Made by a program: the position numbers and the translations under genes
Source: a virus
Virus record (IMG/VR): IMGVR_UViG_3300045988_046657
Length of the DNA: 30,882 nt
Direction: 5' to 3' (one strand)
Notes under the pieces: generated by a model
What the model was told of the DNA's origin: nothing
The model's database searches: none
Seen by the model: only the letters and a program-made list of their open reading frames with translations
Shown here: positions 1-30,882 of the stretch, piece by piece
How positions within the stretch are numbered: position 1 is the first letter of the stretch
Layout of the letters: every line of letters starts with the position of its first letter

Positions 1-642
1 ATGAACGTACTAGAGAAGATTCTGGAAGAGATTGAAGAAGCGACATTTCAAGAAGATGCGCCTATTTATATAGGTAATATGGAGGTGGATGGGTATGTGC
101 GGGCGAGTAGGGTAAAAGATATCATTCGTTCACACATGAATGAAAAAGAAAAAGTAACAAGCGCGGAAATAATATCGCGTAAGACTGACGGGAAACCATA
201 TTATGGGATCAAGTACAAAAAAGTGGGTGAAGATCATTACACAGTGGGGTATAGCTCGTATTATTTAGACTATGTTATTGATTGGCTTAATAATTGCTTT
301 GAATTTTGCGGAGAGTCTAAGATAGTTGTTAATGTCGGTAAGGACACAAATGTCCCTAGCAATGATGGCTGGATTCCGGTAGAAGAGAGATTGCCGGAAG
401 ATTGTGAAGAAATAGTGTTGGTACAAGTAAGCGGAAAACCAGCAGATAACATATTATTTGATAACGCTTTTGAATTTGCACTTTACGAAAAAGAAGAAGG
501 GTGGATGTTAGATAACTATCCAGAATGGAAAAATCCGGATGTGATCGCATGGCAGTCACTTCCAAAGCCGTACAGACAACCTAAGAAAGAGAAGTCGTCA
601 TGCAAGGAACACATTATGAGCAGATTTATGAAAGTAGAGTAG
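1..642 (+). CDS. hypothetical phage early protein (C-terminal W..LPE motif region resembling DUF551-type phage proteins); ORF continues from 30838 across the circular junction
   Basis: ATG at 1 is identical to the ATG at 30838; the RBS GGAGTTGAGAAC lies upstream of 30838; 213-aa ORF with no recognisable catalytic motifs. Confidence 0.45.
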   Translation: MNVLEKILEEIEEATFQEDAPIYIGNMEVDGYVRASRVKDIIRSHMNEKEKVTSAEIISRKTDGKPYYGIKYKKVGEDHYTVGYSSYYLDYVIDWLNNCFEFCGESKIVVNVGKDTNVPSNDGWIPVEERLPEDCEEIVLVQVSGKPADNILFDNAFEFALYEKEEGWMLDNYPEWKNPDVIAWQSLPKPYRQPKKEKSSCKEHIMSRFMKVE

Positions 643-762
643 GAAATGATACATTGATCAACACAAATGAACCAAGTGCTGCCGCGCTGATCCGAGCGCA
701 GGGGCAGCAGTTAAGAAAGGAAACCGTACTGGAATACTGGAGAAGGACGAGAGGTAATAATA

Positions 763-1182
763 ATGCAGAAATGGGAAGAAATCGAACAGAAAAAAGAATA
801 CCTCAAGGGATATATAAAAGCAAAGAATAGAGAAGCTCTAATAAAAGATCAGATACAACAACTAAGACTCGACACGATGTTTCCGGCGTTGCAAGGCGAT
901 GGGATACCACGGGGCAGCAGTCAAAAGGATCTATCAGATTACACGGCAAAGATCGAAAGCCTCATGGAGGAGTTAAAAAAAGAATGGGTTGAAAGCGTGA
1001 TCCGGTACGAACGCATCAGAAAAGCAATAAACAAAATGAATGATGAACAAGAAAAAGAAGCACTTACAAGATACTATTTACTTAGAGAAAACAATAAAGC
1101 GATACAACGAAAAATGGGAGTAAGTAAGGCGAAACTATACAGAATATATGATAGTGCACTGGAAAACTTTGAAATTTTATAG
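763..1182 (+). CDS. ArpU-family / sigma-70 region-4-like phage late transcriptional regulator
   Basis: C-terminal RYYLLRENNKAIQRKMGVSKAKLYRIYDSALENF is a sigma-70 region-4 / ArpU-type HTH; it sits just upstream of the HNH and packaging genes, as in many Firmicutes phages; RBS GAGAGG. Confidence 0.55.
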   Translation: MQKWEEIEQKKEYLKGYIKAKNREALIKDQIQQLRLDTMFPALQGDGIPRGSSQKDLSDYTAKIESLMEELKKEWVESVIRYERIRKAINKMNDEQEKEALTRYYLLRENNKAIQRKMGVSKAKLYRIYDSALENFEIL

Positions 1183-1281
1183 AAATTTTATAAAATGAGA
1201 CTCCGTGAGACTCGAAAATGTGATATAGTATAAACTGAATTAAAAGACAAAGAGGGAAATAACCCTCTCATAACCACGCGC

Positions 1282-1310
1282 AAGGACATCCGAAAGGGCG
1301 TCCTTTTTTT
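1282..1310 (+). terminator. rho-independent terminator (about 9-bp stem, GAAA tetraloop, T7 tail)
   Basis: AAGGACATCC-GAAA-GGGCGTCCTT followed by TTTTTTT. Confidence 0.6.
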
Positions 1311-1338
1311 GAAAACTATTTTGAAAGAGAGTGATGAC

Positions 1339-1566
1339 ATGTTTTGCAATTACGATCAATACAAAGATAAAGAGGTAGTTAAAAAGCATGAGCAACTTTT
1401 AAAACAACTAGGGGAAAAAGACAGAGTATTTTCGCTGGAATGGAACGAAGAAAACATTACACTGATGGAATGCTGTGACTATTGTTTCGGGCATGATTTA
1501 ACCAAAGAAGAGTGCAAAGAATTATCGGAAGTATTCCGAGAGTTAGCAGAAGAGCTGGAGAAATAA
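1339..1566 (+). CDS. hypothetical small acidic protein
   Basis: ORF-track frame 1309..1566; the internal ATG at 1339 is the more likely start (RBS AAAGAGAG). Confidence 0.35.
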   Translation: MFCNYDQYKDKEVVKKHEQLLKQLGEKDRVFSLEWNEENITLMECCDYCFGHDLTKEECKELSEVFRELAEELEK

Positions 1567-1622
1567 AGAACAGCGGAAACAAATAAAAGAATCGAAGAAA
1601 AGTAAACAGAGAAATACAAAGG

Positions 1623-1650
1623 GCAGCAGGCGAAAGTCGGCTGCTTTTTT
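1623..1650 (+). terminator. rho-independent terminator
   Basis: GCAGCAGGCGAAAGTCGGCTGC stem with GAAA loop, followed by TTTTTT. Confidence 0.6.
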
Positions 1651-1675
1651 GTATATAAAGAAAAAGGATGAAGGC

Positions 1676-2017
1676 ATGGTATACAGACCGGATCGAGATG
1701 GATCACACCGAGGAGCGTTTGAACGGAATAAGAAGAAAATATATGCAACACAGACGGTATGCGGGATATGCGGGAAACCGGTTGACTTCGGATTAAAATA
1801 TCCGCATCCGTTGTCGCCGTGCATAGATCATATTATCCCGATAGCAAAAGGGGGACATCCATCAGATATAAACAATCTTCAGCTTGCACACTGGACGTGC
1901 AACAGGCAGAAGAGTGACAAGTTGATAAAGCGGAGAGACAAAGAAAAGGATGAAGTTATAAGCAACAGAGTGTTGCCGCACACGTTTGATTGGAAAAATA
2001 TAAGACGCAGTAAATAG
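1676..2017 (+). CDS. HNH endonuclease
   Basis: CGICGKP...DHIIPIAKGG...NLQLAHWTCNRQKSDK is a Cys2/His-Asn-His ββα-metal motif; probable start is the ATG at 1676 (RBS AAGGA) inside the 1649 ORF. Confidence 0.8.
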   Translation: MVYRPDRDGSHRGAFERNKKKIYATQTVCGICGKPVDFGLKYPHPLSPCIDHIIPIAKGGHPSDINNLQLAHWTCNRQKSDKLIKRRDKEKDEVISNRVLPHTFDWKNIRRSK

Positions 2018-2112
2018 GAAATAAGGGGGCATACCACCCCTATACACGGGCATGGACGTACTTCACGCCGTCACTGTGAAAAAAAACACACGCTAAAAGA
2101 AAGGAAGCTAAT

Positions 2113-3330
2113 ATGGCAGATTACAGAGGGGTAAATTATTTACGAAGACGTTTACAGATAAAGAGCGAACGAGTGAAAATGCGTTACAAATACTATGAAA
2201 TGAAGAACAGGGTGAAGGATTTTCAGATATCGACACCGCCAGAATTGAGAAACGTACAGTCGGTTCTCGGATGGTGCGGGAAAGCAGTGGATAACCTTGC
2301 AGACAGGATTGTATTCAGAGAATTCACAAATGATAATTTTGACATCGGAGAAATTTTTTTGATGAACAACCCAGATACATTTTTTGACAGCGCCGTACTG
2401 TCAGCGCTTATTTCTTCATGCTGTTTTGTTTATATATCAGTAGACAAAACAGGATTTCCGAAATTGCAAGTAATAGACGGCGCGAATGCAACGGGGATCA
2501 TAGACGATAGCACAGGTCTGTTGGTGGAAGGTTACGCCGTACTCGAACGAGATAAAAACAAAAACCCGAAAACAGAAGCATATTTTACAAAAGGTGACAC
2601 ATGGATATACAGAAAAGGAGACGAGACGCCGGAGAGAATTAAAAACAACGTACCACACCCGCTTCTTGTCCCGATCGTATTCCGGCCGGATGCGGTAAGA
2701 CCGTTTGGTCATAGCAGGATCAGTCGAGCGTGCATGGATATTGTCAACAGTGCAATGAGGACGGTAAAACGATCAGAAATTGCGGCAGAGTTTTACTCGT
2801 TTCCGCAAAAATATGTAGTTGGAACTGACCCTGATCTAGAACCGCTTAACAAATGGAAGGCTACAATGTCGAGCTTGTTGGAATTTACGAAAGGCGAGGA
2901 CGGCGACAAACCGCAGCTAGGGCAATTTGCGCAGCAAAGCATGTCACCTCACAACGATCAGCTAAAAATGTTTGCCGGATTATTTGCCGGAGAGACAGGT
3001 CTAACGCTGGACGATCTAGGGTTTGTAACAGACAATCCAAGCAGTGCGGAAGCAATCAAGGCAAGTCACGAAAATCTTAGACTAATCGCAAGAAAAGCGC
3101 AGAGGACGTTTGGCACAGGTTTTTTAAACGCGGGATACATCGCGGCGTGCTTGAGGGATAACTACCCGTACGAGCGGAGGCAGTTTTATTTAACAAAACC
3201 AAAATGGGAGCCGGTCTTTGAACCGGACGCGGCCGCATTGAGTAGTTATGGAGACGGAGCTATAAAAATCAATCAGGCAATCCCGGGATATATTACACAA
3301 GATAAAATGAAAGATTTCACGGGGATATAA
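2113..3330 (+). CDS. portal protein (SPP1 Gp6-like family)
   Basis: N-terminal RYKYYEMKNRV...VLGWCGKAVDNLADRIVF...DSAVLSALISSCCFVYISVDKTG matches the conserved N-terminal pattern of Gp6-type portals; 405 aa; followed directly by a MuF gene as in SPP1; no Walker motifs. Confidence 0.6.
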   Translation: MADYRGVNYLRRRLQIKSERVKMRYKYYEMKNRVKDFQISTPPELRNVQSVLGWCGKAVDNLADRIVFREFTNDNFDIGEIFLMNNPDTFFDSAVLSALISSCCFVYISVDKTGFPKLQVIDGANATGIIDDSTGLLVEGYAVLERDKNKNPKTEAYFTKGDTWIYRKGDETPERIKNNVPHPLLVPIVFRPDAVRPFGHSRISRACMDIVNSAMRTVKRSEIAAEFYSFPQKYVVGTDPDLEPLNKWKATMSSLLEFTKGEDGDKPQLGQFAQQSMSPHNDQLKMFAGLFAGETGLTLDDLGFVTDNPSSAEAIKASHENLRLIARKAQRTFGTGFLNAGYIAACLRDNYPYERRQFYLTKPKWEPVFEPDAAALSSYGDGAIKINQAIPGYITQDKMKDFTGI

Positions 3331-3340
3331 GAGGGGATAA

Positions 3341-4459
3341 ATGAAAGATATCGCACCGGAATTACTGGAAAAAATAAAAAAAGATTTTGAAAAGAAATTA
3401 AAAAAAAGCGAGACGATCAAAGCGTTTCGAGAAAAGGTTAAGAAAAAAACAGCGACATATAAAGATGCGAATGATTTTGCGATCGAAACAGGGGAACTAC
3501 TAGCGGATGCGTTTCAAAGCAATTTATCAAAAGAAATATTACCGGATGGCAAAATGTATTACAATATCGCTGACAGGGTAATAAGGGAACGACTGGAACA
3601 TAATTATGATATTACAGCAGAGGCAGCAGTAGAAGTTCAAAAGATATTAAACGAAAAAGCAGGAATCGGAATCAAAGCCATAAAACCGGAAATGAACGAA
3701 GATAGGGTTCGAGGAATTATTAACATCGTATCAGGAGGAAAATACGAGGATGTCGCGTACATACTAGGAGAAGCGGTCGTAAACTTTACGCAATCTGTAA
3801 TAGATGCAACGGTAAAAGAAAATGCAGATTTTCACTTAAAAGCAGGGTTAAGACCGAAAATCAGAAGAACATCAACAGGAAAATGCTGCGAATGGTGCAA
3901 CAGGCTTACAGGGGTATATGATTACGAAGCTGTATCGGACACCGGAAACGATGTGTTCAGGCGGCACAAGCATTGTAGGTGTACCGTAGAGTATGACGCT
4001 GGAGACGGAAAAGTAACAAATGTACACACAAAGAAAACGACAGACAAGAAAGATGTAAACAGAAGAATAGAGAATACGAAAGAGTGGTCTAACAAGCAAA
4101 AAAGTGATAAGATAAAAGAAACGCCAAAGGAAAAAGAAAAAAGGATCAAAGAGGAAAACGGACTCGATCTTGCTTCAAGAATATCAGGACACCCCAAAAT
4201 GTTAAGCACGTATACACCGAGAGGTTTATACTACGCACTGAAAGAATCGGGATATGAGATAAAACCTTTAAAAGGGAAAAATTACAGAGATATTCCATTT
4301 GAAGAGGGCGGAGGATACAGGGTAAACTTCGGGGGAGATGGATTATTAATGTATCACCCAGGAGAAAGAAGTCATCACGGAGGTGAATACTATAAAATTT
4401 CTACAGGAGAAGGAGGTGTGAAAAGATATGATATCAACGGAAAAGAAAAAGAAGATTGA
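3341..4459 (+). CDS. MuF-like head morphogenesis / minor capsid protein with about 145-aa C-terminal extension
   Basis: Phage_Mu_F signature GKCCEWCNRL...FRRHKHCRCTVEY (C-x2-C ... H-x-C-R-C), then a Lys-rich linker and an extra about 85-aa Gly/Tyr/His-rich domain. Confidence 0.75.
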   Translation: MKDIAPELLEKIKKDFEKKLKKSETIKAFREKVKKKTATYKDANDFAIETGELLADAFQSNLSKEILPDGKMYYNIADRVIRERLEHNYDITAEAAVEVQKILNEKAGIGIKAIKPEMNEDRVRGIINIVSGGKYEDVAYILGEAVVNFTQSVIDATVKENADFHLKAGLRPKIRRTSTGKCCEWCNRLTGVYDYEAVSDTGNDVFRRHKHCRCTVEYDAGDGKVTNVHTKKTTDKKDVNRRIENTKEWSNKQKSDKIKETPKEKEKRIKEENGLDLASRISGHPKMLSTYTPRGLYYALKESGYEIKPLKGKNYRDIPFEEGGGYRVNFGGDGLLMYHPGERSHHGGEYYKISTGEGGVKRYDINGKEKED

Positions 4460-4724
4460 CGAAAGATGCAAGGCGTTAGAAAAAGAATTTGAAAGAAGAT
4501 ACAAGAAAGAAACAGAAGTGCGAGGGAAAAAGTGCTTTGCTGTAAGAGAGGACGAGTTTTTTATTGTATCGGGGCTGAGTTGGGCAAACGCGATCGTATT
4601 AGAACACGCATTCTCAAAAACAGAAGTGGAAAAAAACATGTTTGAGGATGGAAAGCTGTTCTACATGGAAGAAATGAATGAAAAAGAAATGTTTGAAAAA
4701 ATGATAGAAGAGATCGAAGGGTGA
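4428..4724 (+). CDS. hypothetical protein
   Basis: 98-aa ORF overlapping the end of the MuF gene; charged; no recognised motifs. Confidence 0.3.
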   Translation: MISTEKKKKIDERCKALEKEFERRYKKETEVRGKKCFAVREDEFFIVSGLSWANAIVLEHAFSKTEVEKNMFEDGKLFYMEEMNEKEMFEKMIEEIEG

Positions 4725-4730
4725 GGCGAA

Positions 4731-5066
4731 ATGGCAAAAGACGATTATTTTGTAATTGTATACAAGATACTATCGTACTTGTATGTAAAATTGAAATCGG
4801 GGGAAGATGTAAATCCAAACATGATTACTCACGACAATCAACTACTGCAGATCAACCGGAAATACTGGGATTATATCATGAGAAATTTAATTGAAGACAG
4901 ATATATAACATGCGAAACAGAAAAAGTGTGGGGCAAAGAATTGATTTATGATTTAAAAACGGCAGAGATCACACCGGAAGGGATTGCGTATGTGTGCAAC
5001 AACTCCTTGATAGAGAAAGCGAAAGAATTTTTGAAAGACATAAAAGAAATAACTCCATTTATTTAA
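4731..5066 (+). CDS. YjcQ-like small phage protein
   Basis: MAKDDYFVIVYKILSYLYVKLKSGEDV... resembles the YjcQ family; RBS GAAGGGTGAGG. Confidence 0.4.
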   Translation: MAKDDYFVIVYKILSYLYVKLKSGEDVNPNMITHDNQLLQINRKYWDYIMRNLIEDRYITCETEKVWGKELIYDLKTAEITPEGIAYVCNNSLIEKAKEFLKDIKEITPFI

Positions 5067-5088
5067 GCGCGCGAAAAGCGCGTTTTTT
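5067..5088 (+). terminator. rho-independent terminator
   Basis: GCGCGC-GAAAA-GCGCG followed by TTTTTT. Confidence 0.6.
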
Positions 5089-5169
5089 AATGCAATTTAA
5101 AAAATATCCCTTCAGGCAATGGGGTGATATTGCCCATGAAAGATATAGTTAAAAGACAGGAGGAAAGTT

Positions 5170-6564
5170 ATGACGGAAACGAGACTGGGACGTCAGACGC
5201 CTACTCAATCCGTAACGATTCCTTACTCAAAAACACGAGGACAAGAAGCTGCGGAACTGTACGTGAAGACGGGGAACGAGCTGCTTGAATGGCAACAGTT
5301 GCTACAATGCGACATTATGGCCGTAAACGATGATGGTTTATGGATGCATCAGAAATATGGCTATTCAGTGCCGAGACGAAACGGAAAGTCGGAAAATGTG
5401 TTGGCGCGCTGCCTATGGGGACTGAAAAACGGCGAAAGAATTCTATACACGGCACACAGAGCAACAACATCACACGCAGTGTGGGAGCGGCTGGATCGAA
5501 TGTGCGAAAAAGCAGGAATCAAGATATCATCATCATTTAAGGCGTTCGGAAAAGAACACTTATACACAAGTGATGGAGGTGTGGTGGAATTCCGAACAAG
5601 AACATCATCGGGCGGACTTGGCGAAGGGTACGACGTGTTAATTATAGATGAGGCACAAGAATACACGGAAGCACAGGAGACGTCACTGAAATATATTGTA
5701 TCAGACAGCGAGAACCCACAAACAATCATGCTTGGAACGCCGCCGACGGCGGTATCGGCCGGAACAGTTTTTACAAAATATAGGGAGACAGTACTTGCCG
5801 GCCGGGGATTTGACTCTGGATGGGCGGAATGGTCGGTTGAAAACTTGACATCCGCGAACGATGTTGAGGCGTGGTACGAAACAAACCCGTCGTTAGGAAC
5901 AATACTGACAGAAAGGAAGATCCGGGCAGAAATTACAACGGATGATATAGATTTTAACATCCAAAGACTGGGACTGTGGTTAAAATATAATCAAAAATCG
6001 GCGATTAGTAAAACAGAGTGGGAATCACTGGCGATCGCATCAAAACCAAAATTAAAAGGAGAACTTTTTGTTGGGGTTAAATATGGACATGACGGACAGC
6101 ATGTTGCGATGTCGGTAGCATCAAAAACGAATGAAGGAAAAATTTTCGTTGAGGCACTCGACTGCAGAACAATCCGCGAAGGGAACGACTGGATACTATC
6201 ATACATTGCGGAAATGAAACCCAAAACGGTAGTTGTAGACGGAGCGAACGGGCAGCATATACTCGAAAAAGACATGAAAGATGCAAAAATGAAAGCACCA
6301 ACCCTGCCAACTGTAAAAGAAATTATAGGAGCAAACGCGACTTTTGAACAAGGACTGTTTAAAGGAAATATCTGTCATTCTAACCAAGCATCGTTAACAC
6401 AGTCTGTAAGCAACAGCGAAAAAAGGGCGATAGGATCAAACGGAGGATTCGGATACAGATCATTAAAAGAAGGGGTTGAAATCGCGCTGCTTGACAGTGT
6501 GATCCTTGCATACTGGAAATGCACAGAAACAAAGGAACGAAAAAAACAGATAGCAAGATATTAA
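5170..6564 (+). CDS. terL: terminase large subunit
   Basis: Walker A-like VPRRNGKSE and Walker B VLIIDEAQE; C-terminal RNase-H-like nuclease acidic motifs GVKYGHDG and VVVDGANG; RBS AGGAGGAAAG. Confidence 0.8.
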   Translation: MTETRLGRQTPTQSVTIPYSKTRGQEAAELYVKTGNELLEWQQLLQCDIMAVNDDGLWMHQKYGYSVPRRNGKSENVLARCLWGLKNGERILYTAHRATTSHAVWERLDRMCEKAGIKISSSFKAFGKEHLYTSDGGVVEFRTRTSSGGLGEGYDVLIIDEAQEYTEAQETSLKYIVSDSENPQTIMLGTPPTAVSAGTVFTKYRETVLAGRGFDSGWAEWSVENLTSANDVEAWYETNPSLGTILTERKIRAEITTDDIDFNIQRLGLWLKYNQKSAISKTEWESLAIASKPKLKGELFVGVKYGHDGQHVAMSVASKTNEGKIFVEALDCRTIREGNDWILSYIAEMKPKTVVVDGANGQHILEKDMKDAKMKAPTLPTVKEIIGANATFEQGLFKGNICHSNQASLTQSVSNSEKRAIGSNGGFGYRSLKEGVEIALLDSVILAYWKCTETKERKKQIARY

Positions 6565-6643
6565 AAAGACGCTGGAAACAGCACTTTTTTAATATACAAA
6601 AATACCAAAACCACCGGGTTAAGCGGGGAAAGGAGAACAAAAA

Positions 6644-7105
6644 ATGAGTGATTTTGAAGCTATTGAAACGCGAGAACAGTTCGAGGAGGCTGTGAAAGAT
6701 CGGCTGGAACAGGAAAGAGAAACGGTAAGAAGGGAATTTAGCGGATACTTATCACCAGAAGCTGTGGAAGAGAAGTACAAAGAGTACTTATCACCGAAAG
6801 AAGCAGAAGAGAAGTACAAAGGGTATTTATCCCCGGAAGATGCGGCGAACAAAGACGCCACGATCGCAAAGTACGAAAAAGAATCGAAAAGGGTAAAAGT
6901 GGCAATGGAAAACGGAATTCCCTACGAACTTGCAGGGAAGTTGTCAGGGGGAACAGAAGACGAAATGAAGAAAGACGCGGAAGCTTTTTCTAAATTTTTG
7001 AAGGGAAAAACCACATACCCGAACTTTACACGAGACACAGACAATAAAGACGACTCGATCAGAGAAGCAACGAAAAAAATGTTAAACAATTTGAAAGGAG
7101 AATAA
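6644..7105 (+). CDS. scaffolding protein (DUF4355-like) with internal 13-aa tandem repeats
   Basis: Acidic, helical; YLSPEAVEEKYKE repeated about 2.6 times (39-bp repeats at 6738..6850); positioned just before the capsid gene. Confidence 0.5.
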   Translation: MSDFEAIETREQFEEAVKDRLEQERETVRREFSGYLSPEAVEEKYKEYLSPKEAEEKYKGYLSPEDAANKDATIAKYEKESKRVKVAMENGIPYELAGKLSGGTEDEMKKDAEAFSKFLKGKTTYPNFTRDTDNKDDSIREATKKMLNNLKGE

Positions 7106-7109
7106 GAAC

Positions 7110-7991
7110 ATGGCAACAGGAAGAGAAAATTTATTTGACGCGGTACTTGTAAAAGATCTAATGAACAAAGTGAAGGGAAAATCATCTTTAGCGGTTTTGT
7201 CGGGACAGACGCCGATCCCATTCAACGGACTGAAAGAATTTATTTTTTCAATGGACAATGAGATCGATATTGTAGCAGAAAACGGGAAAAAGTCAGAGGG
7301 CGGCATTACTGTAGATCCGGTAAAAATCGTGCCAATCAAATTTGAGTACGGAGCGAGAGTTTCAGACGAATTTTTGTACGCGACAGAAGAAGAACAGCTT
7401 GATATTTTAACAGCGTTTAACAATGGTTTTGCGGCAAAAGTAGCGAAAGGTTTTGATCTGGCAGCGTTTCACGGCATTAACCCACGGACAGGCGGAGCAT
7501 CAACAGTTGTAGGCACGAATCACTTTGACAGTAAAGTAACACAAAAAGTCAAATATACAAAAGGAACGCCGGATACAAATCTGGATGCGGCGATTGCAAT
7601 GGTGCAGGGATCGGACGGAGACGTTACAGGGATAGCGCTGTCAAATGCATTCGGGGCAGACATGGCAACGGTAAAGGAAAACGGAGTCAGACAGTACCCA
7701 GAATTTAGGTTTGGAGCATCGCCGGAATCTCTCGGAGGAATGAAAACAAGTGTAAACAAGACTGTATACAACGACACTGTGAAAGATCACGCAATCGTGG
7801 GCGATTTTTCCAACGCTTTCAAGTGGGGGTTCTCGAAAGAAATTCCTTTGGAGATCATCAAATATGGCGATCCGGACAACACGGGAAAAGATTTAAAAGG
7901 TTACAACCAGGTTTACATCCGCGCAGAAGTCTATCTCGGATGGGGAATTCTTGTGCCGGAATATTTCGCAAGGGTGGTAGACGAAACTTGA
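7110..7991 (+). CDS. major capsid protein
   Basis: 293-aa protein directly after the scaffold gene; sequence style of Firmicutes siphophage major head proteins. Confidence 0.6.
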   Translation: MATGRENLFDAVLVKDLMNKVKGKSSLAVLSGQTPIPFNGLKEFIFSMDNEIDIVAENGKKSEGGITVDPVKIVPIKFEYGARVSDEFLYATEEEQLDILTAFNNGFAAKVAKGFDLAAFHGINPRTGGASTVVGTNHFDSKVTQKVKYTKGTPDTNLDAAIAMVQGSDGDVTGIALSNAFGADMATVKENGVRQYPEFRFGASPESLGGMKTSVNKTVYNDTVKDHAIVGDFSNAFKWGFSKEIPLEIIKYGDPDNTGKDLKGYNQVYIRAEVYLGWGILVPEYFARVVDET

Positions 7992-8111
7992 TATACAGAA
8001 ACAAACGAACAGGGAATGTGATCGAAACACAGTGCGAACTGAAGGGTGGAGACTGGGAGGCAGAAAAGCCGCCCAGATCCACCACTAAAAAGAGAAAGAC
8101 GGTGAAAAAAG

Positions 8112-8531
8112 ATGAATAATTTTGCCAAGATCGAAGATGTTGAAAAACTGTGGAGATCGCTGACAGAAGACGAAAAAGAGCGCGCAAAAAACTTACTGCC
8201 AATAGTAGAGGATAGCTTGAGAATGGAAGCCGATAAGGTGGGGAAAAACCTTGATCGTATGATAGAAGAAAAATCATATTTAGAAAATGTTGCAAAGTCT
8301 GTAGTTGTAGATGTGATAGCGCGCACGCTTATGACGTCAACAGACGCAGAGCCGATGACGCAACGGTCAGAATCGGCACTGGGTTATTCTGTTTCTGGGA
8401 CATACCTAGTACCGGGAGGCGGATTATTTATTAAAAAAAGCGAGTTGGCAAGGCTCGGACTGAAACGACAAAGAATAGGGGTGATTGATCTGTATGGCGA
8501 TGATAAAAGGGATCACAGTGACACTTTATGA
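8112..8531 (+). CDS. head-tail connector protein (gp6-like)
   Basis: Position after the capsid gene; N-terminal IEDVEKLWRSLTEDEKERAKNLLPIVEDSLRME resembles gp6-like connector proteins. Confidence 0.45.
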   Translation: MNNFAKIEDVEKLWRSLTEDEKERAKNLLPIVEDSLRMEADKVGKNLDRMIEEKSYLENVAKSVVVDVIARTLMTSTDAEPMTQRSESALGYSVSGTYLVPGGGLFIKKSELARLGLKRQRIGVIDLYGDDKRDHSDTL

Positions 8532-8832
8532 AAAGGAAAAAATAAATGAAGATCCATTTGGAAAACTGATCTACAAGGAAACGCCGACAAAAGTTGAAAA
8601 TGTACTTGTAGCCCCCACGAATACACAAGAGGTTTTGGATGCGCTGAACTTAACGGGGAAAAAGGCAGTTTACACGATCGCAATACCTAAAGGAGATAAG
8701 CACACATGGAAAGATAATAAAGTAGAATTTTTTGGAGAAATCTGGAAAGTAATAGGATTTCCGCAGCAGGGAATCGAACAAAATATACCGCTGGAATGGA
8801 ATCAAAAGTGGATGGTAGAGCGATATGGGTAA
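8494..8832 (+). CDS. head closure / head-tail adaptor protein
   Basis: Position and size; ATG at 8494 within the 8485 ORF. Confidence 0.4.
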   Translation: MAMIKGITVTLYEKEKINEDPFGKLIYKETPTKVENVLVAPTNTQEVLDALNLTGKKAVYTIAIPKGDKHTWKDNKVEFFGEIWKVIGFPQQGIEQNIPLEWNQKWMVERYG

Positions 8833-9037
8833 GAAAGCGAAAATTGTCTTAAATAGAAAAGGAATCACAGCATTATTGCGGTCGGAAGAGATGCGCGCAA
8901 CCATACAAAAACACGCGGAACGAATTGCCGGAACATCCGGCGGAACAGTCGAGACATATGTAGCACAAACAAGGGCGGTTGCGGAAGTAACAGGAGACGA
9001 CGGAAACAACAGCCTATTAAAGGCGGTGGGAAAATGA
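8825..9037 (+). CDS. hypothetical small head-tail joining protein
   Basis: 70-aa ORF, translationally coupled on both sides. Confidence 0.3.
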   Translation: MGKKAKIVLNRKGITALLRSEEMRATIQKHAERIAGTSGGTVETYVAQTRAVAEVTGDDGNNSLLKAVGK

Positions 9038-9366
9038 TCGAAGAAATTGTAAGAGAACACCTAAAAACGATTTTGGACGTACCGGTGTTAATGGAAGAAG
9101 AAAACAAGGAAAAGAAATATATCTTGCTTGAAAAGACTGGAGGAAGCGAAGTGGATCATATTAAACATGCAACACTGGCGGTCCAGTCTTTTTCTGACAC
9201 GCTCTATTCCACGGCAAAATTAAACGAAGAAATGAAGGAAGCGATGAAGCGAATCACGGAAAGAGATGGCGTTTGCAGGTGCGAACTAAACAGTGACTAC
9301 AATTACACGGATACAAAAAGAAAAAAATACAGATATCAAGCGGTATTTAACATAGCGTACTACTGA
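9034..9366 (+). CDS. tail completion / neck protein
   Basis: Position immediately upstream of the major tail protein; 110 aa. Confidence 0.4.
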
Positions 9367-9380
9367 AAGGAGAAAGAAAA

Positions 9381-9932
9381 ATGCAAAATGTGAACAATGT
9401 AAGTGCAGGAAAACCCAAAATAGGAGGAGCAGTCTTCGTAGCGCCGATTGGAACAGAGCTGCCGGAAGATGTAACGACACAACTTGACGCGGCTTTTAAG
9501 GGACTTGGATATTGCTCTGACGATGGGATAACAAACACAAACAGCCCGGAAACTGAAGAGCAAAAGGCATGGGGCGGAGATACAGTACTGAACATGCAGG
9601 CAAGCAAAGCAGATACGTTTAAATTAAAGCTCTTGGAAGTGCTGAATGTAGATGTGTTAAAAACAGTGTACGGGGAAAACAACGTAACGGGAACGATAGA
9701 AGCCGGAATAACAATTAAAGCAAACAACAGTGAGACGGAACAAGTATCTTGGGTATTTGACATGATACTAAAAGGAGCAGTGAAAAGAATTGTAATTCCG
9801 CAGGCAAGCATCTCGGAGTTAGGGGATATTGTATACAAAGACAACGAGGCGACGGGATATGAATTAACAATCGCAGCAGTCGCGGACAAGGAAGGGAACA
9901 CACACTACGAATATATTAAAAAAGCGGGATAA
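9381..9932 (+). CDS. major tail protein (phi13 / TP901-1-like family)
   Basis: [21 protein letters not shown]...[12 protein letters not shown] has major-tail-protein style; 183 aa; strong RBS AAAGGAGAAAG. Confidence 0.7.
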
Positions 9933-9945
9933 GAGGTGATGAAAA

Positions 9946-10212
9946 ATGATTAAAGGAACAACGAAAAGCGGGTTTAATTACACTATACAAGAAGGTGCAT
10001 TAGACGATTACGAACTGCTCGAAGAATTGCGAGAAATAGACAAAGGGAACACAAGTCTGATAGTAGACGTAATAGAAAAGATCGTAGGCTCAGAACAAAA
10101 AGAGCAGTTAAAAAAACATGTAAGAGACGAAACGGGAAGAGTATCGATAAAACGAATGGTTGACGAAATCGGGGAAATTTTAAGAGGAAACCAACAGGGA
10201 AAAAACTCTTAA
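9946..10212 (+). CDS. tail assembly chaperone
   Basis: Small acidic ORF between the major tail and tape-measure genes. Confidence 0.45.
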   Translation: MIKGTTKSGFNYTIQEGALDDYELLEELREIDKGNTSLIVDVIEKIVGSEQKEQLKKHVRDETGRVSIKRMVDEIGEILRGNQQGKNS

Positions 10213-10223
10213 TCCTCGTTTGT

Positions 10224-10589
10224 ATGCTAAACACAGACGAGGAGGCACTCATATGCGATTTTGCGGAAACATATCGGATTTATAACTATAAAGAGATACC
10301 GTGTAAAATGGCGGCGATATATGCAAAAGGTTTAAAAGAAAACGCGAGAATAAAAATGAAATTGGCAGGCGTTAAAGTTACGCTGGAAGATATGCTATTG
10401 GCATCTATCGCAGATCATACAAAATTGCTGACATGGATGCAAACAGAAGATGCGCGTAAAGGAAAAAACAGACCCAAAACGATATTACCGAGACTACTTG
10501 GCGAAGAAGAACGAAAAATCATATCGTTTGAAACTGGGGAAGAGTTTGAGAAAGAATGGAAACGGCTGACAGAAAAAGGGGTGAAATAG
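10224..10589 (+). CDS. tail assembly chaperone (second ORF; gpT-like)
   Basis: Position directly upstream of, and overlapping, the tape-measure gene. Confidence 0.4.
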   Translation: MLNTDEEALICDFAETYRIYNYKEIPCKMAAIYAKGLKENARIKMKLAGVKVTLEDMLLASIADHTKLLTWMQTEDARKGKNRPKTILPRLLGEEERKIISFETGEEFEKEWKRLTEKGVK

Positions 10590-12598
10590 TGGAAAAGACA
10601 GAACTTGCGAAGGCGTATGTGCAAATTATACCGTCCGCAAAAGGGATAGGCGGAATGCTGCAAAACGAAGTAGGCGGAGAAACGGATGCGGCAGGAAAAT
10701 CGCTCGGAGACAGAATCGGCGGAGCGATCAAAGTCGCTGTAATCGCGGCGGGGATCGGAAAAGCCATTTCTGCGTCAATCAGCGAAGGTGCAGAACTAGA
10801 GCAAAGCATAGGCGGAATTGAAACACTATTTAAAGACAGTGCAGAGAAAGTAAAACAAAACGCTGCGAACGCCTACAAGACGGCCGGGATGAGCGCAAAC
10901 GAATACATGCAGTTAACAACAAGCTTCTCCGCGAGTCTGTTACAAAGTTTAGGAAATGATACAGCTAAAGCGGCAGATGTGGCAGATATGGCAATGACAG
11001 ACATGTCCGATAACATGAACAAAATGGGATCGAACATGGAGGATATCAAAAACGCATATCAAGGCTTTGCAAAGCAAAACTACACAATGCTGGACAACCT
11101 AAAACTAGGATACGGCGGCACAAAAACGGAAATGGAGCGGCTGCTTGCGGATGCGGAAAAAATTACAGGAGTAAAGTATGATATCAATAATTTATCAGAC
11201 GTATACTCGGCGATTCATGTAATACAAGGAGAGCTTGGAATTACAGGAACAACGGCGAAAGAAGCGGAAACAACACTGTCGGGGTCTTTGGCATCCATGA
11301 AAGCGGCGTTTAACAATCTACTTGGAAATATCGCTATCGGAGAGGATATCACGGACGAATTAAAACAGGTAGGAGAAACGGTCGCTACATTTTTGACGGG
11401 TAACTTAATACCGATGATCGGAAATGTGCTGGCGTCAATTCCTGATTTGCTCGGAAAGGATTTTGCGGCGGCAGGGCTGAACATGATCGCAGAAAACAGC
11501 GATCAAATATTAGAATCAGGAGTTTCGTTTGTGACGTCGCTTGTAACAGGAATTATAACAGCGCTTCCGTACCTTGCGGAGGCGGCGCTGAACTTGGTAG
11601 CATCTTTTGCAAATGCGATTTTAACAATGGATTGGCTGCTTGTTGCACAAAATCTGATAACGGGATTAAAAACGGGATTGGAGACAGCGGCGGTTGAAAC
11701 ACTGGGAACAGATACAAATATAGTAGACACGATCATGACGGGAATATCGGAGAAATTACCGGAATTCTTAAACAAAGGCGTCGAGATGGTGACGAAAATT
11801 GCGAACGGAATACTAGAATCGCTCCCACAATTAATTACGATGGCAGGCGAAGCAATAGTAAGTTTTGTTAGCGGAATGCAGTCGATGCTTCCGACGATAA
11901 TGCAAAAGGGAGCGGAGCTTATTTTAAATCTTGTCAACGGTATTATAACGAATTTGCCGCAGATTGCATCAGCGGCAGGAAGTGCAATTATACAATATGT
12001 AGCAGCAATAGGGAGAAACTTGCCGTCTGTATTACAAAGCGGAATCGAAATCATCGGGAAATTGGCTGCGGGATTAATACAGGCAATACCGAAATTGATC
12101 GCACAAATACCAACGATCATAACGAACATAAAAAATGAGTTTTTATCCGTGGACTGGGGAAAAATCGGGTTAAATATCATAAAAGGAATCGCGAACGGAT
12201 TAGCAAATGCAGCAGGCGCATTGTGGGACGCGGTAAAAAGTGCGCTGGGAGACTTTAAAGACAACATATTAGGCTTCTTCGGGATTCATTCGCCTTCGCG
12301 CTGGGGAGAATACGTAGGTAATATGATCGATCAAGGAATTGCAAACGGAATTTCGGGCGATGCGAAATTAGTAACAGACTCCGCGAACCTTGTAAAAAAA
12401 GCTGCATATGACCCATTGACAACAGATCTATCATATACGACAAACATCGGAAAAACAGGGAACGAAAACGGGAGACGCGGCATCGAAGAAAGACTGGATG
12501 CACTAGAAGAAGTGCTGATTACTATAGCAGGGAAAAAGCAAGAAGTTACAATGCTTTTAGACAGACGAGAATTAGGCAGAGCTTTGTTGGAAGTATAA
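10556..12598 (+). CDS. tail tape measure protein
   Basis: 680-aa Ala/Gly/Ile-rich helical protein in the canonical position; start may instead be the GTG at 10589 (RBS AGGGGTG). Confidence 0.8.
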   Translation: METADRKRGEIVEKTELAKAYVQIIPSAKGIGGMLQNEVGGETDAAGKSLGDRIGGAIKVAVIAAGIGKAISASISEGAELEQSIGGIETLFKDSAEKVKQNAANAYKTAGMSANEYMQLTTSFSASLLQSLGNDTAKAADVADMAMTDMSDNMNKMGSNMEDIKNAYQGFAKQNYTMLDNLKLGYGGTKTEMERLLADAEKITGVKYDINNLSDVYSAIHVIQGELGITGTTAKEAETTLSGSLASMKAAFNNLLGNIAIGEDITDELKQVGETVATFLTGNLIPMIGNVLASIPDLLGKDFAAAGLNMIAENSDQILESGVSFVTSLVTGIITALPYLAEAALNLVASFANAILTMDWLLVAQNLITGLKTGLETAAVETLGTDTNIVDTIMTGISEKLPEFLNKGVEMVTKIANGILESLPQLITMAGEAIVSFVSGMQSMLPTIMQKGAELILNLVNGIITNLPQIASAAGSAIIQYVAAIGRNLPSVLQSGIEIIGKLAAGLIQAIPKLIAQIPTIITNIKNEFLSVDWGKIGLNIIKGIANGLANAAGALWDAVKSALGDFKDNILGFFGIHSPSRWGEYVGNMIDQGIANGISGDAKLVTDSANLVKKAAYDPLTTDLSYTTNIGKTGNENGRRGIEERLDALEEVLITIAGKKQEVTMLLDRRELGRALLEV

Positions 12599-12611
12599 AG
12601 GTAAAGCAAAA

Positions 12612-13448
12612 ATGATACGATATATCAATTCAGAAGGAAAAGAATATAAATTTTACGATGCAAGAGTGAGAGCAACAAGCGGAAATTTTCACAAGCACGC
12701 TTGGACGCCGGAAACGAGCAAAAGAAAAATAGGAGAAACTGTACAAGGTTTTGAGAAAGACGCGGCGGAGTACGAAATCACTTTTACGGTTAGAGGAGCG
12801 TTGGAAGATCGAAAAACATTTTTGGATGAAATGCAGGATGCGTTCGAAACAGATGTTTTACTAGAGAGTCCGGGAAGAATTTATTTTGGGGATTATTACA
12901 TAGATGGGTTTGTAACATCGTCCGAAACAAAAACGTCGGATATAGCAGTCTATTATTCACAAAATAAGGTGAAATTGTATTGTCCACGTCCAATATGGAC
13001 AAAAGAAAACTCGTACACATTTCACAGTTACGGTGCATCGTCTTCAGACAATAAACGCTACCCCGGGCGTTACCCATGCCGCTACGCAAATGGCATGAAT
13101 AACACATACATCCAAAACCCTCATTTTACAGACGTAAATTTTACACTTGTAATTTACGGACCGGTTGCAAACCCTCAAGTCATCATCGGAGATAAAAGCT
13201 ATTTGGTCAACATTGTTTTAGAGCAAGGAGAGCGGTTGGAGATAGACAGCCGCACGAGGACCGTTACGAAAGTGTCAAAAAACGGAGAAAAAGTTAACGC
13301 GTTTCATAACAGGGAAAAGGGAAAGACATTTTTCAAGAAGATCCCGCCCGGACGACAAAAAGTTGTGTGGTCGGGTAAATTCGACTGGGACTTAACGATC
13401 TACGAGGAAAGGAGCGAACCAAGATGGAGCGGGTGGAAGCAGCGCTAA
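12612..13448 (+). CDS. distal tail protein (Dit)
   Basis: 278 aa, immediately after the tape-measure gene. Confidence 0.55.
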   Translation: MIRYINSEGKEYKFYDARVRATSGNFHKHAWTPETSKRKIGETVQGFEKDAAEYEITFTVRGALEDRKTFLDEMQDAFETDVLLESPGRIYFGDYYIDGFVTSSETKTSDIAVYYSQNKVKLYCPRPIWTKENSYTFHSYGASSSDNKRYPGRYPCRYANGMNNTYIQNPHFTDVNFTLVIYGPVANPQVIIGDKSYLVNIVLEQGERLEIDSRTRTVTKVSKNGEKVNAFHNREKGKTFFKKIPPGRQKVVWSGKFDWDLTIYEERSEPRWSGWKQR

Positions 13449-14617
13449 ACGGGAATACGCAGAATTTACCGGAAATCGGAGAAAATCGCTACCAAGGAAA
13501 ACTAAACGCGCCGACAACGAAAGCGAAAGAAGCGGTTTACCCGGTAATGATTACCGCGACTGGGGATAATGGCGGAGTAACAGAAGAGACACGAGACTTG
13601 ATCGTGCGAAACGCAGACCTATTCCCACTGGAATTTATCATTGCCCGAAAAAACGAAGAAGAGCTGGGATTTTTAGATCAGAGCGTTGCGATCGACATGG
13701 ATCTTGGAGATACGGACGACTTTGAAATCCGCTTACCGCAGGAAGAGTGGACAAAAGAATGGTACTGGTACGGAAATCGCATTTTTGTACCGGGAACAGA
13801 ATACGGCGGAATCCTAAACAGCCTCGAAGTGATGACCAAAACGCAAGAAATTGTGTGGTGTGGCACAACGTGGAGAGGACTGTTAAAGCAAAAAATCATA
13901 GAACCGCCGGAGGGAGAGGACCACCTGACGGTGAGCGGAGACTTGAACGACATCTTGAGAGAACTTATCAAAGACCGATTCGACGGTCTTTTTTTTGTAC
14001 CGGAAGAAAAGGCGGGGATCACCGTCACAGGCTGGCAGATCGACCGATACGTCACGTTATATGATGCAGTCGATAAAATGTTAAGCACTCAAGGATATCG
14101 CCTGCAGATCAGCTATATTGAGCCGGAAAACCTTGATTACGGGTATGTTTCCATCAGAGCTGTACAAGTCAAAGACTACTCGGAAACACTGGAATACTCA
14201 CAAGACGGAGAGGTACAGTTTACCATAAAAGATTACAGAGGCGGTGTCAATCACTTGATCTGCGCCGGAAAAGGACAAAACGAAGAGCGGATCATCCTGC
14301 ATTTATACGTACAAAAAGACGGAAGCGTCGGAAAGACTCCGTATTACACAGGACTCGAAGAAAACGAAGCGGTTTATGAGTTTTCGAGCGCGGACAAAGA
14401 AAAGCTGGAAGAGGATGGAACAAAGCGACTGAAAGAGCTGCAAAACTATAAAAGCATCGACGTAAACGTAGAAGGGATCGACTTGGAAATCGGCGACATC
14501 GTCGGCGGATATGAAGAAATTACAGGAACGAGACTACAAAAGCCGATCGTTAGAAAAATCATAAAAACAAAAAACGGAAAAACAACAACAGAATATAAAG
14601 TAAAAGGAGATGACTAG
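13424..14617 (+). CDS. tail-associated / baseplate hub protein (Tal-like, short)
   Basis: Position after Dit; 397 aa. Confidence 0.45.
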   Translation: MERVEAALNGNTQNLPEIGENRYQGKLNAPTTKAKEAVYPVMITATGDNGGVTEETRDLIVRNADLFPLEFIIARKNEEELGFLDQSVAIDMDLGDTDDFEIRLPQEEWTKEWYWYGNRIFVPGTEYGGILNSLEVMTKTQEIVWCGTTWRGLLKQKIIEPPEGEDHLTVSGDLNDILRELIKDRFDGLFFVPEEKAGITVTGWQIDRYVTLYDAVDKMLSTQGYRLQISYIEPENLDYGYVSIRAVQVKDYSETLEYSQDGEVQFTIKDYRGGVNHLICAGKGQNEERIILHLYVQKDGSVGKTPYYTGLEENEAVYEFSSADKEKLEEDGTKRLKELQNYKSIDVNVEGIDLEIGDIVGGYEEITGTRLQKPIVRKIIKTKNGKTTTEYKVKGDD

Positions 14618-15499
14618 ATGGGAGAACTGAAAGGAATTACAATCAATACCGACCCAGCGGCGGAGGCACATATTTACGCGGAAGACGACGCAGCGATTTA
14701 TCAGAGCATTGTCGGATCAGATGGGGTCATGATGATCGGCCAGCAATGTGAAAGTCAGGTGATCAGTAACAACAAAGTACGAGTAAAAGACGGAGTTATC
14801 GTAGTAGGCGGACATTTTGCCCGCATCCCGTACGGAGATTATATTGACTGTGAGATTGTCAACGGGCAATCCGGCAGAAACCGAAACGACATCATCATAG
14901 CAAAATTCATCACTACGGGAACAGGTGGCATCGACACCTATACATTAGAGGTCAAACAGGGCGCATCCACAACCGGGGCGGCAACCGATCCGGCGCTAAC
15001 ACAAAACGATCTGTACCAATCGGGAAAAATCAGAGAAATGCCGCTCTATCGAGTGGTAATTGAAGGATTAAGCATCACAAAAGTAGAAAAGATGTTCGAA
15101 AGCATCCCGACAATCCCTATGTTAAATACATATTTGTTACAATTACAGGCTCACCATGATAAAAAGACGCTCACGCCCACGGATCTGGGCGTAAGAGCAG
15201 AAGTGTGGAAAGCCATAGCAAGCAACTCGTATAAAATCGGTAAAACGGTGCATCTAAACATAGAAATCTATACAACTGCCACAATAGTTGCAAACAACGT
15301 GTACGACAATGTTTTTTCGATACCGCCACAGTATCGCCCATTAAATAACACTGTTGTAAATGTAGTGGCATCAGACGGAACGTATAAAAACCCAGTCGCT
15401 TGTACATCTTTAGCGAAGGAAAACGGTAATCTGTTTGTCTGCATCCCAAAAGCTACAAATAATTATCTTTTTATCGATGCGGAGTGGGAGTGTGCTTGA
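14618..15499 (+). CDS. baseplate / tail fibre-associated structural protein
   Basis: Position; 293 aa. Confidence 0.35.
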   Translation: MGELKGITINTDPAAEAHIYAEDDAAIYQSIVGSDGVMMIGQQCESQVISNNKVRVKDGVIVVGGHFARIPYGDYIDCEIVNGQSGRNRNDIIIAKFITTGTGGIDTYTLEVKQGASTTGAATDPALTQNDLYQSGKIREMPLYRVVIEGLSITKVEKMFESIPTIPMLNTYLLQLQAHHDKKTLTPTDLGVRAEVWKAIASNSYKIGKTVHLNIEIYTTATIVANNVYDNVFSIPPQYRPLNNTVVNVVASDGTYKNPVACTSLAKENGNLFVCIPKATNNYLFIDAEWECA

Positions 15500-15598
15500 T
15501 AATTAATTACTTTTTGGTGTATTTAATTGTAACGCATCTTTCCTATTGCGTATTCCAATCGGAGTCAGAAAACAGATCTTTTAGAAAGGAATGATAAC

Positions 15599-16360
15599 AT
15601 GAAACTTATTTTTAATGATGCAACTGATATGCCGATACAGTCATATGAAAAAATCGGTGGTGCGGTGCGATTCTTGACAATCGGAATTGCGCCGGAAAAG
15701 CTGAAAGAAATCTTTGAGGATGCAACAAAAACAAAGGTGATGAACGTCACAGAACGTGGGCAGATCATAGATACCTTGGAAAATTACACGGGATACGATT
15801 ATACTGAGATACATCCGGGTGGAATTTATGGAGTTGTAAATAATAAAGCCGGTCTGTCAACAGAGGAGCGATTGGATGACATGGGGATTAAGTTGGAAAC
15901 AGCGAAGCAGGACATAGAAGCACTGAAGGAAAACGGTGGCAACGGTGGAGCACCGGGAACGTATGCGTCTGTCTTTGCGATGGCTAAAATATCTGCAGAG
16001 AAAATTACAGATGATGAGCAGGCTCTTAAGGTAGCAGATCTGTACGATTTATGGAGCGGCGATGGAGTAGCCTACAAGACTGGAAAGTATATTACTTACC
16101 AAGATGCGCTATATAAGGTACTCCAAAACCATACATCTCAAGCGGACTGGGCGCCGGACACCGCCTCAAGTTTATATGCTAAGGTGCTTACAGATCCGAC
16201 CGGAAAAGTATTGCCGTGGGAGCAGCCAAACAGCACAAACCCATACAAAAAAGGTGATAGGGTAACACATAAAGGGAAAACGTGGGAGTCTCTTGTAGAC
16301 AGCAATGTGTGGGAACCGGGTGCAGTTGGATCCGAGAGTCTCTGGAAAGAAGTTGCATAA
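15599..16360 (+). CDS. receptor-binding / tail fibre protein with CBM5/12-like carbohydrate-binding motifs
   Basis: Two aromatic motifs, YITYQDALYKV...WAP and YKKGDRVTHKGKTWESL...WEPG, resemble CBM5/12 signatures; last gene before the holin. Confidence 0.5.
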   Translation: MKLIFNDATDMPIQSYEKIGGAVRFLTIGIAPEKLKEIFEDATKTKVMNVTERGQIIDTLENYTGYDYTEIHPGGIYGVVNNKAGLSTEERLDDMGIKLETAKQDIEALKENGGNGGAPGTYASVFAMAKISAEKITDDEQALKVADLYDLWSGDGVAYKTGKYITYQDALYKVLQNHTSQADWAPDTASSLYAKVLTDPTGKVLPWEQPNSTNPYKKGDRVTHKGKTWESLVDSNVWEPGAVGSESLWKEVA

Positions 16361-16381
16361 CGAGAAAGGAAAGTGAGGAAT

Positions 16382-16852
16382 ATGAAAATGAATTATGCAG
16401 AAGCAATTATTGACGGATACAATGCGATTGCAGGAGCGATTGTGGCGGTGTTGTCCTACATATTAGGAGAGCACTGGATCTTATTTGCAGCCTTTTTGCT
16501 ACTTAATGTAGCAGACTGGATAACCGGGTGGATGAAGAGCAAGATGGCCAACAAAGAAAACTCTGTCAGAGGCTGGAAAGGCGTCCTTAAGAAGTTGGGG
16601 TACTGGCTTATGATTATGGTTGCGTTTGGGGCATCGGCAATCTTTATCGAGATCGGTAAGGCGATCGGTGTAGATTTAGGGATCACTACATTGCTTGGAT
16701 GGTTCGTACTGGCCAGCTTGCTTATAAATGAGATTCGCTCGATTTTGGAAAATTTCGTAGAAGCTGGATTTAACGTGCCGATTATATTGATTAAAGGTTT
16801 AGAGGTTGCAGACAAGGTCGTAAATAAAGATGGAGATTCAGAGGGCGAGTGA
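16382..16852 (+). CDS. holin (phage phi LC3-family-like, multiple TM segments)
   Basis: Hydrophobic segments AIAGAIVAVLSYILG, ILFAAFLLLNVADWITGW and YWLMIMVAFGASAIFI; immediately upstream of the endolysin. Confidence 0.7.
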   Translation: MKMNYAEAIIDGYNAIAGAIVAVLSYILGEHWILFAAFLLLNVADWITGWMKSKMANKENSVRGWKGVLKKLGYWLMIMVAFGASAIFIEIGKAIGVDLGITTLLGWFVLASLLINEIRSILENFVEAGFNVPIILIKGLEVADKVVNKDGDSEGE

Positions 16853-16864
16853 TCGCCCTCTTTT
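16841..16864 (+). terminator. hairpin with T-tract overlapping the holin stop codon (possible attenuator or terminator)
   Basis: GAGGGCGA-GTGA-TCGCCCTC followed by TTTTG. Confidence 0.35.
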
Positions 16865-16899
16865 GCGCCGGTGCAAATGCCGGAAGAAAGGAGAAGAAC

Positions 16900-17874
16900 A
16901 TGAGTATTTGTAGAGGAGTAGCAGGACTTAGAGGTGGAAATCCGAGAGGAATTTTTATTCACAACGATGCAGGATCACAAAATGCAAATGCAGCGTTTTA
17001 CAGAAAATGGCTGCAAACGCATCCGTTAGAAAACGGATTTGCTCACGCTTATGTAGCTAGTGACGGGATCTTGTATGCGGAAGATGATGCCTACGCGGCA
17101 TGGCACTGCGGGCAGACAGACGGAAACCGGAACTATTATTCGATCGAGGTCTGTCAGAGTATGGGGGATTTGGAAATCTTTAAGAAAAATGAAGAGAATG
17201 CGTTGAAGCTGGCAGCGCAGAAGTGTAAGCAGTACGGTATCGTTCCAAACACGAATACAATCCGGCTGCACAAGGAGGTGTATGCAACAGCGTGTCCGCA
17301 CAGATCTGTAGAGATTCATGGGGGCACATCTGGCTGTAAAACATATTTTATTAATAAAATCCGTGAGTATATGGGAATGGACAAGTTGCCGGATGCTCCG
17401 GTTGTCAGTGGAGGCGGAAGCAGTGCAGCATCCGGTGATCCCGGCATTGTGTTTACTTATGGCGTTATGTTGACCGACGGAACAATCCTGCCCTTTGTGA
17501 ATAACCTGTCTGATTTTGCAGGACTTCCGGGTCGTACAATCACCGGTATCGCGATAAAGGTTAATAAAGGTACTGTAAAATACCGCGTGCATGTAAAGGG
17601 CAAGGGATGGTTACCTTACGTAACCGGATGTAACTGGTCTGACGCAAATAACGGCTATGCTGGATATCCGGGAGCTGTGATCGATGCCGTAGAGGTATAT
17701 TATGACACTCCGGCGGATATTGTTGCAAAATATGGTTATCAAAAAGCGCAGTACAGAGTCGCTCCGATCGGCGGCGGTTACTATCCGTGGCAGTTCGACA
17801 ATGAGACTGGAAATGGACAGGACGGACATGCCGGATGTTTTGGCATTGCGTTTGATAAATTTCAGCTGTACTAA
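16900..17874 (+). CDS. endolysin: N-acetylmuramoyl-L-alanine amidase (Amidase_2/PGRP fold) with C-terminal cell-wall-binding region
   Basis: IFIHNDAGS...AHAYVASDG...AWHCGQTDGNRNYYSIEVC...ACPHRS matches Amidase_2 Zn-site motifs; start ATG at 16900 (RBS GGAAGAAAGGAGAAG); unclassified about 150-aa C-terminal domain. Confidence 0.8.
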   Translation: MSICRGVAGLRGGNPRGIFIHNDAGSQNANAAFYRKWLQTHPLENGFAHAYVASDGILYAEDDAYAAWHCGQTDGNRNYYSIEVCQSMGDLEIFKKNEENALKLAAQKCKQYGIVPNTNTIRLHKEVYATACPHRSVEIHGGTSGCKTYFINKIREYMGMDKLPDAPVVSGGGSSAASGDPGIVFTYGVMLTDGTILPFVNNLSDFAGLPGRTITGIAIKVNKGTVKYRVHVKGKGWLPYVTGCNWSDANNGYAGYPGAVIDAVEVYYDTPADIVAKYGYQKAQYRVAPIGGGYYPWQFDNETGNGQDGHAGCFGIAFDKFQLY

Positions 17875-17883
17875 AAAACATTT

Positions 17884-17905
17884 CCCCGGAGTATTAGCTC
17901 CGGGG
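17884..17905. terminator. bidirectional terminator between the convergent lysis and integrase genes
   Basis: CCCCGGAG-TATTAG-CTCCGGGG, with an A-tract upstream and a T-containing tract downstream. Confidence 0.5.
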
Positions 17906-18004
17906 AGAAATATTGTATCATCTTCATACATTATATAAAGAAGTAACAGTTGCAGGTTTTTACGTTAAGGATACCTTATAGGGATATAAAATGATTTGTA
18001 TGTT

Positions 18005-18035
18005 GTTACGAAAAGGTTGACCTTTTTGTTATAAC
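18005..18035. other. candidate attP core (imperfect 30-bp inverted repeat around a central TG)
   Basis: GTTACGAAAAGGT-TG-ACCTTTTTGTTATAAC lies 3' of the serine integrase gene, between the lysis module and int. Confidence 0.25.
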
Positions 18036-18061
18036 CTACAAAACTGCGAAATCCCTTGATT

Positions 18062-19543
18062 TTACTGAGATTCCGGCGCATAGTAGTAATAAACTTTCAG
18101 CTCATCTTTTGAGCGATCATATATAATCTTTTCTATCACGCTCTTTAGGATTTCATTTTTGGTTACGGAGTCCACAGAGTCAGATTCTATGATTTCATAT
18201 ACATTTCTTACTTTTTCCAACATAGCGAGTTTAGAAGTATCAATAGTAGGTTCTGCTGGTTTTATGTCTGCAAGCTGCTTTTCCAGCATCTCTTTTTCTT
18301 CCTGAACCATGCGCTTATTTTCTTTATATTCATCAAGTGTATCTACTCCATTACGGTACGCTTCTCTGATGCGGTCAAATTTTTCCACATTCTTTCTTAA
18401 CTGCTCCGTAATAATGACGTTTAGATCCACAGAAGTTTCCTGCACCGGTTCAACGTGCCTGTAGATGATGTTGCCAGTGTCCAGAACTTCTTTTATGGAT
18501 GCAAGTACCGCCGGTTCCAGCTTCAAGGAGCTTACAGATGTCTTGGCAAGGCATTTTCCTTTTGAGTACCCATAGCATGTAAAATAGCAGTATGATTTTT
18601 GGTTATTTACTGTTTTGGCAATCATGGTTCTTCCGCATACAGGGCACTTCATAAGACCTGAAAGCCAATGTTTGTATGTAGAGGAAGGTCTGGTGCCGGA
18701 TGGTTTGTATTCGCTTTTGTAACGGATCTGCGCTTTGTCAAATAATTCTTTAGATATAATAGCAGGTTGCTGACCATCAGAGACAATCCATTCTGATTCC
18801 GGTCGGATTTCGTTTGTTTCGCTTACGGTACGGTTCCATCGGATCATACCGCAGTAAGTTGGGTTCTGTAAGATGTATTCAATAGATCTGCGTTCAAACG
18901 GTTTGTTGTGAGATGTTTTAAACCCACACAAATTTAGATAGCGTGCTATGTCGAATATTCCGGTATGTTCATTTACATATTTATCAAATATGATTTTAAT
19001 TATTTCAGCTTCTTCCGGCACAATAACAGGAGGTTTTCCGCGCTCTTGGATTTTATATCCAAGCGGAGGACGCGCCTGATAGCCGCCGCGTTTTGCCTTT
19101 TCTGTCATACCTCGTGTCACTTCGCCGGAAAGACGGACAGAATAGTACTCGTCCATCCATTCAATGATGCGCTCGATCAAAGAGCCGAACGGACCGTCTA
19201 CAAGCGGCTCGGAAACGCTCAAGACTTCTACGTTGTGCTTCTTCTTTAAAAGAGATTTATAAACAATAGACTCTTCCTGATTTCTTGCAAATCGACTGAA
19301 TTTCCACACGATGATACAATCTACAGGATGTTTGTCTGATTTGGCAAGAGCGATCATCTTTTGAAACTCCGGACGCTTGTCAGCTTTCCGACCGGAAATA
19401 CCGAGCTCATAAAAGATTTGCAGGACAATCATATCGTTCTTTTTAGCAAAGTCTTTCAACAGTTTTGCCTGCGAATCAGGAGAGAGTTCTTCTTGGCCGG
19501 ATGTGGATACCCTAACATAACCATAACAATATTTAGTTTTCAT
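18062..19543 (-). CDS. int: large serine recombinase (phage integrase)
   Basis: N-terminal resolvase catalytic domain YGYVRVSTSGQ...SGRKADKRPEF; recombinase domain; C-terminal zinc ribbon CPVCGRTM...CYFTCYGYSKGKC and coiled-coil; RBS GAGGTG. Confidence 0.9.
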   Translation of the reverse strand: MKTKYCYGYVRVSTSGQEELSPDSQAKLLKDFAKKNDMIVLQIFYELGISGRKADKRPEFQKMIALAKSDKHPVDCIIVWKFSRFARNQEESIVYKSLLKKKHNVEVLSVSEPLVDGPFGSLIERIIEWMDEYYSVRLSGEVTRGMTEKAKRGGYQARPPLGYKIQERGKPPVIVPEEAEIIKIIFDKYVNEHTGIFDIARYLNLCGFKTSHNKPFERRSIEYILQNPTYCGMIRWNRTVSETNEIRPESEWIVSDGQQPAIISKELFDKAQIRYKSEYKPSGTRPSSTYKHWLSGLMKCPVCGRTMIAKTVNNQKSYCYFTCYGYSKGKCLAKTSVSSLKLEPAVLASIKEVLDTGNIIYRHVEPVQETSVDLNVIITEQLRKNVEKFDRIREAYRNGVDTLDEYKENKRMVQEEKEMLEKQLADIKPAEPTIDTSKLAMLEKVRNVYEIIESDSVDSVTKNEILKSVIEKIIYDRSKDELKVYYYYAPESQ

Positions 19544-19700
19544 GACATCACCTCGGTTGATTCATTCTATTCCTGACAGAGCAGGAAAATGAGTATAAAA
19601 ATAACAGCTATCAAGAAACAAATGTTCTGATTGCGATAGCTGACCGAAGATGATACAATATTTTTGAGTTGGGGTATCATTCTTCGGAATGTTACTTGAG

Positions 19701-19724
19701 CCGTTCCTGTTGGCGCAGGAGCGG
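19701..19724 (+). terminator. strong hairpin followed by U-rich tract on + strand, abutting a promoter
   Basis: CCGTTCCTG-TTGGCG-CAGGAGCGG (9 bp including one G·U) then TTCTTGACTTTTT. Confidence 0.35.
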
Positions 19725-19727
19725 TTC

Positions 19728-19755
19728 TTGACTTTTTAGGTACATTTGCTATAAT
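19728..19755 (+). promoter_or_regulatory. near-consensus sigma-A promoter (TTGACT, 16-bp spacer, TGcTATAAT) reading into the 3' end of the lysogeny operon
   Basis: TTGACT at 19728..19733 and extended -10 TGCTATAAT at 19747..19755. Confidence 0.5.
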
Positions 19756-20049
19756 GTACTTAACAAGACAGCCGATAGGTAGGTGCAAGCTACCCGATCC
19801 GGCGAATATAACTGTTTACAAAGTAAGCCGTCCTATCCGACCAAGATACAGGGCAGCTTACTTATGCTTCAAATTCAGAATTGCAACTACAAGCAGAGCA
19901 AATGTAAGTAAAATCTGCATTTCTTCATATGTACTCATAAGTATTTCCCCTTTCCACAAGACTGGATCGGGAACCAGCACGCCCCTCGGCTGTCTGGGTA
20001 AATACATTATTCTTTTGTGGATGCCCCGGAGCTGTCCGGGGCGGGGGTT

Positions 20050-20631
20050 CTATTCCTCTGTTTGAGAGGATGCATCCTCTCCGGTGTCCGATTCTTGAGT
20101 GCTGATATCTTGATACTGCTCCATAATGGTATCTATTTGACTGTGGTATTCCTCGGCTTGATCAGGGGTCAAATCATATTCAATACGAAAAATAGCTTTA
20201 TCATATTTATACATGTATTGATCTAATGCAAGTATTCCCAATGACGAATCCTGCAATGTTTTGAGATATTTATACCGATTGTTACAATCGGACTCATTTT
20301 CAAAAGTCTCTATCGTTCCACCAACAAGATACTCACCGTATTGTTCTAATCGGGTATCTTCAAAATCTGCTTTGCTGATATATTCTCCCGGGCGACCGAG
20401 ATTTCCGTTCGGATCTGTAGATTCGTCAAATGCCTCTATTCCTCCCACATTTGAATTTATCGCCTTAATCTGTTCTGCAAGACTTTGAGAATCTGGAAGA
20501 TCTTCATATACCGGTTCGGTTTCTTCATTGACTCCCCGTTCTCCATTTGACGCGCCTTCAGATTCGCCGCAAGCTGTAGCTGACACGGCTAGCATACATG
20601 CTAACATAATGACAGCGATTTTCTTTTTCAT
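20050..20631 (-). CDS. secreted acidic lipoprotein in the int–repressor interval (candidate superinfection-exclusion / lysogenic-conversion protein)
   Basis: MKKKIAVIMLACMLAVSATAC is a signal peptide with a lipobox Cys; the mature protein is highly acidic; its position matches Ltp/Sie-type genes. Confidence 0.6.
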   Translation of the reverse strand: MKKKIAVIMLACMLAVSATACGESEGASNGERGVNEETEPVYEDLPDSQSLAEQIKAINSNVGGIEAFDESTDPNGNLGRPGEYISKADFEDTRLEQYGEYLVGGTIETFENESDCNNRYKYLKTLQDSSLGILALDQYMYKYDKAIFRIEYDLTPDQAEEYHSQIDTIMEQYQDISTQESDTGEDASSQTEE

Positions 20632-20704
20632 AGCTTTTCCCTCTCTTTCTTTTGTCCCCTGTTCCTTTAACACCACTTTATATAATCGCCGTAGCGGTTA
20701 TACC

Positions 20705-20926
20705 TTATTTATGCGCAGACATTTCGATTTTCTGTACATCTATTTTCTCAAAATCACGCTCCTTTATATGCCTAATCGCATGGTTAATTGCCTTTAACCG
20801 TTTGCTTTCACATAAATTTGCGTTTATAAAAATAGTGAATGAATTATCTTCATTCTCGGTTATTACTTCATTAACGGTCATTCCGTCCATGAAAAAAATT
20901 TGATAATCAAGACTCATTATTATCAC
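20705..20926 (-). CDS. hypothetical small protein co-transcribed with the repressor
   Basis: 73-aa ORF overlapping the repressor 3' end by 20 nt. Confidence 0.4.
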   Translation of the reverse strand: MIIMSLDYQIFFMDGMTVNEVITENEDNSFTIFINANLCESKRLKAINHAIRHIKERDFEKIDVQKIEMSAHK

Positions 20927-21285
20927 GTTCCTTTTTCTTTAATGCCATAAGCATGTCATATGTTGTTTTCAAATCTTCCGGAGTAGCATCTTTTGCAGCA
21001 TCGAATAAGACACGCAAATCTTTGTTTTCAAATAGTTTTTGTGCCATCTCAGCGGTTTCTTCGTTTAAATAGTACTTCTCACCGCCTTCCTTTTCTTCGC
21101 CAGTACGAATATACTCTACTGATACTCCAAACAAGTCAGCAATTTTTTTGTAGTTTTGCATCTTTGGGGTTGCTTCTTCCATTCTTCCAGTCGGAGAAAG
21201 TTGACTTGGTAATCCCAGTTTCCCTTGCAACGTCAGCGTCTTTCATGCCTTTGGCATCTCTTAACTTGCAATAAATTTCATACAT
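20907..21285 (-). pseudogene. cI-like XRE-family HTH repressor interrupted by a 1-nt frameshift in a C4/G4 homopolymer
   Basis: From ATG 21285..21283 the N-terminal frame reads MYEIYCKLRDAKGMKDADVARETGITKSTFSDWKNGRSNPK and terminates shortly after; the downstream frame continues ...PKMQNYKKIADLFGVSVEYIRTG... to 20907. Removing one C at 21166..21169 (minus-strand CCCC) restores a single ORF whose HTH aligns residue-for-residue with the Cro paralogue. Confidence 0.6.
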
Positions 21286-21326
21286 AATACACCTCACAAA
21301 AAAATTCTGAAATCAGTACAAAAGCT

Positions 21327-21355
21327 ATTGACAAGTTCTGATATCCGCACTATAA
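21327..21355 (+). promoter_or_regulatory. consensus early promoter (TTGACA, 17-bp spacer, TATAAT) driving cro rightward
   Basis: TTGACA at 21327..21332 and TATAAT at 21350..21355. Confidence 0.6.
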
Positions 21356-21434
21356 TAAAGCTACAAAGTTCGGAAATCAAAACAGAATTGTAACTTAATT
21401 CTTTGTCAATGTATCTGGTAAATATATTGTATCT

Positions 21435-21470
21435 GATTTCCGAACTAAAATCAATAGGAAAGTTCGGAAA
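21435..21470. promoter_or_regulatory. operator-like inverted repeat ATTTCCGAACT-N14-AGTTCGGAAAT, with a third direct copy at 21366..21376
   Basis: Three copies of the 11-mer AGTTCGGAAAT lie between the divergent repressor and cro genes; one pair is inverted and overlaps the cro RBS. Confidence 0.4.
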
Positions 21471-21485
21471 TGAGGTGATTATTTA

Positions 21486-21671
21486 ATGTATGAAAAATAT
21501 GTAGAAATCAGGGATTCAAGAAAACTGACAGATTATCGTGTGTCAGAAGATACTGGAATAACTAAATCTACATTTTCTGATTGGAAGTCAGGAAGAAGTA
21601 AGCCAAAGATGGAAAAGCTCAAAATCCTCGCCGACTACTTCGGAGTATCTATTGAGTACTTCCTAGAGTAG
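21486..21671 (+). CDS. Cro-like XRE-family HTH regulator
   Basis: GITKSTFSDWKSGRSKPKMEKLKILADYFGVSIEY is an XRE HTH; 61 aa; divergent from the repressor; RBS GAGGTG. Confidence 0.7.
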   Translation: MYEKYVEIRDSRKLTDYRVSEDTGITKSTFSDWKSGRSKPKMEKLKILADYFGVSIEYFLE

Positions 21672-21742
21672 TGTAACAGGAAAGGTGTTCGATAAACATG
21701 ACTTTGAAGCAGAAGAGGAGGTGAAGGTAATAATGAGAATAA

Positions 21743-21865
21743 AAATAATTTTTCACATAACAAGGATGGACGATGTTAGTGATGTTTTGAAGAAAGCAGA
21801 AGAATTAAAGAAAGAGCACCCCCATACAGAAATTAGTATAGAGGTTCTAATATAGAAAGATTATT
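21743..21865 (+). CDS. hypothetical 40-aa ORF
   Basis: Strong RBS GAGGAGGTGAAGG; shorter than the ORF-track cutoff. Confidence 0.3.
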
Positions 21866-22082
21866 TCTTTCTGATTTCGATGGCTTTTAATCCAGTTGTA
21901 GAAATTGTGTAACTTGTACTAGAACTATACAGGTAAATCTCTGAGTGAATCCTAAAATGCTGAGATGCAATTTCATCGCCCGAATATGTTCTTATTCCGG
22001 ATGAAGTAGGAATTTCGATTTTATCTACATTCGTGCACAAGTGATCATTTCCATCGAAATATGAAAAATAAACATCATACAT
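21861..22082 (-). CDS. antisense small protein A (paralogue of 22406..22651)
   Basis: N-terminal MYDVYFSYFDGNDHLCTNV is similar to MMQNYYFYIYPDINGNYEVHTENC of gene B; conserved 5' leader with RBS AAAAGGAGAG. Confidence 0.45.
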   Translation of the reverse strand: MYDVYFSYFDGNDHLCTNVDKIEIPTSSGIRTYSGDEIASQHFRIHSEIYLYSSSTSYTISTTGLKAIEIRKK

Positions 22083-22224
22083 ATAGTATCTCTCCTTTTC
22101 ATAATACTCGGCATGGCAGTGCCTGTATTAACAGTATAGGAGAGGTGGAGGAGAATAGCAAGTAGCATGCAGATCAGCTGTCAATAAAACGGACAGAAGA
22201 GAAAGGAGAGTGATTAAGTTGGCT

Positions 22225-22386
22225 ATGGAGATGCTTGATAGAGAATTCCGAGAAGACCAGAGCGCGATATTAAGCAATGAGATTTCGCGGTGTATGATTC
22301 AGAACAATATGACATTGGAGAATCTGGACGAGGCGTGCGAGATTGTACGTGAGGTGTTTAGAAAGAACGCCACAATGAAAGGCTGA
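22225..22386 (+). CDS. hypothetical 54-aa ORF
   Basis: RBS AGGAGAG; may start at the in-frame TTG at 22219. Confidence 0.25.
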   Translation: MEMLDREFREDQSAILSNEISRCMIQNNMTLENLDEACEIVREVFRKNATMKG

Positions 22387-22405
22387 CGAAAAGCCAGCCC
22401 CATTA

Positions 22406-22651
22406 TTATCCCTTGTGGCATTCACGGCAACAATGATAACATCCGTCAAACTTTTTATCGGGATAAGCAATCTGCGCAGCAATTATAGCTGCCTGACAAG
22501 AACTGTATCTTCCAATATACTGTCTGTTAAGTTCGGATGGAAGATAATAGCAGTTTTCTGTATGTACTTCATAATTGCCGTTAATATCTGGATAGATATA
22601 AAAATAGTAATTTTGCATCATGATGGAACTCCTTTCGTAGTACTCGGACAT
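22406..22651 (-). CDS. antisense small Cys/aromatic-rich protein B (C-terminal CYHCCRECH zinc-knuckle-like)
   Basis: 81 aa; conserved 5' leader shared with gene A; RBS AAAGGAG. Confidence 0.5.
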   Translation of the reverse strand: MSEYYERSSIMMQNYYFYIYPDINGNYEVHTENCYYLPSELNRQYIGRYSSCQAAIIAAQIAYPDKKFDGCYHCCRECHKG

Positions 22652-22742
22652 GCCAGTGTCCTGTATTTACAGTACAGGGGATTTCATTGGACAACGCAAC
22701 AAGTACAAACAGTGTTTCATAAGCTTTAGAGAGGTGGTGTAA

Positions 22743-22880
22743 ATGATCATAAAAAGCATTGTAGTAATTGACGGAAAAGAAGTAGAGGTTAAGGAACTGG
22801 AAGATAAAGAGGCATTTGCAGAAAGTGTTAACCAAAGGGTTCTTTTTGACAGAAACTACATAATAGAGAAAACCGCGTAA
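22743..22880 (+). CDS. hypothetical 45-aa ORF
   Basis: RBS AGAGGTGGTG; shorter than the ORF-track cutoff. Confidence 0.3.
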   Translation: MIIKSIVVIDGKEVEVKELEDKEAFAESVNQRVLFDRNYIIEKTA

Positions 22881-22902
22881 GCGGTAGAAAGGAAGGACAA
22901 GC

Positions 22903-23121
22903 ATGGAAGAGATTAAATTACCGACAGTGCCGGAGCTGGAGCTGATCCCGATCGAGCGGAGAAATTTTCCGGAAGAGGATCACAAGCAGGAGAAAATTCA
23001 GCACAAAAGAAAAGAAAGAGACAGCGCTGCAAGAGGTCTGATCGCAGTAACGGTTGCCAGCATGATGTTAAACGCGGTGATGGCTATGATCATTTACATC
23101 TTGCAGGCAGGACCAATCTAA
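22903..23121 (+). CDS. small C-terminally membrane-anchored protein
   Basis: C-terminal TM helix GLIAVTVASMMLNAVMAMIIYIL; its 3' end is the start of direct repeat A. Confidence 0.4.
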   Translation: MEEIKLPTVPELELIPIERRNFPEEDHKQEKIQHKRKERDSAARGLIAVTVASMMLNAVMAMIIYILQAGPI

Positions 23122-23392
23122 GGAGGTGAACAAAGAAATGGATGTAAAGGTAAAGAAAGATGCCGAAGAAGAAATGAACTGCATCTTAGATCTACTTGAA
23201 GAATGGTGTCTGAAATACGATCAGGATTATGCAAACGCGGTTGTACTTGTAAAACATGATCAGATCACATCGTGGGGAAGTATAGGCAATCACGAAGATT
23301 TTGACGTTTACAGAACAAAAGAGCGCCCATAAATGAGGCGGCAACCTCTAGGACGCATAGATAAATAATCAACATTATTGTAACAGAAAGGA
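23063..23392. repeat. direct repeat copy A (about 330 bp) carrying the 68-aa gene and a conserved downstream leader
   Basis: About 88 percent identical to 24286..24617 by eye. Confidence 0.85.
23126..23332 (+). CDS. 68-aa hypothetical protein (paralogue 1)
   Basis: MNKEMDVKVKKDAEEEMNCILDLLEEWCLKYDQDY...; RBS AAGGAGGTGAAC. Confidence 0.5.
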   Translation: MNKEMDVKVKKDAEEEMNCILDLLEEWCLKYDQDYANAVVLVKHDQITSWGSIGNHEDFDVYRTKERP

Positions 23393-23400
23393 CGAGAAAA

Positions 23401-24270
23401 GTGAAGAAATTTGAATTAACAAATGAATTTGTAACAAATATGTTCGGGACAAAGCTGTTCCGCATCCGTGCCCTTGTTGAGTTCGGCGATGTGGAAGCCG
23501 GAGAACTTGGCGGGTATGTGGAGAAGGAATCAAACCTTGGTCATGACGACAATGCGTGGGTGTACGACAATGCGCGGGTGTACGGCAATGCGTGGGTTTC
23601 CGGCAATGCACAGGTTTCCGGCAATGCGCGGGTGTACGGCAATGCGTGGGTGTACGGAGATGCACAGGTTTCCGGCAATGCGCGGGTGTACGACAATGCG
23701 CGGGTGTACGGCAATGCGCGGGTGTACGGAGATGCGCTGGTGTACGACAATGCGCGGGTGTACGGCAATGCGTGGGTGTACGGAGATGCACAGGTTTCCG
23801 GCGATGCGCGGGTTTCCGGCAATGCGCGGGTGTACGGCAATGCGCGGGTGTACGGAGATGCACAGGTTTCCGGTGATGCGCGGGTGTACGACAATGCGCG
23901 GGTGTGCGGCAATGCGCTGGTGCGCGGCAATGCGTGGGTGTACGGCAATGCGTGGGTGTACGGAGATGCACAGGTTTCCGGCGATGCGCGGGTTTCCGGC
24001 AATGCGCGGGTGTACGGCAATGGGGACTATGCATACGCTCACGGTTTCGGATCTGTCAACCGTACAACGACCTTCTTCCGTCTCAAAGATGGCGGCGTGG
24101 GTGTGCGGTGCGGATGCTTCTACGGGACGCTTGCACAGTTCCGGGATAAGATCCGGGAGACACACGGAGAAACAAAGAAGGCACAAGAATACCTGATGCT
24201 GGCAGACCTGATGGAACTCAGATTCGAAGAGGATGAAAACGAAGTAGGAAATAGAAAATACGTTGAGTAA
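23401..24270 (+). CDS. tandem hexapeptide-repeat protein (predicted left-handed beta-helix), 26 perfect N/D-A-x-V-Y/S-G/D repeats between unique N- and C-terminal domains
   Basis: GTG start with RBS AAAGGACGAG; the + frame is the only one with non-repetitive termini and operon context; the repeat block is open in all six frames. Confidence 0.6.
   Translation: MKKFELTNEFVTNMFGTKLFRIRALVEFGDVEAGELGGYVEKESNLGHDDNAWVYDNARVYGNAWVSGNAQVSGNARVYGNAWVYGDAQVSGNARVYDNARVYGNARVYGDALVYDNARVYGNAWVYGDAQVSGDARVSGNARVYGNARVYGDAQVSGDARVYDNARVCGNALVRGNAWVYGNAWVYGDAQVSGDARVSGNARVYGNGDYAYAHGFGSVNRTTTFFRLKDGGVGVRCGCFYGTLAQFRDKIRETHGETKKAQEYLMLADLMELRFEEDENEVGNRKYVE
23551..24018 (+). repeat. 26 near-identical tandem 18-bp repeats (consensus AATGCGCGGGTGTACGGC)
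   Basis: Directly visible; encodes NARVYG and variants (NAWVYG, DAQVSG, DARVSG, NALVRG ...). Confidence 0.95.
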
Positions 24271-24285
24271 TGAAAGAAGATAGTG

Positions 24286-24617
24286 TGATGTTAAATGCGG
24301 TGATGGCTGTGATTATTTACATCCTGCAGGCAGGACCGATCTAAGGAGGTGAACAAAGAAATGAACGAAGAAATAAAGAAAGACGCCGAAGAAGAAATGA
24401 ACTGCATCTTAGAACTGCTCGAAGGATGGTGCCTGAAATACGATCAGGATTATACAAACGCAGTTGTACTTACAAAAAACGATCAGATCACATCGTGGGG
24501 AAGCATAGGCAATCGCGAAGACTTTGACGTTTACAGAACAAAAAAGCGCCCATAAGAGGCGGCAACCTCTAGGACGCATAGATAAACAACCAAGATTATT
24601 GTACGGGAAAGAAAGGA
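24286..24617. repeat. direct repeat copy B (about 330 bp), including a truncated remnant of the membrane-protein 3' end (MLNAVMAVIIYILQAGPI)
   Basis: Alignment with 23063..23392. Confidence 0.85.
24349..24555 (+). CDS. 68-aa hypothetical protein (paralogue 2)
   Basis: MNKEMNEEIKKDAEEEMNCILELLEGWCLKYDQDY...; about 80 percent identical to paralogue 1. Confidence 0.5.
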   Translation: MNKEMNEEIKKDAEEEMNCILELLEGWCLKYDQDYTNAVVLTKNDQITSWGSIGNREDFDVYRTKKRP

Positions 24618-24627
24618 ATTTGTAAAG

Positions 24628-24873
24628 ATGATTAAATGCAGTAAAGGCAATGTGGAAATAAAAGGAAATTTAATATTATTAGAAGCAGAAACAGTCATGA
24701 TATTAAGAGGAATAAGAAACATCCTCGAAGAAGAGTACGGAAAAAAACACGCAGAAAAGTCAATGCAAAAAATAGTTAAAACATCCACAATGACGCAAGA
24801 AGAAATAGAAGAGGAAATAAAAAAATCAGCACAAGAAATAGCGAGAGAAGCAGCGAAACACCTCATGAAATGA
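24628..24873 (+). CDS. hypothetical 81-aa Lys/Glu-rich protein (second cassette cargo)
   Basis: Follows repeat-B leader; RBS GAAAGGAA. Confidence 0.4.
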   Translation: MIKCSKGNVEIKGNLILLEAETVMILRGIRNILEEEYGKKHAEKSMQKIVKTSTMTQEEIEEEIKKSAQEIAREAAKHLMK

Positions 24874-25010
24874 AAGAAGAAGTTATTTTGTGGATCATCC
24901 GCTGGGGAGATCCGTACGCATTAGAGTGCAAGACAATGACCAGATCGGAAGTCGAAGCGTATGCGCGCGAAAAGCAAAAAAAGCGCGGCGGTACATATGT
25001 AATCAATTAA
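24870..25010 (+). CDS. hypothetical 46-aa ORF
   Basis: ATGA overlap with the preceding ORF. Confidence 0.2.
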   Translation: MKEEVILWIIRWGDPYALECKTMTRSEVEAYAREKQKKRGGTYVIN

Positions 25011-25013
25011 AAA

Positions 25014-25040
25014 AAGCGCATCACAGCAACTGATGCGCTT
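25014..25040 (-). terminator. rho-independent terminator oriented for the minus strand (10-bp stem, T-run on minus strand)
   Basis: AAGCGCATCA-CAGCAAC-TGATGCGCTT preceded on the + strand by an A-tract. Confidence 0.45.
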
Positions 25041-25051
25041 AAAAGATGGCG

Positions 25052-25101
25052 TTCCCGCCTCTTGTTAGGACAAATATATTGTATCAAATAAGAGGCGGGA
25101 A
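25052..25101. other. 12-bp inverted repeat with 26-nt AT-rich loop; candidate rolling-circle double-strand origin
   Basis: TTCCCGCCTCTT-(gttaggacaaatatattgtatcaaat)-AAGAGGCGGGAA, about 70 bp upstream of the HUH Rep gene and flanked by terminators. Confidence 0.35.
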
Positions 25102-25106
25102 GTCAA

Positions 25107-25128
25107 GCGATACACGCGGGGACTCCCG
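25107..25128 (+). terminator. short GC hairpin with T-tail (+ strand)
   Basis: GCGGG-GACT-CCCGC followed by TTTT. Confidence 0.35.
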
Positions 25129-25172
25129 CTTTTAAACCTCGATAAAGATATTAAAGTTAGGACAGATAAAAG

Positions 25173-25934
25173 ATGGCAACACGGAGAAAAACGTACAAAT
25201 TACGGGGCGGAGACGTCTACGACGTAGAGGAATATCCAGACGGAAGATATGGAGCAAAAGGAAAGGCACGGCAAAAGAAAAAGAAACCGACGCCGGAACA
25301 GATGGCGGCAGTCAACCAAGCCAACCGAGCGAAGATATGCAGACGATTACTGATCGAATATTTTGATGCAGGAGACTACTTTGTAACATACACCTACAAA
25401 GTCGAGCAAAGACCGAAAGACATGACAGTGGCACTAAAAGACTTACAAAAAGCACTCCGAAAGCTCCGTCCGAAATATAAAAAGGCAAACACTCCGTTTT
25501 ACTGGATCAGAAACATAGAGCGGGGCACAAAGGGTGCATGGCACATCCATCTAGTCATTAAAAAAACATCAGGGGCGGCAGAATGGATCGAAGATGCATG
25601 GGAACACGGAGCAATCTATATTACGCAGATCAAAAAAAGCCGGTTTTACGATGAGGATTTTACAAAACTGGCAAACTATATGACAAAAAACGAAAAAACA
25701 AGAGAAAAACGATCGGACGGAAGCAAAGGAAAACCGCGACTAAAAGAAGCAAGCTACAACCATGCGAAAAATATGCCGTTACCCGAACCGAAATCCCAAA
25801 AACTTGTACGCTGGCAAAAAGAAGTAAAACCCAAAAAAGGCTATTACATCGCAAACAGTTACGAGGGGATCAACCCGGCTACGGGGATGAGATACCGCAG
25901 ATACACACTGATCAGAATCCACAGGAGGATTTAA
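25173..25934 (+). CDS. rep: HUH-superfamily rolling-circle replication initiator (Rep)
   Basis: Motif I FVTYTYK, motif II (HUH) AWHIHLVIKK and motif III YMTKNEK (Y-x-x-K), in canonical order and spacing; very basic N-terminus. Confidence 0.6.
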   Translation: MATRRKTYKLRGGDVYDVEEYPDGRYGAKGKARQKKKKPTPEQMAAVNQANRAKICRRLLIEYFDAGDYFVTYTYKVEQRPKDMTVALKDLQKALRKLRPKYKKANTPFYWIRNIERGTKGAWHIHLVIKKTSGAAEWIEDAWEHGAIYITQIKKSRFYDEDFTKLANYMTKNEKTREKRSDGSKGKPRLKEASYNHAKNMPLPEPKSQKLVRWQKEVKPKKGYYIANSYEGINPATGMRYRRYTLIRIHRRI

Positions 25935-25935
25935 A

Positions 25936-26361
25936 ATGAAAACAGTAAATATCTACATAGAAACCACCATAAAATCCCCCATTGTAAAAGATGGGAAATA
26001 CGCATCCGCCCTAGTATTTACTAGGTCAAACGGAGAAGAAGCATACCGGGTCATGAGTGGCGAAGAGTGCGAATCTACTTACAACAGATTGACGCTGATC
26101 GCAATCATAAAATCATTACAAAAATTAAAAGAGCAGTGTCATGTTGTAATTCACACTGATAACGCTTATATCAAAAATATTTCAGAACAAGGAGCGCCGG
26201 AGAAGTGGCGGCGATCCGAGTGGAAAAAAGCCACAGGCGCGGAAGTCCAAAATAAAGAATTATGGAAAATGTACCTTGAGGAAGCGGAGAAACACGAAAC
26301 GGAATTTCGCTTTTGCGCCAGCAATGATTATCAGGGATTGCTAAGAGAAGAACTAACATAA
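25936..26361 (+). CDS. RNase H-like protein with non-canonical active-site residues
   Basis: Aligns by eye along its length with E. coli RNase HI (VNIYIETT/VEIFTDGS; STYNRLTLIAIIKSL/TTNNRMELMAAIVAL; HTDNAYI/STDSQYV; WRRSEWKK/WKKRGWK); D10 is Glu and E48 is Thr. Confidence 0.55.
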   Translation: MKTVNIYIETTIKSPIVKDGKYASALVFTRSNGEEAYRVMSGEECESTYNRLTLIAIIKSLQKLKEQCHVVIHTDNAYIKNISEQGAPEKWRRSEWKKATGAEVQNKELWKMYLEEAEKHETEFRFCASNDYQGLLREELT

Positions 26362-26371
26362 GGAGGACACC

Positions 26372-26632
26372 ATGAGAATTACAAAAGAAGCAAGATGCGC
26401 GAAAAACGCAAGGGAATACATCGGCAACCGCCCAAGACTCGTTGAAGGAAAGATATATACGTTGATTTTCCGACAGCAGCCGGAAAGAAGCGAAAAACAC
26501 ACTGCCATCAAGAAACGGATGCGCTTTTTAAAAGCGTTTCCACACCACGCACTTTTTGAAAACCCTTACGGGATCAAAAGATCGTTTACCTGGTGGGAAG
26601 TGGAAAAATTACTGAAAGGAGAGCAGATATGA
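26372..26632 (+). CDS. hypothetical basic protein
   Basis: 86-aa ORF; RBS AAGGAGGACACC. Confidence 0.35.
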   Translation: MRITKEARCAKNAREYIGNRPRLVEGKIYTLIFRQQPERSEKHTAIKKRMRFLKAFPHHALFENPYGIKRSFTWWEVEKLLKGEQI

Positions 26633-27978
26633 TACAAGATATTGCAATCGAACAGTTAGACATACACCCGCAGAACGTGCGGAAGGTATACACCGACATT
26701 GACGAGCTGGCGGAAAGCATAAAAGCTCGTGGCGTAATGCAAAATTTGACTGTAGTACCAAACCCGGACAAAAAAGACCACTATCTTGTAGTGATCGGAA
26801 ACCGAAGACTGACGGCAGCGAGAAAAGCGGGATTGAAAACAATGCCCTGTTCCGTTGTGGAAATGACGGAAAAAGAGCAAATATCAACGATGTTGTTGGA
26901 AAACATGCAGCGCAGCGATCTATCAGTAAGCGAGCAAGCACAAGGATTCCAGCTCATGTTGGATTTGGGAGAAACAGAAACAACAATCGCGGAAAAGACC
27001 GGATTTAGCAGAAGTACAGTACGACATAGGTTAAATCTTGCAAAACTGGATCAAGAAACACTTACGAGGCGCGAAGAAAATAAGGACTTCCAACTCACAT
27101 TAACGGACCTTTACGAGCTGGAGAAGGTACAAGACATCAAAAAAAGGAATGAAATCCTTAAGACTGCAGTATCGTCACGCGAAATCGCATGGAAAGCAAA
27201 ACAGGCCGTGAAAGAAGAAAAAATAAAGAAAAACGCTCAAATAGTGTTTGAAATACTGGAAGAAAAAGGAGTAAAAGCCGCGCCGAAAAGAGCGAAAGAA
27301 GAAAGATGGACCGGAAAATGGAAAGAGATAACAAATATTGATCTATCACAGTGGGAGGATCAAACAAAAATCGATCTGCAAGACACAAAAGATCAGCTCT
27401 ATTATTATCAATACTACGATAGGATCTATGTAGTAAAAAAAGTAATACAAAAAGAGCGGGAAAAAACGGAACAGGAAAAGAAAACGGAGAAAATCAAGGA
27501 AAACAAAAGAAAAATAACGGAAATCCTGAAAAGGATGAGAAGGGAAAGGGACGATTTTATTAAAGAACTTGTGTCGGGAAAAATCACAATACCGAAAGAA
27601 GTTGATGTAAAAGAAACAGGCTGGAAGATCATGATAAACCGGATAACGGACGGCGGAAGCGTAGCACACATGAACGCGGTGTATGGATTTTACGGGATCG
27701 AAAACGCGTACGAAGCGAAAGAAGAGGAAAAAGAACGGATCGAAAAAGAATTTGCAGAAATAAGCCAAGAAAAGCAAATGCTGATCCTCTTGACCCGGAC
27801 GGCAGAGCCGTACGAAGCAACTGACTATTACGGACACTACAAAAAAGGGATGAAATGCCTAAGAGACTTCTATAGATTACTTCAGCAGATGGGGTTCTCA
27901 TTTCGATCACTGGAAGAACTAAAGATCCTAAACGGGACTCATGAGTTATACACACAGGAGACGGAAGATGAGCATTGA
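26629..27978 (+). CDS. ParB/Srx N-terminal-domain protein with long charged coiled-coil C-terminus
   Basis: LVVIGNRRLTAARKAGL is a ParB box-II-like arginine motif; start ATG at 26629 (RBS AAAGGAGAG) inside the longer track ORF. Confidence 0.6.
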   Translation: MIQDIAIEQLDIHPQNVRKVYTDIDELAESIKARGVMQNLTVVPNPDKKDHYLVVIGNRRLTAARKAGLKTMPCSVVEMTEKEQISTMLLENMQRSDLSVSEQAQGFQLMLDLGETETTIAEKTGFSRSTVRHRLNLAKLDQETLTRREENKDFQLTLTDLYELEKVQDIKKRNEILKTAVSSREIAWKAKQAVKEEKIKKNAQIVFEILEEKGVKAAPKRAKEERWTGKWKEITNIDLSQWEDQTKIDLQDTKDQLYYYQYYDRIYVVKKVIQKEREKTEQEKKTEKIKENKRKITEILKRMRRERDDFIKELVSGKITIPKEVDVKETGWKIMINRITDGGSVAHMNAVYGFYGIENAYEAKEEEKERIEKEFAEISQEKQMLILLTRTAEPYEATDYYGHYKKGMKCLRDFYRLLQQMGFSFRSLEELKILNGTHELYTQETEDEH

Positions 27979-28333
27979 CTATTCGGACATGGCTTTCCCG
28001 AAGCCGAGAAAGAAGAAAAAACGGAAAATCCACAAAAAAAGCATTTTAAACAGTCAAAAGGGCATTTGCTACTTATGCGCCCGGTTAAACGGCGACTATT
28101 CCGTAAAGCAGACGGAAGAGCATCATATCCTGTTCGGGGCAGGACAAAGAGCGATATCTGAAGAAAACGGGTTAAAAGTAGACCTATGCATTGAGCATCA
28201 TCGAACGGGGCAGCAGGCAGTACACAACAGCCGAAAAACAAGGGAGCTGCTCTGTAAAATCGCACAAACAGAGTTTGAAAAGGTTCACACCCGAAAAGAA
28301 TGGGAACAGATCGCAAGGAAGAACTACCTCTAG
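27968..28333 (+). CDS. HNH-like Cys/His-cluster nuclease-like protein
   Basis: CYLCAR...EEHHILFGAGQR...LCIEHHR; start ATG at 27968 (RBS GGAGACGGAAG). Confidence 0.4.
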   Translation: MSIDYSDMAFPKPRKKKKRKIHKKSILNSQKGICYLCARLNGDYSVKQTEEHHILFGAGQRAISEENGLKVDLCIEHHRTGQQAVHNSRKTRELLCKIAQTEFEKVHTRKEWEQIARKNYL

Positions 28334-28345
28334 TACCTCCGCCAT

Positions 28346-28588
28346 ATGGCGATGATACATATAAAATGTCACGCGCAACCAGTAAATACAGGGTTCCCCG
28401 CCGTTTTGTGCGGCGGGAGAAAGGAGAAAAACGTGAGGATCTTAAAAATAAAAACAAAAACAGGCATCAAGACCGTTTATAACGTGATTGATTGGGGTTG
28501 GAACGCAGAAACAGGCGATCTTTACTATAGATCGGGAAAAGAATTGCATCACAAACGCTGTATAAGTGTCGAAGAAATTATAGTATAA
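28346..28588 (+). CDS. hypothetical protein (true start possibly the GTG at 28433)
   Basis: ORF track; RBS AAAGGAGAAAAAC precedes the 28433 GTG. Confidence 0.25.
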   Translation: MAMIHIKCHAQPVNTGFPAVLCGGRKEKNVRILKIKTKTGIKTVYNVIDWGWNAETGDLYYRSGKELHHKRCISVEEIIV

Positions 28589-28624
28589 AAGGATAGAAAA
28601 AAGGATCAATCAAAAACCTGCTAC

Positions 28625-28642
28625 AAACAGTAATTACTGTTT
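28625..28642. promoter_or_regulatory. perfect 18-bp palindrome AAACAGTAATTACTGTTT (candidate operator)
   Basis: Directly visible; intergenic, upstream of the 28694 gene. Confidence 0.3.
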
Positions 28643-28693
28643 TGAAGTGGGATTTTGACATCTCGAAAAAAAGGATGAAAAAGAGGAAAAACA

Positions 28694-29077
28694 ATGGCAA
28701 AAAGAAACGATTACATAACAGGACGGGAAGATGGATTATTAATGGCGCTTGAAATCGTCAAAAATGAGGGTGTCGAAGCGTTGGAAAAAGAAATCAAATT
28801 CAGGAATGTCACCGGAATCCGTACCGCCTTAGCAAAAAAAGACATTAACAGGGCGACAATCAAGATCAAAGAACAGACAGTAGACACAGTAACAATCCTT
28901 TCCGTGGCAACCTTACATGACGAGTTCGGCTTCGGAACACAAAGATGCGACCGATTTATTAAGAGGTTTAACAAAAAGGCGGAATGCATCATGGATGACA
29001 TGGCAAGCTGGAACGATTATATAAAAACGATCAAAGAGGAACTAGGGATTGAGCTAGGAATCAGAGAGAACAAGTAA
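28694..29077 (+). CDS. hypothetical protein
   Basis: 127-aa ORF; RBS AAGAGGAAAAAC. Confidence 0.4.
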   Translation: MAKRNDYITGREDGLLMALEIVKNEGVEALEKEIKFRNVTGIRTALAKKDINRATIKIKEQTVDTVTILSVATLHDEFGFGTQRCDRFIKRFNKKAECIMDDMASWNDYIKTIKEELGIELGIRENK

Positions 29078-29167
29078 GGGACGAAGAAGAAATTGCAGAA
29101 CATGACACATATGAATACAACATCTGGAATATACGGGAATTAGATTAGAGTTTTAATGAGGTAGAAG

Positions 29168-29587
29168 ATGAATAGACAAATACTTTTTAAAGCAAAGAGA
29201 AAAGATAATGGTGAATGGGTGGAAGGATATTATGTTTATTGCAGGAAACGCCGCTATATTCTCCAGATCCTAAATAAAGAAATAGGTTTTGATGAAAGAG
29301 AAAATGAATGGATTGAAATCGACCCCGGCACCATCTGCCAGTACACAGGACTTACTGACAAGAACGGTAATAAGATTTGGGAGAATGATATCTGCAATAG
29401 AAAAGAAAAATATCCTGAAATCGTGACATACAATAAAGGAGATTGGCAGTTAGATTACAGTTATGTATTTGGAAAAGAGATGCACACAGACGCTTGCAAT
29501 CTTGGATTTTATGTATGTGAAAGGAACTGTGTTGAAGTAATCGGCAATATTTTTGATAATGCAGATTTGTTGGAGGTGGAGAGATAA
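29168..29587 (+). CDS. YopX-family protein
   Basis: ILFKAKRKDNGEWVEGYYV ... VEVIGNIFDNADLL matches YopX N- and C-terminal signatures. Confidence 0.6.
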   Translation: MNRQILFKAKRKDNGEWVEGYYVYCRKRRYILQILNKEIGFDERENEWIEIDPGTICQYTGLTDKNGNKIWENDICNRKEKYPEIVTYNKGDWQLDYSYVFGKEMHTDACNLGFYVCERNCVEVIGNIFDNADLLEVER

Positions 29588-29869
29588 ATGAAAGCACCTA
29601 AAGAAATAGCAAGTAAAGCAGAAAGATATAAGGAGCTAAAAAAAGAAATAGATAAACTTTATGAAGAATTGGAAGAGTTTGCTAATGAAAATGGTTTTGA
29701 GGATTTTTGGATAGACGGTTTTGGGGTATCTCAAGAACCAAACGGAGAAGAACAAACAGATGGAGAATATTGTGACCAATGGATGCGCGGGGAAGATTCC
29801 GGAGATGGAATATATTACTATCCGATTGAAGGAAGTACGCAATATTTTTGGGTAGCATATTCATTTTGA
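29588..29869 (+). CDS. hypothetical acidic protein
   Basis: 93-aa ORF; RBS TTGGAGGTGGAG. Confidence 0.4.
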   Translation: MKAPKEIASKAERYKELKKEIDKLYEELEEFANENGFEDFWIDGFGVSQEPNGEEQTDGEYCDQWMRGEDSGDGIYYYPIEGSTQYFWVAYSF

Positions 29870-29930
29870 TTGGAGGTGAAGTGATGCTAAAACCAGCGCA
29901 ATTATACAAAGAGGAATTAGAAAAACTTTT

Positions 29931-30371
29931 TTGAGGACATGGTACGACCTTAAATATATGTTCTATAGCGGATGGACAGGGAGCGAACTACCAACAATTC
30001 CTGACAATAATTATGACGCTCATCATTTCGCATCAGTTGATAACAATGGAAATGTGATTGGGTACATATCTTATCGTATAAGTTGGATAACAATGAGTGC
30101 AGATAACTTCGGAATTATAAGTTTTGGAAATCATATAGAGTTCGCAAGAGATGTTTATAAAGTGATTTGTGATTTATTTGAAAAACACGGCATGAATAGA
30201 GTATCATGGAGTGCATTTGTCGAGAACCCAGCAGTTAAAGGATATAGAAATTTTATTAAAAAGCATGGCGGTAGAGAGTGTGCTTATCATAGACAGGTTG
30301 CAAAACTACTGGATGGAAAGTTGCATGACGATGTGGAATTCGAGATTTTAGCATGTGAATTTAAGAAATAG
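29931..30371 (+). CDS. hypothetical protein, tentatively GNAT-like fold
   Basis: Beta-rich region then FVENPAVKGYRNFIKKHGGRE resembling the GNAT C-terminal motif; start uncertain (ATG at 29958); a 16-aa upstream ORF with strong RBS ends at 29934. Confidence 0.3.
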   Translation: MRTWYDLKYMFYSGWTGSELPTIPDNNYDAHHFASVDNNGNVIGYISYRISWITMSADNFGIISFGNHIEFARDVYKVICDLFEKHGMNRVSWSAFVENPAVKGYRNFIKKHGGRECAYHRQVAKLLDGKLHDDVEFEILACEFKK

Positions 30372-30389
30372 TTTGTTGGAGGTGGAGCA

Positions 30390-30626
30390 ATGAAATATAA
30401 ATGCAAGAAGTCTTTTTGCGTAGATAGATACGACGAAGATGGATTTCTAATCGAAAATAGTTCGATTGTAATCGACGAAGGAAAAGCTTATGAATTAGAT
30501 GAAAGCGGTCACATGATGATTGGCGGTCAAGACCATGTTCATATTGATGCTGTAGATTATGGTTCGTGGCTGGAAATAACCAAAAAGCATTTTGAAGAAT
30601 ACTTTGAACTGTTGAAGGTGGAGTGA
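30390..30626 (+). CDS. hypothetical protein
   Basis: 78-aa ORF; RBS TTGGAGGTGGAG. Confidence 0.4.
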   Translation: MKYKCKKSFCVDRYDEDGFLIENSSIVIDEGKAYELDESGHMMIGGQDHVHIDAVDYGSWLEITKKHFEEYFELLKVE

Positions 30627-30823
30627 TGGAAGATGTAGAAGTTGTAGTTAGGTGTATTCCTACCTCTGTTGTATTTGAATGTCCGTATTGCGAAGAAGAA
30701 AATGAATATGATTATTCAGAATTCTGTGATTTATGTGGACACCCGTCAGATTGGGATTATGAAATATTAGAATGTCAAAAATGCGGAAAGAAGTTTGAAA
30801 TACAAGGTCAAGAATGGAGTTGA
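30623..30823 (+). CDS. small zinc-ribbon protein
   Basis: CPYCEEE...CDLCGH...CQKCGKK gives three CxxC pairs. Confidence 0.45.
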   Translation: MMEDVEVVVRCIPTSVVFECPYCEEENEYDYSEFCDLCGHPSDWDYEILECQKCGKKFEIQGQEWS

Positions 30824-30837
30824 GAACATGAACGTAC

Positions 30838-30882
30838 TAGAGAAGATTCTGGAAGAGATTGAAGAAGCGACATTTCAAGAAG
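30838..30882 (+). repeat. terminal 45-bp exact duplicate of positions 1..45 (circular assembly overlap)
   Basis: Identical sequence; the ORF reads through the junction. Confidence 0.95.

Follow-up and report, generated by a model that had tools for sequence, protein, structure and literature searches.

The window, by which we mean the whole 30,882-nt stretch of viral DNA analysed here, holds on its sequence a complete temperate phage of 30.8 kb, siphovirus-like and in its excised, circular form, whose host is Mediterraneibacter/[Ruminococcus] torques; its repressor gene is split by a frameshift. The best explanation, to which we give a probability of roughly 0.65, is a genuine null allele that arose when replication slippage lengthened a run of six As to seven (A6 to A7) in a free or circular temperate phage of the lytic, clear-plaque type. 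We infer three things in saying so: that the seventh A is carried by the DNA itself and not just by the assembly, that function is lost, and that the lifestyle is lytic. The relevant features, with positions counted from the first letter of the window, are:

18062 to 19543, minus strand: large serine recombinase (integrase) of 493 aa, matching phrog_95 integrase (E = 1.8e-121)
20705 to 20917, minus strand: 70-aa open reading frame (ORF), matching phrog_20886 (unknown function; E = 3.6e-39)
20907 to 21143, minus strand: remainder of the repressor in the +1 frame, residues 48-125 and the stop codon, from translation
21136 to 21285, minus strand: 5′ fragment of the repressor, native residues 1-47, then Asn-Cys-stop, from the ORF list and translation
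21143 to 21149, minus strand: the lesion, an A7 homopolymer (T7 on the plus strand) and the only gap relative to intact loci
21166 to 21169, minus strand: C4 run, the rejected site of the shift, the same in intact and split loci
21286 to 21485, no strand assigned: divergent switch region of 200 bp, from repeat and promoter scans
21486 to 21671, plus strand: cro-like gene of 61 aa (Pfam HTH_3, 43.1 bits)

The disrupted repressor gene opens on the minus strand with the ATG at 21285 and, in the ORF list and its translation, runs for 49 codons to the TGA at 21138-21136. The product of this 5′ ORF is MYEIYCKLRDAKGMKDADVARETGITKSTFSDWKNGRSNPKDAKLQKNC. Downstream of the split, the +1 frame reads ...KIADLFGVSVEYIRTG...ERDNNES as far as the stop codon at 20907-20909. 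The first-pass annotation had described a repressor split in this way, from an ATG at 21285 through an early stop to a +1 frame ending at 20907, and that description stands. Two of its details change. The early stop falls 8 codons past GRSNPK instead of the 15 given, and removal of one base restores a repressor of 125 aa, not 123. The repaired repressor is 99% identical to the natural proteins P0001-P0013 and P0133. A one-base deletion anywhere between 21136 and 21245 creates a 125-aa ORF and 54 different proteins result, so the site of the lesion is not fixed by the window sequence alone.

Comparison with intact homologues fixes it. A search with the repaired repressor returned 2199 homologues, many of them 125 aa long and 98-99% identical. 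Most of the best 120 of the 2199 are single ORFs of 121-130 aa, and every homologue read is one uninterrupted in-frame ORF. GRSNPKDAKLQKIADLFGVS is present in every intact homologue read, and the fault is thus an extra A in the run at 21143-21149; a deletion in this A7 run is the sole one-base deletion that recreates the natural protein. The intact A6 allele is CAA AAA ATT, encoding Q46 K47 I48, and the disrupted allele becomes CAAAAAAATT. Aligning 17 homologues, with identities down to 70%, showed no variation at P40, K41, K44, K47 or I48. When about 1 kb of DNA spanning the gene was aligned, a single gap at 21149 set the window and six other contigs (L001-L006) apart from every intact locus. 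This is most simply explained by a slippage-type insertion, A6 to A7, in the longest homopolymer of the gene. A −1 ribosomal frameshift on A-AAA-AAT was also considered and rejected: the −1 frame reads KKLLTCLEYQ-stop, and the native frame is +1.

An earlier placement of the shift in the C4 run at 21166-21169 had rested on a PKM match between the repressor and Cro, which proves to be a coincidence of the wrong frame. Deleting a C there gives PKMQNYKK, a product absent from the homologues, all of which, among the intact ones read, have PKDAKLQKIADLF and never PKMQNYKKIADLF; the gap in the DNA lies at 21149. Because the C4 position is wrong, the recoding site proposed at CCC-C is wrong too. A programmed +1 frameshift at this run, already called conceivable but unsupported by the first-pass annotation, has nothing in its favour other than the existence of the C4 run, and comparison with the intact alleles refutes it to the point that we give it next to no credence: intact genes carry the same run and read it in frame as N-P (AAC CCC), and the split form makes up about 0.2% of copies, with no conserved context.

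The repaired repressor is an XRE-type HTH_3 protein (PF01381; 48.9 bits against a cut-off of 23), with the domain at residues 7-59 covering profile positions 3-55 of 55. For the 49-aa fragment the score falls to 33.2 bits, over positions 3-43 of 55 only. An AlphaFold model of an intact homologue, 99% identical (mean pLDDT 78, pTM 0.46), places the HTH helices at residues 2-12, 16-23, 27-34, 42-52 and 56-61, followed by a flexible linker and a C-terminal domain (75-123) of three helices (75-86, 88-98, 102-123). On this model the 5′ fragment covers helices 1-3 of HTH_3 and half of helix 4, and the +1-frame remainder comprises the end of helix 4, helix 5, the linker and the three-helix C-terminal domain. 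The one-base insertion that replication slippage from A6 to A7 would introduce would cut the protein off within helix 4, residue 47 being the last native one, with loss of the rest of the HTH fold and of the whole C-terminal domain. Given that loss, the A7 allele is, as far as the modelled fold can tell, almost certainly null.

Elsewhere in this phage group, two 126-aa proteins (P0162 and P0171) carry the same C-terminal domain (YYLN.ETAEMAQKLFENKDLRVLFDAAKDATPEDL...KKKERDNNEF) on a quite different HTH domain. The repressors of the group therefore look modular, with DNA-binding specificity apparently swapped and the C-terminal domain retained.

The genes of the window include those for portal, terminase, tape measure, holin, amidase, a rolling-circle Rep, ParB and integrase. 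Its circularity, claimed at first reading, is borne out as an appearance by a 55-nt direct repeat at the termini. On the 3′ side of the repressor lie the 70-aa ORF, a lipoprotein-like ORF and the 493-aa serine integrase. Homology to integrated prophages stops at about 18018, some 44 nt past the integrase stop, and the window then enters a lysin gene; it therefore carries attP, the excised junction. For this comparison the integrated loci were L010, L012 and L014 and the excised ones L001 and L003. The attP region spans about 17875-18062, and its counterpart in the three integrated loci lies at about 13220-13270. The insertion site of prophages with the 493-aa integrase is the 3′ end of a host gene for a 315-aa protein, beside a Peptidase_M50 (RseP-like) gene and dxr, and relatives with a 510-aa integrase adjoin a fragment of a Mn-catalase gene.

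In the early region, two segments of about 320 nt each (23063-23382 and 24286-24603) both match one set of segments in related loci, with identities of about 90%, and several overlapping 85-90% matches fall between 23500 and 24350. We read these as probable paralogous small genes or repeats internal to the region. Nearby, at window position 23822, is the end of L001, the JGI contig of the window phage. A megablast of 20000-22500 against 50,697 phage records gave no match.

Comparison with prophage copies in host genomes had been proposed as a check, and when run it found the intact A6 allele in integrated prophages. The intact A6 protein P0133, which is the repaired repressor except for the last residue, belongs to Mediterraneibacter/[Ruminococcus] torques in NCBI and occurs on at least 1000 contigs (3398 index blocks). 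The ten longest P0133 contigs carry it in prophages integrated at two sites, distinguished by the 493-aa and 510-aa integrases, and one of these contigs is a complete 2.98-Mb genome. An identical immunity cassette is common to different prophages with the two integrases. The A7 allele is rare by comparison. The exact 49-aa truncated product was found on six further contigs, all of them A7 in their DNA, giving about 6-7 contigs against thousands, or about 0.2% of observed copies. Pattern scans yielded four matches in IMG/VR and six in JGI metagenomes, ten of ten A6 and none A7, and a scan of the GTDB representative genomes yielded no match.

The few A7 contigs bear directly on whether the seventh A is real. 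Three of them agree with the window at 100% identity: L001 (JGI 3300029605) over 12.7 kb, L003 (Logan ERR912002) over 10.5 kb and L006 (ERZ825290) over 0.7 kb. They represent three sample accessions that may not be independent samples, and several of the contigs in support derive from a single run. The window, L001 and L003, the contigs that reach the site, share a private SNP, 20911C, present in none of the A6 loci aligned, and the repaired repressor with the 20911C ending is absent from the protein collection. Different assemblers all give A7 for ERR912002, a short-read run of the TwinsUK shotgun cohort (XieH_2016). A second assembly of that run, L004, matches the window around the gene but has 41 SNPs relative to it in the replication module, which means that more than one genome variant belongs to the A7 lineage. 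The allele also occurs in L002 (ERZ27253030), a different mosaic phage with the 510-aa integrase, about 94% identity in the tail genes and private SNPs of its own. P0003 was tried as the intact version of the L002 haplotype and rejected, as the SNP differs (21080 versus 21062). A cluster look-up did recover the downstream product of L002.

These contigs have to be weighed against a homopolymer miscall, in which the phage DNA would truly be A6, its repressor intact, and the extra A present in the consensus only. Such +1 errors in homopolymers are the commonest indel artefact, and the dataset contains an example. Compared over 6.3 kb with L014, its nearest intact relative, the A7 contig L005 (coverage 2.3x) shows 14 indels, some of them in host genes, and 0 mismatches, which means that sequencing error can create exactly this allele; as a candidate integrated prophage with A7, which would have pointed to lysogeny despite the broken gene, L005 was discounted as an indel-ridden, low-coverage contig. 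The scarcity of A7, the A6-only outcome of the IMG/VR and JGI scans and the shared run and possibly non-independent samples among the supporting contigs point the same way. So could a second homopolymer frameshift within 5 kb in L002 (C4 to C5), which might signal lower read quality. Against a miscall, several assemblers and sample accessions return the same allele linked to the lineage SNP 20911C, and a second genome background has it too. The window has no other private indel relative to nine intact relatives over more than 10 kb, so its assembly is not error-prone for indels. A consensus error to A7 is also improbable on the TwinsUK short-read data, whose platform we take to be Illumina. 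The sequencing-error option raised by the first-pass annotation is thus weakened by the linked SNP, the several assemblies and the clean indel record, and it keeps the precedent of L005; on balance we regard it as unlikely, if still to be reckoned with.

Other irregularities occur in the same public material. The C4 to C5 change in L002, at its position 1502, splits a 248-aa gene with a PemK_toxin domain into ORFs of 124 and 98 aa beside the repressor module, and is either a second real lesion of the lysogeny module or homopolymer trouble in the assembly. L009 (ERZ1761048 contig_1538, 1.33 Mb), like L005, is rich in single-base indels relative to near-identical relatives, so the split genes of both are not to be taken as biology. 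Further repressor truncations are found on public contigs (P0122, P0124, P0126-P0131). Some of these are inferred one-base insertions in a GGC/AAGG stretch, ending ...RTGRRKGRR or ...EEKGRR, and others join unrelated sequence after LQKI. The gene would seem to be broken in several ways at low frequency, with real lesions and errors inseparable there.

The genuine null allele also fits the state in which the A7 DNA was recovered. In the window, L001, L003 and L002, the informative credible A7 contigs, the integrase lies beside lysin and so marks attP, whereas the intact relatives run into host genes. The intact comparison contigs were picked for length, which biases them toward integrated copies, and because the longest were chosen the contrast is only suggestive. 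With the same limit, the excised junction, present in every credible A7 contig extending to the integrase, is what lytic or free DNA would show. The earlier suggestion of a repressor-null variant has accordingly gained support from the recurrence of one allele, the linked 20911C, the several assemblies, the second divergent phage and the excised junctions, while its lytic phenotype stays a prediction.

A genuine A7 allele might still be less than fully null. The intact reading could be restored by slippage, the run could vary in phase between A6 and A7, or a homoimmune prophage could supply repressor in trans; a partly active A7 allele would mean a weakened or conditional lysogeny switch. Restoration is conceivable in principle, as one A dropped by RNA polymerase, or a +1 slip of Lys-tRNA on A-AAA-AAA, regenerates QKIADLF exactly. 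A precedent is offered by ‘savior’ indels in the G run of the herpesvirus thymidine kinase (TK) gene, which are rescued by low-level frameshifting (PMC5009743). There, too, a one-base change falls in a 6-7-nt homopolymer of a viral gene and slippage rescue is conceivable; for the window, a full-length repressor product from A7 is conceivable from the sequence alone. The A7 lineage is also found in at least two genome variants plus L002, and is thus not a single dead-end molecule.

Several observations speak against restoration by slippage. Productive transcriptional slippage in bacteria involves runs of nine As, sometimes eight (PMC1088944), and a run of seven is below these documented lengths. 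Inspection shows no SD-like element upstream, nor does a stop or rare codon adjoin the shift codon, the stop being two codons off. The 73 nt after the A run fold somewhat better than shuffled sequences (z = −2.6), a value to which we give no weight because the same sequence, and hence the same hairpin, is in the intact gene. The split form is conserved in no clade. In sum, the marks of programmed frameshifting or slippage, namely a conserved split ORF, a sufficiently long run and +1 stimulators, are lacking here.

A phase-variable locus would show several run lengths, +1 and −1, at appreciable frequency, and this one does not: exact look-ups in about 15 billion proteins returned neither an A5 product nor, for four other N-terminal haplotypes, an A7 product. 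A partly active allele also has against it that every credible A7 contig is excised and none is integrated.

Complementation draws on the identical immunity cassette of the prophages with the two integrases, and on assemblies from the XieH data that break or gap exactly at this cassette, as expected with a second copy. In L029, a scaffold of XieH16 sample SAMEA3449197, a 100-N gap (7991-8090) takes the place of cro and most of the repressor, and the L003 and L004 contigs, from one run of the same cohort, end at window positions 21678 and 20915, the borders of the cassette. This suggests that the cassette is repeated or heterogeneous in the XieH sample, perhaps with a second, possibly intact copy. 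Against it, the JGI contig runs unbroken through the immunity region. Taken together we consider a genuine but incompletely null A7 allele quite improbable. The stronger proposition, that the A6/A7 run is itself a leaky or reversible switch, or that A7 persists by borrowing the repressor of a homoimmune prophage, strikes us as very improbable. If true, a widespread gut prophage family would be keeping largely lytic ‘cheater’ genomes in circulation between people.

We return to the preferred reading, a true loss of the repressor, and to what it would mean for the rest of the switch. Within the 200 bp between the divergent genes, an operator-like motif, AGTTCGGAAAT(C/G)A, occurs in four copies, at 21301-21316, 21365-21379, 21433-21446 (inverted) and 21459-21474. 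The promoter scan found a perfect sigma-70-type promoter (TTGACA-17-TATAAT) directed toward cro at 21328-21356, and candidate leftward promoters lie in the same region. Across 21286-21671, which holds the operator-like repeats and cro, the window-type A7 loci have no private changes relative to intact prophages; L002 has one private SNP, at 21441, within the inverted operator-like copy. The A7 phage alone would be unable to establish or hold lysogeny and would grow lytically on non-immune hosts. With operators and cro of wild type, it would remain subject to repression by any homoimmune prophage resident in the cell.

The switch region holds a second homopolymer, in the repressor leader at 21298-21304 (A7 on the plus strand, T7 on the repressor strand), just 5′ of the ribosome binding site GAGGTG. 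In the window and all loci with the A7 repressor allele the run is T7, a length shared by some intact loci (L009, L013, L015 and others); most intact loci have T8, and L010 has T9. Its variation in length could tune expression of the repressor.

On the other side of the repressor, the 70-aa ORF overlaps the repressor stop by 11 nt and adjoins the repressor in all related loci that reach there, bar one (it is not called in L013). The two are probably translationally coupled. The SNP 20911C falls in both genes, changing the last residue of the repressor from F to S and residue 3 of the 70-aa ORF from F to L. The ORF gave no Pfam match and is too short for a protease.

A repressor knocked out by a homopolymer frameshift is an ordinary, textbook mechanism and raises no new question. 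An annotation should treat the two short ORFs as a single repressor gene disrupted at 21143-21149, and gene content alone should not score the window phage as lysogeny-competent. The window offers a natural case, from human gut metagenomes, of a very common Mediterraneibacter prophage present as free circular DNA with its repressor knocked out. A free phage with a broken repressor agrees with the view that prophages are a source of lytic variants in the gut.

Among known repressor classes, the lambda CI/LexA type is defined by autocleavage through a Peptidase_S24 domain with a Ser-Lys dyad. The window repressor is not of this type: at 125 aa, with its C-terminal half modelled as three helices, it gave no Pfam match to Peptidase_S24 at E ≤ 0.1. 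The ImmR/DdrO class pairs the repressor with an adjacent HEXXH metalloprotease gene, and no ImmA/IrrE-type metalloprotease was found by Pfam among the genes neighbouring the repressor in the loci examined, nor does a recognisable antirepressor adjoin it in the window. In build it may come closer to XRE repressors of the SinR/DdrO/phi106 type, in which HTH_3 is joined to a small helical C-terminal domain for oligomerisation, in about 110-130 aa. Profile matches in the PDB are to DdrO-type and phage repressors, and profile and fold matches together take in DdrO (6jq1, 6rnx), SinR and 9sf2 (phi106 repressor). The alignment to 9sf2 covers residues 7-114 (E = 1.1e-4), with whole-chain superpositions above 8 Å rmsd (pTM 0.46), and the confident match is confined to the HTH part. 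For the modelled N-terminal domain, superposition over about 62 residues gives 1.4-1.6 Å with 434 Cro, 434 repressor and P22 c2, and SinR and DdrO superpose on it too.

The 434 repressor and 434 Cro, and P22 c2, are HTH paralogues that share operators, and the window repressor and Cro are clear paralogues as well, as the first-pass annotation had recognised: BLASTP aligns them without gaps at 35 of 59 identical residues (59%; E = 1e-25). This identity is unusually high, with helices 2-3 nearly the same in both, and the window repressor differs further in its C-terminal domain, a short three-helix unit.

A parallel from the gut is the prophage Shimadzu of Roseburia intestinalis, from which ultravirulent mutants arise in the mouse gut, with operator and cro mutations that permit growth on lysogens (bioRxiv 10.1101/575076). 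Both are temperate gut phages of Lachnospiraceae that appear to escape lysogeny through mutations in a cI-cro immunity region. In the window, by contrast, the repressor itself is broken and cro is unchanged, as are the operators in the window-type contigs (L002 has its one SNP). Growth insensitive to immunity is therefore not expected. Ultravirulent mutants carry operator or cro changes that lower repressor binding; among the A7 loci compared, the one private change in these elements is the L002 SNP at 21441.

The nearer counterparts are temperate phages with a null mutation in the repressor, the clear-plaque (c-type) mutants, for example lambda cI- and P22 c2-. As in these, the window combines what looks like an inactivating lesion of the repressor with operators and cro of wild type, and the phage is predicted to be lytic yet sensitive to immunity. 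Where the lambda repressor has an HTH plus S24 architecture, that of the window is small, of the XRE type, and has a helical C-terminal domain. The lambda and P22 mutants came from laboratory selection; the window allele comes from gut metagenomes, with its clear-plaque phenotype predicted from sequence.

Follow-up and report, generated by a model that had tools for sequence, protein, structure and literature searches.

The window analysed here is a stretch of 30,882 nucleotides from a viral genome (IMG/VR record IMGVR_UViG_3300045988_046657), and two small genes lie on the minus strand within its rightward early operon. Gene A (21861..22082, minus strand) encodes 73 amino acids and is a conserved ORFan, with no match in Pfam, PHROG or PADLOC; its homologues form 32 clusters, reach down to 64% identity and show protein-like conservation. 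Gene B (22406..22621, minus strand) encodes a Cys/His-rich protein of 71 amino acids assigned to phrog_4298, a family with no assigned function. Both ORFs had been recognised in the initial annotation, gene B correctly ending at 22406, but its start had been set at 22651, where the ATG lies within a conserved hairpin. The corrected start is 22621: the GGAG at 22632..22629 serves this ATG, and both the homologues of 70–71 amino acids and phrog_4298 match over the full length from there. The two proteins had also been described as paralogues, which did not hold up, as BLASTP gives E = 0.019 over just 13 residues taken from different parts of the proteins, and a profile-profile comparison (hhalign) returns a probability of 0.1%. 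A suspected kinship of gene B with the 75-aa MRRCNSPFNG cargo protein, raised by the Cys/His pattern, was likewise dropped when BLASTP produced no alignment.

Each gene is followed on its own strand by a terminator-like hairpin. The one downstream of gene A has a T-rich tail (21818..21845, minus strand), while that downstream of gene B (22373..22399, minus strand) reads GGCUGGC-UUUUC-GUCAGCC and then UUUCAUUG. Between the two antisense cassettes lies an early-operon gene of 58 amino acids (22210..22386, plus strand), which has homologues at 48–56% identity in other loci.

Directly 5' of each small gene stands one copy of a repeat of ~57 nt, at 22138..22084 (leader A) and 22676..22620 (leader B), both on the minus strand. 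The claim of a leader shared by A and B is thus borne out: its 15-nt core, TACTGTWAATACAGG, occurs exactly twice at 0 mismatches, and none of 100 shuffles produced a match to the 26-nt second half of the repeat. A covariance model was built from 96 family members, and the two copies score 57.3 and 54.6 bits against it; as both are rows of the model alignment these scores are partly by construction, and the informative part is the absence of a third copy from the window, where the next best match reaches 15.6 bits. Rfam 15 gave no match at the gathering threshold across the whole window, and at E up to 10 the region 21700..22900 gave two chance matches (a miRNA and a snoRNA), neither of them on the leaders.

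Predicted promoter and hairpin of the leader

Throughout the family the element keeps a fixed order, consisting of TTGnnn, 17 nt, TATAMT, five variable nucleotides, TACAGG, the hairpin, CCGAGUA, an A-rich stretch, GAAAGGAG and the start codon, with 5–9 nt between GAAAGGAG and the start codon in the family alignment. When sequences are anchored by the hairpin only, a nearly invariant TTG and TATAcT fall at constant distances and their information content is close to its maximum, and CTCC precedes the conserved TATAMT across the family. Spacing between the -10 box and the hairpin is constant in 93 of the 96 aligned sequences; the hairpin begins 10–11 nt downstream of the -10 box and is not followed by a U-tract. 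Because parts of the element were specified in the search patterns, conservation of the flanks is partly ascertained; TACAGG was left free in a looser-pattern search and in the genome scan.

In leader A (all features on the minus strand) a promoter scanner reports TTGCTA-17-TATACT, that is, a -35-like hexamer TTGCTA at 22156..22161, 17 nt upstream of a -10 box TATACT at 22133..22138. Sigma-70 geometry would place the transcription start at 22126, the first A of ACAGG, 7 nt past the -10 box. Further downstream follow the conserved single-stranded box GAGUA (22105..22109) and the Shine-Dalgarno GGAG (22092..22095), which sits inside AAAAGGAGA. Leader B repeats this arrangement on the same strand, with a -35-like hexamer TTGCGT (22694..22699) 17 nt upstream of the -10 position, a -10 box TGTACT (22671..22676), a start predicted in the same way at 22664, the GAGUA box at 22641..22645 and the GGAG at 22629..22632. 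Near-identical contigs carry TATACT in thirteen cases and TGTACT, the form of the window, in eight; a G at position -11, which is critical in a -10 box, may make leader B of the window a weak copy. The 5' part of the leader would on these grounds be a sigma-70-type promoter, and counting from the predicted start site gives a 5'UTR of 42–46 nt.

Two hairpins had been proposed for this leader in the initial annotation, and only one of them is an RNA structure. The 5' arm region of "hairpin 1" (CUGU/ACAG) falls on the -10 box of leader A; across the wider family that arm is not conserved, no compensatory pair change is found, and 56 of 96 sequences lack its G-C pair. We therefore reject hairpin 1 as an RNA helix and assign these nucleotides to the -10 box and the predicted start-site region. 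Nor is CTGT-N4-ACAG a LexA-like or repressor box, as the CTGT is not conserved and the operators of the window read AGTTCGGAAATCA. The idea that GAGTAY might be a further -10 box, or else a sigma-dependent pause element, was also set aside, because conservation stops at GAGTA and ~40% of sequences have T at position 6.

Hairpin 2 is real and covaries. In leader B it reads GGACA-CUGGCA-UGUCC (22661..22646, minus strand), whereas leader A carries a 4-bp variant, GGCA-CUGCCA-UGCC (22123..22110, minus strand), in which one pair is missing on both sides; this paired deletion is found in two lineages. Two pairs of the helix are fixed as G-C, three are free and covary, with 31, 53 and 44 double-sided changes, and the closing pair is C.A or U.G. 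The helix scores 0.609 for covariation and shuffles score 0.172, with none of 500 shuffles reaching 0.609. The shuffle control ignores phylogeny; controls with a slid partner, which retain relatedness, reach 0.12 at most and are clearly negative. A separate search with the hairpin interior unconstrained yielded at least 61 distinct hairpins, and among the matches listed the pairs were 213 Watson-Crick, 24 G.U, 4 A.C and 3 other; the excess of G.U over A.C indicates that the fold lies in the sense strand. Among the same matches the loop is CUGCCA, conserved at 66–85% per position, although its fourth position (C or G) varies freely, even inside one phage. Thermodynamic folding of the single leaders was not better than that of shuffles (z = -1.07 and +0.85), so that the support for the hairpin is comparative. 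Below the helix, the extension UAC/GUA is invariant and hence uninformative, while the next pair out, which would lie upstream of the predicted start site, is paired in 52% of sequences versus 37% in shuffles (p ~0.001, uncorrected for phylogeny), which is weak evidence for an extended stem.

The initial annotation had allowed for a duplicated promoter free of structural constraint; the 5' part does appear to be a promoter, but hairpin 2 is clearly constrained. Several other resemblances were set aside. A kissing interaction between the loops of A (UGCCA) and B (UGGCA) was treated as a coincidence, since other multi-copy phages have one loop in all copies, and the look-alikes of the sarcin-ricin loop (AGUACGAAAG) and of the circovirus Rep nonanucleotide (GAGTATTAC) involve positions that vary across the family.

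Distribution, cargo and exchange of the cassettes

The element extends far beyond genes A and B. The 20-base core pattern matches 69 IMG/VR contigs, looser patterns retrieve at least many more, and in total 458 instances were collected from 333 genome loci of viruses and Lachnospiraceae. Downstream of them lie 249 distinct proteins, which fall into 115 unrelated clusters and have a median length of 79 amino acids. The idea of a shared cis element with a structurally constrained hairpin is supported, and the element is not specific to A and B, given at least 115 unrelated clusters of cargo. A genome scan found 68 loci, 66 of which are Lachnospiraceae records or contigs with the full element, in up to seven copies per contig. 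The two matches outside this family (L199 and L233), together with one site in L210, were discarded as chance, having neither promoter nor Shine-Dalgarno.

The cargo proteins are mostly ORFans. The few family matches include Abi_alpha/PADLOC PDC-S47, DUF2513, DUF2321 and KTSC; at least two cargo families are abortive-infection proteins, and none of the family-matched cargo proteins has a core phage function. Of 265 unique cargo tails, 71 (27%) contain a strict terminator-like hairpin; shuffled tails give 7 and the opposite strand gives 6.

The cassettes lie on the strand of the repressor and integrase, antisense to the cro-side genes, in each of the four contexts examined (the window, L006/L035, L198 and gp27 of the cultured phage phiRg507T2_2), and in no multi-copy locus are the copies spread over both strands. 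The plus-strand ORFs interleaved with them are real, conserved genes, as divergent homologues exist. This agrees with the earlier description of A and B as antisense, moron-like inserts in the rightward early operon.

Comparison of relatives shows gain, loss and swapping of genes by recombination inside the leader. In phages that share a locus, homology is confined to the stretch of about -90 to +46 relative to the -10 box, while the cargo differs. One relative (L025) equals the window minus 22627..22141, a deletion that removes gene B along with the 58-aa early-operon gene, and it aligns to the window in two segments whose overlap is exactly the 51-nt leader. In another (L083), an A-type promoter flank is joined to the B hairpin and the B gene. 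These junctions establish the leader as a place of cassette exchange. The near-identity of its copies, also from one phage to another, lets the module double as a homology patch for the gain, loss and exchange of cassettes.

Possible roles of the leader

Our preferred reading, which we consider probable, is that the leader forms the core of a portable promoter and 5'UTR cassette of temperate Lachnospiraceae phages, serving unrelated accessory genes. A host sigma-A-type promoter (TTGnnn, 17 nt, TATAMT) would start transcription ~7 nt on, at the first A of ACAGG, giving a transcript that would open with the hairpin at about +4 and continue with the GAGUA box, an A-rich spacer and the strong Shine-Dalgarno GAAAGGAG. 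In the lysogen, where the early operon is repressed, host RNA polymerase would transcribe the cassettes. With its 5'-terminal hairpin the mRNA would have a protected and uniform 5' end; the hairpin may also bind a conserved factor, and the unstructured A-rich leader with its strong Shine-Dalgarno would allow translation to be efficient. Induction would bring convergent early transcription, which would in turn silence the cassettes.

A pure stabiliser would need neither the conserved CUGCCA loop nor the ACAGG and GAGUA flanks, and these point to sequence-specific recognition. That the loop and flanks form the site of a dedicated trans-acting factor, either an RNA-binding protein of phage or Lachnospiraceae origin or a single-stranded DNA recombinase, is a reading we regard as rather doubtful. 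If it were true, all accessory cassettes of a prophage would be one co-regulated or co-mobilised set, and gut Firmicutes phages would possess a new "cassette system" for accessory and defence genes, integron-like in function and promoter-leader built.

Among the other explanations of the hairpin, the one to which we give most weight, while still holding it rather unlikely, is an operator on the mRNA: an RNA-binding protein encoded by phage or host, or else a small RNA, would bind there and so set the translation or decay of all cassettes together, as a "moron regulon". Conservation of the CUGCCA loop and of both flanks around a free stem is typical of protein-recognised hairpins, the position of the hairpin is fixed relative to the predicted start site, and many copies per prophage carry the same loop. 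No candidate binding protein emerged, however, the early genes of the window having no recognisable RNA-binding domain; the loop has no complementarity to the downstream leader, and loop position 4 varies freely even within a single phage. An operator of this kind is compatible with the promoter-cassette reading and differs from it only in the job of the hairpin. A DNA operator, at which a dimeric repressor would bind the palindrome near +11 and block RNA polymerase at each cassette promoter, is in our judgement very unlikely. The palindrome does keep a constant distance from the -10 box, which is a classical operator position, and its outer flanks (TAC.GG and CC..GTA) are roughly symmetric. 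A DNA-binding protein, however, has no need of three inner pairs that stay complementary through many changes; the stems differ between the copies of one prophage in 80 of 106 multi-copy loci; the ratio of 24 G.U to 4 A.C is a strand-specific bias, which would be expected if the constraint acts on RNA but not if it acts on duplex DNA; and the repressor/Cro operators of the window have another sequence (AGTTCGGAAATCA). The dimeric protein site offered by the initial annotation is accordingly disfavoured.

We give an equally low probability to a single-stranded DNA recombination site, of the integron attC or HUH-transposase target type, used for capture and excision of gene cassettes. Such a site would fit the presence of one structured element per cassette, with structure kept more than sequence and one strand used throughout, and the gain, loss and swap of cassettes exactly at the element; the phage also encodes a HUH Rep (REP_ORF2-G2P), with homologues in 101 of the 333 loci. 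Against it, the element always lies 5' of the gene, between the -10 box and the Shine-Dalgarno at fixed spacing, and the junctions fit homologous exchange anywhere in the conserved block of ~140 nt, with the crossover upstream of the hairpin in L083 and downstream of it in L025; a single fixed cleavage point is not seen. No integron integrase is evident, the integrase of the window is a large serine recombinase, and the sequence has no GTTRRRY core. Least probable of all, in our view, is a processive antitermination signal of the lambda nut boxA/boxB or HK022 put type that would modify RNA polymerase after initiation. The promoter-proximal 5-bp hairpin with a conserved loop and an adjoining linear box does recall boxB plus boxA, and cassette arrays with terminators could in this way be read through. 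Read-through is not needed, however, where a promoter is predicted for every cassette; the window genes tested against Pfam and PHROGs include none recognisable as N-, Q- or NusG-like, and the leader has no boxA-like sequence and no Rfam match.

The element is a searchable flag for prophage accessory genes in an abundant family of gut bacteria, and a pattern of 20–40 nt retrieves hundreds of small ORFans, so that candidates for defence, anti-defence and lysogenic conversion can be mined by their common leader. It also contributes a well-supported RNA hairpin motif, with abundant covariation, that is absent from Rfam. The defined place of this hairpin, at the predicted 5' end of the mRNA, makes its function directly testable in culturable hosts, such as Ruminococcus gnavus ATCC 29149 with phage phiRg507T2_2, in which the element stands upstream of gp27. 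Should the module prove to be a strong constitutive expression signal, it may help genetic engineering in Lachnospiraceae.

Comparison with known systems

5'-terminal stem-loops that stabilise mRNA are familiar in Firmicutes from aprE, ermC and the phage SP82 leader, and the known ones need structure only. The present hairpin resembles them in lying a few nucleotides from the (here predicted) 5' end, followed by an accessible strong Shine-Dalgarno, and differs in the conservation of its loop and flank sequences. Unlike an integron attC site, the element does not stand 3' of a promoterless ORF, and it comes without R''/R' core sites (RYYYAAC / GTTRRRY) and without IntI. With respect to lambda nut, the leader contains a hairpin of boxB size; it has no boxA-like sequence, and Pfam and PHROGs recognised no N- or Q-like protein among the genes tested.

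Morons, a concept of Juhala, Hendrix and colleagues, are autonomous promoter-gene-terminator units in prophages, usually regarded as separate insertions that are unrelated to one another and bring their own signals. The cassettes are like them in being single accessory genes between phage genes, with a promoter predicted in all instances and in many cases a terminator-like hairpin of their own; the cargo includes an abortive-infection protein, and the orientation follows the lysogeny genes. They are unlike them in that one standard promoter-leader, containing a covarying RNA hairpin, is used throughout a bacterial family for more than 100 unrelated families of cargo (on morons, see also PMC7067206). 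Nesting of an antisense gene is known from the noncontiguous operon of phage 80alpha, in which ith lies within cI-tha and lysogenic and lytic expression are mutually exclusive (PMC11087260). The gene arrangement described here fits that model, with an antisense gene and its predicted promoter inside an operon. The polarity is reversed, as lysogeny-strand genes are nested in a lytic operon, and the nested unit is a standard, repeated and exchangeable cassette.

Cluster K mycobacteriophages carry SAS/ESAS repeats just upstream of the start codons of some unrelated genes, including the ribosome-binding site; about half of the sites lie next to an imperfect inverted repeat, and it has been proposed that a factor from host or phage binds there (PMC3203893). 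The SAS has 13 bp and the inverted repeats 17 bp, separated by a spacer of 4–13 bp, and no promoter is associated (PMC3203893). A conserved repeat with a ribosome-binding site directly before unrelated genes is thus common to both systems, whereas sequence, host phylum and architecture differ, and the SAS genes follow the main direction of transcription.

A close parallel is the PeSL (promoter-early stem-loop) of T4-type phages, a short, conserved and repeated unit of sigma-70-type promoter, variable stem-loop, Shine-Dalgarno and start codon (Arbiol et al. 2010, PMC2839356; Comeau et al. 2014, PMC4122927), and the cassettes are best understood as akin to these mobile regulatory cassettes and to morons. 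PeSLs precede many variable ORFans, often in uninterrupted arrays, and indels and replacements map to the elements via recombination (PMC2839356; PMC4122927). The leader described here agrees in having predicted sigma-70-like -35 and -10 boxes with 17-nt spacing within the repeat, a 3' end made of the Shine-Dalgarno and start codon before variable ORFans (115 clusters), and indels and replacements between related phages that map to the elements (L025 and L083). The stem-loop of the PeSL, in contrast, lies upstream of the promoter and is the terminator of the preceding gene, while here the hairpin is downstream of the -10 box in the 5'UTR, with no U-tract and with conserved loop and flanks. PeSL hosts are Gram-negative, their phages are virulent myoviruses and the elements are co-oriented with their neighbours; the present cassettes belong to temperate Lachnospiraceae phages and are nested antisense in the early operon in every context examined. 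They thereby extend the idea of the mobile regulatory cassette from virulent T4-type phages to temperate phages of Firmicutes.

A repeated leader and its predicted promoter

The stretch common to the leaders of the two small minus-strand genes, A (21861..22082, 73 aa) and B, ends at the ribosome-binding site. Its 15-nt core, TACTGTWAATACAGG, occurs exactly twice in the window with 0 mismatches, and its 26-nt second half has 0 matches in shuffled sequence. The shared leader described in the initial annotation is thus real, with two copies in the window. A covariance model trained on 96 family members scores these at 57.3 bits (leader A, 22138..22084, minus strand) and 54.6 bits (leader B, 22676..22620, minus strand); as both belong to the training alignment, the telling point is that no third copy turns up, the next best score in the window being 15.6 bits. 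The leader has no Rfam match, either across the whole window at the gathering threshold or at a permissive E of up to 10 over 21700..22900.

Both genes encode conserved proteins of narrow distribution. Homologues of A form 32 clusters, with identity down to 64% and a protein-like substitution pattern, while B has 13 homologue clusters and a full-length match to phrog_4298 (unknown function). The proposed paralogy of A and B fails, with BLASTP aligning 13 residues from different regions and profile-profile comparison giving 0.1% probability. The start of B moves from 22651 to the ATG at 22621, since the ATG at 22651 lies inside the conserved hairpin, the GGAG at 22632..22629 (minus strand) is correctly spaced for 22621, and homologues are 70-71 aa long.

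The consensus, derived from instances anchored on the hairpin alone, reads TTG(nnn) - 17 nt - cTCC-TATAcT - 5 variable nt - TACAGG in its promoter half, followed by N - CACTGCCATG - N' - CC - GAGTA - 5-8 nt - aAGAAAGGAG - 5-9 nt - start codon. Information content in this alignment is near-maximal at TTG and TATAcT, and a promoter scanner returns TTGCTA-17-TATACT on leader A. Judged by sequence, the 5' part of the element is a sigma-70-type promoter of canonical spacing. Transcription should start at the first A of ACAGG, at ~22126 (A) and ~22664 (B), and this geometry predicts a 5'UTR of 42-46 nt. The previously proposed hairpin 1 (CUGU/ACAG) would consequently pair the last bases of the -10 box with the region around the start site; it is rejected, with 0 compensatory changes in 96 distinct sequences and one of its four pairs broken in 56. 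The -10 box of leader B (22671..22676, minus strand) is TGTACT, not TATACT, with G at the critical -11 position (G in 8 and A in 13 near-identical contigs); through this G, CCUGUA and UACAGG also pair perfectly, which is why hairpin 1 seemed convincing.

A covarying hairpin in the mRNA

Hairpin 2 (GGCA/UGCC in A, GGACA/UGUCC in B) is upheld by comparative data. In the same 96-sequence alignment, the helix formed by columns 17-22 with 27-32 has 82.8% paired cells against 62% in shuffles, and a covariation score of 0.609 against 0.172, a value reached by 0/500 shuffles; controls with a slid partner do not exceed 0.12. Three of its pairs show 31, 53 and 44 double-sided changes, each with all four Watson-Crick types. 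The first search patterns had the loop fixed, and a search rerun with 12 interior bases free found at least 219 instances with at least 61 distinct hairpins (e.g. CAUC-UGCC-AAUG, CUAU-UGCC-GUAG, CUCC-CGCC-AGAG, GUGU-UGAU-ACAC). Among the matches listed, the unconstrained loop stays near CUGCCA (66-85% per position), and the innermost position is C.A in 48 and U.G in 9. The leader A stem is a variant one base shorter on each side, a paired deletion present in two lineages. Folding energies of single leader sequences are not significant, so the case for the hairpin rests on these comparisons; an extension of the stem at its base (UAC/GUA plus one more pair) is possible, though either invariant or weakly supported.

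Copies in multi-copy loci share one strand in 106/106 cases and their stems differ in 80/106, which argues against the suggested dimeric site, i.e. a sequence-specific DNA-binding protein reading the stem; a DNA operator is among the less likely readings. At the four variable pairs, the matches listed in the free-interior search include 213 Watson-Crick, 24 G.U, 4 A.C and 3 other combinations. This six to one ratio of G.U to A.C assigns the fold to the gene-sense strand, i.e. to the mRNA. Similarly less likely are a recombination site acting as single-stranded DNA and a signal for antitermination. Hairpins that stabilise mRNA at the 5' end are known in Firmicutes, and a hairpin ~3 nt from the predicted 5' end fits this class; we tentatively favour such a role, at somewhat less than even chances. 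Conservation of the loop and flanks speaks for sequence-specific recognition by a putative factor, which we consider rather unlikely.

Genomic setting, spread and exchange

In the window, integrase and repressor lie on the minus strand; next come a perfect TTGACA-17-TATAAT promoter and its operators, and then cro and the small early genes on the plus strand. A and B sit between these early genes on the minus strand, an antisense placement that agrees with the initial annotation. The interleaved plus-strand ORFs are real genes, having homologues elsewhere at 48-76% identity. In L006/L035, L198 and phiRg507T2_2 the nesting is alike, with the element on the strand of repressor and integrase and antisense to cro-side genes (a comparison that sets aside array locus L185). 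Terminator-like hairpins follow 71/265 unique cargo genes (genes downstream of the element), compared with 7 for shuffled sequence and 6 for the opposite strand, and both A and B have one.

Several neighbouring features were also seen. The cI-like repressor seems split (20907..21297, minus strand), with an HTH_3 ORF at 21136..21297 overlapping an ORF at 20907..21230 in a different frame, which may reflect a frameshift, pseudogene or sequencing error. Within the immunity switch (21328..21474), the perfect promoter lies at 21328..21356 (plus strand), and AGTTCGGAAATCA or its complement, unrelated in sequence to the leader, occurs at 21367, 21434 and 21461, likely as repressor/Cro operators. Between integrase and repressor, where lysogenic-conversion or exclusion genes classically lie, 20050..20676 (minus strand) encodes a protein of 208 aa that carries a lipoprotein-type signal (MKKKIAVIMLACMLAVSATAC). 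It has a weak PHROG match only and lacks the leader element. A gene of ~23 tandem 18-nt units (23401..24270, plus strand; Pfam YdcK beta-solenoid repeats and bactofilin) is flanked by two paralogous 68-aa genes (23126..23332 and 24349..24555), products of a direct duplication (23063..23416 / 24286..24637; 270 nt at 90% identity and 82 nt at 78%). The replication module (25173..26361, plus strand) encodes an HUH rolling-circle-type Rep (REP_ORF2-G2P), with homologues in 101/333 fetched loci, and then RNase H. GAGTATTAC, found in some leaders, resembles the circovirus/nanovirus Rep nonanucleotide; its TTAC is not conserved across the family.

Far from being private to A and B, the leader belongs to a family. 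A core pattern of 20 bases hit 69 IMG/VR contigs, and many more were hit by patterns loosened in one part or another. Scanning species-representative genomes gave 68 loci with up to seven copies per contig; 66 are Lachnospiraceae records or full-element contigs (Acetatifactor, Dorea, Blautia, Hungatella, Roseburia, Anaerostipes and others), and the other two are chance matches without the surrounding signals. The 458 instances counted over 333 fetched viral or Lachnospiraceae loci stand before 249 distinct proteins, which fall into 115 clusters (median length 79 aa). Only ~10 of 72 cluster representatives match Pfam, including two Abi_alpha families (also PADLOC PDC-S47), DUF2513, DUF2321, KTSC, DUF6173 and zinc ribbons, with no core phage function among them. 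In phiRg507T2_2, a cultured Ruminococcus gnavus phage, the element stands 5' of gp27, a 51-aa antisense gene; its describing paper does not mention promoters. Arrays of 4-7 copies, 450-900 bp apart on one strand with a different small ORF after each, occur in L178/L198 (one Acetatifactor contig), L185, L206 and L224, and in L178, L198 and L206 the ~40 nt 5' of the -35 hexamer is repeated too.

Exchange at the leader can be read from alignments. Same-locus phages share a homology island from ~-90 to +46 around the -10 box, followed by five different cargo genes. Contig L025 equals the window minus 22627..22141, and its two alignments to the window overlap by exactly the 51-nt leader, so that recombination between the two leader copies accounts for the loss, or gain, of B together with the plus-strand gene 22210..22386. 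In L083, an A-type promoter flank is fused to the B hairpin and gene.

A proposed portable cassette and its relatives

The best-supported reading of these sequence patterns is a portable expression cassette. It would consist of a promoter of host type, an RNA hairpin at the 5' end of the transcript, the GAGUA box, an A-rich leader free of structure and a strong ribosome-binding site, and together these would drive accessory genes that lie antisense within the early lytic operon. The cassettes would be expressed during lysogeny and may be silenced after induction by convergent early transcription, a mechanism with a precedent in the 'noncontiguous operon' of phage 80alpha (PMC11087260). The initial annotation is thereby partly confirmed as observation and partly supported as interpretation.

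No description of the element was found in Rfam or, in a limited search, in the literature. As an RNA motif it covaries strongly; it also marks accessory genes in phages of gut Lachnospiraceae, and cassette exchange at it is directly observed. The element would fit the concept of morons, and adds one standard leader common to a bacterial family. The SAS/ESAS repeats of Cluster K mycobacteriophages resemble it in adjoining start codons and in having an inverted repeat close by. The closest known system is the PeSLs (promoter-early stem-loop cassettes) of T4-type phages. Like the element, they combine a promoter with a stem-loop and a Shine-Dalgarno sequence, precede variable ORFans and are shuffled by recombination. 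However, the PeSL stem-loop is a terminator upstream of the promoter, and the element is therefore PeSL-like in behaviour rather than a PeSL.

Follow-up and report, generated by a model that had tools for sequence, protein, structure and literature searches.

Genes of the locus and phage context

The window, a stretch of 30,882 nucleotides (IMG/VR record IMGVR_UViG_3300045988_046657), represents a temperate siphovirus-like phage of a gut Firmicute, in which a serine recombinase, a Cro-like HTH protein, an SPP1-type portal, an amidase, Rep, RNase H, and ParB are encoded. The locus analyzed here belongs to the rightward early operon, with the Cro-like gene on one side and the replication genes for rolling-circle Rep, RNase H, and ParB on the other. 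A promoter matching the consensus at 12 of 12 positions was found at 21328–21356. In a scan of genome contigs, the sole match was a 210-bp contig labelled Veillonella parvula.

The first gene of the locus, TM72 (22903–23121, plus strand), encodes a small membrane protein of 72 amino acids with a C-terminal transmembrane helix and matches phrog_22934 (E = 8e-48), the function of which is not known. It is followed on the same strand by s64A (23138–23332), an acidic ORFan of 64 amino acids, and by Hex (23401–24270), which is the cargo between the two repeats described below and encodes a 289-aa YdcK-type left-handed beta-helix protein. The core of Hex consists of 18-nt tandem repeats (23475–24094, repeat family D1). 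Its product matched PF18836 (YdcK beta-solenoid repeats) in 11 stretches (E = 5e-45) and the YdcK entries 2f9c and 2pig in the PDB (E = 6e-23); it also matched phrog_7964 and phrog_5070, neither of which has a known function. Further downstream, still on the plus strand, lie s64B (24361–24555), a second allele of the 64-aa gene whose product shares 83% amino-acid identity with that of s64A, the 81-aa gene g81 (24628–24873), which is 100% conserved in most relatives, and the 46-aa gene g46 (24870–25010). No functional matches to s64, TM72, g81, or g46 were found in PADLOC, Pfam, and PHROG, and the PADLOC defence models gave no matches among eight early-region proteins.

The preliminary description of this DNA had assigned a 68-aa ORF to each repeat. 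Both ORFs are present (23126–23332, with a GTG start, and 24349–24555), but the likelier start is an ATG located 12 nt further in (23138 and 24361, respectively), giving 64 amino acids, because AGGAGG lies 11 nt upstream of this ATG and most database homologues are called with 64 amino acids. The dN/dS ratio between s64A and s64B is 0.23. On the basis of this value, we count s64 as a real gene, both copies of which are under purifying selection. The AlphaFold2 model of the s64 protein is a single long helix (residues 3–47) with a low-confidence C-terminus (mean pLDDT 72.6, pTM 0.40). A profile search among 1.84 billion representatives retrieved only 18 close clusters and no remote homologues, and a tblastn search against 50,697 phage records gave no matches.

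The duplicated block and its origin

A repeat search of the window against itself revealed a direct repeat of 270 nt (23063–23332 versus 24286–24555, 90% identity), which goes on, after a 2-nt indel, for another 82 nt (23335–23416 versus 24556–24637, 78% identity). The start-to-start distances of the two parts are 1223 and 1221 nt, respectively. The two direct repeats noted earlier are real, and their ends can be extended to 23063–23416 for copy A (repeat families D2 and D3) and 24286–24637 for copy B. Each copy contains the last 18 codons of TM72, s64, and a conserved "leader", of which the 14-mer GAGGCGGCARCCTC occurs exactly twice in the window as compared with 0.11 expected occurrences. 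The earlier observation that the repeats open in the last 18 codons of the membrane-protein gene, with a truncated remnant preceding copy B, was also reproduced: the remnant, MLNAVMAVIIYILQAGPI (24288–24344, plus strand), consists of 18 in-frame codons with an ATG and differs from copy A at six positions, five of which are synonymous. A different cargo does follow each copy, namely, Hex after copy A and the 81-aa gene after copy B.

The boundary between Hex and copy B holds a junction relic (24270–24285), which comprises ATGAAAGAAGA, a sequence resembling the start of g46 (repeat D6), and then TAGTG. The relic is the scar of the illegitimate join that made copy B. The identical junction, GAGTAATGAAAGAAGATAGTGTGATGTTAAATGC, was found in 21 sequences, that is, the window and 20 contigs from other samples. 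Since all of these two-copy junctions are identical, we conclude that the duplication arose once; their occurrence across samples also rules out an assembly chimera or artefact as its source. Three contigs (L004, L014, and L021) carry another scar, which likewise begins with ATGAAAGAAGA. A donor for the relic GAAGATAGTGTG was sought, and no occurrence was found outside the two-copy junction. Copies A and B are about 10% apart, and most of the differences are synonymous, those in the TM72 remnant included, which indicates that two alleles were joined rather than that the copies diverged in place.

A predicted promoter-hairpin-U-tract element on the minus strand

The conserved leader with its GAGG/CCTC hairpin, originally read on the plus strand, makes better sense on the minus strand, where a promoter, a two-tier hairpin, and a U-tract can be recognized. 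In this orientation, the opposite strand of each copy looks like an undescribed small antisense RNA gene. In copy A (23305–23408, minus strand; covariance model R1, 97.2 bits, E = 5e-14), the promoter scan located a -35 hexamer TTCACT (23405–23400) and a -10 hexamer TACAAT (23382–23377) of this leftward unit, with a start predicted near 23370. A two-tier hairpin with the loop UUGCCG (23356–23323), supported by covariation, and a U-tract (23322–23315), detected by the scan as a terminator-like site, complete the unit. The predicted RNA would be about 55 nt long and would overlap the stop codon of s64A. Copy B (24528–24629, minus strand; R1, 96.3 bits, E = 7e-14) has the -35 hexamer TTTACA (24626–24621) and the -10 hexamer TACAAT (24603–24598), together matching the promoter consensus at 10 of 12 positions, a predicted start near 24591, a covarying hairpin (24577–24546), and a U-tract (24545–24538), again a terminator-like site.

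The order of the parts on the minus strand is a sigma-A-type promoter, about 20 nt of variable sequence, the two-tier hairpin with the conserved UUGCCG loop, and the U-tract. The composite promoter (9–11 of 12 positions, 17-nt spacer) and the covarying hairpin are placed between the stop codon of one gene and the start codon of the next: the Shine-Dalgarno sequence and the start codon of the gene downstream enclose the -35 hexamer, and the last codons of the gene upstream, including its stop codon, are overlapped by the U-tract. This upstream gene is s64 here and a membrane-protein gene in distant phages.

The hairpin displayed compensatory double changes at 6 of its 10 pairs, and 97.4% of the hairpin cells were paired, compared with 36–54% in slid controls. 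The number of double-change cells (31) was not reached in any of 500 shuffles. The z-scores of single-sequence folding were modest (-1.3 and -2.1).

Stem covariation alone does not choose the strand. Lambdoid phages have nut sites in rightward early operons such as the one around the element, and the strongly conserved loop of the element reads CGGCAA on the plus strand, raising the possibility that the hairpin acts on the plus strand in the early mRNA, in nut- or put-like antitermination, in RNase III processing or stability, or as a site for a phage protein, with the minus-strand hexamers being incidental. The strand comparison makes this rather unlikely. Pairing drops from 97.4% on the minus strand to 84.7% on the plus strand, a net loss of 24 cells, as 26 G.U cells turn into A.C mismatches and 2 are gained; in each of the window copies, an A.C mismatch would fall midway along the outer stem. 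In the 8 nt past the stem, all 19 sequences have 6–7 T on the minus strand, as opposed to 0–4 T on the plus strand. The minus-strand -10 hexamer TAnAAT is likewise invariant (19 of 19 sequences), and its 17-nt spacing from the -35 hexamer is exact in all 29 sequences with an intact 5′ end among the 32 examined. For the 32 sequences, the promoter score averaged 9.7 of 12 on the minus strand, as against 5.7 on the plus strand and 6.7 for shuffled sequences. A reading of the leader as a plus-strand promoter and terminator was rejected, because neither was detected there and the strand tests favour the minus strand. A point on the side of the plus strand is that GTCAA or TGTAAAG directly ahead of ATG, a part of the -35 motif, recurs at other gene starts in these phages; the conservation of the motif may thus partly reflect the translation-initiation context. 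The predicted RNA varies in its 5′ tail, and a conserved trans-seed is not evident in it.

The element in distant phages

Homologues of the element were found in distant phages without s64, including phiRM10, MT838860, and about 15 of 60 Hex-homologue loci. In phiRM10 of R. gnavus (MT980841), the element is found at about 24800–24895, between a small membrane-protein gene and Hex. The promoter-hairpin-U-tract unit is conserved with covariation far beyond the phage family of the window, and compensatory changes are seen where the flanking genes are only 64–75% identical or unrelated. The R1 model detected two copies in the window and one or two per relative. The collection searches for the element were exact-pattern scans; the collection-wide scan yielded mostly chance matches, and of the 80 loci listed, 65 were screened with the covariance model, which only 6 passed. 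Rfam 15 gave no match at E ≤ 1 to the window region or to four distant copies of the element. The complement of the loop, CGGCAA, occurs 14 times in Hex of the window and 9 times in that of L047, a type-2 family member. Targeting of the Hex repeats by the loop was considered and judged a coincidence, as CGGCAA does not occur in Hex of the ten element-carrying phages outside the window family and variation in the loop is not mirrored in the Hex gene of the same phage.

At 11 of 12 distant loci, the gene ending exactly at the U-tract of the element encodes a membrane protein of 62–113 amino acids with a C-terminal hydrophobic helix. These small tail-anchored proteins belong to at least four unrelated sequence types and occupy the same position as TM72. 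If the predicted small RNA is made, a prophage-borne pair of a small membrane-protein gene and a convergent RNA gene behind it would resemble the 3′-overlapping type I toxin-antitoxin systems of Firmicute prophages, namely, yonT/SR6 (PMC5848175), bsrG/SR4 (PMC3834814), and those of Clostridia (PMC6563280). SR6 is moreover located between two cistrons of a polycistronic mRNA (PMC5848175), a position like that of the element. By analogy, the tail-anchored membrane protein might be a toxin (or a holin-like or exclusion factor) and the convergent small RNA its antitoxin, in which case the duplication would add a second antitoxin gene. We regard this as quite unlikely. TM72 and the element are not adjacent in the window family, s64 being in between, and of TM72 only 18 codons are left in copy B. 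The overlap predicted with the membrane-protein message is confined to the stop-codon region and the U-tract, far shorter than in the known 3′-overlapping systems. Most type I toxins, moreover, are unlike the candidate proteins here, which are longer and tail-anchored and have a long, charged N-terminus.

The predicted antisense RNA can also be compared with OOP of lambda, a leftward transcript that runs from pO to tO and has a 52-nt overlap with the 3′ end of cII (PMC5869508). Both OOP (PMC5869508 and its references 19 and 20) and the predicted element RNA are short, run leftward within the rightward early operon of a temperate phage, and map to the interval from its immunity region to its replication region. 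Judging from the sequence of the element, both start from a promoter at the 5′ end of the gene downstream, stop at an intrinsic terminator hairpin, and reach into the 3′ end of the upstream gene. The two share no sequence or structural homology and no Rfam match. The predicted RNA is about 55 nt long compared with 77 nt for OOP, it would overlap only the last few upstream codons, and the upstream gene encodes a membrane protein or s64 instead of a cII-like regulator.

Variation and recombination among relatives

The architectures of the locus were compared in 73 related viral contigs (IMG/VR). Two repeat copies, as in the window, were found in about 20 of the 73 contigs, one copy with Hex (s64-Hex-g81) in 19, one copy without Hex (s64-g81) in 7, and other cargo at the locus in about 7. 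These architectures are mixed on a backbone of about 99.5% identity and were found on a second, different backbone too. Among the relatives, at least four different genes occur behind the leader, the cargo including Hex, g81, a 119-aa gene, and a 77-aa gene. The repeat units are A/B mosaics, with the second-copy units showing A-type conversion tracts of differing length, and 797 of 1891 site pairs failed the four-gamete test, corresponding to at least 18 recombination events (Rm) within about 350 nt. Crossovers are scattered along the whole 350 nt of the repeat.

The preliminary description had proposed a hotspot of module swapping, in which recombination between the repeats would excise or exchange the cargo. 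This reading is supported by the intermixing of the forms on near-identical backbones, the mosaic repeat units, and the 18 or more recombination events; copy number and cargo vary among related phages. The Hex-less single-copy form carried by the seven contigs is the product expected from recombination between the repeats, and its sequence fits both a deletion and an ancestral state.

The second copy has three different left breakpoints, at codon 55 of TM72, at codon 56 of s64 (L004, L014, and L021), and at codon 61 of s64, where it follows an unrelated 94-aa gene (L019). The full element is kept with all three of them, and it marks the limits of indels and replacements among close relatives. 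The three different breakpoints point to a combination of illegitimate and homologous recombination, not to site-specific excision.

A neutral local duplication, that is, a harmless accident that persists together with a leader that is ordinary intergenic sequence conserved by recency, would be in line with the single origin of the junction, with the many relatives that do with one copy or without Hex, and with the lack of a known function for s64, Hex, and g81. This is very unlikely, given the retention of the full element at three independent breakpoints, the purifying selection on both copies of s64, and the mostly synonymous difference of about 10% between A and B, which indicates two joined alleles. 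For the element, it is largely refuted by the compensatory changes in phages with diverged or unrelated flanks.

An integron-like, site-specific cassette system for anti-defence or moron genes, with a dedicated recombinase using the repeats as sites, is barely conceivable in spite of the variable cargo behind the leader and the position in the accessory early region: neither a dedicated cassette recombinase or integrase beside the array nor an att-like site or fixed attC-like sites at the cassette ends were found, the sole recombinase among the ORFs scanned is the large serine recombinase (phage integrase; 18062–19543) 4 kb away, the breakpoints vary by event with crossovers spread over 350 nt, none of the eight early-region proteins scanned matches the defence models, and there are only two copies per genome. 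The cassette array of morons or anti-defence genes suggested beforehand has therefore found no support.

At the mosaic junctions of temperate phages, short conserved intergenic sequences, called boundary sequences, join alternative modules in relatives. The element differs from these in having its own covarying structure and a promoter and in occurring twice in one genome, so that exchange can also be intramolecular. It is also similar to the promoter-early stem-loops (PeSLs) of T4-type phages (Arbiol et al. 2010, PMC2839356; Comeau et al. 2014, PMC4122927). Both are small intergenic units of a promoter and a stem-loop, with a stop codon on one side and the Shine-Dalgarno sequence of the following gene on the other. 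Both recur within an accessory-gene region and are common to otherwise unrelated sequences, and both are points of exchange by homology, at which small genes of unknown function are inserted, deleted, or replaced. The promoter and terminator of PeSLs are co-oriented with the genes, whereas those of the element point against the operon, suggesting that they would serve a short antisense RNA and not the expression of the cargo. PeSLs number in the dozens per genome and come from lytic myoviruses that infect Gram-negative bacteria, whereas the element is present in only one or two copies in temperate phages of gut Firmicutes. The repeat in the window includes a protein-coding gene, unlike PeSLs.

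Proposed explanation

The explanation that we favour, and consider reasonably probable, is that the locus is a two-copy recombining block whose leader is a gene for a cis-antisense RNA of about 55 nt. The repeats are two alleles of one block consisting of the 3′ end of TM72, s64, and a regulatory element of about 100 bp. A single illegitimate join would have put the TM72′-s64-element-g81 segment of a relative behind Hex. Since then, homologous recombination as well as gene conversion, both from copy to copy and with relatives that have a single copy, have kept yielding variants without Hex, without the second copy, or with other cargo; the element is the piece kept at every junction. The transcription of the element and the size, regulatory role, and target of its RNA are predictions. 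The antisense RNA may pair with the early mRNA at the intercistronic site and modulate the expression of the flanking genes, in the manner of lambda OOP on cII and SPbeta SR6 on yonT/yoyJ. Because otherwise different phages share the element, it may also serve as a homology patch for module exchange.

A broader proposal, which we put forward tentatively as possible rather than probable, is that the leader represents an undescribed family of small antisense RNAs in diverse temperate phages of gut Lachnospiraceae-type hosts, set in a fixed triad of a tail-anchored membrane protein, the RNA, and a YdcK-like beta-helix gene. Such an RNA gene would have a dual role, in cis regulation (OOP-like or type I antitoxin-like) and as a portable homology patch for early and replication modules, that is, a reverse-oriented counterpart of PeSLs, and the two-copy form in the window would be an intermediate. 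If the element is an expressed antisense RNA, it would constitute a new RNA family in the early-gene control of Firmicute phages. Regulation and recombination would then be linked in one small unit, which would offer a handle on two widespread, functionally uncharacterized groups of proteins, one tail-anchored in the membrane and the other of the YdcK-like beta-helix type.

Mosaicism is pronounced in temperate phages of the gut, but the sequences at which their modules are exchanged have rarely been defined. The present locus displays a full series in natural populations, from one copy and two copies to deletion, conversion, and cargo replacement, and pins the module junction to an element of about 100 bp whose structure is itself conserved.

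Many metagenomic assemblies break off at this locus because of the repeat and the 18-nt tandem repeats within Hex.

Organization of the repeat locus

A repeat search of the window found a direct repeat of 270 nt with 90% identity (23063–23332 and 24286–24555), which resumes past a 2-nt indel for 82 nt with 78% identity (23335–23416 and 24556–24637). Both copies, A and B, open within the final 18 codons of TM72, a 72-aa membrane-protein gene that is intact at 22903–23121 (phrog_22934, function unknown) and of which an in-frame remnant, TM72' (24288–24344), opens copy B. Each copy contains a small ORF, s64, starting with the ATG at 23138 (A) or 24361 (B), and a conserved non-coding stretch, referred to here as the leader or element. 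A length of 64 aa is the best reading of the small ORF because AGGAGG lies 11 nt upstream of the ATG and most database homologues are called at this length. Copy A is followed by the hexapeptide-repeat gene Hex (23401–24270) and copy B by the 81-aa gene g81 (24628–24873). The preliminary description of the repeats, the paired small ORFs, the membrane-protein remnant, and the differing cargo was correct in all essentials.

The window is a temperate siphovirus-like phage that encodes an SPP1-type portal, an amidase endolysin, and a large serine recombinase (18062–19543, minus strand). A Cro-like HTH gene (21486–21671) and a perfect rightward promoter, TTGACA-17-TATAAT (21328–21356), precede the repeat locus, and a rolling-circle-type Rep, RNase H, and ParB are encoded downstream of it, so that the locus falls within the early rightward operon, with the immunity region on one side and the replication region on the other. 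An 81-aa Cys-rich ORF (..CYHCCRECHKG; 22406–22651) with no family match lies on the minus strand, opposite to the operon that contains it, and is a possible moron, since its segment (about 22200–22600) was found in only about 19 related loci.

Natural variants and recombination

Scanning of IMG/VR with s64 retrieved 73 loci, mostly from human-gut samples, whose architectures were mapped by tblastn. The window form, TM72-s64-Hex-TM72'-s64-g81-g46-Rep (g46 being a 46-aa gene), was found in about 20 loci, TM72-s64-Hex-g81 in 19, TM72-s64-g81 without Hex in 7, and s64-Hex followed by other genes in about 7. About 20 more contigs terminate within the repeat region, as expected if repeats break assemblies. 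Contigs stopping in s64, the leader, or the first Hex repeats include L007, L015, L026, L029, L038, L055, L058, L059, L062, L064, L066, L070, L074, and L075; the direct repeat and the 18-nt tandem repeats of Hex systematically break short-read assemblies at this locus.

The backbone at 25000–28000 is about 99.5% identical across the loci, compared with only 78–94% at 22900–24700. In the backbone tree, loci of the three main architectures mingle with virtually no distance between them, and all three are found also on a second, different downstream backbone. The interpretation of the locus as a swap hotspot, put forward in the preliminary description, is thus supported by natural variants.

The two-copy junction GAGTAATGAAAGAAGATAGTGTGATGTTAAATGC is identical in 21 of 21 two-copy sequences, indicating that the duplication arose once, and the 11 nt past the Hex stop (ATGAAAGAAGA), which correspond to the beginning of g46, are the scar left by an illegitimate join. 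Compared with copy A, the TM72 remnant carries 6 differences in 57 positions, 5 of which are synonymous. Such a pattern is unlike that of a duplication diverging in place; A and B look instead like two alleles whose divergence took place in separate phages, while the genes were intact, before they were united. Mapping of the 40 sites distinguishing A from B revealed A-type tracts of unequal length in the copy-2 units of two-copy phages (L025, L028, L017, L013, L011, and L057), and in single-copy alleles the A and B states form a patchwork. The four-gamete test, applied to the 42 unique units, was failed by 797 of the 1891 pairs of informative sites, which gives a minimum of 18 recombination events within about 350 nt. 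The A-to-B switch points of the leaders before g81 form a graded series. The Hex-less form is the expected yield of A × B recombination, and a deletion product and an ancestral form are indistinguishable from sequence alone. We are highly confident of this picture of duplication and recombination.

Structure and strand of the element

The analysis leads to a reinterpretation of the leader as a conserved, covarying promoter-terminator unit on the minus strand. In a minus-strand alignment of 19 diverse sequences, a -35 (TTGACT, TTGACG, TTTACA, or TTCACT) is separated by exactly 17 nt from an invariant -10, TAnAAT, with a conserved TG 6–7 nt downstream of the -10. About 15–20 variable nt, a 5+5-bp two-tier hairpin (loop mostly UUGCCG), and a U-tract follow. 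RNAalifold identified compensatory double changes in 6 of the 10 hairpin pairs. On the minus strand, 97.4% of the hairpin cells are paired, with 31 double-change cells, and neither value was attained in any of 500 shuffles; slid controls were 36–54% paired, and pairing on the plus strand was 84.7%. Twenty-six minus-strand G.U cells become A.C mismatches on the plus strand, and two conversely. In all 19 sequences, the 8 nt past the stem include 6–7 T when read on the minus strand; the plus-strand count is 0–4 T. A strand-specific terminator-type hairpin is very probable.

Promoter scores also point to the minus strand: over 32 sequences they average 9.7/12 there, compared with 5.7 for the plus strand and 6.7 for shuffles, and the 17-nt spacer is present in all 29 of these sequences with an intact 5' end. 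The -35-like motif falls in the spacer that separates the Shine-Dalgarno sequence from the start codon, and other genes of these phages have similar spacers at their starts, making the -35 evidence weaker than the -10 evidence. The strong matches of a covariance model to the window number exactly two and are both minus-strand: 23305–23408 (copy A, 97 bits) and 24528–24629 (copy B, 96 bits). Rfam held nothing comparable.

The leader recurs as a unit. Three independent left breakpoints each retain the whole of it: at TM72 codon 55 in the window type, at s64 codon 56 in L004, L014, and L021, which have another relic (ATGAAAGAAGAACTCTGTAAAAG) before it, and in L019, which has an unrelated 94-aa gene in place of s64B and regains homology at AAAAGAGCGCCC. 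The leader is followed by Hex, by g81, or by a gene of 119 aa or 77 aa, and the latter two genes head different replication/recombination modules. Distant phages without s64, among them R. gnavus phiRM10 (MT980841) and MT838860, carry a homologue of the element, flanked by a small membrane-protein gene and Hex, in which the loop is conserved and both stems are altered yet still complementary. Among loci with Hex homologues retrieved without reference to the leader, about 15 of 60 carry further element variants, and a pattern scan yielded 6 additional element loci.

Possible role of the element

The element has the features of a small leftward transcription unit. Its predicted RNA of about 55 nt would start near 23370 and end near 23315 in copy A (near 24591 and 24538 in copy B), and would be complementary to transcripts of the intercistronic region and of the 3'-terminal codons of the upstream gene. 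On the sequence features, we lean slightly towards the element yielding an expressed small RNA, and propose a specific regulatory role for it only tentatively. The closest functional analogues would be lambda OOP, a leftward transcript that initiates at pO, where gene O begins, terminates at tO, and shares 52 nt with the cII 3' end (PMC5869508), and SPbeta SR6, an antisense RNA of 100 nt whose gene separates two cistrons of a polycistronic prophage mRNA (PMC5848175). The element is a candidate for a new family of phage antisense RNAs.

The gene upstream of the element encodes a tail-anchored membrane protein of 62–113 aa in 11 of 12 distant loci, with at least four unrelated sequence types, so that the element and this gene may possibly form a type I toxin-antitoxin-like pair; members of the window family, however, have s64 between the two and very little overlap. 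With respect to recombination, the putative antisense element resembles the PeSLs of T4-type phages, composite promoter/stem-loops mediating modular shuffling (PMC2839356, PMC4122927), but it points against the genes, only 1–2 copies of it are present, and a coding gene forms part of the repeat in the window. The suggestion of an anti-defence or moron cassette gained no support from a PADLOC scan.

A third leftward promoter-terminator pair was observed on the minus strand at 24998–25109, immediately upstream of Rep and overlapping the g46 3' end. Its promoter, TTGACT-17-TACAAT with an extended-10 TG, lies at 25106–25078 and its terminator (10-bp stem, U7 tail) at 25040–25014. The predicted RNA would be about 65 nt long, in a position even more OOP-like than that of the element, and the pair matches the element model only weakly (25 bits, E 0.03). 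A 10-bp inverted repeat, CCCGCCTCTT (25054–25063) and AAGAGGCGGG (25090–25099), brackets its -10 and could be part of the Rep origin.

Hex and s64

Hex is a YdcK-type left-handed beta-helix protein (PF18836, E 5e-45; PDB 2f9c/2pig, E 6e-23) whose PHROG families are annotated as function unknown. The copy number of its 18-nt tandem repeat core (23475–24094) is highly variable among phages with near-identical backbones (loci L003–L075), and the tblastn match length in complete loci ranges from 468 to 1011 nt. Judged from these sequences, the beta-helix length is subject to rapid expansion and contraction. At least three alternative C-termini exist (..EDENEVGNRKYVE, ..IRFKN, and ..LRFEK). CGGCAA, the complement of the element loop, occurs 14 times in the Hex repeats of the window (23583–24015); we judged this a codon-level coincidence (TAC GGC AAT), because it is absent from Hex of element-carrying phages outside the window family.

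No Pfam or PHROG match to s64 was found, and no relative among 50,697 phage records; only 56 close clusters matched in 5.8 billion proteins, and a profile search matched 18 clusters in 1.84 billion representatives. The AlphaFold2 model is a single long helix (mean pLDDT 72.6). By its dN/dS values of 0.23 (A vs B) and 0.24 (18 alleles), s64 qualifies as a real gene. The unrelated gene in L019 (MEMKLGKTKLKRML...; 2436–2720) takes the place of the second s64 in a two-copy-type phage and has unchanged neighbours, with the TM72 remnant to its left and the element to its right, so that s64 itself acts like an exchangeable cassette. The A-run and the outer-stem 5' arm of the element encode the five C-terminal codons of s64 (TKERP or TKKRP; 23315–23332 and 24538–24555), and a different upstream ORF in L105 and L139 also ends (..KKRAPS) inside the element; these ORF ends appear to be overprinted on the terminator.

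A scan of 185,579 species-representative genomes gave a single match, to a contig of 210 bp under the label Veillonella parvula DFI.7.83 (L076, NZ_JANGAL010000171.1), which carries the TM72-remnant/s64B junction and is probably cross-contamination. The nearest cultured relatives of individual modules are R. gnavus phages.
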